The translations under genes were made by a program, and so were the position numbers. The notes below the pieces were generated by a model, which saw only the letters and a program-made list of their open reading frames with translations, did not search any database and was not told where the DNA came from. Shown here piece by piece: positions 1 through 43,173 of a DNA stretch of 43,173 nt. The stretch is from IMG/VR virus record IMGVR_UViG_2844449076_000006; one strand, given 5' to 3'. Within the stretch, counting starts at the first letter, position 1. Each line of letters begins with the position of its first letter. Source of the DNA: a virus (lineage: Duplodnaviria > Heunggongvirae > Uroviricota > Caudoviricetes).

Positions 1-519
1 TTATTGGTTAGCTGAAACAGAAACAGGGGGATTGGTGGGTGTCACCTGTTGCGTCTGCTCCTGAATGACAGGCTTTATGTCATCAGGAACAACCGGCGCG
101 ACGTTGCCTTTATGCTGGCATGGCAGTAACAAGCCGTTAAACAGATCGGCAGGCAGCGGGTCCGGCAGGTTGATATCGCAATGCGCAACACCACTCCAGA
201 ACACACTCATGTGTTCGCCAGGTTTCACCCCAGCCAGATAAACATTGCCGTCATCATCGACAAGGCCCACTGTCTGCTCGTTATCATTTTTTACTTCTGC
301 GCCAAACGGAGGATGGCTGCCGTCTTGTAAACGCAGCACCGCCATCGCTTTTTGACCACTGATGACGGCAAATTTGCGGTAGCCAATCGCCCCTTCAGTT
401 AGCGTGGCTTGTACCACCGACTGGGTTGCTTCGGCGTTTTCCGGCAGTTTGTTGAGGTCGATATACGCCTGATTGCGGTAATAGTTATTGACGTCAGAAA
501 CGACGGCTTTACCAAACAT
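1..519 (-). pseudogene. Fimbrial usher-like outer-membrane protein, C-terminal fragment; upstream part replaced by IS1
   Basis: 172-aa ORF ending at the window edge with usher C-terminal-domain-like motifs (GAIGYRKF, DGSHPPFGAEV, VGLVDDDGNVYLAG, LLLPC). IS1 end lies 24 bp upstream at 543, so the gene is 5'-truncated. Family assignment from recalled motifs only. Confidence 0.4.
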
Positions 520-557
520 ATTGGTATAAACAGCAGCACCGTGGTAATGACTCCAAC

Positions 558-1061
558 TTATTGATAGTGTTTTATGTTCAGATAATGCCCGATGACTTTG
601 TCATGCAGCTCCACCGATTTTGAGAACGACAGCGACTTCCGTCCCAGCCGTGCCAGGTGCTGCCTCAGATTCAGGTTATGCCGCTCAATTCGCTGCGTAT
701 ATCGCTTGCTGATTACGTGCAGCTTTCCCTTCAGGCGGGATTCATACAGCGGCCAGCCATCCGTCATCCATATCACCACGTCAAAGGGTGACAGCAGGCT
801 CATAAGACGCCCCAGCGTCGCCATAGTGCGTTCACCGAATACGTGCGCAACAACCGTCTTCCGGAGACTGTCATACGCGTAAAACAGCCAGCGCTGGCGC
901 GATTTAGCCCCGACATAGCCCCACTGTTCGTCCATTTCCGCGCAGACGATGACGTCACTGCCCGGCTGTATGCGCGAGGTTACCGACTGCGGCCTGAGTT
1001 TTTTAAGTGACGTAAAATCGTGTTGAGGCCAACGCCCATAATGCGTGCAGTTGCCCGGCAT
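558..1061 (-). CDS. insB: IS1 transposase InsB (made as InsAB' fusion by -1 frameshift)
   Basis: 167-aa [19 protein letters not shown]...NIKHYQ overlapping insA in the -1 frame, the standard IS1 arrangement. Confidence 0.95.
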
Positions 1062-1255
1062 CCAACGCCATTCATGGCCATATCAATGATTTTCTGGTGC
1101 GTACCGGGTTGAGAAGCGGTGTAAGTGAACTGCAGTTGCCATGTTTTACGGCAGTGAGAGCAGAGATAGCGCTGATGTCCGGCAGTGCTTTTGCCGTTAC
1201 GCACCACCCCGTCAGTAGCTGAACAGGAGGGACAGCTGATAGAAACAGAAGCCAC
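980..1255 (-). CDS. insA: IS1 transposase subunit InsA
   Basis: 91-aa [46 protein letters not shown], identical to canonical InsA. Confidence 0.95.
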
Positions 1256-1943
1256 TGGAGCACCTCAAAAACACCATCATACACTAAATCAGTAAGTTGG
1301 CAGCATCACCAGCCTTCTTGAGGCTACCACCTGTTTTCAGGTGTCATTCAGACGTGATTTGCCCCAGATTGGGAAAGCACGCTTTTTTCTCAGCTATCGT
1401 CCTCTTATTTTGCCGTTACATTTCTTTTTGCATTCTAATGATTAATTTACAATAATAATATCGGTAATTATTGAGTAATAATAAATTAATTATTGCAAAT
1501 GTAATTTAATTCCATCTTCGCGTTATATTCCAATCTTTAATCTCCGCATGGAACAAGTTGCATGCGTGACTATATTAAGACGACTTATAACCACCAAAAC
1601 ATTTGCTTTGCAAGCAAAAACAGTGACCATTGACTCTAAGAAAATTCCGATCTATTGTTAGGGTCATCAAAGTTACTTAACAGTATTCCGAAATGAAAAT
1701 ACAAAGCAAGCTAATTGTCTTATTAAACATTATTATTGCATTTATATTATTTGAGCTTTTAGCTCAAAAATTTGGTTTGAGTACATTATTTTAAAGCAAG
1801 ATAAACAATATCGGGCACTCTAGTTTTTATAATTAACAATTAAACGTCCATAAAATGTTATTTACTTTTCTTCGCTATTGTCATATCTTAATATAGTGGC
1901 TTACGCCACTCTACTTTCATCACATTTTGTACGTTTATGTACT

Positions 1944-1975
1944 CGCCATGAAGCTCTTTCATGGCGATTTTTTAT
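1944..1975 (+). terminator. Predicted Rho-independent terminator in AT-rich intergenic block (approximate coordinates)
   Basis: Perfect 9-bp stem CGCCATGAA / TTCATGGCG with 4-nt loop GCTC, followed by ATTTTTTATT on the plus strand. Confidence 0.4.
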
Positions 1976-2059
1976 TCTTAATCCAAGAACATACTCCCTA
2001 CCTATAGCAAAATCACTTTTTTAACAAAAGAATAACGTATTTAGGTAATCATTACGAAT

Positions 2060-2641
2060 TTACCCTATAGGTGCTACTGGCCATTCAATATCCGGTGCAG
2101 TTGATGTATCAACACGGTTCAGCAACACCCGATACTTTTTCCAAGCTTCCAGCAACAAGGTTTCTTTCTCCGTTGCGATCTCCAGATCCACAGCATCCTG
2201 AAGCGGCGCTATATGCTCACTGGCTACCTGCATCAGGCTGTTTTTTGTTTCTTCCGCCTCCCGGATCCGGAACAGTTTTTCTGCTTCCGTATCCTTCACC
2301 CAGGCTGTGCCGTTCCACTTCTGAAACTCCCCTTCCGGGGATAACCAGGTGACATTTTCCGGTAATGAGCCGAGTTCAGAAATAAATAACGCGTCGCCGG
2401 AAGCCACGTCATAAACCGTTTTACCCCGATGATCTTCAACGAGATGCCACGATGACTCATCACTGTTGAAAACAGCCACGAAACCAGCCGGAATATCTGG
2501 CGGTGCAATATCGGTACTGTTTGCAGGCAGACCTGTATGAGGCGGAATATATGCGTCACCTTCACCAATAAATTCATTAGTTCCGGCCAGCAGGTTATAA
2601 ATTTTTATGGTCCGTGCTTGTTCACTCATTCTGAATGCCAT
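2060..2641 (-). CDS. tfa: Tail fiber assembly protein Tfa
   Basis: 193-aa ORF directly downstream of stf; size, position and C-terminal motifs match lambda-type Tfa proteins. Confidence 0.85.
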
Positions 2642-5600
2642 TATGCGAGCCTCACAATATAGTTAAATGCGATGTTTTTGACGGTGTTTTCCGCGTTACC
2701 AGCAGCGTTAACGGTGATGGTGTGTCCATGTGAACCAATCGCAACAGAGTGCGTATGAGCACCAATACCGACAGTATGCGCGTGTGCACCCGCAGATGCT
2801 GCTGTGCCGGACAGTGAGTGTGTATGGTTTCCTTCTGAAGATGATTTACCTACCCATTGGGAGGTGCCACTGGTTAATGAGCCACTGATACCAACCTGAT
2901 TAGTCCCGCTAACTTGAGTACTCCCTGCCGGAAACATTCCAGTAGGTTGACTCCCGCTATTCGTTCTGGGCCCAGTCTGACTATGTTGGTGGGCCCCAGC
3001 TGAACTTGTAGAGCCGCTCAGACTGTGCGTATGCGCCCCGGTGTTATTCGTGGATTTAGTGCCGTAATCAAACGACGATGTGGTTTTCGTCCCCAAATCC
3101 GTACTGGATGCGCTGGCGCTGTGGGTGTGCGATTTAATGCCATCCTGTTCCTGAGACAATACGGCACGACCACTGGCGGGCTTGCCCTTAATCGTCCAGC
3201 CACGCATATCAGGGATCACGCCTGACGGATAAGCGGCTGCAAGTTTCGGGTAAGCAGATTTGTCAAAAGTCTGCCCCTGCATCAGGGCATAACCAGACGG
3301 AACGGTATCTGATGGCCACGGGATTGGTGCACCGACTGGATAAAACTCTGCAGGAGGATGAGCCGAGGTGTAAAGCTGCGCCCACGGCGACCAGTTTGCG
3401 TCGGTCGTATCCCGTCGTGAACGAATAAATGCCGGAGCATGAGCACCGCTTGTACCACTCCAGCCGATGAGTAACTCACCTTCGCCAACGGCTGTCATCC
3501 CTTTCAGGTGAATGATATTTCCATACGCTGTTGGATATCCGTTGTTATACACCTCGTATAACTCAAGACCTGCTGCCCCCTGCGTATTGTCTGTCAGCGC
3601 GGCTACCCGACCTTTTGAAGCCAGATTAACTGATGATACTGCTGTTCCACCTGACGGTAGCGCCCCGATCTCTGATGCCGTTGGCTTATTTCTGGAGTTA
3701 TAGTCCCTTCGCCAGCCAGGTGAATAATCTGTTCCGTGATTAATATAGGTAAACTGGGCGTTGGTTGTTCCGCCACCGCTGGATGTGGTCGGAGTGGTAA
3801 TGCGGATCGTCATCGCTGACTTTATCCCCATTACTTCAATGACAGCTCCGGCGAGATGAATATTACCGCAGCCAGTATCAGTAATGATTTTATTATTGCC
3901 ATAAGACCAGGAACCCTTGCACATCCAGTATGGATGGTTAAATGCTCCCTGAGAATCCAGCCACTCGATAAACTGTGCAGTCGTCCAGTTTCCTGTTGTT
4001 GTGCTTACTGACCCACCGAAGGCACGGCAGGCACCAATATTTTTCGTAAAGGTGTCTTTGCCAGGGATATCCGCACCGTTCTGATCTTTCTGCAGACGTT
4101 TCTCAGCATTGTCATTGGCTGCTTTTACTGCCTTTGGCGTTGCCGCCAGCGTTTCAGACGTGCTGTTGGTCGCGCTGCTTAGCTGGATTATCCCTTTCTG
4201 TGCTGTCGTTGCATCCTGTGCGGTGTATTTCCCGTTAGCCAGGTCATACGCGGCCTTAACGGCTTTTGGTGTTGCCGCCAGTGACTCGGAAGTGCTGTTA
4301 GTCGCACTACTGAGCTGTACTATCCCCTTTTTCGTCGTGCTCGCATCCTCAAGCGCCACGGCGGATGCAATATCCTCTGCCCGTTTTGCCGCTGTCTCAG
4401 CGCGCGTTGCTGCAGATTCCGCCGTACTTTTGCTCTGAGCTGCTGCCGTCGCACTACCAGCAGCCTCTGTCGCCTTCGTGGATGCCGTCGTGGCGCTGCC
4501 CTTCGCTGCTGACGCCTGTCTGGTCGCCTCATCTTTTGAAGCAGACGCCGATGATGCCGATGACGCCGCCGAACTGGCGGACGATGCGGCAGCCGTTTTT
4601 GAGGATTCTGCACGGGTTTCCGACGCTTTCGCGTTCGTTTCGGATGTCTTCGCTGCGGAAGCTGACCTCGCTGCTGCCGTGGCCTGCTCAGTGGCTTCGC
4701 CAGCCTTCGTTGTGGCTGTTGAAGCGGATGATGCGGCGCTTTCTGCCGATTTTCCGGCGGCGGTGGCACTGGCTGAGGCCTGCCCGGCACTTGTTGACGC
4801 GGCGCTGGCAGACGACGCAGCCGCTGTTTTTGAGCCTGCCGCAGCTGAGGCACTCTGTCCCGCTGCCGTTTCAGAAGACCTGGCGTTCGTCTCGGACGTT
4901 TTGGCCGCCTTCGCAGAATTTGCAGCCGCCGTCGCCGAGGAAGCTGCGCTACTGGCGCTTGATGATGCGTTCGTTTCTGATGATTTTGCCGCCTCTTTTG
5001 AAGCCGACGCATCCCGGGCTGAGGTGGCAGCTTCTGACGCTTTCGTGGTCGCGGTGGATGCAGAAGTGGCTGCTGATTGTTGTGACGCTGCCGCATTCGT
5101 TTCTAACGTTTTCGCCGCACCGGCACTGGTAGCCGCCGCGCTTTTTGAGGACTCTGCAGCGGCAGCACTTTTTGAGGCTTCAGTGGCCTTTGTTGATGCC
5201 GTTCCTGCGCTGGAAGACGCTGACTGAGCCGACGAAGCGGCCTGTCCGGCTGACGTGCTGGCTGCACGTGCTGAATCTGCAGCATCAGTCGCATGGGTTG
5301 CCGCCTCACGGGCTGATGTGCTGGCATCGCTGGCTGATTTCTTCGCGGCTGCCGTGTTCTGTGCCACCGCGGACGCGTTACGCGCCACCTCTTCCACCAT
5401 CAGCTCAAAACGGCGCAGTGCCTCCGGACGGGCATCATCCTCCGTCATGGCACCGAGAAAATCATTCAGCGTACCGGGTCGGGAATCTTCATACACGGTG
5501 ATGGTCCCGGCATGTGACGGCGGGAATCCTTCCACCAACAGAATAACGCTGTACTGACCGTACTCAACGTCCATGCTGTAACGCCCGGCTTCATCCGGAT

Positions 5601-5724
5601 TTTCTGAGGCCAGCGTGTTCACCACCACCGTGGTGCTGTTACGTTTTGCTTTCAGCTGGATTGTGCAGTTCTGTACCGGTTTTCCTGTGCCGTCTTTCAG
5701 TACACCTGAAATCTTTACTGCCAT
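2641..5724 (-). CDS. stf: Side tail fiber protein Stf
   Basis: Starts [26 protein letters not shown] and ends [31 protein letters not shown], both as in lambda Stf; long Ala/Ser/Thr-rich central repeat region. Start trimmed to the MAVKISG methionine. Confidence 0.9.
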
Positions 5725-5822
5725 ATTCACCCCACAAAAAAGCCCGCCTGAACCGGCGGGCTGTCATAACACTGTGTTACCTGGCTAATCAGAATTTATA
5801 ACCGACACCCACGATGAAACCG

Positions 5823-6305
5823 TCAGTGCGCCAGAGACGTGTTGCTGTGGCGACCGTCATCACTTCCGGTCAGCACATCGTGCGTTTTCCCCTTATTGTC
5901 AGTTACGCGGATATAATCCCCGGAAAAAGTCGACACACGGCTGTAAGCCACACCCGCCATCGCATACGCGCTGAACCATTCATTCACGCGCACAGACGGC
6001 CCCGCCATCACGCTGAACCAGCGGTTACGCACGGAATCTTCATGCCAGCGGGTATCGCTGTAACGGGTCAGCTGGCGATTCTTGTCTCCTGCATAGCTGA
6101 ATGACGTCACCAGCCCCAGCGTATCCGTAAACTCATAACGGTATTTCACGTTAATCCCGTTCAGATCATCACTGCCGGGAACGTTGGTCCGGGCATGAAG
6201 ATACCCCGCGCTCAGCGTGGACTGATGTTCAGACGCCCATGCAGGCGCACCGGATACGGCCAGGCAAATGGCTGCGGACAAAATGGCTGCACAAACTTTA
6301 CGCAT
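5823..6305 (-). pseudogene. lom: Lom/Ail-family outer-membrane protein, C-terminally truncated by an out-of-frame internal deletion
   Basis: 160-aa ORF with signal peptide and Lom-like core (GINVKYRYE, SAYAMAGVA). It stops after SNTSLAH; the conserved Lom C-terminus WRTDGFIVGVGYKF-stop is encoded just after, in a different frame, ending near 5789. Confidence 0.75.
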
Positions 6306-6375
6306 AATTACCTCTCGCTTTTCTGCAATAAAAAAGGCGTCATTCCTGACGCCATTTATTGGGGTTATAAATATT

Positions 6376-9300
6376 TCAACGAATACTGATGCCGGAAGCC
6401 GCTTTTTTGGTCACAATCACCGTACAGTCGGTGATATTGCCTGCCCCCTGATTGCCTTTCTGGAAAATCTTAAACTCCAGAGTGACGCTACCACCACCAC
6501 TAGGCATATCAATAACTGCACTGTAACTACCGGGAATGGCACCTTTAGTTTCTCTGGATGCGATTAATACGCCGTTTTTGCGAACTTCAAAACCATAACC
6601 CGTGTATCGCGTGCCTCCTGGGTTATTTCCGCTCCCCGGATCGTCATACGCTATACCGTTAAAAATAATGGGCGGAATAATAATCTGGCGGTCAAAGTTA
6701 TGATCATCGCTTATGGTGACTGTAACCGTCCCGTTTGGTGTTTCCGTGTTACCCCACGTACCAGCCTGTTTCGGAAATGATTTGGATACAGCTTTAACGA
6801 AGTCACCTCTGACCTGAGTCGCCTCCAGCATGCCCTTAATCGTACAGTTTTCATTTACCGTGACATTGTTGAGCGTCCCGGCGTTCGCATTCACACTGCC
6901 ACTGATATCCGCATTTTTAGCGGTCAGCTTTCCGTCCGGAGTCAGGGAAAATGCCGATGGATTTCCACCGCTGGTAATGGTGGGGGCCGTCAGGCGTTTC
7001 AGGAACACGTCGTTCATGAATATCTGATCGCCCTGACCAACAAACATCGGTTTTGTGTTGCCATTCGCAGGATTAACCATCGCAATCCTGTCCGCCGCCA
7101 GCAGCACCTGACTCTGCATGCCGTCAGGGGTGTTCTCAATACCGGCACCAATACCCGCGATATAAAGGCGTCCGTCCTGCATCTGCTGCAGCTTCACAGC
7201 CCACATGCTGTTCAGGTTATTATTTGTATCAACCTGAACCTTCTGTATCTGCTGAATTGCCGCACTCTGGTCTTCCAGTTTCTTATTGACGGTCTGCGTG
7301 ATTTCATTGCTGACATCCGTAATGGACGTCCTGATTTCAGCCAGGTCAGGCGCAAGCTGACCGTTATCAATCTGCGTCCACAGCTCCTGAGCCAGATGGG
7401 TTTTCCCTATCTCGCCTTTGAAAAAATCCAGATAACCGGATGCATCATCACTCGGCTGACCAACAGCCTCCACGAATGCCGATTTGCCAACGGTGTTCAC
7501 ACTGCGGATATAAAAGTAATAATCATGGCCCGGTTTGATATTGATACTGGCGGCTATCCAGTACAGCGCCGTGCCAAGATAGCGTGCTGTGGTTTCAACC
7601 TGCCTGATATCCGCAATCCGCTTTTCCGAGAACCAGAACTCAAACTGTACCGTCGGATCATAAACCGCAAGATGCGGCGTGGCGGTTATCTGAAAATAGC
7701 CCGGCGTCAGCTCAATCCGCGACAGCGCTGCCGGTGCGGCAATCCGGAACGATACCGACGCCGGATCGCCCTGCTGCCCCCACGCATTTACTGCCCGGAC
7801 TGTCAGCCTGTAGTTCCCCAGCGCCAGTTGTGTGAAGCGGTAAGTGGTTTCCGTCGTCCGGGCCGTGCTGACCAGCCGCTCACTGCCGTCATCCGCTGTT
7901 ACGGTCAGACGGAGCAGGAAGCTCACGCCCTTCACCACCTTCGGCGTGTCCCAGCGCGCCAGCACCTGATATTCCCCGCTGTCTGCGGTGACTTCGGCAG
8001 TCAGGTGCTGCACCGCTGGCGGCGTGACACCATTCACCGTGCCGCTCTGGTCGCCGTCAAAGTGCGCCCCGTTATCCACGATGGCTTCTTTTTCCGGCAC
8101 ATGCTGCACGGCGGTGATGGCATACGTGCCGTCGTCGTTCTCACGGATACTCACGCAGCGGAACAATCGCTGGTGCAGCGTCGGCAGCTTCAGCCCCCAC
8201 ACGCTGTATTCAGCAACACCGTCAGGAACACGGCTCACTTTTACCTTCACGCCGTCGGTGACGGACTGGACCTCCACGCTGACCGGATTCCCCTGCCCGT
8301 CAACCAGGCTTATCAGCGTGGTGCCGGAGGATGGCAGCGTGATTTCACGGTCGAGCGTCAGCGTCCGGGTCTGGCTGTTCACCGCCAGCACGCGCCCGCC
8401 GGTGCGGATACCGGCATAGTCATCATCGCAGATTTCAATGACATCGCCCGGTACATGACGAAGCCCTTCAGCACCCACGCTGAAATCCACGGTCTGCGTC
8501 TCCAGCAGTTCCGTTTTAATCAGCCACAGCCCGGCGCGGTGTGCCTGCCCCCGGCTGGTACAGCCAAAGGCATCCATCTTCGTGACGTTACGACCGTAAC
8601 GGACAATGGCCTGCGTATCCTCCACAAGCTCTGTCGCCGTCTCCCAGCCGTTATCCGGGTCAATCCAGTTCACCTCAACGGCATTATGGCGGTCTTTCAG
8701 GGCGCTGAAACTGTAGCGGAACGGCGCGCCATCATCCGGCATCACCACATTACTGCGGTTATAGGCCCACACCTTATCCGACTGTCGGTCCTGCACGAAC
8801 GTCAGCGTCTGCCCGTTCCATACCGGCATACAGCGCATCGCCGAGCAGAAATCACTGAGCACATCCCACGCCTTGCGCTGTGTGGTCAGCCAGGCATTAC
8901 AGGTGATGCGCGGCTCCGTGCTGCCAAAGCCGTCCGGCACCGACTGGTCACAGTACTGGCCGATGACATACAGCGCCCATTTATCCACATCTGCCGCACC
9001 AAGACGTTTCCCCATGCCATAGCGCGGATGGGTCAGCATATCCCACAGACACCAGGCCATGTTGTTGCTGTATGCCGGTTTTAACGTTCCGTCCCAGATA
9101 CCGCTGTATTGCCGCGTCTGCGGATTATAGTTCGACGGCACCTGCAGAATGCGCCCGCGAAGATGATAATTACGGCTCACCTGCTGGCTGCCGAACTGCT
9201 CCGAATCCACCTGTACGCCGACCAGTGCCGTGTTCGGGTAGCACTGTTTCACATCGATGATTTCGGTGTATGACGACCAGAGCGTTTTGTTCTGCAGCTG

Positions 9301-9873
9301 GTCTGTGGTGCTGTCCGGCGTCATTCTGCGCATCCGGATATTAAACGGGCGCGGCGGCAGGTTATCCACCACCACCGAGGCCAGATACTGCGAGGTGGTT
9401 TTGCCCTTAATGGTGATGTCTTTTTCCGTCACCCAGCCACCGTTACGCTGTATCTGAACCAGCAGGCGAACTTCAGACGGATTCCTGTCTCCCTTTGAGG
9501 TGGTTTCCACCAGTGCCTGTACACCGAAGGTAAAACGCAGTCGGTCAATGTTTGCCGACGTGATGGTCCGGGTGATCGGCGTGTCATATTTCACTTCCGT
9601 ACCCAGCACCGTCTCGGAGCCGGAGGATTCAAATCCCTCCGGCGGTGACTGCTCCTGCTCACCTGCCCGGAACACCACCGTGACGCCGGAGATGTTGGTA
9701 TTCCCCTCACTGTCCAGCACCGGCGTACTGTTCAGCAGCACGCTTTTTAATCCATCCACCGGACCTTCAACCGGCCCTTCGCTGATGGCATCGATCACAC
9801 TCAGCAGCTGCGTGGACTTCAGGTTGTCCTTCGCTTCGCGCGGGGTATGCCCCTTACTGCTGCCTTTACCCAT
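6376..9873 (-). CDS. J: Tail tip / host-specificity protein J (central tail fiber)
   Basis: 1165-aa ORF; N-terminal roughly 950 aa match lambda J as recalled ([24 protein letters not shown]...), C-terminal roughly 150-200 aa diverge. Confidence 0.95.
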
Positions 9874-9933
9874 TCGTCATGCTCCATAAACGATAAAACC
9901 GCCCGGAGGCGATTTCACATAAAACATTTTGCA

Positions 9934-10605
9934 TCAGCGACCAATCACCACAACCTGACCACCGTCCCCTTCGTCTGCCGTGCTGATCTCCTGAGATACC
10001 ACACGTGACCCCACGCGCATTTCACCATACAGAACAGGCATAACATTGCCCTGGGCAACCATGTTATCCAGTGAGGAGAAATAGGTGTTCTGCTTACCGT
10101 TATCCGTTGTCTGTGTGCGGGGAGTTCTGGCTTTCGGTGCCAGCATCTGAGCCACACCGCCGAGCACCATACTGGCACCGAGAGAAAACAGAATGCCGGT
10201 CATACCACCGGCACCAATGGCAGCCCCCCATGCTGCAAGGGTGGCTCCGGCGGTAAAGAATGATCCGGCAATGGCGGCTGCTCCCAGGACAATCTGGAAT
10301 ACACCACCTGACTTGGCCCCGGCGACTCTGGGAACAATATGAATCACAGCGCCGTCAGGCAGAGCCTCATGTAACTGTGCCGTTAATCCGGACGTGCTAA
10401 CATCCTGCCCGGCAATACGCACCTGATACCAGCCGTCGCTCAGCTTCTGACGAAACGCAGGGAGCTGTGTGGCCATCGCCCGGATGGCTTCGGCACCCGT
10501 TTTCACACGAAGGTCGATGCGGCGGCCAAATCGTTGCAAATCCCCGTAAAGGCAGATGCGTGCCATGCCCGGTGACGCCAGAGGGAGTGTGTGCGTCGCT
10601 GCCAT
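9934..10605 (-). CDS. I: Tail assembly protein I
   Basis: 223 aa, MAATHTLPLASPGMARICLYGDLQRFGRRIDLRV..., near-identical to lambda gpI as recalled; overlaps K as in lambda. Confidence 0.95.
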   Translation of the reverse strand: MAATHTLPLASPGMARICLYGDLQRFGRRIDLRVKTGAEAIRAMATQLPAFRQKLSDGWYQVRIAGQDVSTSGLTAQLHEALPDGAVIHIVPRVAGAKSGGVFQIVLGAAAIAGSFFTAGATLAAWGAAIGAGGMTGILFSLGASMVLGGVAQMLAPKARTPRTQTTDNGKQNTYFSSLDNMVAQGNVMPVLYGEMRVGSRVVSQEISTADEGDGGQVVVIGR

Positions 10606-11246
10606 TTGTCGGTATACCTCTCTCGTTTGCTCAGTTGTTCAGGAATATGGTGCAGCAGCTCGCCGTCACCACAGTAAATGGCGGCATGATTCGGCACCGA
10701 TGAACCAAAACAGCACAGCAGCACATCGCCCGGCTGCGCCGCTGACAACGGCACCTGATACAGCCCTGTGGCCTCCAGATTATCCAGATAGAGATTCTGA
10801 CCGTGACGCCACCAGTCATCCTCACGATGAAAATCCGGCATCTCAATCCCCGCCAGATGGTAAGCATCCCGGAACAGCGTGTAACAGTCCGTCACCCCGT
10901 GCTCAAAGCGCCGCCCGGTAAGATGTGGCACACAGCGGAACTTGTGAATCGCCCCCCGGCAGACCAGCCACCACGGCAAATCACTCTGCACCTGCAGCCG
11001 CCGGTCGGCCTCACTCAGCCAGGGCAGACCACCGGGGTGGCTGTGGACCAGTGCCACAATCTCACCCTGCATCTCTGCCTGCAGCCAGTCTTCCGGCGAC
11101 ATACGGAAATACGCCTCCGGCTCACCGGAGATATTCACGCAGGGGAAATATCTTTCCCCCTCCGGCGTTCTTACCACGAAGCCGCACGACTCCGCTGGAG
11201 CACATCGCCGGGCGTGCGCCAGAATCGCTGATTCTGTCTCTGTCAT
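10503..11246 (-). CDS. K: Tail assembly protein K
   Basis: 247 aa, MTETESAILAHARRCAPAESCGFVV..., matches lambda gpK. Confidence 0.95.
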   Translation of the reverse strand: MTETESAILAHARRCAPAESCGFVVRTPEGERYFPCVNISGEPEAYFRMSPEDWLQAEMQGEIVALVHSHPGGLPWLSEADRRLQVQSDLPWWLVCRGAIHKFRCVPHLTGRRFEHGVTDCYTLFRDAYHLAGIEMPDFHREDDWWRHGQNLYLDNLEATGLYQVPLSAAQPGDVLLCCFGSSVPNHAAIYCGDGELLHHIPEQLSKRERYTDKWQRRTHSLWRHRAWHASAFTGICNDLAAASTFV

Positions 11247-11251
11247 GGGAT

Positions 11252-11950
11252 TTACTGCGAAAGTTTGTTAATGGAAAGGAAGCCGCCAAAGTTGCCGACG
11301 TTATTGCGAAACTTACAGCCACTCAGGCATTTGCTGCATTTATCCTTCGTGATGTCGGACGTTGGCTGGTCATATTCATCCGCGACCGCCGGACCGTGAT
11401 AACCGCACTCATCGCCGCGATAGGTCCAGGTGCAGGTGTTGGCCAGCATGATACGTCCCGGAAAAACAGCGCCATCTGTTTCCGTCGGCGTGGACAGTAC
11501 AAAAGAGGCACTCACCGCGCTCAGTTCGCTGCACTGCTCAATGCGCCAGCGGCTGATCACCTCCTGCTCCGGATCGGCGTCACTGTTTCCGTTGACGAAG
11601 TTCACCGCATCCAGAAAACGGGCGTAAACCTTACGCCGGACCACCGTTCCGCCGACCAGACTCTGTAGATCTTCCGCCATCCCGGTGACCATACCGTACA
11701 GGTTAGAAACCATCAGCGTGGGGCGCGTACTGGTGCCTTTGCCATTCAGTTCAAAACCACTCCCCTGAATGGGATACGGCTGATACTGTCGCCCCTGCCA
11801 GGTGACCGGCTCACCTTTTTCGTTCTGCTCATTACAGAAAAAATAACGTTCTCCACCGACCTCTGTCAGATCGATTTCCCAGAGCACCACGCTGGCCGAC
11901 TGCTCCGCACGGGTGCATTCATTCAGTGTTTCCTGCCGGATATCCTGCAT
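11252..11950 (-). CDS. L: Minor tail protein L
   Basis: 232 aa, MQDIRQETLNECTRAEQSASVVLWEIDLTEVGGERYFFCNEQNEKGEPVTWQGRQY..., matches lambda gpL. Confidence 0.95.
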   Translation of the reverse strand: MQDIRQETLNECTRAEQSASVVLWEIDLTEVGGERYFFCNEQNEKGEPVTWQGRQYQPYPIQGSGFELNGKGTSTRPTLMVSNLYGMVTGMAEDLQSLVGGTVVRRKVYARFLDAVNFVNGNSDADPEQEVISRWRIEQCSELSAVSASFVLSTPTETDGAVFPGRIMLANTCTWTYRGDECGYHGPAVADEYDQPTSDITKDKCSKCLSGCKFRNNVGNFGGFLSINKLSQ

Positions 11951-12279
11951 CAGTTCACCACCTGTTCAAACTCTGCGCTGAACTCAACACGCAGCATACT
12001 GACCCGCGACGACCATTTTGCGCAGGTCACCTTTATCTGCCGCCACTCATAAGGCGGCGTCCACAGAAAGGCTTTCCAGCCCCCGTGCTCTTCCAGAAAC
12101 GACTCCAGTACCATGGCCTCCTCACGGGGGACAGAAAGCGTCACGCTGTACGTTTTCAGGTTGGCATTCAGCCCGGCAGGCGCTCGCTGGGAATAGCCAT
12201 CACCAAAGCGCACCTTTCTTACAGAAGGGGCCGAAGCCACATCCATACCGGGTTTCACTTTCCAGCGGAAGGTTTTCAT
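11950..12279 (-). CDS. M: Minor tail protein M
   Basis: 109 aa, MKTFRWKVKPGMDVASAPSVRKVRFGDGYSQRA..., matches lambda gpM; start overlaps H stop. Confidence 0.95.
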   Translation of the reverse strand: MKTFRWKVKPGMDVASAPSVRKVRFGDGYSQRAPAGLNANLKTYSVTLSVPREEAMVLESFLEEHGGWKAFLWTPPYEWRQIKVTCAKWSSRVSMLRVEFSAEFEQVVN

Positions 12280-14837
12280 CGTCCACCTCCGGAGAACAGG
12301 CCACCATCACGCATCTGTGTCTGAATTTCATCACGGGCACCCTTGCGGGCCATGTCATACACGGCCTTCATCATCTGTGGACCTGGCAGACCATTCGTAC
12401 CGTCGTTCTGAATCACCACGTGATTGTTCTGATTAAAATTAATGCCTTCAGCCCGCCGCATCTGCGCCGGACTTCCGGCACCGCCCACATAACCACCTTC
12501 CGCATAGCCGCGCATCAGCCGGTAGAGATTCCCCACGCCAATCCGGCTGGTTGCCTCCTTCGTGAAGACAAATTCACCACGGTGAACAATCCCCGCTGGC
12601 TCATATTTGCCGCCGGTTCCCGTAAATCCCCCGGTTGCAAAATGGAATTTCACCGCAGCGGCCTGAATGGCTGTACCACCTGACGCGGATGCGCCGCCAC
12701 CAACAGCCCCGCCAATGGCGCTGCCGATACTCCCGACAATCCCCACCATTGCCTGCTTAAGCAGAATTTCTGTCATCATGGACAGCACGGAGCGGGTGAA
12801 GCTGCGCCAGTTCTGTTCACTGCCGGTCAGCATCGCCGCCATATTCTGTGCAATACCATCAAAGGTCTGCGTGGCTGCACTTTTAACCTGTGACATACTG
12901 TCCGTGGCGCTCTCTTCCCACTCACTCCAGCCGGACTTCAGGCCTGCCATCCAGCTCCCGCGAAGCTGGTCTTCAGCCGCCCAGGTCTTTTTCTGCTCTG
13001 ACATGACGTTATTCAGCGCCAGAGGATTATCGCCATACTGTTCCTTCAGGCGCTGTTCCGTGGCTTCCCGCGCTGCCTGCCGGTCAGTCAGCCCCCGGTT
13101 TTTCGCATCAATGGCTGCCCGTTTTGCCCGTTGCTGCTGTGCGAATTTATCCGCCTGCTGCGCCAGCGCATTCAGGTGCTCCTGATACGTAACCTTGTCA
13201 CCAAGTGCAGCCAGCTGGCGTTTGTACTCCAGCGTCTCGTCTTTATGCGCCAGCAGGGATTTCTCCTGTGCGGACAGCTGGCGACGTTGTGCCGCCTCCT
13301 CCAGTACCGCGAACTGACTTTCTGCCTTCCACAAATCCCGGCGCTGCTGGCTGATTTTCTCATTCGCTCCGGCATGCTTCTCCAGCGTCCGGAGTTCTGC
13401 CTGAAGCGTCAGCAGGGCCGCATGAGCACTGTCTTCCTGACGATCGCCCGCATACACCTTCACGCCGGACTGTTTCGGCTTTTTCAGCGTCGCTTCATAA
13501 TCCTTTTTCGCCGCCGCCATCAGCGTGTTGTAATCTGCCTGCAGGATTTTTCCGTCTTTCAGTGCCTTGTTCAGTTCTTCCTGACGGGCGGTATATTTCT
13601 CCAGCGGCGTCTGCAGCCGTTCGTAAGCCTTCTGCGCCTCTTCGGTATATTTCAGCCGTGACGCTTCGGTATCGCTCTGCTGCTGCGCATTTTTGTCCTG
13701 TTGACGCTGTTGATCTACCCTCTTTTGGGCTGCATCCCGCTCCAGGCGTTTTTTTTCACGATCATCCCAGTAACGCGCCCGTGCTTCATCGTTAACGAAA
13801 TAATCATCCTTGCGCAGATTCCAGATGTCGTCTGCTTTCTTAAACGCAGCCTCTGCCTTAATCAGCATCTCCTGCGCGGTATCAGGACGACCAATATCCA
13901 GCACCGCATCCCACATGGATTTGAATGCACGTGCAGTCCTGTCTGCCCAGGTCTCCAGCGTGCCCATGTTCTCTTTCAGGCGGCGGGTCTGGTCATCAAA
14001 CCCTTTCGTTGCGGCCTCGTTCGCCGCCTGCAATGCCCCGGCTTCATCGCCGGAACGCTGCAACTGAGCAACATACGCAATCTGCTCCGCCGTCACGTTA
14101 TGGAACTGGCGTGCCATCGCCGTCAGCCCCGACGTCGGGTCTGTGGTCAGCTTCCCGAAGGCTTCAGCGACCTTGTCCACCTCCACGCCGGATGCATAGG
14201 AGAAACGCGCCACACTCTGGCTGATGGACGCAATCTGAGCCTCACCGCTTACCCCCGCCTTAACCAGTGCGCTGAGTGACTCGCTGGTCTGGTTAAACGT
14301 CAGCCCTGCCGCCTGCCCGGCTCTGGACAGGACCAGCATACGATCTGCCGTCAGTCCCGCCTGATTACCGGAAAGGACCAGCGTTTTGTTGAAATCGGAC
14401 AGGGTTGAGTTGCCCTGATACCAGGCATACGCCAGCGCACCGGTCGCCACCGCCAGCGAGGTGGCCCCCACCATCGGCAGGGTGATCGCGCCGGCAAGCC
14501 CCCTGAACATGGGGATCATCCCGCCGAAGGAGTCCTTAACCTGACCACCCTGTTGCAGCAGGATCAGCCAGGGATTCTGCCCCCCTGCAAGCTGCGTGGC
14601 CACGTCGGTGAACTGTGCAGGCAGCATACGCATGGCGGCTTTATACTGCCCGACGGAAATCCCCGCTTTCTGTGCAGCCAGCGCCTGTCGGCTCAGCGAC
14701 TGTTCAACGACTGCCGCTGTTTTTTTCGCATCACTTTCCGTACCGGAAAAATGACGCCTGACTCTGGCCATCTGCTCGTCAAATCTGGCCGCATCCAGAC
14801 TCAAATCAACGACCAGATCGCCTACCGGTTCAGCCAT
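12276..14837 (-). CDS. H: Tail tape-measure protein H
   Basis: 853 aa, MAEPVGDLVVDLSLDAARFDEQMARVRRHFSG..., same length and sequence as lambda gpH. Confidence 0.95.
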   Translation of the reverse strand: MAEPVGDLVVDLSLDAARFDEQMARVRRHFSGTESDAKKTAAVVEQSLSRQALAAQKAGISVGQYKAAMRMLPAQFTDVATQLAGGQNPWLILLQQGGQVKDSFGGMIPMFRGLAGAITLPMVGATSLAVATGALAYAWYQGNSTLSDFNKTLVLSGNQAGLTADRMLVLSRAGQAAGLTFNQTSESLSALVKAGVSGEAQIASISQSVARFSYASGVEVDKVAEAFGKLTTDPTSGLTAMARQFHNVTAEQIAYVAQLQRSGDEAGALQAANEAATKGFDDQTRRLKENMGTLETWADRTARAFKSMWDAVLDIGRPDTAQEMLIKAEAAFKKADDIWNLRKDDYFVNDEARARYWDDREKKRLERDAAQKRVDQQRQQDKNAQQQSDTEASRLKYTEEAQKAYERLQTPLEKYTARQEELNKALKDGKILQADYNTLMAAAKKDYEATLKKPKQSGVKVYAGDRQEDSAHAALLTLQAELRTLEKHAGANEKISQQRRDLWKAESQFAVLEEAAQRRQLSAQEKSLLAHKDETLEYKRQLAALGDKVTYQEHLNALAQQADKFAQQQRAKRAAIDAKNRGLTDRQAAREATEQRLKEQYGDNPLALNNVMSEQKKTWAAEDQLRGSWMAGLKSGWSEWEESATDSMSQVKSAATQTFDGIAQNMAAMLTGSEQNWRSFTRSVLSMMTEILLKQAMVGIVGSIGSAIGGAVGGGASASGGTAIQAAAVKFHFATGGFTGTGGKYEPAGIVHRGEFVFTKEATSRIGVGNLYRLMRGYAEGGYVGGAGSPAQMRRAEGINFNQNNHVVIQNDGTNGLPGPQMMKAVYDMARKGARDEIQTQMRDGGLFSGGGR

Positions 14838-15264
14838 ACCGGACTCCTCCTGCGATCCCTTCTGATACTGTCATCAGCATTACGTCATCCTCCGTCATGT
14901 CCGCCACATCCGGGGAAGCGGGGATAACTTCATTCCCGTCCGGGCCAAAGCGGACACCTCCGGCAAGCCCTGCCGCTTTCTGCATCAGCACATCATCTTC
15001 AGGCTCTTCGTCAGCCTCGCGCCGGTTCAGCAGACTGAAATCCAGCGGATGCATCTCCGGATCGCTGAAAAACAGGCTGAGCACGGTGTACGTCAGCCCG
15101 GAAAAGTGCATATCCAGCAGAACATCATGAAAATAATGGGTACTGTAAAAGCGGTGCCAGTCGGCATACTCCGTGGATGACATCCCGGCAAGCATGGCGC
15201 GCCAGTCGGGTCGCCCCATCTCACGCGCCAGTTTCAGGGCAAAACTCAGCTCACCGTCGAACAC
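14830..15264 (-). CDS. T: Tail assembly chaperone T-frame; expressed as G-T fusion by programmed -1 frameshift at the slippery heptamer GGGAAAG near 15263-15270
   Basis: ORF in the -1 frame relative to G, overlapping its 3' end; slippery sequence G GGA AAG sits at the end of G exactly as in lambda G/G-T. Confidence 0.9.
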   Translation of the reverse strand: MFDGELSFALKLAREMGRPDWRAMLAGMSSTEYADWHRFYSTHYFHDVLLDMHFSGLTYTVLSLFFSDPEMHPLDFSLLNRREADEEPEDDVLMQKAAGLAGGVRFGPDGNEVIPASPDVADMTEDDVMLMTVSEGIAGGVRYG

Positions 15265-15668
15265 TTTCCCGCAGAAACAGGCTCTGCAGGCCCGGCGTCC
15301 TCTGCCTGTTCAGGAGCATCATTCACCACAAACTCATACATACCGGACAGCCGGTACACCACGTTTTCAGCATGAGAAATTGCCTCTGTGGGCCAGGTGG
15401 TAAGCACTTCCTGCTCAATCTGTTTAACGGCTTCATTCATGGACGGCATCTGCGTCTTCTTCGGATGGTTATGCCACAGGGACATCGCAACCACAAAAGC
15501 GCCGGTTCTGATGGCGTCTTCCACAGTAAACTTCCGGTTGCTGTCTGACTCCGCCTGTTCTGCCTGCCGTTTCATCAGGTCGAGATGCTCAATACGCTGC
15601 AGGGCTGACAGTTCAGAAAGCGTGACGGTCACACCGTTATGTTCAAATGATTCGGTTTTCAGGAACAT
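15246..15668 (-). CDS. G: Tail assembly chaperone G
   Basis: 140 aa, MFLKTESFEHNGVTVTLSELSALQRIEHL..., matches lambda gpG. Confidence 0.95.
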   Translation of the reverse strand: MFLKTESFEHNGVTVTLSELSALQRIEHLDLMKRQAEQAESDSNRKFTVEDAIRTGAFVVAMSLWHNHPKKTQMPSMNEAVKQIEQEVLTTWPTEAISHAENVVYRLSGMYEFVVNDAPEQAEDAGPAEPVSAGKCSTVS

Positions 15669-15683
15669 CGCTGACTCTCCGGA

Positions 15684-16424
15684 TTAACTGGCGGTGACGT
15701 TGATTTCTGCAACCGCAGCAAACTCACCATTACCAGATACGACCGGAATGTTGACCTTGCCTGCAGCAACACCTTTCACGGTGATGGTCATACCACTGAC
15801 CGACACGGTGGCTTTTGTTTTATCCGCAGACACCGCACGGAAGCTCTTGTCGGTTGCGCCATCCGGCTGGAATGCCACGGTCAGCGTGGTGCTCTGCCCT
15901 TTCACTACGGAAGCACTGGCGGGTGTCACCGTCATGCCGGTCGTCGCCGTCACCGTGCTGCGATCTTCTGCCATCGACGGACGTCCCACATTGGTGACCT
16001 TCACCGTGCGGGTAATCACCTCCTTCGCCGTCACCGCCTTACCGATACTGCTGACCCAGCCACGGAACACATCGACCGTGCCGTTCGGGAAGCGGATTTT
16101 ATAGGCACGGGTATCACCTTCATTAAACCACGCCAGCAGCGCCTGCTGCCCCTGCTCTCCGGGCATCCACGCCAGCGTGAAGCTGGTATCTCCGGCAGAT
16201 TTCTGCCCCTGCCCGGTCGCAGTCCAGTCTGCATCTTCATCATCGAGATAGCTGTCGTCATAGGACTCAGCGGTCAGTTCGCCGGGCGTCAGGTCTTTAA
16301 CTTTTGCCAGACGCGACCAGTCAACGTCTGAAAGCGGGTTCGCATAAGGGTCACCGCTCCCCTTATAAACCCACAGGGTGGTCCCGGCACCTTTCACCGG
16401 CATTGTAGGATTTGGTACAGGCAT
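15684..16424 (-). CDS. V: Major tail tube protein V
   Basis: Starts [36 protein letters not shown] (lambda gpV, 246 aa); start trimmed from the longer track ORF. Confidence 0.95.
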
Positions 16425-16431
16425 AGCGTCC

Positions 16432-16827
16432 TCACATTTCATAGATAATGACATAAGTCAGATCGGCTGAACTCCACAGGCCCGCATCATCGTCGCGCCG
16501 GTAGTCATAGCCGCTGGCCACCATACTGGTGATCAAATCTGACAGTGCCGGGATATCGCTCATCACCGGATAAATCCGGGACTCCATCCACGAATCCAGC
16601 TCTGAATCCGGCACCTGAGCAGGCAGGAAAACTTCAATATGCAGCTCCGCCTGCCAGGTATCGCTGTCCAGCTCTTCGCCCGTGTATTCAGCGCCGGTGA
16701 GATAAACGGCAATTGCCGGAAAATCTTCCTCATCAAAAACAGCGGGGCGACCATCAAAAAGCGTCGCCCCGGTGTCATGCTTCTCCAGTGCATCCAGTAC
16801 GGCTGCACGGAGTTCAGTATGTTTCAT
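16432..16827 (-). CDS. U: Tail terminator protein U
   Basis: 131 aa, [54 protein letters not shown]..., matches lambda gpU. Confidence 0.95.
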
Positions 16828-17402
16828 CGCTTTATTACCATTCTCAGTTGATGCTGCAGCGCATAGCCCAGCTCTTTCGGAAGACGTTCACGCCGTATCC
16901 GTTCAATATTCTGTTTAAACGCCGTGGTCAGCGGCACCGCCATCGGGATTTTCACCACATCAATGGGGTAACGGTTTTTCCCGGCCACACGCTGCATAAC
17001 ATGCCACCGGCCGTTTTTCAGTTGCTGAATAAACGCGCCGGGAATACGACGGTTACCCACCACAAGCACGCTGCCGCCACCTTTCAGGGATGAACGCTGC
17101 CCCTTTTTATGACGCCTGCGGCGGGACAGGACAACCCGCGCATTACCCAGCTTGATTACGGGCAAATCCCCCCGGTTAACTTTGATTCTGGCCTGCGGAT
17201 TTTTGACCGTGGCCCTTTTCAGCCTGGCCCTTTCCTTTACCAGTTTCCGGCGTACCTTTGTCTCACGGGCAACCTGTGACGCAGACTGCGATATCGCGGA
17301 TGAAGCAACGCGGTTAATGGCCATTGCGGCGGCACCGGGCACCGCCGTTTTGCTGATACGGCTGAGGTTTTCAACGGCCTGCTCAAGACCTTTTATGGCC
17401 AT
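16824..17402 (-). CDS. Z: Tail completion protein Z
   Basis: 192 aa, MAIKGLEQAVENLSRISKTAVPGAAAMAINRVASS..., matches lambda gpZ. Confidence 0.95.
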   Translation of the reverse strand: MAIKGLEQAVENLSRISKTAVPGAAAMAINRVASSAISQSASQVARETKVRRKLVKERARLKRATVKNPQARIKVNRGDLPVIKLGNARVVLSRRRRHKKGQRSSLKGGGSVLVVGNRRIPGAFIQQLKNGRWHVMQRVAGKNRYPIDVVKIPMAVPLTTAFKQNIERIRRERLPKELGYALQHQLRMVIKR

Positions 17403-17413
17403 ACATCCCCCTT

Positions 17414-17767
17414 TCAGCGGCGACGGTTAACGGCAGGCGGTACGCCCCGTCCAAGCCAGAGATGACAACTTCCGCCATCATCCGGCGAAACCCGATCTAC
17501 CCAGAAATTTTCCTCACCGATGGTCAGCGTGTCTCCACGCCGCAGCTGCCGCACCTCATCAGTCCGGACAAACAGGGACGGGCTGGAGCCTTCAACGCGC
17601 ACGCCCTGTCCGGCATAGCTGATATTTTCAGGGTCATCAAAAACACCACGTATCACCGCACCTGACTGCTCACCGGATGTCATGGTGGCTGACGTTCCCA
17701 TGTACCCGCGTATCGTTTCATCGGCGCGGGCAATGGCAGCATCGAACAGGTTATCGAAATCAGCCAC
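17414..17767 (-). CDS. FII: Head-tail connector protein FII
   Basis: 117 aa, MADFDNLFDAAIARADETIRGYMGTSA..., matches lambda gpFII. Confidence 0.95.
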   Translation of the reverse strand: MADFDNLFDAAIARADETIRGYMGTSATMTSGEQSGAVIRGVFDDPENISYAGQGVRVEGSSPSLFVRTDEVRQLRRGDTLTIGEENFWVDRVSPDDGGSCHLWLGRGVPPAVNRRR

Positions 17768-17778
17768 AGCGCCTCCCG

Positions 17779-18177
17779 TTATTGCATTCTGGCCAGGCCG
17801 CGCTCTGTCATTTCGGCTGCCACACCGGCAGAGACACGAAACGCCGTTCCCGGCAGCACAAATGCCACAGGTTTATCCCGCGTGGCGTGAAGTGCATCAG
17901 TATGCAGCGTCACCAGTGCCACGACCGTGACCAGTTCAGCCGTATCCTGAATCACGGTATCCGGCTGCGCTGATACCACCTCATTTTCATGCCCGGTCAG
18001 CACATTTTCCCGGCTGAGAGGGGTGTCCTGACCGGCAGTTTCATCCGTGTCATCAAGCTCTTCTTCCAGCTCTGCCACACGAAGCGCCAGTTCTTCTTTC
18101 GTTCCCGTCAAACTGACATCGCGGTTCAATTGCTCACCCAGCTCCTGAAGACGGGCAATCAGTTCATCTTTCGTCAT
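17779..18177 (-). CDS. FI: DNA packaging protein FI
   Basis: Starts MTKDELIARLQELGEQLNRDVSLTGTKEELALRVAELEEELDD (lambda gpFI, 132 aa); start trimmed from track ORF. Confidence 0.9.
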   Translation of the reverse strand: MTKDELIARLQELGEQLNRDVSLTGTKEELALRVAELEEELDDTDETAGQDTPLSRENVLTGHENEVVSAQPDTVIQDTAELVTVVALVTLHTDALHATRDKPVAFVLPGTAFRVSAGVAAEMTERGLARMQ

Positions 18178-18218
18178 GAACTCCTCCACAGAGAGAAAAT
18201 GGCCCCGAAGGGCCATGA

Positions 18219-19244
18219 TTACGCCAGTTGAACGGACACGAACTCATCAGGATCAGCCAGCAGCATCAGCGGTGCTGACTGAATCATGGTGAACTCACGC
18301 GCCGGATCGCCGGTGGTCACCCAGTTTTTCGGGTAACGGGCAGAAGCGTTAATGCCTTCGCGCTGTGCGTCCGCATCCTGAATGCAGCCATAGGTGCGCA
18401 GACCGCGAGCCTGAGTGTTCCCCAGCACCATCGTGTTGTCCGGCAGGAAGTTCTTTTTGACGCCGTTTTCCACGTACTGTCCGGAATACACGACGATGGC
18501 CACATCGCCATACATTCCCTTATAGGACACCGCTTTGCCCAGGTCTTTTACCGCTGTCTCCAGCTCGGAATGAGAGCCGCGACGGGTATCCAGCTTCTCC
18601 TTGACGGCTTTGAAGGAACGGAACAGCGCCCAGCCTTTCGGGTCAAACACGATGATATTCACCACACCGCTGGCGTTCAGCGCGTAGGCTTCGATATCGT
18701 CGGTCGGGTCATACGTGGACTTGTCACGCTTGCTCCACTCCGTGACGCCGGACTGTGTGATGTTGTTCGCCGCACTGCGGCCCATATCCACCTCAACCGG
18801 ATCGAAGGCTTCACCGGTCATGGTGTATTTGCCCTTGAGCACGGCAGAAACTGCCTGCATCTCTTCGACCTGAGCAATGGCCAGCTCTTCGTCACGCATG
18901 TTCTGCATGATGATGCGACGGCGGCGGTAAGCCGGGTCCGCCAGATTCTGCGGATCTTCATCCGGCAGGCGACGCAGGGTCATCTGCGGATTCACCTCAT
19001 GCTTGGGTTTGACATATCCCGGCGTAAATTCAGAGGTGGAGCCGCCACGGGAACGGATAACCTCACCGGAAACAATCGGCGAAACGTACAGCGCCATGTT
19101 TACCAGTCCCGGAATTTGTGAGAGATAGACTTTCTCCGTAGTGAAGGGATAGCTCTCACGGAAAAAGAGACGCAGAAACAGCGGATCAAACTTAAATTTC
19201 TGCTCATTTGCCGCCAGCAGCTGGGCGGTTGTGTACATCGACAT
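18219..19244 (-). CDS. E: Major capsid protein E
   Basis: Starts MSMYTTAQLLAANEQKFKFDPLFLRLFFRESYPFTTEKVYLSQIPGLVNMALYVSPIVSGEVIRSRGG (lambda gpE, 341 aa). Confidence 0.95.
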   Translation of the reverse strand: MSMYTTAQLLAANEQKFKFDPLFLRLFFRESYPFTTEKVYLSQIPGLVNMALYVSPIVSGEVIRSRGGSTSEFTPGYVKPKHEVNPQMTLRRLPDEDPQNLADPAYRRRRIIMQNMRDEELAIAQVEEMQAVSAVLKGKYTMTGEAFDPVEVDMGRSAANNITQSGVTEWSKRDKSTYDPTDDIEAYALNASGVVNIIVFDPKGWALFRSFKAVKEKLDTRRGSHSELETAVKDLGKAVSYKGMYGDVAIVVYSGQYVENGVKKNFLPDNTMVLGNTQARGLRTYGCIQDADAQREGINASARYPKNWVTTGDPAREFTMIQSAPLMLLADPDEFVSVQLA

Positions 19245-19299
19245 AAAAAAATCCCGTAAAAAAAGCCACACAGGCGGCCTTTAGTGATGAAGGGTAAAG

Positions 19300-19632
19300 T
19301 TAAACGATGCTGATTGCCGTTCCGGCAAACACGGTCCGTTTTTTCGTCTCGTCGCTGGCAGCCTCCGGCCAGAGCACATCCTCATAACGGAACGTGCCGG
19401 ACTTGTAGAACGTCAGTGTGGTGCTGGTCTGGTCAGCAGCAACCGCAAGAATGCCAACGGCAGCACCGTCGGTGGTGCCATCCCACGCAACCAGCTTACG
19501 GGTGGAGGTGTCCAGCATCAGCGGGGTCATTGCAGGCGCTTTCGCACTCAATCCGCCGGGCGCGGTTGCGGTATGAGCCGGGTCACTATTGCCCAGCGGC
19601 TGGTAATGGGTAAAGGTTTCTTTGCTCGTCAT
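19300..19632 (-). CDS. D: Head decoration protein D
   Basis: Starts [43 protein letters not shown] (lambda gpD, 110 aa). Confidence 0.95.
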
Positions 19633-19641
19633 AAACATCCC

Positions 19642-20037
19642 TTACACTGGTGTGTTCAGCAAATCGTTAACGGCATCAGATGCCGGGTTACCTGCAGCCA
19701 GCGGTGCCGGTGCCCCCTGCATCAGACGATCCAGCGCAGTGTCACTGCGCGTCTGTGCACTCTGTGGTGCTGCGGCCAGAATACGGCGGGCCGTTTCCAC
19801 GGTCATACCGGGGGTTTCGGCCAGCACGCGTGCCTGTTCTTCGCGTCCGTGAGCCTCCTCACAGTTGAGGATCCCCATAATGCGACTGTTTTCTGCCGCA
19901 ACCGCTGCGGTGATCTGCGCGTTCACGTCCGGCTGCGCCGCGCTGGCGTTCTCGCCCTCCGTCGCTTGCACCACGCCAGTAACGTCAGCCTGCGAAGCAG
20001 TGGCTGAAACAGTTGTTGATTGAGTCTCTTTGGTCAT
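19642..20037 (-). CDS. nu3: Scaffolding protein Nu3 (in-frame internal start within C)
   Basis: Internal ATG giving MTKETQSTTVSATASQADVTGVV...DAVNDLLNTPV (131 aa), the nested Nu3 arrangement of lambda. Confidence 0.8.
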   Translation of the reverse strand: MTKETQSTTVSATASQADVTGVVQATEGENASAAQPDVNAQITAAVAAENSRIMGILNCEEAHGREEQARVLAETPGMTVETARRILAAAPQSAQTRSDTALDRLMQGAPAPLAAGNPASDAVNDLLNTPV

Positions 20038-20941
20038 TCGCCCTCCTGAGAGACGGGATTTACGTGCATCCAGTGCATCACGCATGACGGTGATCGCATC
20101 GGTACTGTTAACAAGTTCATCAGCCAGTCCGGCATCAATGGCCTCCTGACCGCTGTACACTGCAGCCTCGGTATCCAGCACAGCCTGCACGGACAGGCCG
20201 GTATATGCCGACACCTTCTGTGCAAACATCCGGCGGGTTGCATCCATCCGGGACTGCAATGTTTCCCGGACATCATCCGGTAGATGGCTGTAGGGGTTGC
20301 CATCCACCTTATGGCTGCCGCTGTAAATCAGCGTGATTTCCACGCCCTGTTTCTCCAGTGCAGCGCCGTAATTACTGTGAGCCATCATGACGCCGATGGA
20401 GCCTGTCCGGGCGGTCTGCGTGACCAGACGCCGGGAGGCGGCACTGGCAAGCAGCTGACCTGCGCTGCAGTTCATGTCATTGGCCAGCGCCCATACCGGC
20501 TTTATGTCACGCACACGGGCGATGATGTCAGCGCAGTCAAATGCTCCCGCCACCATTCCGCCCGGTGTGTCCATATCGAGCAGAATGCCGTCCACCATCG
20601 GGTCGCTGGCAGCCTGTTGCAGACGGGCGATAATGCCGTTGTAACCGGTCATCCCCGAGTACGGCTGCAGCGCCCGCGTCCGGCTGACCAGCGTGCCGGA
20701 CACCGGCAGCACGGCGATGCCGTTCATTACCTGATAACTGCGGGCCTGTCGTGGTCCGTCATCATCACCGGATAACGCCAGCGCCGCGGGTGCCTCTCCG
20801 GCAGTCAGGCTGTCGCCGGATACTGCATCCGTCAGGCAGCTGATCCCAAGCTGGCCTGCAAGCGCACAAAAGAAAACCCGCGCATAGGCGGGTTCAAGCA
20901 TCAGCGGCTCATTAAAAGCCATGCTGGCAATATGCGGGAGA

Positions 20942-20961
<20 letters not shown>
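19642..20961 (-). CDS. C: Minor capsid protein C (prohead protease/ClpP-like), GTG start
   Basis: 439-aa frame (V)TAELRNLPHIASMAFNEPLMLEPAYARVFFCALAGQLG... matches lambda gpC; GTG start preceded by AGGAGA and overlapping the B stop, as in lambda. Confidence 0.9.
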
Positions 20962-24642
<3,681 letters not shown>

Positions 24643-24668
<26 letters not shown>

Positions 24669-25188
24669 TCAGCAACCCCGGTATCAGTTCATCCAGCGCG
24701 GCTGCTTTGTTCATGGCTTTGATGATATCCCGTTTCAGGAAATCAACATGTCGGTTTTCCAGTTCCGGAAAACGCCGCTGCACCGACAGGGGGATCCCGT
24801 CGAGAATACTGGCAATTTCACCTGCGATCCGCGACAGCACGAAAGTACAGAATGCGGTTTCCACCACTTCAGCGGAGTCTCTGGCATTTTTCAGCTCCTG
24901 TGCGTCGGCCTGCGCACGCGTAAGTCGATGGCGTTCGTACTCAATAGTCCCTGGCTGGAGATCTGTCTCGCTGGCCTGCCGCAGTTCTTCAACTTCCCGG
25001 CGCAGCTTTTCGTTCTCAATTTCAGCATCCCTTTCGGCATACCATCTTATAACGGCGGCAGAGTCATAAAGCACCTCATTACCCTTGCCACCGCCTCGCA
25101 GAACGGGCATTCCCTGTTCCTGCCAGTTCTGAATGGTACGGATACTCGCACCGAAAATGTCAGCCAGCTGCTTTTTGTTGACTTCCAT
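24643..25188 (-). CDS. nu1: Terminase small subunit Nu1
   Basis: 181 aa, MEVNKKQLADIFGASIRTIQNWQEQGMPVLRGGGKGNEVLYDSAAV..., matches lambda gpNu1. Confidence 0.95.
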
Positions 25189-25575
25189 TGTTCATTCCAC
25201 GGACAAAAACAGAGAAAGGAAACGACAGAGGCCAAAAAGCCCGTTTTCAGCACCTGTCGTTTCCTTTCTTTTCAGGGGGTGTTTTAAATAAAAACATTAG
25301 GTTACGGCGAAGAAGAACGGAAACGCCTTAAACCGGAAAATTGTCATAAATAGCGAAAACCCGCGCGCCTTCCGCCCCGTAACCTGTCGGATCGCCGGAA
25401 AGGACCCGCAAAATGATAATAATTATCATCTACATGTCACAACGTGCATCTACGCCATCAAACCACGTCAAATAATCAATTATGACGCAGGTATCGTATT
25501 AATTGATCTGCATCAACTTAACGTAAAAACAACTTCAGACAATACAAATCAGCGACACTGAATACAGGGCAACCT
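25189..25575 (-). other. cos: cos packaging region (cosB-cosN-cosQ equivalent) with a divergent cosN core near 25366-25377
   Basis: Sequence upstream of nu1 matches the lambda left end (CGCGGGTTTTCGCTATTTATGA...GGAAACGACAG...) and, beyond the junction, the lambda right end (CGTAACCTGTCGGATC...ATCAACTTAACGTAAAAACAACTTCAGACAATACAAATCAGCGACACTGAATAC), in reverse complement. Confidence 0.8.
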
Positions 25576-25576
25576 C

Positions 25577-25810
25577 ATGTCAACGAAGAACAGAACCCGC
25601 AGAACAACAACCCGCAACATCCGCTTTCCTAACCAAATGATTGAACAAATTAACATCGCTCTTGTTCAAAAAGGGTCCGGGAATTTCTCAGCCTGGGTCA
25701 TTGAAGCCTGCCGCCGGAGACTGTGCTCAGAAAAAAGAGTTTCGCCTGAAGCAAACAAAGAAAAGAGTGACATTACTGAATTGCTCAGAAAACAGGTTAG
25801 ACCAGATTGA
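25577..25810 (+). CDS. Small conserved lambdoid right-end protein, YlcI/DUF3950-like
   Basis: 77-aa ORF MSTKNRTRRTTTRNIRFPNQMIEQINIALVQKGSGNFSAWVIEACRRRL...; N-terminal roughly 50 aa match the small ORF next to cos in lambda/DLP12 as recalled; C-terminus differs. Confidence 0.55.
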   Translation: MSTKNRTRRTTTRNIRFPNQMIEQINIALVQKGSGNFSAWVIEACRRRLCSEKRVSPEANKEKSDITELLRKQVRPD

Positions 25811-25852
25811 AGCAATTTAGATAATCGTGCAGACTACGCCCCCTCATATCAC

Positions 25853-26278
25853 ATGGAAGGTACTACAATGGCTCAGGTTGCCATTTTTAAACAAATATTC
25901 GATAAAGTGCGAAATAATTTAAACTATCACTGGTTTTATTCTGAACTAAAACGTCACAATGTCTCACATTACATTTACTATTTAGCCACAGAGAATATTC
26001 ATCTTGTTCTTGAAAACGATAATACGGTTTTAATAAAAGGACAGGGTAAGGTTGTAAATGTAAGATTTTCAAAAAATAAATGCCTTATAGAAGCCACCTT
26101 AAAAGGATTCAAATCAGGAGAGTTATCATTTTACGAATACAGGAAAAATCTTGCTACAGCAGGGGTTTTCAGATGGATTACAAATATCCACGAAAACAAA
26201 AGGTATTACTATACCTTTGATAATTCATTACTCTTTACTGAGAACATACAGAACACTACACAAATATTTCCGCACTAA
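25853..26278 (+). CDS. Conserved lambdoid right-end protein, YbcV-like
   Basis: 141-aa ORF (likely start [18 protein letters not shown] at about 25868) resembling the ybcV/lambda right-arm ORF as recalled (…SHYIYYLAT…[10 protein letters not shown]…[13 protein letters not shown]…). Confidence 0.5.
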
Positions 26279-26457
26279 ATCATAACGTCCGGTTTCTTCC
26301 GTGCCAGAACCGGACTCGCTGGCATGATGAAATATGTGTACCCGGTAACCCCGGTGTGCATCGTTTTTGATTATTCCCGCACACTCGCGCAGAAGGAGTT
26401 CCCCGTCGGGCTACGGTCTCTGTTAATACGGGAATACGGCGACGATTGGATTTGCCC

Positions 26458-27363
26458 CTATATTTCCAGACATCTGTTATCACTTAACCCATTACAAGCC
26501 CGCTGCCGCAGATATTCCCGTGGCGAGCGATAACCCAGCGCACTATGCGGATGCCATTCGTTATAATGCTCGAACGCCTCTGCAAGGTTCTTTGCTGCCG
26601 TTAACCCGTCTGGTTTGGGCATGATACTGATGTAGTCACGCTTTATCGTTTTCACGAAGCTCTCTGCTATTCCGTTACTCTCCGGACTCCGCACCGCCGT
26701 GTTCTTCGGTTCAAGTCCCAACATCCGGGCGAACTGGCGTGTTTCATTAGCCCGGTAGCATGAACCATTATCCGTCAGCCACTCCACTGGAGACGACGGA
26801 AGATCGTTGCCGAAGCGGCGTTCCACCGCTCCCAGCATGACGTCCTGTACTGTTTCACTGTTGAAGCCGCCGGTAGTCACCGCCCAGTGCAGTGCCTCAC
26901 GATCACAGCAGTCCAGCGCGAACGTGACACGCAGTCTCTCTCCGTTATCACAGCAGAACTCGAACCCGTCAGAGCACCATCGCTGATTGCTTTCTTTCAC
27001 GGCCACTCTGCCTGTATGTGCCCGTTTCGATGGCGGTACAGCAGGTTTTCGCTCAAGCAACAGCGCATTCTGGCGCATGATCCGGTAAACACGTTTGGCA
27101 TTGATCGCAGGCATACCATCAAGTTCTGCCTGTCTGCGAAGCAGCGCCCATACCCGACGATAACCATACGTGGGCAGCTCTCCGATAACATGGTGTATAC
27201 GGAGAAGCACATCCGTATCATCAGTGTGACGACTGCGGCGGCCATCCATCCAGTCATCGGTTCGTCTGAGAATGACGTGCAACTGCGCACGCGACACCCG
27301 GAGACAACGGCTGACTAAGCTTACTCCCCATCCCCGGGCAATAAGGGCGCGTGCGCTATCCAC
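26458..27363 (-). CDS. insD: IS2 transposase OrfB (InsD)
   Basis: 301-aa ORF with IS3-family DDE transposase sequence (…WCSDGFEF…LTDNGSCY…[11 protein letters not shown]…). Confidence 0.95.
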
Positions 27364-27686
27364 TTTTTTGCCCGTCCATATTCAACGGCTTCTTTGAGGA
27401 GTTCATTTTCCATCGTTTTCTTGCCGAGCAGGCGCTGGAGTTCTTTAATCTGCTTCATGGCGGCAGCAAGTTCAGAGGCAGGAACAACCTGTTCTCCGGC
27501 GGCGACAGCAGTAAGACTTCCTTCCTGGTATTGCTTACGCCAGAGAAATAACTGGCTGGCTGCTACACCATGTTGCCGGGCAACGAGGGAGACCGTCATC
27601 CCCGGTTCAAAGCTCTGCTGAACAATTGCGATCTTTTCCTGTGTGGTACGCCGTCTGCGTTTCTCCGGCCCTAAGACATCAATCAT
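27321..27686 (-). CDS. insC: IS2 OrfA (InsC) DNA-binding subunit
   Basis: Starts [56 protein letters not shown]; overlaps insD in the -1 frame. Confidence 0.95.
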
Positions 27687-28202
27687 CTGTACTCCAATGA
27701 CTAGTCTAAAAACTAGTATTAAGACTATCACTTATTTAAGTGATACTGGTTGTCTGGAGATTCAGGGGGCCAGTCTAACGATACAGCGCATGATGTGTCA
27801 GGCTTGAATACCTTTATCCTTTAAAAGGGATATCAGTTAAGTTATCCCGTGTAGGGTATAAGCCATTATCAAAGCCACTCTGTAGGGAATGGCTTTTGTG
27901 ATGGCATCACTTACTCTTTACGCTGCTATCCCACTCATCCCGGAATTTTGATGGGTTATTGAAACCTTCTGCTGACATAACAACTCCTTCAATGTTTGGC
28001 TGAAATTGGGATGTCTTTCCATCAGTCCGCCACCACAAAGAATCTTTTTTGCCATAAGGCAGGAGGTTCATCTTTCAGTGGCTGCCGGTGTTATTTCCCC
28101 ACTTACTGGCTTGGGTTGTTTCGTGGTACTGCCGTTAACTGGTGGCCCAGAATAAATTCCGGTTTCATTATCAAGCCCACCCGTAAATGGGCTTTGTAAT
28201 GG

Positions 28203-28460
28203 CTACTTCGCTTTTGCTTCCGCTCGCTTACGCCGGCGCTCTTCTTTCCTCTCGGCTTTTGCCATGTCCATGAATGCCTGCATGATCGAGTTCCGCATCA
28301 TGTAGCTAACAAAGTGATGATTGACACAGCCGTTGAGGCGCAGCTGCTCGCCAAACTCATCCACCGAGGCCAATGCTTCCATCATGCCCTTCTCGCCTTT
28401 CATGAACTCTGAGAAGTCGCGCCCCGCTCTGGAGGCGCATTCAATAACATGATCACTCAT
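28203..28460 (-). CDS. Hypothetical small protein with strongly basic C-terminal tail; translationally coupled to upstream KilA-N gene
   Basis: 85-aa ORF MSDHVIECASRAGRDFSEFMKGEKGMMEALASVDEFGEQL...AKAERKEERRRKRAEAKAK; its start overlaps the upstream stop by 4 nt. No family recognised. Confidence 0.5.
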   Translation of the reverse strand: MSDHVIECASRAGRDFSEFMKGEKGMMEALASVDEFGEQLRLNGCVNHHFVSYMMRNSIMQAFMDMAKAERKEERRRKRAEAKAK

Positions 28461-28954
28461 CCCGGAAGCCCGGGGATCGTAATCTGCAGCTGGTTAGCCA
28501 GGGAGTTAATCTCAGCGACCAACACTGGCTTCGTATAGCGCCATGCTGCCAGCCCTTGTCCGCAGAAGCTCGCCATATCTTTCTTCTGGTCAAATTCATG
28601 ACATTTCATGTTGAGCTGCGCACTTAAGCTGTTGCGATGCTGAAGTTCTCCGGTGAAGTAGTCATCGAGGACTTTATAGGCCGCGTACTTGAACCCGGGG
28701 TTTAACCAAGCCGCATAATCGTAAGCAACAAACTTCCCGCCATATGTTCCACCGTGTACACCGCGCTCAGTAAAAACCACAGATTCGTGGTTTTTCTCCA
28801 GCTCGGCTAAGAACTCTTTGGTCTGCTTGTTTCGCAGGTAGTGGTAAGGCGATTCAGATTCACTTTTACCACTGGCTTTCCACATATCAGTGAGGCAGAT
28901 CATGCCATCTTCACCGATACGAATTGGTTGATTGAAGAGGGTTAATGATTTCAT
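28457..28954 (-). CDS. KilA-N domain protein (moron between Rz and cos)
   Basis: 165-aa ORF; N-terminal region (ICLTDMWKASGK…GGTYGGKFVAYDYAAWLNPGFKYAAYKVL) fits the KilA-N DNA-binding fold pattern as recalled. Confidence 0.6.
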   Translation of the reverse strand: MKSLTLFNQPIRIGEDGMICLTDMWKASGKSESESPYHYLRNKQTKEFLAELEKNHESVVFTERGVHGGTYGGKFVAYDYAAWLNPGFKYAAYKVLDDYFTGELQHRNSLSAQLNMKCHEFDQKKDMASFCGQGLAAWRYTKPVLVAEINSLANQLQITIPGLPG

Positions 28955-29155
28955 AGCGTGTACCTACTCTTTGAAATGAACCTTTGCCGCACAGGAAACC
29001 AGCCCACCGAGGCTCGCCAGCACTAACTGGTATCCTCAAAGGCCCATTCCAAAGGGGCAGGTTCGGTGTAAAAAACATGCGTTGCGGTACGCATTTATTG
29101 CAAAAAGCCCCGCATCGCGAGGCTCATTAAATGGACTTTGTGATTTGCAAAAAAA

Positions 29156-29626
29156 TTATTTCAGGCATTGCGTCCTGATGTATTCCTGCAGGTAGTTAAC
29201 CTGCGCGGTTATCTTGTCGATTCCACTTCGGAGACGGTAATAATTGAGTTCAGCATCTGCTGTAAGTCCTGGGCTTTCTCCATCGCCCATGCCGCTGGCT
29301 CCGGTCGTTGACTTTGCACAGGTGGCGGCGACTTGCAGGCGCTTACGCCCAGCAGAAACATCAGCACGGAGACTTTCGATAGTCGCGTTAGCATCAGCAA
29401 GCTCCTTTATGTATCTTGCGTCGAGTTCTGCTACATCACGTTGACGCTTCCGCATGTCAGCGATGGTGGCGTTCGCCTTCTCCAGTTCACTGGCCTTGTT
29501 ATCGCGCTGCTCTTTGTAGGCGATTGCGTTATCACGGTAATGATTAACAGCCAATGACAGGCAGACGATGATGCAGATAACCAGAGCGGAGATAATCGCG
29601 GTTACTCTGCTCATTGTTTCCCCCAC
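29156..29626 (-). CDS. rzpD: Spanin inner-membrane subunit Rz (i-spanin)
   Basis: N-terminal TM segment ([23 protein letters not shown]) followed by coiled-coil-like sequence; overlaps the lysozyme gene end; resembles DLP12 RzpD as recalled. Confidence 0.85.
29209..29400 (-). CDS. rzoD: Spanin outer-membrane lipoprotein subunit Rz1 (o-spanin), embedded in the +1 frame of Rz
   Basis: 63-aa ORF wholly inside Rz with a lipobox-like LLGVSAC and a proline-rich segment ([16 protein letters not shown]), the classic embedded Rz1 architecture. Confidence 0.7.
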
Positions 29627-30108
29627 AAACAGACTTCACGCTCAATCTCACGGCGAGTCATCAGTCCTTTCCATTGATTACCGCCAGCGTATGTCCAGCG
29701 CCGTAGCTGATCACATGCGCCTTTAATATCACCCTGGTTTATTTTGCGAAGAAGCGTCGATGTTCTGAAATTGCCAGCACCCACGTTGTAGACGAACGAG
29801 TAAAGAGCGCAGCGCGTTGTTTCCGGTATATCGACTTTGATGTACGGGTTAATTTGTCTGGCGACAGTGGCAAGGTCTTTATTCAGGAGGGCTTTGCACT
29901 CTGCTTCGGTATACGTTTTACCGGGAATGATGTCTTTTCCTGTATGCCCGTAACATACAGTCCATACACCAACTATGTCTTTGTAAGGATTATGTCTCAC
30001 ACCTTCCAGACCATCGTTACCACCTGGGCCAGTGATTAACACAGATGCTATAGCAATAGCCCCGCCACCAATAGCAGCAGCAACAGCTTTTCGTAATGAT
30101 GGAGGCAT
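29611..30108 (-). CDS. rrrD: Phage lysozyme/endolysin R
   Basis: 165 aa with T4-lysozyme-like catalytic region (…[25 protein letters not shown]…); matches DLP12 RrrD as recalled. Confidence 0.9.
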
Positions 30109-30323
30109 TATCCACCTCTCGCAGCCTTGCGCTTATCTTCTTTAATCTTGAAATAAAGGTTTGTCAGGTACGTCAGCAGGCCAAATACCAGGCTACCCAG
30201 CACTCCAATTGCCGCCCACTGTGAGGGCGTGACTTTATCTAGCAGCTGTAAAAACCAGTACCCGGCACTACCTGCTGAGGTGCCATAGGCGACACCCGTT
30301 GTTAACTTATCCATGGATTTCAT
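30108..30323 (-). CDS. essD: Holin (class II, DLP12 EssD-like)
   Basis: 71 aa with two hydrophobic helices and a charged C-terminus ([13 protein letters not shown]); immediately upstream of the endolysin gene. Confidence 0.9.
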
Positions 30324-30430
30324 AACCCCACCTCGCAGACAAAGCGGGTGTAAATTGAGGGAATACTACGAAACGTAACAGACTCGGAGTCAGTGAATAA
30401 CTCAGGTATTGGGTTATCAGCTAATATCGA

Positions 30431-30468
30431 GACTCAAAAAATGGAAAAACCCGCTCGACGGCGGGTTT
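30431..30468 (-). terminator. Predicted Rho-independent terminator upstream of holin gene (approximate coordinates)
   Basis: Minus strand reads AAACCCGCCGTCGAGCGGGTTT followed by TTCCATTTTTT; 8-bp GC-rich stem. Confidence 0.45.
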
Positions 30469-30568
30469 AAGCTGTGTGACGAAGTAACCACTCTTAACAG
30501 CATAACCAATTTTGGTGATGCTGCCAACTTACTGATTTAGTGTATGATGGTGTTTTTGAGGTGCTCCA

Positions 30569-30844
30569 GTGGCTTCTGTTTCTATCAGCTGTCCCTCCTG
30601 TTCAGCTACTGACGGGGTGGTGCGTAACGGCAAAAGCACTGCCGGACATCAGCGCTATCTCTGCTCTCACTGCCGTAAAACATGGCAACTGCAGTTCACT
30701 TACACCGCTTCTCAACCCGGTACGCACCAGAAAATCATTGATATGGCCATGAATGGCGTTGGATGCCGGGCAACTGCACGCATTATGGGCGTTGGCCTCA
30801 ACACGATTTTACGTCACTTAAAAAACTCAGGCCGCAGTCGGTAA
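30569..30844 (+). CDS. insA: IS1 transposase subunit InsA
   Basis: 91-aa ORF identical to the InsA of copy 1. Confidence 0.95.
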
Positions 30845-31266
30845 CCTCGCGCATACAGCCGGGCAGTGACGTCATCGTCTGCGCGGAAATGGACGAACAG
30901 TGGGGCTATGTCGGGGCTAAATCGCGCCAGCGCTGGCTGTTTTACGCGTATGACAGTCTCCGGAAGACGGTTGTTGCGCACGTATTCGGTGAACGCACTA
31001 TGGCGACGCTGGGGCGTCTTATGAGCCTGCTGTCACCCTTTGACGTGGTGATATGGATGACGGATGGCTGGCCGCTGTATGAATCCCGCCTGAAGGGAAA
31101 GCTGCACGTAATCAGCAAGCGATATACGCAGCGAATTGAGCGGCATAACCTGAATCTGAGGCAGCACCTGGCACGGCTGGGACGGAAGTCGCTGTCGTTC
31201 TCAAAATCGGTGGAGCTGCATGACAAAGTCATCGGGCATTATCTGAACATAAAACACTATCAATAA
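30763..31266 (+). CDS. insB: IS1 transposase InsB
   Basis: 167-aa ORF identical to the InsB of copy 1. Confidence 0.95.
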
Positions 31267-31671
31267 GTTGGAGTCATTACCCCAATTTTTTACGTACGTA
31301 AACCACTAAATGATATTTGCGAGAATGCTACCGAGTATTGAAAACACCACTACAAATACATAAGCAAATCCCAACAAATAACCAACAAATAATTTCCAGT
31401 GTTATTTTTAGCCGGTTTAAATTGAACCTTCAAATTATAGAGCACTTATAAATAACAGCCGTTAATATAAATTGGCTAATAGATTTATTTTTATTCAGTC
31501 AAGAGCCATGAATAGGATTCGATAGAAAAAAGTTCAGATAAAAATAGAGATCTACTTCACAAATCAAACGAGAAACCAAAACTTACATCTTGAAATAATC
31601 ACATTGATTAGATGAATATTTATCGCGCAATGACATCATTTTTTAATAATAGTTCAAAAAAAGGGCTCACG

Positions 31672-32754
31672 ATGAAAAAATTAACAGTGGCAATTTCTGC
31701 TGTAGCTGCATCAGTACTGATGGCGATGTCTGCTCAGGCAGCTGAAATTTATAATAAAGACAGTAACAAGCTGGATCTGTACGGGAAAGTTAATGCTAAG
31801 CACTACTTCTCCTCTAATGATGCAGATGATGGTGATACTACTTATGCCCGTCTTGGCTTCAAAGGTGAAACCCAAATCAACGATCAACTGACTGGTTTCG
31901 GTCAGTGGGAATATGAATTCAAAGGCAACCGCGCTGAATCTCAAGGTTCCTCCAAAGATAAAACCCGTCTTGCCTTCGCTGGCCTGAAATTCGGTGACTA
32001 CGGCTCCATCGATTACGGCCGTAACTACGGTGTAGCATACGACATCGGTGCGTGGACTGACGTCCTGCCAGAATTCGGTGGTGACACTTGGACTCAAACA
32101 GATGTGTTCATGACTGGTCGCACCACTGGTGTTGCAACTTATCGTAACAACGACTTCTTTGGTCTGGTTGATGGTCTGAACTTTGCTGCTCAGTATCAGG
32201 GTAAAAATGACCGCACTGACGTAACTGAAGCTAATGGTGATGGTTTCGGTTTCTCCACTACTTATGAGTATGAAGGATTCGGTGTAGGTGCAACCTATGC
32301 TAAATCTGACCGCACTAATAATCAGGTTATCTACGGTAACAACAGCCTGAATGCATCTGGTCAAAATGCTGAAGTATGGGCAGCTGGTCTGAAATATGAT
32401 GCGAACAACATCTATCTGGCTACCACCTATTCTGAAACCCAGAACATGACTGTTTTTGGTAATAACCATATTGCCAACAAAGCACAAAACTTCGAAGTAG
32501 TTGCACAATATCAGTTCGACTTCGGTCTGCGTCCGTCCGTTGCTTACCTGCAATCTAAAGGAAAAGACTTGGGTGCGTGGGGTGATCAGGACCTGGTTGA
32601 ATATATTGATGTAGGTGCAACCTATTACTTCAACAAAAATATGTCCACTTTTGTTGATTACAAAATCAACCTGATTGATAAGAGCGATTTCACGAAAGCA
32701 TCTGGCGTTGCTACCGATGATATCGTTGCTGTAGGTATGGTTTACCAGTTCTAA
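31672..32754 (+). CDS. nmpC: Phage-encoded general porin, OmpC/OmpF superfamily (NmpC/Lc type), apparently full length
   Basis: Signal peptide [23 protein letters not shown], porin motifs, C-terminal aromatic residue (…VAVGMVYQF); located between Q and the lysis genes on the opposite strand, as nmpC is in DLP12. Start trimmed to MKK. Confidence 0.85.
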
Positions 32755-32891
32755 TTTGATTACTAAAAGATATGTTGCGGGAGGCTTTGCCTCCCCAACA
32801 TATAAGTGGCTCCCTCAAGCCACTTCCTTTAGGAGCACAACCTTGCTTCTAACTATATAAACCTTCTGTTATATATTACCCTTTATTTTTG

Positions 32892-32925
32892 GGGGCGTTG
32901 CAACGCCCCATTTTTAATAATTTTT
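32892..32925 (+). terminator. Predicted Rho-independent terminator downstream of porin gene (approximate coordinates)
   Basis: Perfect palindrome GGGGCGTTGCAACGCCCC followed by ATTTTTAATAATTTTT. Confidence 0.5.
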
Positions 32926-32942
32926 AGTAAACAATTGGCATA

Positions 32943-33326
32943 TTAATTAGAGTTATTAACAACGATATCCATCTCTAACCGGATATCTAATGCCATTAAC
33001 ATCCCTTCAATTATGCCCTCAGCCTTCTGTAACCTTTTCCCGATATAACCATCAGAGCAGCAATGCTTACCTGCCAGTGACATGAATGTCATACCGACTA
33101 CATAATAATCTACTAATAAATCGTGCAAATCGCTGTTGTTCTTTTTCAGACGGGCCATGCACCCGCAAATAATCATCGCGTCATCGTCACAACATTGCGG
33201 GCGAGATTTTACTTTTGAAGTAATTAATCCCTTAAAACCGGCGGCAATGGACGACCAGGTCACATCTTCATGATTATTAGCCGCCCACGCTCCCCAACGC
33301 TCAAGAACCATCTGAATATCACGCAT
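32943..33326 (-). CDS. quuD: Late-gene antiterminator Q (DLP12 QuuD type)
   Basis: Starts [60 protein letters not shown], matching DLP12 QuuD as recalled; sits upstream of the late genes. Confidence 0.85.
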
Positions 33327-33548
33327 CAACTTACTCCACAAAAATCAGACCAGAACGCCAATTACAAGCAAAAATCAACAAAACAGTATTAGTTGATTGT
33401 TATCTCTGACTTCATACTCCTGCTCCTGTCAGGGTTTTGGCGTAATTCTTCAGTATTCGGTAATCGGTCAAAACAGAACCGGGGAAACGATATAAGCGCA
33501 GATGCCCCCAGCGGTGGCGAAGAAATTCTGCCATATAAAACTCAAACA

Positions 33549-33911
33549 TCATTCATTCCCCATTTCGGTGATGGTCAGTTCCAGCCTCCCACCTTTGGTA
33601 ACAGGCATCTTCACAACGCGGTAATCAACGACCTGAGCATCATCCAGCCAGAAACCTGCTTTGGTGAGTGCGTCAAAAGCGGCTTTTTGCAGATTATCCA
33701 GGTCACGGCGACGGCGATCCGGCATGTGGCACTCAATACGGATTTTCACTGGCATAGCCAGGCCGATATCCAGCATTGCGTTTTTAATGATTCGGGTGAC
33801 GTTATCGCGGTATGCCTGCCCTTCTGCGCTGATGTGTGTGCGCCCGCGATTATGGCGGTAATAGCGGTTATTGCTCGGAGGCCAGGGTAATGTGATGCTG
33901 TAGGTATTCAC
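33549..33911 (-). CDS. rusA: Holliday-junction resolvase RusA
   Basis: 120 aa, [36 protein letters not shown]…, matches E. coli RusA as recalled. Confidence 0.9.
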
Positions 33912-34198
33912 GCCTTAATAACCCCCTCTTTCAGCCAGATAACCTGCGTTCTCGCCATACCTTCCAGCGCGCATTCTTTTGCATACTCAGCATCGACAAA
34001 ATATGTGCGGCGGTCGATTTCGTCGTGACAGGCAGAACATGCAATGGTGGCAATCAGGTCTGGCGGTTTGATACCGGTACCGCACAATCCAGCCAGCCGG
34101 ATATGTGCCAGTACTGACGTTTCAGGATTGCCATTACATACGCCAGGGATTCTTACCTGGCATTCCCGACCACGCGCTGCTTTTCTCAAATCAGCCAT
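33908..34198 (-). CDS. ybcO: Nin-region protein YbcO (DUF1364)
   Basis: Starts [47 protein letters not shown] (Cys-rich); overlaps the ninE stop; trimmed from the longer track ORF. Confidence 0.8.
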
Positions 34199-34361
34199 GA
34201 TTCCTCCTTGCTGCCAGTCGCAACCATTTTTTATCAACCAGGCTAGCGGTATATCCGAGCAGTGTTGGTATTTCGGATGGCTTCAGCTCAGGCTTACGCT
34301 TACGACGATTTGATACTCTGTAGATGTGCCCGTTCATGACACGAATAAGCGGTGTAGCCAT
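34191..34361 (-). CDS. ninE: NinE
   Basis: 56-aa [59 protein letters not shown] found by manual translation (below the track size cutoff); start overlaps the ybcN stop (TAATG). Confidence 0.75.
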   Translation of the reverse strand: MATPLIRVMNGHIYRVSNRRKRKPELKPSEIPTLLGYTASLVDKKWLRLAARRNHG

Positions 34362-34816
34362 TACGCCTCCTGCTTATCGCGCAGCTGCTGGTATTCACAG
34401 CTCTGCGGAATTGTCAGGTGGCAGCCGATATTCATCGCCCAGGCTTCGACTTTGCACAGGAAGATGTACATCTCGCCGGTTTCCAGCTCTGACGTATGGC
34501 GGAGGGATTGGACGGTGGTGACCTCGCCGGACACGACATCTACACGGTCTTTGCTTTCGTAGCCGAGATAGGTGTGCTTCATCGCGTCTTTGACCCACTC
34601 AGGCGTAGCGAAGGTCTTGCCGCGGGCGATGAGATATTCGCTGATCTCCGTGTACCACATGTGGCTGAGCGCGTTCTGCGACAGGCTGCGCTTCTCGCGC
34701 CACGGCTTAACCTGCAGGCGTAAGCATTGCCCGGCATCCAGCAATGGCTGAATCTGCTGGCCGATGGCCGCGAAGTTACCGCGATGGAGTTTGATGCCGT
34801 CTACTGGCAGAGTCAT
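34361..34816 (-). CDS. ybcN: Nin-region protein YbcN
   Basis: 151 aa, MTLPVDGIKLHRGNFAAIGQQIQPLLDAGQCLRLQVKPWREKRSLSQNALSHMWYTEISEYL…, matches DLP12 YbcN as recalled. Confidence 0.85.
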   Translation of the reverse strand: MTLPVDGIKLHRGNFAAIGQQIQPLLDAGQCLRLQVKPWREKRSLSQNALSHMWYTEISEYLIARGKTFATPEWVKDAMKHTYLGYESKDRVDVVSGEVTTVQSLRHTSELETGEMYIFLCKVEAWAMNIGCHLTIPQSCEYQQLRDKQEA

Positions 34817-35080
34817 ACGGCCTCCCTAACGGAAACCGCAGAATGCAGAAAATCGCAGGTGCATTTCTGCATCTGTGACAAGGTGATGAGTTCAGATTGT
34901 GGTCGCATTTAAGTCCCCTTAAATGCGCAGAAGTCACCGGAGTTGTTCAGGCTCCGATGAGAGGATTATGGCGGATTGATTACGATAAATCAAAACTATC
35001 TTGAAGCCAAAACAGTGATCTTCGCTTTAAAAACCTTGTATACTTTCACCTAATCACAGCCAGAACTATGGATCTAACCA

Positions 35081-35458
35081 ATGACCAACAAAGAAAACAA
35101 AGATAAATATATTAACAAGTTCAAGAAAGAGCTTTCAAAATATATACAACCAACTGCTGGAGTGGACATTCAATTATTTAACTCTAAGGATGGTGGTGGT
35201 GTAATTAAAGCCACTTTGAATAGAAGTGGAAAAAGAAAATCATCTATTGCTGGTAATTTTACTAAATTAGGTGAGGCAATTACCTCGAGTGGGCAGAGGG
35301 TTTTTGGTGGTGATCTATCAAATGTGAATTTTTACGGAACAAATACGATTTTTGATGGAGATACAATATTTTTAATTAAATCACCTGATTCAGAGGAGTG
35401 GTCATCACAAAAAGCTTCCAAAGACGTAGAGGGCATCGTATTTGGAGGGAAAAAATGA
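35081..35458 (+). CDS. Hypothetical soluble protein in an AT-rich cargo cassette; no family recognised
   Basis: 125-aa ORF, Lys/Asn/Gly-rich (MTNKENKDKYINKFKKELSKYIQPTAGVDIQLFNSKDGGGVIK…); GC content visibly far below flanking phage DNA; divergent from ybcN. Confidence 0.5.
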   Translation: MTNKENKDKYINKFKKELSKYIQPTAGVDIQLFNSKDGGGVIKATLNRSGKRKSSIAGNFTKLGEAITSSGQRVFGGDLSNVNFYGTNTIFDGDTIFLIKSPDSEEWSSQKASKDVEGIVFGGKK

Positions 35459-35540
35459 TTAACATTACTACTAAGGATGCACTCAAGTCAGTGGTGAAGT
35501 AAGAGATCTAGTAATTCTTCTTGAAACTGATGGAAAAACG

Positions 35541-43173: not shown

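Follow-up and report, generated by a model that had tools for sequence, protein, structure and literature searches.

The window analysed here, a stretch of 43,173 nucleotides from a tailed-phage genome (Caudoviricetes), holds an AT-rich block (1311-2059) between an IS1 copy and the tail fibre assembly gene tfa. The question that this locus raises is whether the block is debris at the end of a prophage, the seat of a small RNA or of a toxin-like peptide, or a gene that has been overlooked. An initial annotation, made from the sequence alone, had called the block non-coding and had offered as possible readings a locus for a small RNA or a small protein, a moron kept silent and a degraded prophage end.

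Composition and borders of the block

The GC content is 0.315 for 1311-2059 and 0.294 for 1396-2059, compared with 0.518 for the whole window, 0.485 for tfa and 0.53 for IS1. Since the longest ORFs touching the block encode 52 aa (1297-1455) and 48 aa (1878-2024), it contains no ORF of at least 60 codons, and the original description of an AT-rich stretch lacking such ORFs (31.5% GC against 52%) was accurate. The block is composite, and three parts can be distinguished (1311-1395, 1396-1481 and 1482-2059). First, the leftmost 85 bp (1311-1395, no strand assigned) have 48% GC, are not AT-rich and differ in origin from the remainder. By itself, this segment matches, with 93-100% identity, the terminal sequences of lambdoid prophages that sit elsewhere in the chromosome, and in phage ev099 it runs leftward into a 3' fragment of tRNA-Ser and some 340 bp of core E. 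coli DNA, the latter being present in 5423 of 5426 genomes. It is the remnant of a widespread prophage-end module that formerly lay beside tRNA-Ser and was cut by IS1; the tRNA-Ser integration site of its prophage is presumably serU in K-12. The idea of a degraded prophage end holds for these 85 bp and fails for the rest of the block. Second, positions 1396-1481 (likewise without a strand) are a lineage-specific AT-rich spacer, which was found only where the match is full-length (280 genomes and 4 phage records); at the ydfJ (Qin) and sit sites, the alleles carry a fragment of a tfa 3' end in its place. Third, the module at 1482-2059 exists as two alleles, A and B, which are about 79% identical in DNA. 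Its first portion (1482-1629, plus strand) lies upstream of a predicted promoter, is 75-88% identical in allele B and may be regulatory DNA; all ORFs within it are broken in allele B.

On the left, the block is truncated by the IS1 copy (543-1310, minus strand, 768 bp), which is 100% identical to a second copy at 30514-31281 and shows no target-site duplication in its flanking bases. Further left, positions 1-542 belong to the fimbrial usher gene yfcU and cover its 3' part. In strain 2009C-3133, the right junction is likewise formed by an IS1, which stands in place of 550 bp seen in IS1-free relatives, and IS1 has inserted into the block repeatedly. The small-gene unit described below is intact in the window, and only DNA further upstream was lost to IS1, among it the gene for an AraC-family regulator that neighbours the unit in intact relatives. 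On the right, tfa (2060-2641, minus strand; Pfam Caudo_TAP, 4.6e-44) is convergent with the small gene. The surroundings as a whole are rich in relics, namely IS1, the tRNA fragment, captured chromosomal DNA and IS fragments.

The 33-codon gene and its relation to YncL

An ORF of 33 codons plus stop is present at 1693-1794 on the plus strand, and its translation, MKIQSKLIVLLNIIIAFILFELLAQKFGLSTLF, is exactly the one given earlier. More than ten ORFs of at least 20 aa overlap the block, and a lone 33-codon ORF is not above chance, so the case for this ORF depends on the comparison of the two alleles and not on its mere presence. Between alleles A and B, the frame and the length are kept without any indel, whereas the flanks carry indels. 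The ORF differs by 11 synonymous and 7 non-synonymous changes (dN/dS 0.09; Fisher p 2e-5), which are distributed over the three codon positions as 7/1/10, leaving the second positions almost invariant. Closer lineages contribute 5 synonymous and 2 non-synonymous further changes; with just two well-separated alleles, the selection test is essentially one deep comparison. Judged by this comparison, the ORF is a real gene under purifying selection. As the block has a coding gene at its core, the label 'non-coding' has to be dropped, and the earlier small-protein reading is supported by the low dN/dS and by the conserved unit of promoter, ORF and terminator. The other ORFs of the block were rejected as genes, being broken in allele B, except for a minus-strand ORF of 24 codons (1888-1962), whose changes are all non-synonymous and whose start codon lies within the terminator stem.

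The signals around the gene were compared between the alleles in the same way. A sigma-70-type promoter, TTGACT-17 nt-TATTGT, is predicted by the consensus scan at 1630-1658 (plus strand), and in allele B the same site (TTGACT-17-TATCGT) is the sole plus-strand promoter call. Downstream, the terminator scan and the predicted fold place an intrinsic terminator, a stem-loop of 10-11 bp with a U-run, at 1943-1975 (plus strand): the stem (1943-1967) has 11 pairs, 5 of them G-C, and is followed by TTTTTTATTC, with the T-run at 1968-1973. The terminator noted earlier at about 1944-1975 is therefore present and strong; its loop had been read as GCTC, but the actual arrangement is CGCCATGAA-GCTCT-TTCATGGCG, a trivial slip of one T. 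Across the 8 sequence variants the stem does not vary, and changes are confined to the loop, the closing pair and the tail. This promoter and this terminator are the only plus-strand calls retained in allele B. The scan found 2 terminator-like sites, compared with 0.6 ± 0.8 in shuffled sequences. The second of these sites, a palindrome inside the ORF (1750-1768, plus strand), was rejected as a terminator, because its stem is destroyed in allele B and the site is uncalled there. No recognisable Shine-Dalgarno sequence precedes the ATG of the ORF (…TATTCCGAAATG), unlike in K-12 yncL, which has AAGGTGG.

The product is predicted to be a single-pass membrane protein, and its only family match among the NCBIfam models is YncL, both for allele A (25.0 bits, E 1.3e-5) and for allele B (23.5 bits, E 3.7e-5). 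The YncL family NF000537 is an equivalog with a curated cut-off of 35 bits, and K-12 YncL scores 68.6 bits; both alleles score under the cut-off, so that they are not formal members of the family. With BLASTP, the peptide aligns to K-12 YncL without gaps from Met1, with 11 identities in 28 positions (39%) and 18 positives (E 2e-7), and none of 20000 composition-preserving shuffles of the peptide attains the observed score. Ten columns are invariant across alleles A, B and YncL, including S5, L10, N12, A16, L19, F20, L22, F27 and G28. On this similarity, the 33-residue protein is a distant, prophage-borne relative of YncL. The two proteins are also nearly equal in size (31 aa for YncL, b4598, of E. 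coli K-12, and 33 aa here), and each has one hydrophobic span with basic residues on both sides and a similar hydropathy profile. In contrast, yncL lies on the K-12 chromosome between patD and ortT, whereas the gene in the window is a prophage moron downstream of tfa, and the promoter and the 3' region differ between the two. YncL is a stress-induced small inner-membrane protein that is induced by heat, and its production leads to partial depolarisation of the membrane, slower metabolism, nucleoid condensation and lower viability (PMC12542507).

The conserved 3' element and the RNA-based readings

Beyond the ORF, a second part of the module is conserved between the alleles. The body of an sRNA-like 3' element (1895-1942, plus strand), recognised by conservation and fold, consists of a hairpin (1895-1910), a U/A-rich single strand (1911-1928) and a small hairpin (1929-1942), and it leads directly into the terminator. 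The 81 nt of 1895-1975 are 94% identical between A and B, compared with 66-68% in both flanks (p 6e-7); among closer lineages, the element is conserved no better than its flanks. The predicted fold has an energy of -26.7 kcal/mol (z -6.4). Variation is limited to loops, wobble pairs, terminal pairs and the tail. Apart from a few terminal pairs that are broken, the changes in pairs are one-sided and compatible with wobble pairing, and none of the 21 pairs has changed on both sides among just 8 sequence variants.

These features raise the alternative that the main product of the locus is an Hfq-dependent sRNA of about 80 nt (1895-1975), the small ORF being secondary or the transcript having a dual function. 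Such an RNA would come from a weak promoter of its own (TTTACT-16-TATCTT, 1862-1889) or be processed out of a longer transcript, and would use the single-stranded stretch CUACUUUCAUCACAUUUU to regulate host mRNAs. The element is the best conserved segment of the block, its layout of 5' hairpin, U/A-rich single strand and U-tailed terminator is typical of such sRNAs, and lambdoid prophages are known to carry them, the Pas sRNAs and Esr41 being examples. When the window was scanned twice with Rfam, the block gave only sub-threshold, generic matches; these (MicC RF00121, Aar, Hrs12, RseX and Esr41 RF02676) are all enterobacterial sRNAs of the Hfq type, on the same strand and ending at the same terminator. 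However, no family reaches its gathering threshold (22.8 vs 90 bits for MicC, the best match, and 15.6 vs 102 for Esr41), no covariation was seen among the 8 variants, and the candidate promoter scores 8/12 and was not called by the scan. Nor do in-prophage targets pair with the single-stranded stretch better than shuffled seeds do (best non-self pairing -18.4 kcal/mol, compared with -15 to -22). ORF and element occur together in 47 of the 48 IMG/VR loci found by two independent patterns, and the element is never seen without the ORF (a covariance model found no further copies in other contexts, except for one cut by IS1, in locus L066). The ORF has a clear coding signature, which means that the protein matters. 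An sRNA as the main product is a serious but rather unlikely reading. The earlier small-RNA idea stays plausible insofar as the last 80 nt or so are conserved and fold like an sRNA, and finds no backing in Rfam membership or covariation; a covariance-model and homology search, which had been suggested as a check, found the hairpin and the small ORF conserved in related genomes and reached no Rfam family.

Identity with PasB was also considered and rejected, since in EPEC PP6 this sRNA is located between two tail genes, I and J, and no match to its probe was found in the window with up to 3 mismatches allowed. The tail-fibre end of EPEC PP6 differs, and no such module is annotated there. A 2026 preprint puts PasB near IS009. 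In the window, the strong Rfam match to IS009 (2100-2298) falls inside the coding sequence of tfa.

A different RNA-based reading is a unit like a type I toxin-antitoxin system, in which the peptide would act as a toxin on the membrane while an RNA antitoxin restrained its translation, to the benefit of prophage maintenance or abortive infection. The product is a short hydrophobic peptide with a single membrane pass and charges at both ends, producing its relative YncL causes membrane depolarisation and lower viability, and the missing Shine-Dalgarno sequence together with the long conserved 3' region recalls tightly controlled toxin mRNAs. Yet the peptide has no match to Pfam (0 families at E up to 10) or PADLOC, its NCBIfam match being YncL only, and no match to Hok, Ldr, Ibs, TisB, ShoB or another toxin family. 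To our knowledge, YncL itself is not classed as a toxin of a toxin-antitoxin system. In addition, no minus-strand terminator was called, and no minus-strand promoter is common to both alleles. The conserved RNA element lies downstream on the same strand, and a search for a hok-like fold-back found no consistent or convincing pairing between it and the 5' region of the mRNA. We consider this reading very unlikely, and the resemblance to type I toxins proposed at first sight was not confirmed, with neither a toxin family nor a conserved antisense promoter or terminator to be found.

The unit as phage cargo

The module (1482-2059) lies directly downstream of tfa and is present in 831 of 5426 complete E. 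coli genomes (~15%), with up to 4 matching places per genome. It is also found in three distinct phage genomes (ev099, mEp332 and PhiR70_1), two of them with a stated host strain. Among 56 IMG/VR loci whose tfa is at least 94% identical and whose downstream sequence is available, 27 carried the full module and 28 carried other cargo at the tfa-distal site, for example a Pin-like invertase or a putative methyltransferase; the remaining locus (L066) has only the IS1-cut, tfa-proximal end of the module. The unit behaves as cargo, with a conserved promoter, terminator and 3' element. The suggestion of a moron was therefore well founded, the unit of promoter, ORF and terminator being one of several alternative cargoes beyond tfa.

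A 31-nt pattern of the 3' element had no exact match in 185,579 species-representative genomes, and a peptide-alignment scan of the same genomes gave 512 pattern matches, none of which was confirmed by tblastn. With phmmer, only the peptide itself and one frameshifted variant were found among 1.84 billion representative proteins, and degenerate ORF patterns in IMG/VR and metagenomes recovered only alleles A and B and an A24D variant. A tblastn search of a phage collection gave no match, probably from low-complexity masking, and a literature search with the RNA and peptide sequences returned nothing relevant. As far as these searches reach, the family does not extend beyond E. coli-type lambdoid prophages. 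The ORF is absent from the annotation of every record inspected, likely because of its size of 33 codons, its AT-rich setting and the absence of a ribosome-binding-site match.

The same observations bear on the simplest alternative, namely that the block is non-functional b-region debris, an AT-rich filler linked to tfa in which ORF, hairpins and conservation are incidental. It is unannotated in every record listed, it sits among the relics described above (IS1, tRNA fragment, captured chromosomal DNA and IS fragments), it has been hit by IS1 repeatedly, and no evidence from expression studies, ribosome profiling or proteomics was found. But neutral filler is not expected to have a dN/dS of 0.09 with a 7/1/10 pattern of codon positions, an indel-free frame between indel-bearing flanks or an 81-nt island that is 94% identical where its flanks reach 66-68%, nor to be kept as a unit in three distinct phage genomes and 15% of complete E. 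coli genomes. Debris is, in our judgement, a very unlikely reading of the locus.

We propose instead, as the probable explanation, that the core of the block (about 1630-1975, plus strand) is an autonomous moron consisting of a gene for a YncL-like membrane protein with an sRNA-like 3'UTR. Equipped with a promoter of its own, a tail resembling an sRNA and a terminator, it would be ordinary but overlooked phage cargo. Transcription from the promoter at 1630-1658 would give an RNA of about 310 nt, with its 3' end at the terminator (1943-1975), which encodes the 33-residue single-pass protein; this protein is expected to insert into the membrane. The last 80 nt or so, arranged as hairpin, single strand, hairpin and terminator, probably form a stabilising 3'UTR, and this tail may also be released as an sRNA of the Hfq type. 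By analogy with YncL, the protein would reside in the inner membrane of the lysogen as a lysogenic-conversion factor, and its effect could be stress tolerance or the exclusion of other phages. The unit would probably be silenced much of the time by H-NS, and in lytic growth by antisense late transcription. As a bolder version, the transcript could have a dual function, serving as the mRNA of a YncL-like depolarising microprotein and releasing its conserved 3' end as a new Hfq-dependent sRNA, with protein and sRNA acting in concert; we regard this as unlikely. If it were true, host gene expression would be rewired in about 15% of E. coli strains, for example with lysogens in a low-energy, phage-refractory or stress-tolerant state.

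The proposed moron has several implications. First, about one in seven complete E. coli genomes, as well as sequenced lambdoid phages, carry this overlooked gene, and the YncL family of small membrane proteins would be extended from the core chromosome to phage cargo. Second, the gene would be a natural mobile variant for testing what depolarising microproteins do for the cell or the prophage, and the attached element of 80 nt is a concrete candidate for a new prophage sRNA. Third, two diverged alleles sufficed to tell a real microgene from the many chance ORFs in AT-rich DNA.

Compared with known systems, the unit shares features with several. The toxins Hok, Ldr, Ibs, TisB, ShoB and ZorO are likewise short hydrophobic single-pass peptides in AT-rich acquired DNA, but here, in contrast to those systems, no family match, antisense or divergent sRNA partner or long structured 5'UTR was found. 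The prophage sRNAs of pathogenic E. coli (PasA-D, Esr41, AgvB and AsxR) and the 3'UTR-derived CpxQ and SroC have a similar layout and length (about 80 nt), and the prophage sRNAs are also intergenic in lambdoid prophages near tail genes; unlike all of these, the candidate described here is always linked to an ORF and belongs to none of them by sequence or covariance model. A counterpart in organisation is the phage moron, which Juhala, Hendrix and colleagues reportedly defined for HK97 and HK022 as an autonomous cassette of promoter, gene and terminator. The unit resembles morons in having its own promoter and terminator (both predicted here), a deviant GC content (29% vs 52%), presence or absence among near-identical phages at one site, and an orientation opposite to the late operon. 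It differs from known morons in that its cargo is unusually small (33 codons) and its long 3'UTR is conserved better than the gene itself.

Layout and origin of the region beside tfa

The left end of the window consists of a fimbrial usher gene, 3' part only (1-519, minus strand; Pfam Usher/PapC_C, 100% identity to yfcU), an IS1 copy (543-1310), the AT-rich block (1311-2059), tfa (2060-2641, minus strand; Caudo_TAP match) and, beyond tfa, a minus-strand side tail fibre gene of 1029 aa. The block is as the initial annotation described it: its GC content is 31.5% vs 51.8% for the window, its longest ORFs encode 52 and 48 aa and thus fall below 60 codons, and both the terminator and the 33-codon ORF (1693-1794, plus strand) are present, the translation of the latter agreeing exactly. 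Within the neighbouring tfa coding sequence lies the whole of a strong Rfam match to the 'sRNA' family IS009 (2100-2298, minus strand; 218 bits, gathering score 117), and the family here probably corresponds to a conserved piece of a protein-coding gene and not to an independent RNA gene.

The homology search that had been proposed located the block beside tfa. At 99% identity or more it adjoins tfa in lambdoid prophages that occupy the lambda attachment site, between ybhB and ybhC, where it lies at their bio-proximal end, and it also occurs in the sequenced phages ev099, mEp332 and PhiR70_1; 1396-2059 is carried by 831 of 5426 complete genomes. In IS1-free relatives, the AT-rich region extends 756 bp more, up to an opposite-strand, YdeO/GadX-like regulator gene of the AraC family. 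This gene (2501-3253 in ev099 and 4501-5244 in L001, another compared locus; minus strand in both) lies about 1.4 kb left of the small ORF and is divergent from it; it is missing from the first 2.7 kb of the window, where yfcU stands past the IS1 junction instead, and from the copies of the diverged allele considered below. In strain 2009C-3133, IS1 sits at the exact junction seen in the window and replaces 550 bp. Because the IS1 copy beside the block (543-1310) lacks a target-site duplication and the 3' part of yfcU, a gene normally distant from the lambda attachment site, lies on its far side, the prophage end has been joined to a distant chromosomal gene, the likely cause being an inversion or deletion mediated by IS1. 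With at least four additional copies or fragments in the window (30514-31281; 35990-36220 and 38351-38891; 42461-43173), one of which is interrupted by about 2.1 kb of inserted DNA, the host genome is rich in IS1.

Partial matches divide the block into three parts. The first, 1311-1395 (48% GC), also occurs by itself where numerous other lambdoid prophages end. In ev099 the sequence to its left continues with the 3' remnant of a tRNA-Ser gene and roughly 340 bp of core DNA shared by 5423 of 5426 E. coli genomes, and this continuation identifies it as the inner border of an old prophage end. That end formerly lay against tRNA-Ser, was carried along and is now truncated by IS1. The suggestion of a degraded prophage end thus holds for these leftmost 85 bp and fails for the rest of the block. 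In ev099-type phages the core DNA lies between tfa and the AraC-family gene and ends in the tRNA-Ser fragment; about 195 bp typical of the ends of prophages adjoining tRNA-Ser follow, and the whole stretch (3551-4085 in ev099) has the equivalent of 1311-1395 as its right-hand end. This core DNA looks like chromosomal DNA acquired by past aberrant excision or inter-prophage recombination. The second part, 1396-1481, is a spacer confined to the lineage with full-length matches. The third, the module (1482-2059), follows tfa in prophages at three chromosomal sites, namely the lambda site, the ydfJ (Qin) site (96% identity) and a site beside sitABCD (78-93% identity).

The 33-codon ORF and its predicted transcript

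The diverged version of the module in sit-adjacent prophages (allele B) is about 79% identical to the window version (allele A), and comparison of the two has several informative features. First, the small ORF, whose product is MKIQSKLIILLNIIFALILFKLLAQKFGLYTLF, has no indels between the alleles, and indels occur right after its stop codon and elsewhere. Second, its 18 nucleotide differences fall 7/1/10 on codon positions 1/2/3, and 11 are synonymous and seven non-synonymous over 19.7 and 79.3 sites (Nei-Gojobori), giving a dN/dS of 0.09 (Fisher p 2e-5). Another five synonymous and two non-synonymous changes come from closer lineages. Third, all other ORFs of at least 20 codons in the module are interrupted in allele B except a minus-strand 24-codon ORF (1888-1962), which we rejected as a gene because its changes are all non-synonymous and its start codon lies within the terminator stem. 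Judged by these substitution patterns, the small ORF is a real gene. The view that the block is neutral debris is at odds with this pattern of selection, as it is with the island of conservation further downstream.

A counterpart of the small ORF is annotated in none of the listed matching records. The only 'hypothetical protein' genes annotated in this region of the phages (L006 2754-2867 and ev099 3968-4135, both plus strand) correspond to an ORF at window 1548-1661 that other alleles disrupt and to an ORF across the IS1 junction site; the conserved 33-codon gene was overlooked by phage annotators.

Signals for transcription are also kept. A promoter-like site, TTGACT-17-TATTGT (1630-1658, plus strand), reads TTGACT-17-TATCGT in allele B, where it is the sole plus-strand promoter call. 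The plus-strand terminator reported initially was confirmed as an 11-pair stem (1943-1967) followed by TTTTTTATTC; two terminator-like sites were called vs 0.6 +/- 0.8 in shuffles, and the sole call in allele B is at the same place. Terminator and ORF were therefore both found conserved, and a hairpin within the ORF (1750-1768) was dropped as a conserved feature because allele B has lost it. From the kept promoter and terminator, a transcript from about 1665 to about 1975 is likely, with a predicted 27-nt leader and a 3'UTR of about 180 nt.

A conserved sRNA-like 3' element

The end of this predicted transcript (1895-1975, plus strand) is 94% identical between the alleles, vs 66% for 1795-1894 and 68% for 1976-2059 (Fisher p 6e-7); in closer lineages its conservation is no higher than that of its flanks. 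The predicted fold of the 84-nt RNA (-26.7 kcal/mol, z-score -6.4) starts with a 6-bp hairpin; 18 unpaired, U/A-rich nucleotides separate this from a second, small hairpin, and the 10-bp terminator comes last. Changes among eight sequence variants fall in loops, wobble positions, terminal pairs and the U-tail, with no pair showing compensatory double changes. Rfam gave sub-threshold matches only; each is to an Hfq-type sRNA of enterobacteria, lies on the same strand and ends at the terminator (1943-1975). A covariance model built from the variants found no second copy in the window or 34 other loci, except one IS1-cut copy. In that copy (L066 3160-3247, minus strand, an IMG/VR prophage), an IS1 end breaks the element directly before the terminator stem, which is a third independent IS1 event in the AT-rich module. 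Identity with PasB, a prophage sRNA reported near IS009, was rejected, and neither the RNA nor the peptide sequence occurs in the literature searched.

Conservation of the element speaks for the small-RNA option raised initially; its pairs show no covariation and Rfam gives no match above threshold. A new sRNA is plausible but unproven. A pure sRNA locus is possible for the 3' element, but this would leave the coding signature of the ORF unexplained. Independent IMG/VR searches with a degenerate-codon pattern of the ORF and a pattern of the 3' element each returned 48 loci, 47 of them in common, so the two form one unit. Metagenomes contained the same alleles only.

Comparison with phage morons and YncL

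Among 56 IMG/VR prophage ends with a tfa at least 94% identical to that of the window, 27 carried the full module and 28 other, unrelated cargo at the same place, including a Pin-like invertase and a putative methyltransferase; the remaining end, L066, keeps only the IS1-cut, tfa-adjoining end of the module. This swapping, the atypical base composition of the unit and the promoter and terminator of its own fit the classic definition of a phage moron, and together with the coding signature they make the small-protein or moron option the supported one among the initial readings. In prophages at the ydfJ (Qin) site and the sit site, a tfa 3'-end fragment (L003 4900-5000, L009 2900-2995, L010 2900-2995), oriented like the intact tfa to the right, forms the left border of the module. 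The cargo is therefore flanked by direct repeats of the tfa end, which may be recombination handles that move it between phages. The unit and the late operon are transcribed towards each other, so late read-through beyond tfa would be antisense to the unit, an arrangement suggesting that it is expressed in lysogens rather than in the lytic cycle.

The peptide gave nothing significant against Pfam, PHROGs and PADLOC. The only NCBIfam family matched by either allele is YncL, a stress response membrane protein (E 1.3e-5 and 3.7e-5; 25 and 23.5 bits, under the curated 35 bits). Aligned with K-12 YncL, taken from the annotated genome, it is gap-free from Met1, with 11/28 identities and 18/28 positives (E 2e-7), and none of 20000 composition-preserving shuffles matched the observed score (60 vs a mean of 20 +/- 4). 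The initial likeness to type I toxins gives way to this comparison: a type I toxin-antitoxin system would need its defining partner RNA, of which the sequence shows no sign, and the peptide has no family match of that kind. Unlike K-12 yncL, the small gene has no Shine-Dalgarno sequence, which is one point against its easy translation.

Heat and stationary phase induce YncL, an inner-membrane protein of 31 aa, and its production leads to sublethal depolarisation and nucleoid condensation (PMC12542507). The predicted prophage protein is therefore best regarded as a distant paralogue resembling YncL and not as an equivalog. The new content of the block is a YncL-like moron gene, unannotated until now, with a candidate sRNA at its 3' end, and the gene belongs both with the small membrane protein family and with phage morons.

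Follow-up and report, generated by a model that had tools for sequence, protein, structure and literature searches.

A naturally occurring minor allele of the cosN cohesive-end core in a lambda-type cos site

The viral contig analysed here (IMG/VR record IMGVR_UViG_2844449076_000006), the whole 43,173 nucleotides of which we call the window, carries a lambda-type cos site followed by lambda-like terminase, head and tail genes within an integrated prophage remnant riddled with insertion sequences (Table 1). The phage map reads along the minus strand of the window. The small terminase Nu1 and the large terminase gpA are each more than 98% identical to their lambda counterparts, and the open reading frames of the head and tail module have lengths that match lambda or the annotation of phage PhiR46_1. 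On the other side of cos, the genes past the Rha-like regulator run Rz and endolysin, IS1, porin, Q, rusA, an HNH-like gene and ninB; the porin presumably resembles nmpC of DLP12. No replication, immunity or integration genes were found in the window, the early region having been replaced by IS1 and IS21. Because these early genes are absent, the cos site of the window is probably usable only with terminase supplied by a helper. The four copies of IS1 in 43 kb suggest a host from an Escherichia/Shigella lineage in which insertion sequences have expanded.

Table 1 Features of the cos site, terminase genes and surrounding prophage in the window.
Feature	Coordinates	Strand	Remarks
Fimbrial usher, C-terminus	1–519		
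IS1	543–1311		Beside fimbrial usher fragment
Head and tail module (W, B, C/Nu3, D, E, FI, FII, Z, U, V, G, T, H, M, L, K, I, J, lom, stf, tfa)	2060–22743	−	Assigned by order and ORF length only
A, large terminase/endonuclease	22743–24668	−	641 aa, full length; 4 aa from lambda gpA
Nu1, small terminase	24643–25188	−	181 aa, full length; starts 189 bp past first core base
cosB R1, CTGTCGTTTCCTTTCT	25213–25228	−	Identical to lambda
cosB R2, inverted copy of the 16-bp R repeat	25254–25269	−	Identical to lambda
cosB R3, small-terminase binding site, AGGCGTTTCCGTTCTT	25313–25328	−	bp 50–65 from the end; identical to lambda
cosN right flank, CGCGGGTTTTCGC	25353–25365	−	Includes CG just 3′ of the predicted bottom-strand nick; identical to lambda
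cosN cohesive-end core	25366–25377	−	Base-for-base alignment with annotated lambda/DE3 cos site
cosN left flank, CAGGTTACG	25378–25386	−	Includes CG just 5′ of the predicted top-strand nick; identical to lambda
cosQ heptamer GGGTCCT, packaging termination signal	25401–25407	−	24–30 bp upstream of the nick, as in lambda
IS3-family element	26458–27731		Two overlapping transposase ORFs; 1.1 kb from cos
Rha-like regulator, truncated	28457–28954		165 aa against a 273-position profile; adjoins IS3-family element
IS1, full	30513–31281		Beside lysis genes
Porin	31612–32754	+	380 aa, Porin_1; between IS1 and the Q antiterminator
IS1 split by IS21-family element	35990–36220 and 38351–38891		Whole, 35990–38891
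istA	36322–37494		IS21-family element
istB	37491–38291		IS21-family element
LacY-like permease	39025–40272		Between IS1 copies
IS1	42460–43173		

The cohesive-end core of this cos site departs from that of lambda in one half only. In phage sense the core reads GGGCGGAAGGCG, and the bases at the same place in lambda are GGGCGGCGACCT, set between identical immediate flanks in both reference records used for the comparison (J02459 and the DE3 lambda record, in which the 12 corresponding bases are annotated as ‘cos site’). Around the core the minus strand runs CAGGTTACG/GGGCGGAAGGCG/CGCGGGTTTTCGC, and the longer context in phage sense is GGGTCCTTTCCGGCGATCCGACAGGTTACG/GGGCGGAAGGCG/CGCGGGTTTTCGCTATTTATGA. 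The left half, GGGCGG, is that of lambda; the right half is AAGGCG in place of CGACCT, with bases 7, 8, 9, 10 and 12 changed and C11 kept. An earlier note on this DNA, written from the letters alone, had placed a divergent core in a lambda-type cos at 25,350–25,400, and alignment with J02459 and DE3 bears this out; the lambda core it quoted agrees with J02459. It had counted seven leading bases as conserved and the last five as replaced, but only six are conserved. Its description of the cos region as otherwise lambda-identical holds for the bases immediately beside the core and is too strong for the 387-bp region as a whole, which has an identity of 94.1% with lambda and of 96.6% with other isolated lambdoid phages, with 18 further differences from lambda scattered outside the core. 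Five changes among 12 core positions exceed the background of 4.8% measured against lambda (P = 1.5 × 10^−4) and that of 2.1% measured against PhiR63_1 (P = 3 × 10^−6), and the clustering of changes in the core is not due to chance.

The substituted ends retain the overall composition and predicted pairing strength of the canonical ends. Both the window core and the lambda core have 10 G+C in 12 positions, and the nearest-neighbour ΔG37 of the end duplex is −17.8 kcal/mol in the window versus −18.2 kcal/mol in lambda. Twofold symmetry across 16 bp extends to 8 bp in the window versus 10 in lambda, pairs 3/10 and 6/7 no longer being symmetric and pair 4/9 having become so, and this reduction makes a quantitative drop in cleavage efficiency possible.

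The remainder of cos is preserved. We aligned the site with lambda, PhiR63_1, PhiR70_1 and PhiR46_1 and located each motif exactly. The window retains cosQ, the CG pairs flanking the nicks, GGGCGG and the R3, R2 and R1 repeats at their usual spacing without alteration, giving the arrangement ACG/GGGCGG....../CGCGGG (slashes marking the nick positions) that is also found in lambda. The heptamer GGGTCCT corresponds to cosQ of lambda. As in the window, lambda has cosQ at −30 to −24, ACG before the nick, GGGCGG and CG after the nick, and then R3 at bp 50–65 followed by R2 and R1, with Nu1 starting at bp 191 (bp 190 in the window); the right half of the core is CGACCT in lambda versus AAGGCG in the window. 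The position of R3 agrees with the bp 50–65 reported for lambda (PMC9026076), and cosQ is kept among lambda-like phages (PMC4669245). Integration host factor site I1, between R3 and R2, carries 4–5 substitutions in the window. Two single changes also mark this region: A35C (window 25343), in the interval between cosN and R3, is private to the lineage of the window and common to six other compared loci, and T78C (window 25300), in the R3–R2 interval that holds the integration host factor site, is likewise private to that lineage.

Published work on cosN locates tolerance to base changes in precisely the half that differs here. In lambda, mutations in bp 7–12 have a minimal phenotype and the symmetric changes in the left half are severe, so that G2C costs about 10-fold and C11G nothing (Feiss et al. 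2015, PMC4669245). The explanation given for the asymmetry is that the right half lies close to cosB, at which R3-bound TerS anchors TerL; the CG pairs flanking the nicks are kept; and natural variation occurs in bp 7–12, at 9 and 12 in N15 and phiD326 and at 8, 9 and 11 in Gifsy-1 (PMC4669245). The same study concluded that bp 7–12 are simply free of selection. A passage of PMC12315714 citing Vahanian et al. 2017 gives the mEp213/LLS core as GGGCGGCGCGCT, and a passage of PMC9303873 relaying that survey names as conserved bases 1–4 together with two bases of flank on either side. Like the window, these natural variants (N15/phiD326, Gifsy-1 and mEp213/LLS) change only bp 7–12 and keep the left half and the CG pairs; for lambda TerL they are reported to be neutral in function. 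Unlike the window, which carries five substitutions within an otherwise lambda cosB and terminase, they carry two or three and belong to diverged phages. The published tolerance data likewise concern single or double changes in the right half, as against five in the window, and cleavage efficiency with five simultaneous changes may be quantitatively reduced. Identity of the window core with the N15/phiD326 allele was considered and rejected: the N15-type core has only bp 9 and 12 changed relative to lambda, and the N15 core (NC_001901 starts GGGCGGCGTCCG) shares only G12 of the changed bases with the window. The exact 12-mer GGGCGGAAGGCG or its complement was absent from the searchable literature, where the only matches were unrelated plant and Streptomyces primers, the Vahanian et al. 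2017 survey lying outside that search.

Sequence collections show that the variant core is a recurrent allele. Among 5,426 complete E. coli genomes, a 46-nt probe, for which only a matching core can supply the 28-nt megablast seed, located GGGCGGAAGGCG in 155, at 166 places in all. Of these places 150 are chromosomal and 16 lie on plasmids of about 46 kb; the isolates come from humans, from poultry, pigs, cattle and a mouse, and from soil. A corresponding probe with the canonical core matched 8,153 places in 4,293 genomes and as many as 8 places in a single genome, giving the variant a share of roughly 2% of the lambda-type cos sites in complete E. coli genomes (166 versus 8,153). The chromosomes closest to the window, those of E. 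coli strains 582, ETEC1721, Z1323CEC0019 and APEC E14033, have the identical core. In IMG/VR the core occurs with lambda-identical flanks in 14 contigs, and in 78 once the left-hand requirement is relaxed to ACG; among phage records with a lambda-type left end it was present in 2 of 73 (PhiR46_1 and YDC107_1). Across the GTDB species representatives the lambda-type 32-mer had no matches, and a relaxed 24-mer matched one Escherichia sp. only.

The sequences on either side of the variant core are diverse. Across the 78 IMG/VR contigs, more than 30 different spacer sequences lie between cosQ and cosN, and three kinds of sequence follow on the right, each with its own small terminase. The first, in 43 contigs, joins the core to lambda cosB and lambda Nu1. 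In the second (15 contigs) a different cosB precedes a lambda-like gpA and a hybrid TerS that couples a new N-terminal DNA-binding domain to a lambda-like C-terminus; this N-terminus may resemble that of phage 21 gp1. In the third (4 contigs) a non-lambda cosB is followed by an unrelated TerS of 180 aa. More than 30 spacer haplotypes and three TerS classes imply long persistence and spread by recombination, which is hard to square with a dead site.

These distributions bear directly on whether the divergent core is a mutational lesion, that is, damage in a dead prophage that would abolish cos cleavage or the annealing of ends. The prophage is indeed degraded, with an IS3-family element close to cos, an IS1 beside the lysis genes and its early region replaced, and the lineage to which it belongs has the private changes A35C, T78C and gpA L404R. 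Yet the same five-base change recurs in 155 E. coli genomes, 78 contigs and two phage records amid diverse flanks and three TerS types; every substitution falls in the tolerant half; the terminase genes are intact, and the arginine of L404R is native to other TerL proteins. Both ends of a chromosome are moreover cut from the same cos and would therefore be perfectly complementary and cyclise normally, which confines any concern over annealing to hybrids between alleles. Given an allele shared by this many genomes, contigs and phage records, together with intact essential positions and terminase, the site does not have the marks of an inactivated cos, and we regard a lesion as extremely unlikely. 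The impaired cleavage or annealing that the earlier note had expected is accordingly at odds with an allele that is widespread, altered in the tolerant half only (PMC4669245) and predicted to form complementary ends of unchanged stability. Its picture of a decaying prophage is right about the insertion sequences and the missing early region, which are unrelated to cosN, and the alternative it offered, a distinct cos allele, is the one upheld by identical cores in other phages and genomes. The note had named the same core in other functional lambdoid phages as grounds against its claim; phages with the core were found at the level of sequence, their functional status being that given in GenBank record metadata.

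Some of the carriers are phage-plasmids. PhiR46_1 (PV340565), deposited as a complete genome with E. coli ECOR13 as host, is an N15-like linear phage-plasmid with telL/telR, ParAB and a primase-type RepA, and it has a complete lambda-type set of lysis, terminase, head and tail genes. Its record is arranged from telL to telR, the prophage form, and not from virion ends; our literature search found no publication on its isolation, and among linear phage records none was found to begin at the variant end. The one plasmid of about 46 kb that we examined among the E. coli plasmid matches is of the same kind as PhiR46_1 and has protelomerase genes. PhiR46_1, YDC107_1 and NZ_LR883007 form a family of N15-like elements of about 46 kb with the terminase, head and tail genes and cosB of lambda, not those of N15, and with the AAGGCG cosN; in NZ_LR883007 many genes are frameshifted in the PGAP annotation. 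PhiR46_1 and YDC107_1 resemble the window in their identical cosN core, lambda cosB and gpA proteins 5–6 aa apart from that of the window. They differ in being complete telomere phage-plasmids (telL/telR, ParAB and RepA), in the sequence upstream of cosQ and in a Nu1 allele 13 aa apart, whereas the window element is an integrated lambdoid prophage remnant full of insertion sequences.

A terminase adapted to the variant core would be expected to differ from those that cut the canonical core, and we compared full-length Nu1 and A from 11 phages or prophages with the variant core, 6 with the canonical core and, in addition, PhiR70_1. No gpA or Nu1 residue separates the 11 variant from the 6 canonical loci, and over the 2,446-nt Nu1–A segment there is no fixed nucleotide difference between them. 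The Nu1 of the window is 3 aa from that of lambda and 1 aa from those of several isolated phages, and its gpA is 3–6 residues from those of canonical-core phages. The nearest pair of gpA proteins across alleles is 2 aa apart, and the largest gap inside the variant group is 11. Near-identical gpA across alleles and the lack of co-variation indicate that essentially one enzyme serves both cores. They also weigh against a co-evolved specificity in which the endonuclease has adapted to the variant cosN and acquired a separate nicking preference, a reading for which one could cite the discrete haplotype of five changes and the lack, in the scans made, of alleles two or three steps from lambda. Proteins 2 aa apart nevertheless serve different cores, the allele occurs with three TerS types, and lambda-type terminases are not cosN-specific (PMC4669245), lambda TerL giving equal yields with cosN of lambda and cosN of N15 in the same study; we hold such co-adaptation to be highly improbable.

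The gpA of the window has one unusual residue. Position 404 (codon 23457–23459), within a conserved G-I-D-S-Q-x motif, is arginine, where lambda and all other close relatives except two loci have leucine. Decay of the nuclease was considered as an explanation for L404R and rejected, since arginine is native at this position in the TerL proteins of PhiR12_1, Vibrio phage K279 and Rhodobacter phage RcOceanus, and the change looks benign by this comparison. An assignment of D401 as the catalytic residue of lambda was discarded, since D401 belongs to T4 gp17 in the papers found. No solved structure matching gpA by sequence was found.

The variant is one of several right halves in circulation. PhiR70_1, an isolated phage, has a different core again, GGGCGGAGACCT, with the right half AGACCT. 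Before the same right flank as in the window we observed CAGGCG (4), CAGACG (3), TGACCT (2) and GAGCGT (2), as well as AAGCGT, AAGGCT, CTGACG and CGACCG; the IMG/VR scan patterns fixed bp 1–6, and conservation of the left half is accordingly taken from the literature and not from these scans. CAGGCG and AAGGCT are one-step neighbours of AAGGCG, and the scans made returned no right half two or three steps away from lambda. AAGGCG is the dominant non-canonical right half in the scans and is maximally different from lambda in the free half.

Dominance of the most divergent form invites the thought that the allele, though normal in function, has been kept for its incompatibility: an end of this type paired with a canonical one has 5 mismatches in 12 positions, which would block viable hybrids and cross-annealing with co-resident elements. 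With 2 bp of mismatch between the ends, yield falls about 4-fold (PMC4669245), five mismatches should be far worse, and the canonical cos is very common, with up to 8 places in one genome. Drift in six unconstrained base pairs, with subsequent hitch-hiking and recombination, accounts for the data just as well, however; bp 7–12 are free of selection in the published view (PMC4669245), and one-step neighbours of the allele, CAGGCG and AAGGCT, exist. Selected incompatibility thus seems to us very unlikely. A broader form of the idea would make GGGCGGAAGGCG a second cohesive-end compatibility group in Escherichia lambda-like phages, maintained at low frequency by selection, since its ends would fail to anneal with the canonical ends of the many co-resident lambda-type prophages and cos-bearing satellites, and spreading as a cassette among lambda-type prophages, phages with other TerS proteins and N15-like phage-plasmids; we offer it as a speculation with a small chance of being correct.

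Together these observations favour a working lambda-type cos site with a naturally occurring minor allele of cosN, a reading we consider very probable. On the model of lambda, Nu1 bound at R3, R2 and R1 of cosB would set gpA on cosN, and gpA would make two nicks 12 bp apart, one in the top strand between ACG and GGG and the other in the bottom strand between GGCG and CG, leaving 5′ overhangs of GGGCGGAAGGCG. The five substitutions would then lie in the cosB-proximal bp 7–12, where gpA anchored by R3-bound Nu1 is expected to be insensitive to base changes, and the parts expected to be sensitive to sequence, namely cosQ, the flanking CG pairs, GGGCGG and the spacing from cosN to R3, would be those left unchanged. 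The anatomy of the site, the distribution of the allele and the lack of co-variation are documented here and the tolerance of the right half comes from the literature; the nick positions and the activity of the copy in the window are inferred.

The divergent core is neither a lesion nor a new kind of cos, but a common-enough natural allele of a segment already known to be tolerant. At population scale this agrees with what has been published, namely that the half of the cohesive end next to cosB is free to vary and the rest of cos is fixed. For annotators and for programs that predict phage ends, it follows that GGGCGGCGACCT should not be required when a lambda-type cos is called, and a divergent cosN core should not count as evidence of a defective prophage. 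The allele could also be used, as a natural test, to find how many mismatches between cohesive ends still permit cyclisation.

Follow-up and report, generated by a model that had tools for sequence, protein, structure and literature searches.

The gene pair at positions 28,203 to 28,954 of the window (the whole 43,173-nucleotide stretch of viral DNA that was analysed) is a common, long-sequenced and uncharacterised cassette of lambda-like and P22-like phages, and we give about an even chance to its being a KilA-N allele of the rha locus in the late region of lambdoid and P22-like phages. The cassette comprises, in order, a terminator, a structured leader, a gene for a KilA-N-ORF11CD3 protein, an overlapping gene for an 85-aa protein and a 3' hairpin (Table 1). 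Its slot is the rha slot of P22 and phi80, between homologues of P22F (the leader) and P22G (the trailer). DNA matching the pair is present in more than a quarter of the complete E. coli genomes, and in Stx phages and the model phages HK620 and HK97, yet its function has never been assigned; placement at the rha locus offers a testable phenotype, namely inhibited phage growth and DNA synthesis and dependence on IHF.

Gene pair and neighbourhood

Both open reading frames were intact, and the sequence ATGA at 28457-28460 joins the stop codon of the 165-aa frame to the start codon of the 85-aa frame, in agreement with the 4-nt overlap given in an earlier note on this DNA. Ahead of the 85-aa start codon there is no separate Shine-Dalgarno sequence (CTTCCGGGATGA), and we infer from the sequence, as its most natural interpretation, that translation of the small gene is coupled to that of the KilA-N gene. 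The pair has the orientation of the late operon and lies directly 3' of Rz, with the lysis genes upstream and the terminase genes downstream, as the earlier note had also described. Between the pair and the terminase genes are a copy of IS2 and a plus-strand DUF1398/ybcV-like gene. Given that the prophage in the window is an IS-riddled remnant, its cassette is likely to be silent.

Table 1. Features of the cassette and its neighbourhood (positions in the window)
Feature	Position	Strand	Remarks
Holin gene	30108..30323	minus	upstream of pair
Endolysin gene	29611..30108	minus	upstream of pair
Rz/Rz1 genes	29156..29626	minus	directly upstream of pair
Terminator-like hairpin directly 3' of Rz, GAGCCTCGCGATGCGGGGC then T5	29102..29125	minus	read from sequence, folded
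Small GC hairpin, ATGCGTACCGCAACGCAT then T6	29070..29094	minus	terminator-like match, upstream alignment, fold
Leader hairpin, ~100 nt	28963..29061	minus	homologue of P22 small RNA P22F
KilA-N + ORF11CD3 gene, hkbK-type	28457..28954	minus	165 aa, ATG start
Gene for three-helix, basic-tailed protein, hkbL-type, PHROG 875	28203..28460	minus	85 aa, ATG start
Stem-loop AAAGCCCA-TTTACGG-TGGGCTT, directly after 85-aa stop	28173..28195	minus	3' boundary of cassette
Homologue of 3' two-thirds of P22G	28010..28148	minus	131/139 aligned bases identical to published P22G
IS2 copy	~26447..27777		between pair and terminase genes
Terminase gene	24643..25188	minus	downstream of pair
Terminase gene	22743..24668	minus	downstream of pair

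DNA matching the pair was present in 1,554 of 5,426 complete E. coli genomes, and the pair was found in 170 phage records, the carriers including HK620 (in which it is hkbK/hkbL), HK97 (gp73 and a small ORF) and Stx phages. No report on expression or function of an hkbK/hkbL-type pair of any phage was found in the literature. This extreme commonness, as well as the proposed rha allelism (slot, leader RNA and C-terminal domain), had been passed over in the earlier note.

Relation to the rha locus

According to secondary citations in PMC4936722, rha (orf201) was described by Mozola & Friedman (1985) and Henthorn & Friedman (1995), and Rha blocks phage growth in IHF-deficient hosts. The phi80 record states that Rha inhibits DNA synthesis in IHF-deficient hosts. 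In P22, rha comes directly after gene 15/Rz1 and encodes a protein with a Phage_pRha and an ORF11CD3 domain (96 bits for the latter); in phi80, it comes after Rz/Rz1 and a terminator. The cassette in the window is like both in its slot, late-operon orientation, ORF11CD3 domain, 5' leader hairpin and downstream P22G-like element, and BLASTP matched the last 68 residues of the KilA-N-ORF11CD3 protein to P22 Rha (35% identity, E=1e-8). It is unlike them in the N-terminal DNA-binding domain, which is KilA-N and not Phage_pRha (PF09669); the latter was absent from the 165-aa protein in the Pfam scan. The gene would thus be an allele of the rha locus, and its product falls outside the Rha protein family.

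The window also differs in having the 85-aa gene, as no such gene follows rha at the examined loci of P22, phi80 and Pantoea phage PA-1. Two candidates for a counterpart were rejected: P22 orf80 corresponds to HK620 hkbM (DUF2560), and the 72-aa frame that PA-1 has coupled to its Rha-like gene is unrelated and matches the C-terminus of head fibre proteins.

P22G is a P22 small RNA directly downstream of rha. Its homologue in the window, judged from the alignment, appears to mark where the replaced segment with rha ends on the right, and it overlaps a match to the Rfam family Proteo-phage-1 (RF03044) that stayed below threshold (19.8 bits vs. a gathering score of 42). An IHF consensus site was not found near the cassette, the search having matched only IS1 ends, and the connection to IHF known from rha may thus not extend to this allele.

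Leader RNA and flanking hairpins

The KilA-N gene has its Shine-Dalgarno sequence (AGAGTAGGT, 28962-28970) within the 3' arm of the leader, and the predicted fold of the leader has a minimum free energy of -48.7 kcal/mol (z=-3.1). The leader was identical to P22F at 81 of 81 bases (28968-29048); P22F, an sncRNA, was recently detected experimentally as an RNA upstream of P22 rha. Almost every base of the gap between Rz and the gene could be aligned with P22, including the hairpin (columns 107-208), the homology ending at the Shine-Dalgarno sequence and ATG, and the HK620-type leader was 100% identical over 113 nt to the leader ahead of phi80 rha. In the databases, the start codons of rha appear miscalled because their positions fall inside the leader.

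One long hairpin was the predicted fold of every sequence variant of the leader (z from -2.4 to -4.7), and the covariance model matched positions 28949-29063 of the window (50.6 bits, E about 1e-9). In the alignment fitted to the model, which favours structure, 95.6% of the cells were paired and compensatory changes were seen in 27 of 31 pairs, compared with 39-51% and 4-6 pairs in slid controls; independent alignments with MAFFT/RNAalifold gave fewer compensatory pairs (6-9). The reverse strand scored far lower with the model (29 vs. 122 bits) and G-U pairs were frequent, both of which point to an RNA on the sense strand. Searches of Rfam with four variants gave no family for the leader.

This leader precedes at least six gene architectures (KilA-N-ORF11CD3, KilA-N-P63C, pRha-ORF11CD3, P22_AR_N-ORF11CD3, HNH-AP2 and T5orf172 nuclease-like), the last three being loci at which the covariance model also found it, and homology between the loci of the leader variants is lost at the start codon. 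The Scandinavium locus has an HNH gene, with a leader to itself, between Rz and the KilA-N gene, which retains only the 3' arm of a leader.

As folded, the hairpin would hold translation of the KilA-N gene very low. Translation would depend on removal or opening of the 5' arm by an endonuclease, and this processing would release an RNA like P22F; we regard P22F as a likely processed, ribosome-binding-site-occluding leader of this sort, and its published ends do not resemble a simple RNase III product. By analogy with Rha, the KilA-N protein is probably harmful when over-made, which would explain the tight translational throttle, and the shared leader would account for such genes sitting harmlessly inside an essential late operon. 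Ribosome-binding-site-occluding hairpins are also known from late and homing-endonuclease genes of T4, where a promoter lies inside the hairpin; the occlusion is alike, whereas no promoter was found inside the cassette leader. The IsrK leader of the Gifsy-1 isrK-orf45-anrP operon is likewise a structured 5' RNA upstream of a regulator gene; it accumulates as a small RNA and is linked to a translationally inactive read-through transcript, features that the cassette leader would share. A trans-activation mechanism like that of IsrK was not found for the cassette leader, and the two have no sequence or Rfam relationship.

Hairpins flank the cassette on both sides. The terminator-like hairpin directly 3' of Rz forms the 5' boundary, and the same terminator is found ahead of the cassette elsewhere, including the tail-gene region of Klebsiella phage RAH1. 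The small GC hairpin corresponds to a conserved GCGCA-N6-GCGCA motif ahead of the leader in other variants. At the other end, a hairpin right after the stop codon is kept at the E. coli, Scandinavium, Klebsiella and Raoultella loci and was absent from a Trabulsiella locus (L015); its role as a terminator is uncertain because the U-tract is weak. A sigma-70 consensus promoter was not found in the 200-bp gap between Rz and the KilA-N gene with a crude scan, which could miss a weak or activator-dependent promoter. The pair would then be transcribed by Q-antiterminated read-through of the late operon, and not from a prophage promoter.

KilA-N protein

The KilA-N domain (Pfam PF04383; Iyer et al. 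2002) was recognised in residues 9-101 of the 165-aa protein at 57.6 bits (cut-off, 23.8; E=1.3e-15), so the call made in the earlier note held when put to the domain search that it had asked for. The N-terminus has an APSES-like DNA-binding fold, and the C-terminus is a long helical hairpin, ORF11CD3 (50.5 bits; cut-off, 25). Full-length homologues were 53-95% identical. No match to the cassette was obtained in NCBIfam, nor in the sequence search of the PDB. The protein is probably oligomeric via the helical hairpin, and it would act late in infection as a sequence-specific DNA-binding protein. To our knowledge, and by the account of Owen et al. (2021), phenotypes have been described for only two KilA-N proteins: P1 KilA, which kills the host, and BstA, which acts in abortive infection.

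It is unlikely, in our estimate, that the KilA-N-ORF11CD3 protein and its partner inactivate the repressor of their own or of co-resident prophages or satellites, in the manner of P22 Ant or the Gifsy antirepressors. Such a role would fit the P22_AR_N proteins that share the leader and also end in ORF11CD3, the label 'anti-repressor' that RefSeq gives to P22 rha, weak matches to 'anti-repressor' families of PHROG, and a distant homologue of the small-protein domain that lies beside an Arc/Arc/Bro-N module resembling immI. However, these labels are annotation transfers and not experiments, and the P22_AR_N, ANT and AntA domains were absent from the pair (Pfam scan, E<=1). No control of the Mnt/Arc/sar type or LexA type adjoins the pair, and from a late-operon position the product would be made only after induction had already occurred. 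Moreover, no KilA-N protein has been demonstrated to be an antirepressor: the activity that the earlier note had ascribed to them has been documented elsewhere in the Bro network (P22 Ant). The cassette was indeed matched to a recurrent module, but to an uncharacterised one and not to the well-characterised antirepressor module that the note had allowed for.

85-aa protein

The 85-aa ORF is a real gene under purifying selection: the protein matched PHROG 875 over residues 1-85 of 85 (E=1.3e-53), and dN/dS was 0.04-0.31 against homologues down to 53% identity. Of the two weaknesses that the earlier note had considered for this frame, lack of conservation was not observed, while a ribosome-binding signal of its own is missing. 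The lysine/arginine/glutamate-rich tail that the note had mentioned was present (...KAERKEERRRKRAEAKAK), and the protein is still unrecognised in the sense meant there, as neither Pfam nor NCBIfam has a family for it and PHROG 875 is annotated as of unknown function. The AlphaFold model has three helices (pLDDT 92.4); the modelled fold is a generic three-helix bundle, closest to protein-interaction modules rather than to DNA binders.

The N-terminal part (residues 3-60, about 58 residues) was homologous to the N-terminal domain of T5orf172/GIY-YIG-like proteins. The protein matched phrog_4284 (E=3.8e-6) and, with HHalign, epsilon34 gp68 (94.6% probability), and the homologues P0132 and P0135 gave reciprocal matches to phrog_875. 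In P0132, P0135 and epsilon34 gp68 the domain is part of a fusion protein, and the gene of P0132 lies immediately upstream of a KilA-N-P63C gene. T5orf172/GIY-YIG-like proteins occupy the same slot in other phages. By these similarities, the 85-aa protein is a free-standing copy of the N-terminal domain of T5orf172/GIY-YIG-like proteins of the PHROG 4284/epsilon34 gp68 type, with a basic helix at its end in place of the C-terminal T5orf172/MUG113 domain, which is absent. This link adds a new module to the 'domain-shuffling network' of Bro/KilA proteins. A candidate metal site of Cys and His residues (C8, C45, H48 and H49), invariant or nearly so in close homologues, was rejected because C8 is lost in P0122, P0132 and epsilon34 gp68, and C45/H48 in P0135.

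In the Vibrio PLE satellite, the small DNA-binding repressor CapR is a free-standing homologue of the domain with which T5orf172-type putative homing endonucleases begin (Netter et al. 2021, PMC8096241). The 85-aa protein stands in the same relation to the PHROG 4284/epsilon34 gp68 proteins. However, the two N-terminal domains have no sequence similarity, and CapR has cysteine clusters, whereas the 85-aa protein is a predicted all-helical bundle with a basic tail.

A KilA-N gene preceded the homologue of the 85-aa gene in 89 of 89 fetched loci, either of the ORF11CD3 type with the ATGA overlap or of the P63C type with a 2-nt gap; the diversity of this sample is limited, since the IMG/VR scan gave mostly near-identical copies and the scan of the genome collection five loci. 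The clades of the small protein reassort freely with both partner types, which argues against a tight, co-evolving physical complex. The small protein would be made only via termination-reinitiation coupling, and hence in fixed proportion to the large one, and it may serve as an adaptor or a nucleic-acid-binding cofactor.

We also think it improbable that the pair is a decayed or domesticated endonuclease-type element of little benefit to the phage, in a selfish mobile cassette with the leader and flanking hairpins as recombination linkers. The leader shared with HNH-AP2 and T5orf172/GIY-YIG-like genes, the stop of homology exactly at the start codon, the copy in the tail-gene region of RAH1, the inserted HNH gene with its own leader in Scandinavium, the origin of the small protein as a detached domain of a nuclease-like protein, and the existence of frameshifted or truncated copies of the KilA-N gene are all in line with it. 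On the other hand, neither protein has a nuclease domain, the dN/dS values of the small gene and the full-length homologues of the large one point to clear purifying selection on both, and the high prevalence and conserved gene order argue for a selected function.

Possible function

A moron (in the sense of Juhala and Hendrix) is an autonomous unit expressed from the prophage, with its own promoter upstream and a terminator downstream. The earlier note had placed the pair in this frame, as a carrier of lysogenic-conversion or anti-defence functions at the position of lambda bor. This framing was not supported: the pair, in contrast to bor, points the same way as the late operon, the crude consensus scan gave no promoter, two terminator-like hairpins and the hairpin that pairs with the Shine-Dalgarno sequence precede the gene, and the PADLOC matches were weak and at the level of domains. 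Given the lack of a promoter match and the direction shared with the late operon, we favour a Rha-like DNA-binding module, expressed late and throttled in translation, over a lysogenic-conversion moron of the bor type.

An extended form of the Rha-like reading is possible but doubtful. The leader may be a portable cis-regulatory RNA that gates translation of potentially toxic DNA-binding and nuclease genes (KilA-N, pRha, P22_AR_N, HNH-AP2 and T5orf172) in late operons and also serves as a recombination linker between phages, and the KilA-N protein and its partner, derived from the N-terminal domain of a homing endonuclease, may form a two-part DNA-targeting complex that stops late DNA replication (the Rha phenotype) or a competing phage.

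Prophage-encoded defence, with the pair made in the lysogen and acting against superinfecting phages as BstA or lysis-cassette morons do, seems to us quite unlikely. A moron is known from this slot (lambda bor), Rha is noted as an inhibitor of DNA synthesis, and PADLOC matched the candidate system PDC-S22, weakly (E=1e-8 over ~30 residues). BstA, also from a temperate enterobacterial phage, has an N-terminal KilA-N-type domain and blocks phage DNA replication (PMC8585504), and inhibition of DNA replication would be common to both systems, for the window pair by analogy through Rha. But BstA has ~307 aa and an unrelated C-terminal domain (Owen et al. 2021, PMC8585504), whereas the window protein has 165 aa, ends in ORF11CD3 and lacks the conserved C-terminal domain of the BstA family; the BstA model of PADLOC gave no match to the pair. 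The bstA gene adjoins the immunity region, has an anti-BstA DNA element inside it and is expressed in the lysogen (PMC8585504), none of which was seen for the pair. The lack of a promoter match, the late-operon direction and the burial of the Shine-Dalgarno sequence in the hairpin speak against this reading, and the leader also serves HNH and GIY-YIG-like genes, a pattern that is no signature of defence.

A late anti-defence or host take-over factor, for example one protecting progeny DNA or inhibiting a host nuclease or defence, is very improbable. In its favour are the position, since accessory genes near the lysis/packaging junction are often counter-defence genes, and the basic tail, with which the small protein could contact nucleic acid. 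Against it, the pair has no similarity to any known anti-defence protein, nothing in the domain, structure or PADLOC searches points there, and late timing fits counter-defence poorly.

Comparison with HK620 and HK97

HK620 has the same pair with the same ATGA overlap in the same slot, and a small protein 98.8% identical to that of the window; its leader is the phi80-type variant, whereas that of the window is P22-type. In HK97, a KilA-N gene in the same slot is followed by a gene for the same small protein, with 94% identity over residues 1-54, but gp73 is a KilA-N + P63C protein of 242 aa, the two genes are separated by a 2-nt gap and do not overlap, and the 3' end of the small gene diverges.

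Gene pair and leader hairpin

The earlier note had described, downstream of the lysis genes, a 165-aa KilA-N ORF whose stop overlaps the start of an 85-aa ORF; its coordinates and description of the pair were correct, with the sole omission that everything is on the minus strand. The TGA stop of the first ORF shares bases with the ATG of the second (ATGA overlap).

Positions of features in the window and in comparison loci
Feature	Position	Strand	Remark
Terminase gene	22743-24668		downstream of the pair
Terminase gene	24643-25188		downstream of the pair
DUF1398/ybcV-like gene	25853-26278	plus	
IS2 copy	~26447-27777		downstream of the pair, separating it from ybcV/terminase
Second hairpin and GATAATG boundary	27871-27897		
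Micro-ORF	27907-27978	minus	
P22G-like element	28010-28148	minus	
Proteo-phage-1 match	28080-28115		sub-threshold
85-aa ORF	28203-28460	minus	
165-aa KilA-N ORF	28457-28954	minus	200-bp gap to Rz
Conserved leader region	28949-29125	minus	
Leader hairpin (~100 nt)	28963-29061	minus	MFE -48.7 kcal/mol, z = -3.1
P22F-identical segment	28968-29048		
Small GC hairpin with U6 run	29070-29094	minus	
Canonical terminator after Rz stop	29102-29125	minus	
Rz with embedded Rz1	29156-29626	minus	
Endolysin	29611-30108	minus	
Holin	30108-30323	minus	
Porin gene	31612-32754	plus	
Q	32943-33341		
IS21	36322-38291		
IS1 copies (4)	558-1061, 30569-31266, 38373-38876, 42476-42979		
LacY-like permease gene	39025-40272		
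Leader copies, other loci	L006 2399-2512; L010 (P22) 2036-2150; L097 4033-4139; L093 1022-1131; L064 479-595		

The leader hairpin is part of the cassette unit, although it lies beyond the interval that the earlier note had assigned to the pair. Its 3' arm holds the Shine-Dalgarno sequence, 6 nt ahead of the KilA-N ATG. Sequence-divergent variants (HK620, Raoultella, Trabulsiella, the HK97/RAH1/phiEt88 type and the Rha gene of Pantoea phage PA-1) were folded and gave the same long hairpin (z -2.4 to -4.7). The hairpin base pairs with the Shine-Dalgarno sequence in the HK620, Raoultella, Trabulsiella and PA-1 folds; in the minimum-energy folds of HK97 and RAH1 this sequence was outside it.

A covariance model built from seven HK620-type leaders matched the window leader (50.6 bits, E ~1e-9) and detected copies directly upstream of genes of six architectures: KilA-N-ORF11CD3, KilA-N-P63C, pRha-ORF11CD3 (P22, PA-1), P22_AR_N-ORF11CD3 (a gene immediately upstream of Rz), HNH_3-AP2 endonucleases and a T5orf172/MUG113 protein. 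In the model-fitted alignment, 95.6% of cells paired and compensatory double changes occurred in 27 of 31 pairs (slid controls: 39-51% paired, 4-6 pairs), figures that are inflated by the fitting to the model; independent MAFFT/RNAalifold alignments gave 6-9 compensatory pairs. Frequent G-U pairs and the reverse-strand score (29 versus 122 bits) favour a sense-strand RNA. Rfam gave a family match for none of the leader variants searched. By BLAST, the HK620-type leader was 100% identical over 113 nt ahead of phi80 rha and in several other phages, was ~87% identical in many Stx phages, and preceded a GIY-YIG-like gene in epsilon34. The window-type leader alone occurred in 836 of 5,426 E. coli genomes, where annotation either passes over it or takes it into the 5' part of ORFs called "Rha family".

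The leader RNA exists in P22. Small-RNA sequencing of P22 infection, published in June 2026, reported ten P22 sncRNAs, of which P22F (89 nt, RT-PCR-validated) ends 6 nt ahead of the rha start codon and has "no known function" (PMC13397905). P22F spans the leader hairpin's upper four-fifths together with the Shine-Dalgarno region, and the window was identical to it at 81/81 positions. Its 5' end is just 3' of the segment pairing with the Shine-Dalgarno sequence, and putative processing at this end would unmask the ribosome-binding site. A covarying RNA that lacks an Rfam family and is common to six gene architectures was reported only in 2026, as an RNA without an assigned function.

In the Scandinavium hiltneri locus (L013, 3573-4254), the place between Rz and a KilA-N-P63C gene is taken by an HNH-AP2 endonuclease gene, which has a complete leader of its own, and the KilA-N-P63C gene retains just the 3' arm of the leader. 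This arrangement suggests that the hairpin was the site of insertion, or of recombination, of the endonuclease gene. Phage Dewey has a similar HNH insertion. A GCGCA-N6-GCGCA(T) motif is conserved in many loci between the Rz terminator and the long hairpin (~2370-2398 in L006; the small GC hairpin in the window); the motif is able to fold as a short GC hairpin; alternatively, it could be a direct repeat, spaced by one helical turn, to which a protein binds. In the window variant the U6 run follows, as in a second terminator.

Relation to rha

In P22, rha (domains Phage_pRha and ORF11CD3) directly follows gene 15/Rz1; in phi80, where the record annotation is "DNA synthesis inhibition in IHF- hosts", it follows Rz/Rz1 and a terminator. 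Over its C-terminal 68 residues, the window KilA-N protein was 35% identical to P22 Rha (E=1e-8), the terminal IPGL motif included. Between Rz and the gene, window and P22 align at nearly every position, the leader hairpin included, and their homology stops at the Shine-Dalgarno/ATG; on the other side, 131/139 positions were identical to the region downstream of P22 rha, the published sncRNA P22G. Since the flanks are conserved on both sides, the KilA-N gene and the small gene replace rha precisely. This placement opens concrete Rha-based experiments.

The annotated starts of P22 rha (201 aa; L010, NC_002371, 2076 versus 2145) and phi80 rha (L099, 2673) fall inside the leader, as do those of E. 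coli RefSeq "Rha family transcriptional regulator" calls. Judged from sequence, the true P22 start is likely the ATG that directly follows the leader, which makes the protein 178 aa long, not 201, and the start used in PMC13397905 agrees with this.

The window KilA-N protein (residues 155-165), P22 Rha and PA-1 Rha have in common a C-terminal tail, Q-(I/T)-(T/V)-I-P-G-(L/I), which is kept across ORF11CD3 proteins with different N-terminal domains and may be a short linear interaction motif. The P22G-like element overlaps a sub-threshold Rfam match to Proteo-phage-1 (RF03044; 19.8 bits, gathering score 42), a motif of which P22G may be a divergent member or a neighbour. Just after this element, at the position of P22 orf25, is a micro-ORF (MSAEGFNNPSKFRDEWDSSVKSK) with a strong Shine-Dalgarno sequence (GAAGGAG), then a second hairpin and GATAATG boundary resembling the end of the KilA-N cassette.

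The 85-aa protein

Both proteins of the pair are real. Domain searches of both gave no Pfam or NCBIfam family for the 85-aa protein, which belongs to the function-unassigned PHROG 875 (E=1e-53). The dN/dS of its gene was 0.04-0.31, with homologues down to 53% identity, indicating purifying selection. Its structural model (pLDDT 92.4) has helices at 3-20, 26-42 and 48-84, with the K/R/E-rich tail placed on the third, and fold searches returned generic helical bundles only. The family is tiny and limited to Enterobacterales: clustering at 90% identity leaves 137 clusters, and a profile search of 1.84 billion proteins yielded 21 representatives at E<=1e-3.

The profile search also recovered distant relatives of 161-179 aa, whose N-terminal domain corresponds to the first ~60 residues of the small protein and whose C-terminal half is a T5orf172/MUG113 (GIY-YIG-superfamily) domain. 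T5orf172 is a member of the KilA-N/Bro "domain-shuffling network". The fusion proteins (PHROG 4284, including P0132, P0135 and epsilon34 gp68, the last with an HHalign probability of 94.6%) were found in the same slots as the KilA-N cassette. The genes of P0135 and epsilon34 gp68 follow the same leader and are located between lysis genes and terminase; that of P0132 is in a tail-region slot, directly ahead of a KilA-N-P63C gene and beside an Arc/Arc/Bro-N module. A precedent for a free-standing N-terminal domain of a T5orf172-type protein as DNA-binding regulator is the PLE protein CapR (PMC8096241).

In the tail-region accessory island of L096 (GCA_046521305.1, 5001-9327) the order is fusion gene, KilA-N-P63C and Arc/Arc/Bro-N; the last module resembles immI, and several Bro-network genes are clustered in one slot.

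Distribution

The 1-kb pair region was matched in 170 phage records and in 1,554 of 5,426 complete E. coli genomes. The same pair is hkbK/hkbL of HK620 and occurs in Stx phages 1717 and 2851, PhiR49_1, ECP1 and several P22-like Salmonella phages; it is a very common, long sequenced, uncharacterised variant of a class of late-region regulators that is known but itself poorly understood. An alternative large partner (KilA-N + P63C, 242-268 aa) precedes the same small gene, with a 2-nt gap replacing the overlap, in HK97, in mEp234 and in some prophages of Scandinavium, Raoultella and Trabulsiella. The gene directly upstream of the small gene was KilA-N, or a frameshifted or truncated copy of it, in all 89 loci examined. 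E. coli-type and Klebsiella-type small proteins each occur with ORF11CD3 and P63C partners, which argues against tight co-evolution with one partner. In Klebsiella phage RAH1 the cassette, preceded by the same terminator and leader, is placed between the genes for major tail and tape measure; on such positional evidence the cassette is mobile.

Expression and possible function

The explanation that we favour, a KilA-N allele of the rha locus with a late-expressed, throttled working mode, stands at about even chances as a whole; its structural and evolutionary part is highly probable, and its functional part is tentative. A consensus scan of the 200-bp Rz-kilA gap found no promoter ahead of the pair; for this reason, and because of the late-operon co-orientation and the position behind terminators, the pair would be transcribed within the Q-dependent late transcript. 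The hairpin would hold KilA-N translation very low until processed or opened. In neither arrangement (ATGA overlap or 2-nt gap) does the small gene have its own Shine-Dalgarno sequence, so that termination-reinitiation coupling is the natural reading, and the small protein would be made only through coupling. The KilA-N protein, a predicted DNA-binding protein, is probably an oligomer formed via its helical hairpin and, by analogy with Rha, may be harmful if over-made, which would explain the throttle. The small partner may be an adaptor or nucleic-acid-binding cofactor.

Among other readings of the pair, that it encodes an antirepressor is unlikely, and an essentially selfish cassette is equally so. 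A BstA-like defence, which would be expressed in lysogens, is slightly less probable again, and anti-defence is very improbable.

State of the prophage

The window prophage is a remnant: Q and a NinB-like gene are followed by IS21, IS1 copies and the LacY-like permease gene. Both pair genes and the leader are nevertheless intact: the region shares 99.5% identity with the inducible phage PhiR49_1, and IMG/VR loci encode proteins identical to the KilA-N protein and to the 85-aa protein. The prophage is truncated on the early side, next to the permease gene. Four IS1 copies (one between the porin gene and holin), IS2 and IS21 are carried in 43 kb; this load and 100%-identical partial proteins from Shigella sonnei suggest a Shigella or Shigella-like host. 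The porin gene (Porin_1, OmpD/NmpC-like), which is between Q and holin on the opposite strand, is classical lysogenic-conversion-type cargo, and PhiR49_1 has a porin too.

Follow-up and report, generated by a model that had tools for sequence, protein, structure and literature searches.

IS1 insertion into the probable late promoter pR' of a defective lambdoid prophage: a candidate hybrid promoter probably uncoupled from antiterminator Q

The late promoter unit of phage 21, whose Q antiterminator belongs to the PF06530 family, has a compact layout of -35, spacer, -10, +1 and a terminator ending near +50, and it lies 7 bp after Q. In the curated phage 21 record, the annotated QBE fills the spacer (-27 to -12), the pause element occupies +2 to +8 and the terminator spans +3 to +50. 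The QBE contains TGAGCA direct repeats, and antitermination depends on the base pair at -21 as well as on the one at -13 (PMC6606751). Downstream come genes for an S21-type holin, a SAR endolysin and Rz. A second well-described system is the pR' promoter of the Stx phages (Sakai Sp5/Sp15, BP-4795), which is the source of the StxS sRNA. This promoter is constitutive, and its transcript is terminated in lysogens (PMC7547250). According to dRNA-seq and Term-seq of the Sakai strain, the pR'-tR' transcript is 258 nt long and has an RNase E site at +173, where the RNA is cut between GU and AUU (PMC7547250). Transcription runs on past a first hairpin as far as a second terminator, at +258, and processing of the 3' part yields StxS. 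The units of the Stx phages are intact and adjoin Q.

Two kinds of events involving insertion sequences are also relevant. IS1 carries an outward -35 box that forms hybrid promoters when properly spaced from a -10 (Prentki 1986, as cited in PMC8764528 and PMC9330008), with examples at afaA in E. coli ST131, acrEF and blaTEM. In these known hybrids, IS1 activates silent or weak genes. Separately, modules consisting of Q, a porin gene and lysis genes are a recurrent IS target, as illustrated by nmpC::IS5 in K-12, the IS1 insertion in the porin of E. coli B, and the IS1 insertion in TA8571. None of those insertions touches pR': they fall within the porin ORF or about 80 bp before it.

The window analyzed here, which is the whole 43,173-nucleotide stretch of the virus record IMGVR_UViG_2844449076_000006, contains a module of this type with its late genes on the minus strand. 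A QuuD-type antiterminator Q (32943-33326, minus strand, 127 aa) matches PF06530, the Q21 family, with an E-value of 3.5e-53. The first late gene encodes an S21-type pinholin/antiholin (30108-30323, minus strand, 71 aa; PF04971), followed, as in phage 21, by a SAR-type endolysin (29611-30108, minus strand, 165 aa; PF00959) and an Rz i-spanin (29156-29614, minus strand) with an embedded Rz1 frame (29400-29209). Further downstream there are long ORFs for Nu1, terminase A, portal, capsid E, tape measure, J and tail fibre. Q and pR' are separated by an intact porin gene of the OmpC/NmpC type (31672-32754, plus strand; PF00267, E-value 3e-153), which is oriented the other way. Because of this reverse-oriented gene, the pR' unit is 1.65 kb from Q, in contrast to the 7 bp in phage 21, and in addition it is split by IS1. 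The Q protein shows 80-84% identity to its counterparts in Stx1 phage BP-4795, PhiR40_1 and 4B5 (80% for the Stx-phage system), whereas its identity to Q21 is only 29%.

The interval between the porin and holin genes very probably contains the late promoter pR', homologous to pR' of the Stx phages, with IS1 inside it. An earlier note on this DNA had supposed that the interval carries late-transcription signals, and this agrees with what we found: a pR' unit is located there, and IS1 falls within its elements and not outside them. The homology to the Stx phages runs from -34 to about +50 and includes TTTACG, CGTAAAAA, the -10, AGTGGTTAC and the first hairpin. In BP-4795 and Sakai Sp5 the homologous unit is directly at the 3' end of Q, in the order TTTACG, 16 bp, TATCAT, GATAAG, AGTGGTTAC, first hairpin and, later, the second terminator. 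DLP12-type units differ in having the first hairpin alone, after which comes the holin leader. In PhiR40_1 other genes come after Q, yet this phage has an 83-bp block in common with the window that spans the IS1 target and extends into the hairpin.

If the +1 in Sakai is the A located 7 nt after TATCAT, then the tR' U-tract has its last T at +258 and the RNase E cut falls at +173. Since the 258-nt end and the cut both fit, we fixed the register with the -35 TTTACG at -34 to -29 and the -10 (TATCAT or TATGCT) at -12 to -7. By homology to the Stx-phage TATCAT, the native -10 of the window is TATGCT at 30499-30504 on the minus strand. The +1 transferred from Sakai would be at 30492, possibly off by a base or two, and begins the near-invariant AGTGGTTAC (30484-30492, minus strand). 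A tR'-type hairpin, AAACCCGCCGTCGAGCGGGTTT, with a T-rich tail is located at 30437-30468 on the minus strand, the hairpin at +25 to +46 and the tail reaching +56. Its placement corresponds to that of the terminator annotated in phage 21. It is moderately stable, with -14.1 kcal/mol for the 62-nt leader and a z-score of -1.4. The leader from +1 to the holin is 169 nt long. As in other units of the Q21 family, a cognate PF06530 Q is found upstream on the same strand, and the terminator-like hairpin is followed by late genes. A convincing -10-like pause element was not found in the AGTGGTTAC region of the DLP12-type sequence, where no hexamer has both an A at position 2 and a T at position 6.

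Two other placements of the promoter were rejected. Reading TATGCTG as a pause element (compare TAAGCTG in phage 21) with TAAAAA(A)T as the -10 fails to account for the 258-nt transcript and the +173 site, and also conflicts with the block shared with PhiR40_1, which starts exactly on TTTAC. A second intact pR' right after Q is likewise discarded, as only a vestige, GTTTAC..TAAAAAT, is present there and neither half of pR' is duplicated in the window.

The IS1 element in the interval is a complete 768-bp copy (30514-31281, plus strand), recognized by its inverted repeats and by its base-for-base identity to another IS1 copy in the window at 543-1310. Its terminal inverted repeats agree in 18 of 23 positions, with the IRL end toward the holin and the IRR end toward the porin. 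It contains insA (30569-30844, plus strand, 91 aa), the insB frame (30763-31266, plus strand, 167 aa) and the A6C frameshift motif (30820-30826, plus strand). The expected features of the IS1 family are thus present, namely the length, the imperfect inverted repeats of about 23 bp, the insA and insB' frames with A6C, a target duplication and an empty site. RefSeq labels homologous copies as IS1A-family and the homologous CDS as "programmed frameshift".

IS1 usually generates a target duplication of 9 bp, sometimes 8. Here it is 8 bp, as the earlier note had said: CCAATTTT directly adjoins the element on both sides, with the left copy at 30506-30513, which read on the minus strand is -21 to -14 of pR', and the right copy at 31282-31289. 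The sequence CCAATTTT occurs once more in the window besides the two flanking copies, and it is single-copy in empty sites, namely those of K-12, AL.H8 and thousands of further genomes. The same note had placed IS1 between divergent genes, a few tens of bp from the hairpin and about 190 bp from the holin start, and its geometry holds: the porin is on the plus strand and the holin on the minus strand, and IS1 is 46 bp from the hairpin (30468-30447) and 191 bp from the holin ATG at 30323. At the other end, IS1 is 391 bp from the porin ATG at 31672, and the whole AT-rich region upstream of the porin stays attached to it; the effect on porin expression that the earlier note had raised finds no support either way in the sequence. 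The sole RNA-family hit in the interval was a sub-threshold match to Trp_leader (28.8 bits against a cut-off of 41), which straddles the IS1 junction and which we attribute to chance.

When IS1 and one repeat are removed in silico, the porin-holin intergenic region shrinks to 572 bp and aligns colinearly, without indels, with K-12 DLP12 and with strain AL.H8. The reconstructed region has 5 mismatches to K-12 and 3 to AL.H8, all of them outside the promoter unit. Alignment with the K-12 DLP12 interval was the check that the earlier note had suggested. About 2,350 complete E. coli genomes, K-12 included, carry the site as one continuous sequence, and the empty site is also found in many viable lambdoid phages, among them ev099, ev243, mEp332, PhiR34_1 and 434B. 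The 434B record contains the DLP12 segment and carries no pR' or tR' annotation.

The exact IS1 junction was found in none of 5,426 complete E. coli genomes, and a scan of species-representative genomes gave no hit either. It is shared with two records of the same lineage, L045 and L094 (CP049179.1), of which L045 is 99.99% identical to the window over 8.4 kb. We rejected identity with the insertion in E. coli B, where IS1 is inside the porin ORF, and with the insertion in TA8571, where IS1 is about 80 bp upstream of the porin; both are independent events. The informative loci whose Q is identical number 76; in 75 of them the pR' unit is intact, and the lone exception is the window's own lineage. 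In these intact cases the distance from the unit to Q is about 1.63-1.65 kb, and that to the holin is 181 or 197 nt. Unlike the other IS insertions known in such modules, then, the IS1 inside pR' is confined to the lineage of the window.

The junction falls between -22 and -21 of pR' (+1 at 30492, minus strand). The duplicated AAAATTGG corresponds to -21 to -14 and stays beside the -10, and the sequence upstream of -21 is shifted by 776 bp, so that the -35 and -10 are now 776 bp apart. The displaced upstream half of pR' is at 31289-31302 on the minus strand, with the -35 TTTACG at 31302-31297 within TTTACGTACGTAAA. Each half of pR' occurs a single time in the window. Still joined to the lysis and morphogenesis operon are the -10, the +1, the leader and the terminator. 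The junction cuts a conserved motif between CGTAA and AAA, and IS1 contributes TCACC in place of the lost bases.

IS1 also brings in a potential replacement for the -35. Its IRL contains an outward -35-like TTGGCA (30522-30527, minus strand) located 17 bp upstream of the native -10 TATGCT, the same consensus spacing seen in the IS1 hybrids described in the literature. A consensus scan of the late strand over 30100-33000 reported TTGGCA-17-TATGCT, with 9 of 12 matches, as its sole sigma70-like site and also picked up the hairpin; counted in the same way, the native -35/-10 pair has 8 of 12 with a 16-bp spacer. We therefore regard TTGGCA together with the native -10 as a plausible candidate hybrid promoter. 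The difference from the known hybrids is that the promoter here was already active and factor-dependent, with the IS1 -35 taking the place of its own, and for this reason we would expect loss of regulation, not activation. The event would be a new instance of two known kinds, the inactivation of a prophage by an IS and the formation of an IS1 hybrid promoter.

What the insertion removes from the promoter can be judged from the conservation of the unit. A survey of about 190 loci, which represent at least 8 sequence types and come from several genomic contexts, shows conservation of TTTAC[GA]-WW-CGTAAA[AT]A at -34 to -19, of the -10 and of the +1 AGTGGTTAC, while positions -18 to -13 vary freely. 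TTTACG and the CGTAAA motif are both contained in a 14-bp palindrome, TTTACGTACGTAAA, at -34 to -21. In the window unit, the CGTAAA motif (-26 to -21) is located at the position of the upstream Q-binding subsite of phage 21. Judging from its conservation and from the position of the QBE of Q21, the CGTAAA motif is likely a candidate Q recognition site, and the palindrome TTTACGWWCGTAAA together with the conserved CGTAAA[AT]A (-26 to -19) would constitute a putative Q-binding element. The evidence for the symmetry as such is weak, as the central TA/AT of the palindrome is self-complementary and variation there says little. The TGAGCA repeats of phage 21 are absent from the window-type unit, which has TTTACG-WW-CGTAAA instead.

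We think it probable that IS1 transposed into the core of pR', leaving a hybrid promoter that is active, a loss of Q loading and a late operon uncoupled from Q. The hybrid promoter would still let RNA polymerase start at 30492 or close by, and a constitutive short transcript would stop at the tR' hairpin. Q could presumably no longer load, because the upstream recognition sequence, the conserved motif, would be gone, and the lysis and morphogenesis genes would therefore be uncoupled from Q apart from leakage through tR'. Taken without the question of where IS1 sits, this functional part (initiation from the hybrid, a stop at the hairpin, no Q loading and uncoupling) seems reasonably likely to us. 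Blocked or altered Q-dependent late expression is the most likely outcome as far as the sequence allows us to predict.

IS1 is classically polar in both orientations, and the earlier note had proposed that its polarity may block or alter late expression. The part of that proposal that stands is that the insertion is inside the late signals; the main mechanism is instead predicted to be the physical split of pR' at -22/-21. Transcripts from further upstream would cross IS1 antisense and be subject to its polarity, so polarity would appear to matter only for transcripts of this kind, such as those from a sigmaE-type essDp.

The alternative that fares best against this reading, which we consider possible although rather doubtful, is that the insertion has no phenotypic consequence, being one of many neutral hops of IS1 within an IS-expanded genome, into a remnant that was already uninducible. 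The prophage lacks integrase, immunity, N and replication genes. On the early side the prophage stops at an IS1 interrupted by a member of the IS21 family, beyond which lies a chromosomal segment with csc/torI, and its tail-fibre end is bounded by a fimbrial usher fragment and another IS1. Within the 43-kb window there are 2 complete IS1 copies, 1 complete copy split by another IS and 1 cut by the window end, and an IS2-like element is located between the lysis region and Nu1. This IS load, taken with the lack of the junction in genomes labelled E. coli, would suggest a Shigella-like lineage. This prophage is a defective remnant without an early region, and Q itself may rarely be made, in which case the insertion may have little phenotypic effect. 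Against a purely neutral history, Q, the porin, the lysis cassette and all of the large morphogenesis ORFs are intact, and the DLP12 remnant of K-12 still expresses its lysis cassette under Q, with physiological effects, according to the literature as summarized in PMC7918800.

A different view of the locus would place the operative late promoter elsewhere. Rueggeberg et al. 2015 reportedly described a sigmaE-dependent, Q-responsive promoter, essDp, in K-12 DLP12. If a promoter of this type near the porin start were the one that operates, IS1 would lie at about +334 of its leader and block the lysis genes through polarity, and the unit with TTTACG and TATGCT would be a terminator region only. 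PMC7918800 describes a cloned fragment from "-121 to +650" relative to the Rueggeberg 2015 start, and from the primers given there we back-calculated a +1 at about K-12 576,874, at GAACTA-N16-TCACT and with about 49 nt between it and the nmpC ATG. This start is about 355 bp upstream of the pR' start. The window has an equivalent motif, the sigmaE-like GAACTA-N16-TCATT (31629-31655, minus strand; +1 near 31623), upstream of IS1, and polarity of IS1 in either direction is textbook knowledge.

We nevertheless find it improbable that essDp is the operative late promoter in place of pR'. The unit 169 nt upstream of the holin matches, element by element, a pR' with a start known from dRNA-seq mapping. 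It also accompanies this Q subfamily in PhiR40_1, BP-4795 and other phages that have neither the porin nor the sigmaE motif, and for this reason we take the Stx-homologous unit as the true pR'. In genomic SELEX data, essD has no listed RpoE site, and the one peak listed for the insH-essD spacer belongs to the RpoS holoenzyme. The two promoters are also not mutually exclusive, and IS1 separates both of them from the holin.

Least convincing, and in our judgment quite unlikely, is the idea that the Q elements lie downstream of -21, so that the hybrid promoter stays responsive to Q and late regulation is little changed or even strengthened: the target duplication does retain -21 to -14 beside the -10, the downstream subsite of phage 21 (-19 to -12) is the one with higher affinity (bioRxiv 10.1101/651190), the +1 AGTGGTTAC is nearly invariant and the hybrid is a better sigma70 match than the native pair, but positions -18 to -13 are free to vary among units whose Q proteins are 80-100% identical and are thus unlikely to be a specific binding site, the sole conserved motif of the spacer, CGTAAA(A), is the one cut by the junction, with TCACC in its place, and phage 21 needs both subsites.

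Returning to the reading in which IS1 splits pR' and leaves a hybrid promoter that Q can no longer use, it can be extended in a more speculative direction that we put forward only tentatively. The insertion could have made a Stx-type late promoter into a natural separation-of-function mutant, with the -10, the +1, the leader and the terminator retained under a foreign -35 and the conserved palindrome TTTACG-WW-CGTAAA lost. If that palindrome is the QBE, the Q proteins of Stx and DLP12-type phages would read an inverted repeat overlapping the -35, unlike the direct repeats of phage 21, and the real pR' of K-12 DLP12 would start at 577,229 and not at the published sigmaE-type essDp. The lineage of the window would then have a constitutive, Q-blind late promoter that gives the lysis cassette no more than low-level expression.

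The homology to the mapped pR' of the Stx phages locates the late promoter of DLP12-type prophages, including that of K-12, and indicates that Q has repeatedly come to be parted from its promoter by inserted accessory genes. The upstream motif that is conserved is likely the recognition site of the Q proteins that control Shiga toxin expression, and the IS1 allele and its empty-site counterpart make a ready pair for comparing Q recognition. For the genome of the window, the insertion would explain how an otherwise intact lysis and morphogenesis operon came to be disconnected from its activator, as a step of prophage domestication in an IS-rich lineage.

The Stx-type late promoter unit (pR'), which in the window is split by IS1 into parts at 30437-30504 and 31289-31302, is uninterrupted in E. 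coli K-12 DLP12 (NC_000913.3, about 577,195-577,285). We infer that the +1 of the K-12 DLP12 pR' is at 577,229, giving a leader of 169 nt to essD, the DLP12 holin gene. This position differs from the start of essDp, the published sigmaE-dependent promoter, which we back-calculated from the published primers to ~576,874. The curated 434B record carries no pR' annotation, though the DLP12 segment is present there.

At the window's IS1 insertion, the right inverted repeat (IRR) of IS1 and the target duplication together form a weak terminator-like hairpin on the minus (late) strand (31268-31285), TTGGGGTAATGACTCCAA followed by a T-rich tail, which is a candidate flagged at consensus level only. 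The tR'-type hairpin of the unit itself varies among the intact loci with identical Q, and 24 of the 75 (L011 and 23 others) have a G-to-T change in its descending arm, reading GAGCTGG as opposed to GAGCGGG, at a position equivalent to about 30450 in the window. This change should make the terminator weaker.

In several lineages (loci L005, L006, L009 and L011-L260), reverse-oriented accessory genes separate Q from pR': the porin gene in the window, a lipocalin gene in 4B5, and a small ORF in PhiR40_1. The pR' unit lies anywhere from 22 nt (in Stx phages) to about 1.65 kb from Q. Because accessory genes and variable spacing recur in several lineages, the Q-pR' junction looks like a recurrent insertion slot. 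Immediately 3' of the Q stop codon, on the minus strand of the window (32906-32931), is GTTTACTAAAAATTATTAAAAAT, which is similar to the -35/CGTAAAAAT portion of pR' and may be a vestige that remained at the edge of the porin insert. The porin gene has itself been hit by IS elements repeatedly in the loci that we compared, with IS5 in its 3' end in K-12, IS1 within the ORF in E. coli B strains and, in TA8571, an IS1 that lies about 80 bp upstream of the gene. Locus L081 has about 1.3 kb of additional DNA in the Q-pR' interval.

Other IS elements are present in the window. An IS2-like element (about 26400-27800; rve-family transposase ORF 27363-26458, small upstream ORF 27731-27321) on the late strand separates the lysis accessory genes from the Nu1 terminase gene, and is a potential second block to transcription of the morphogenesis genes. 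A third IS1 copy (35990-38891) is a complete IS1 that is interrupted after its position 231. The interrupting sequence is a 2,130-bp IS21-family element (istA 36322-37494, istB 37491-38291), so this is a nested insertion. A fourth starts at 42461 and continues past the window end. IS1 copies occur at both prophage limits (1-1310 and 35900-43173). Genes for integrase, immunity and replication are missing from the prophage, and its flanks are a cscB/torI chromosomal region on the right and a fimbrial usher fragment on the left, a picture that suggests IS1-mediated deletion or rearrangement.
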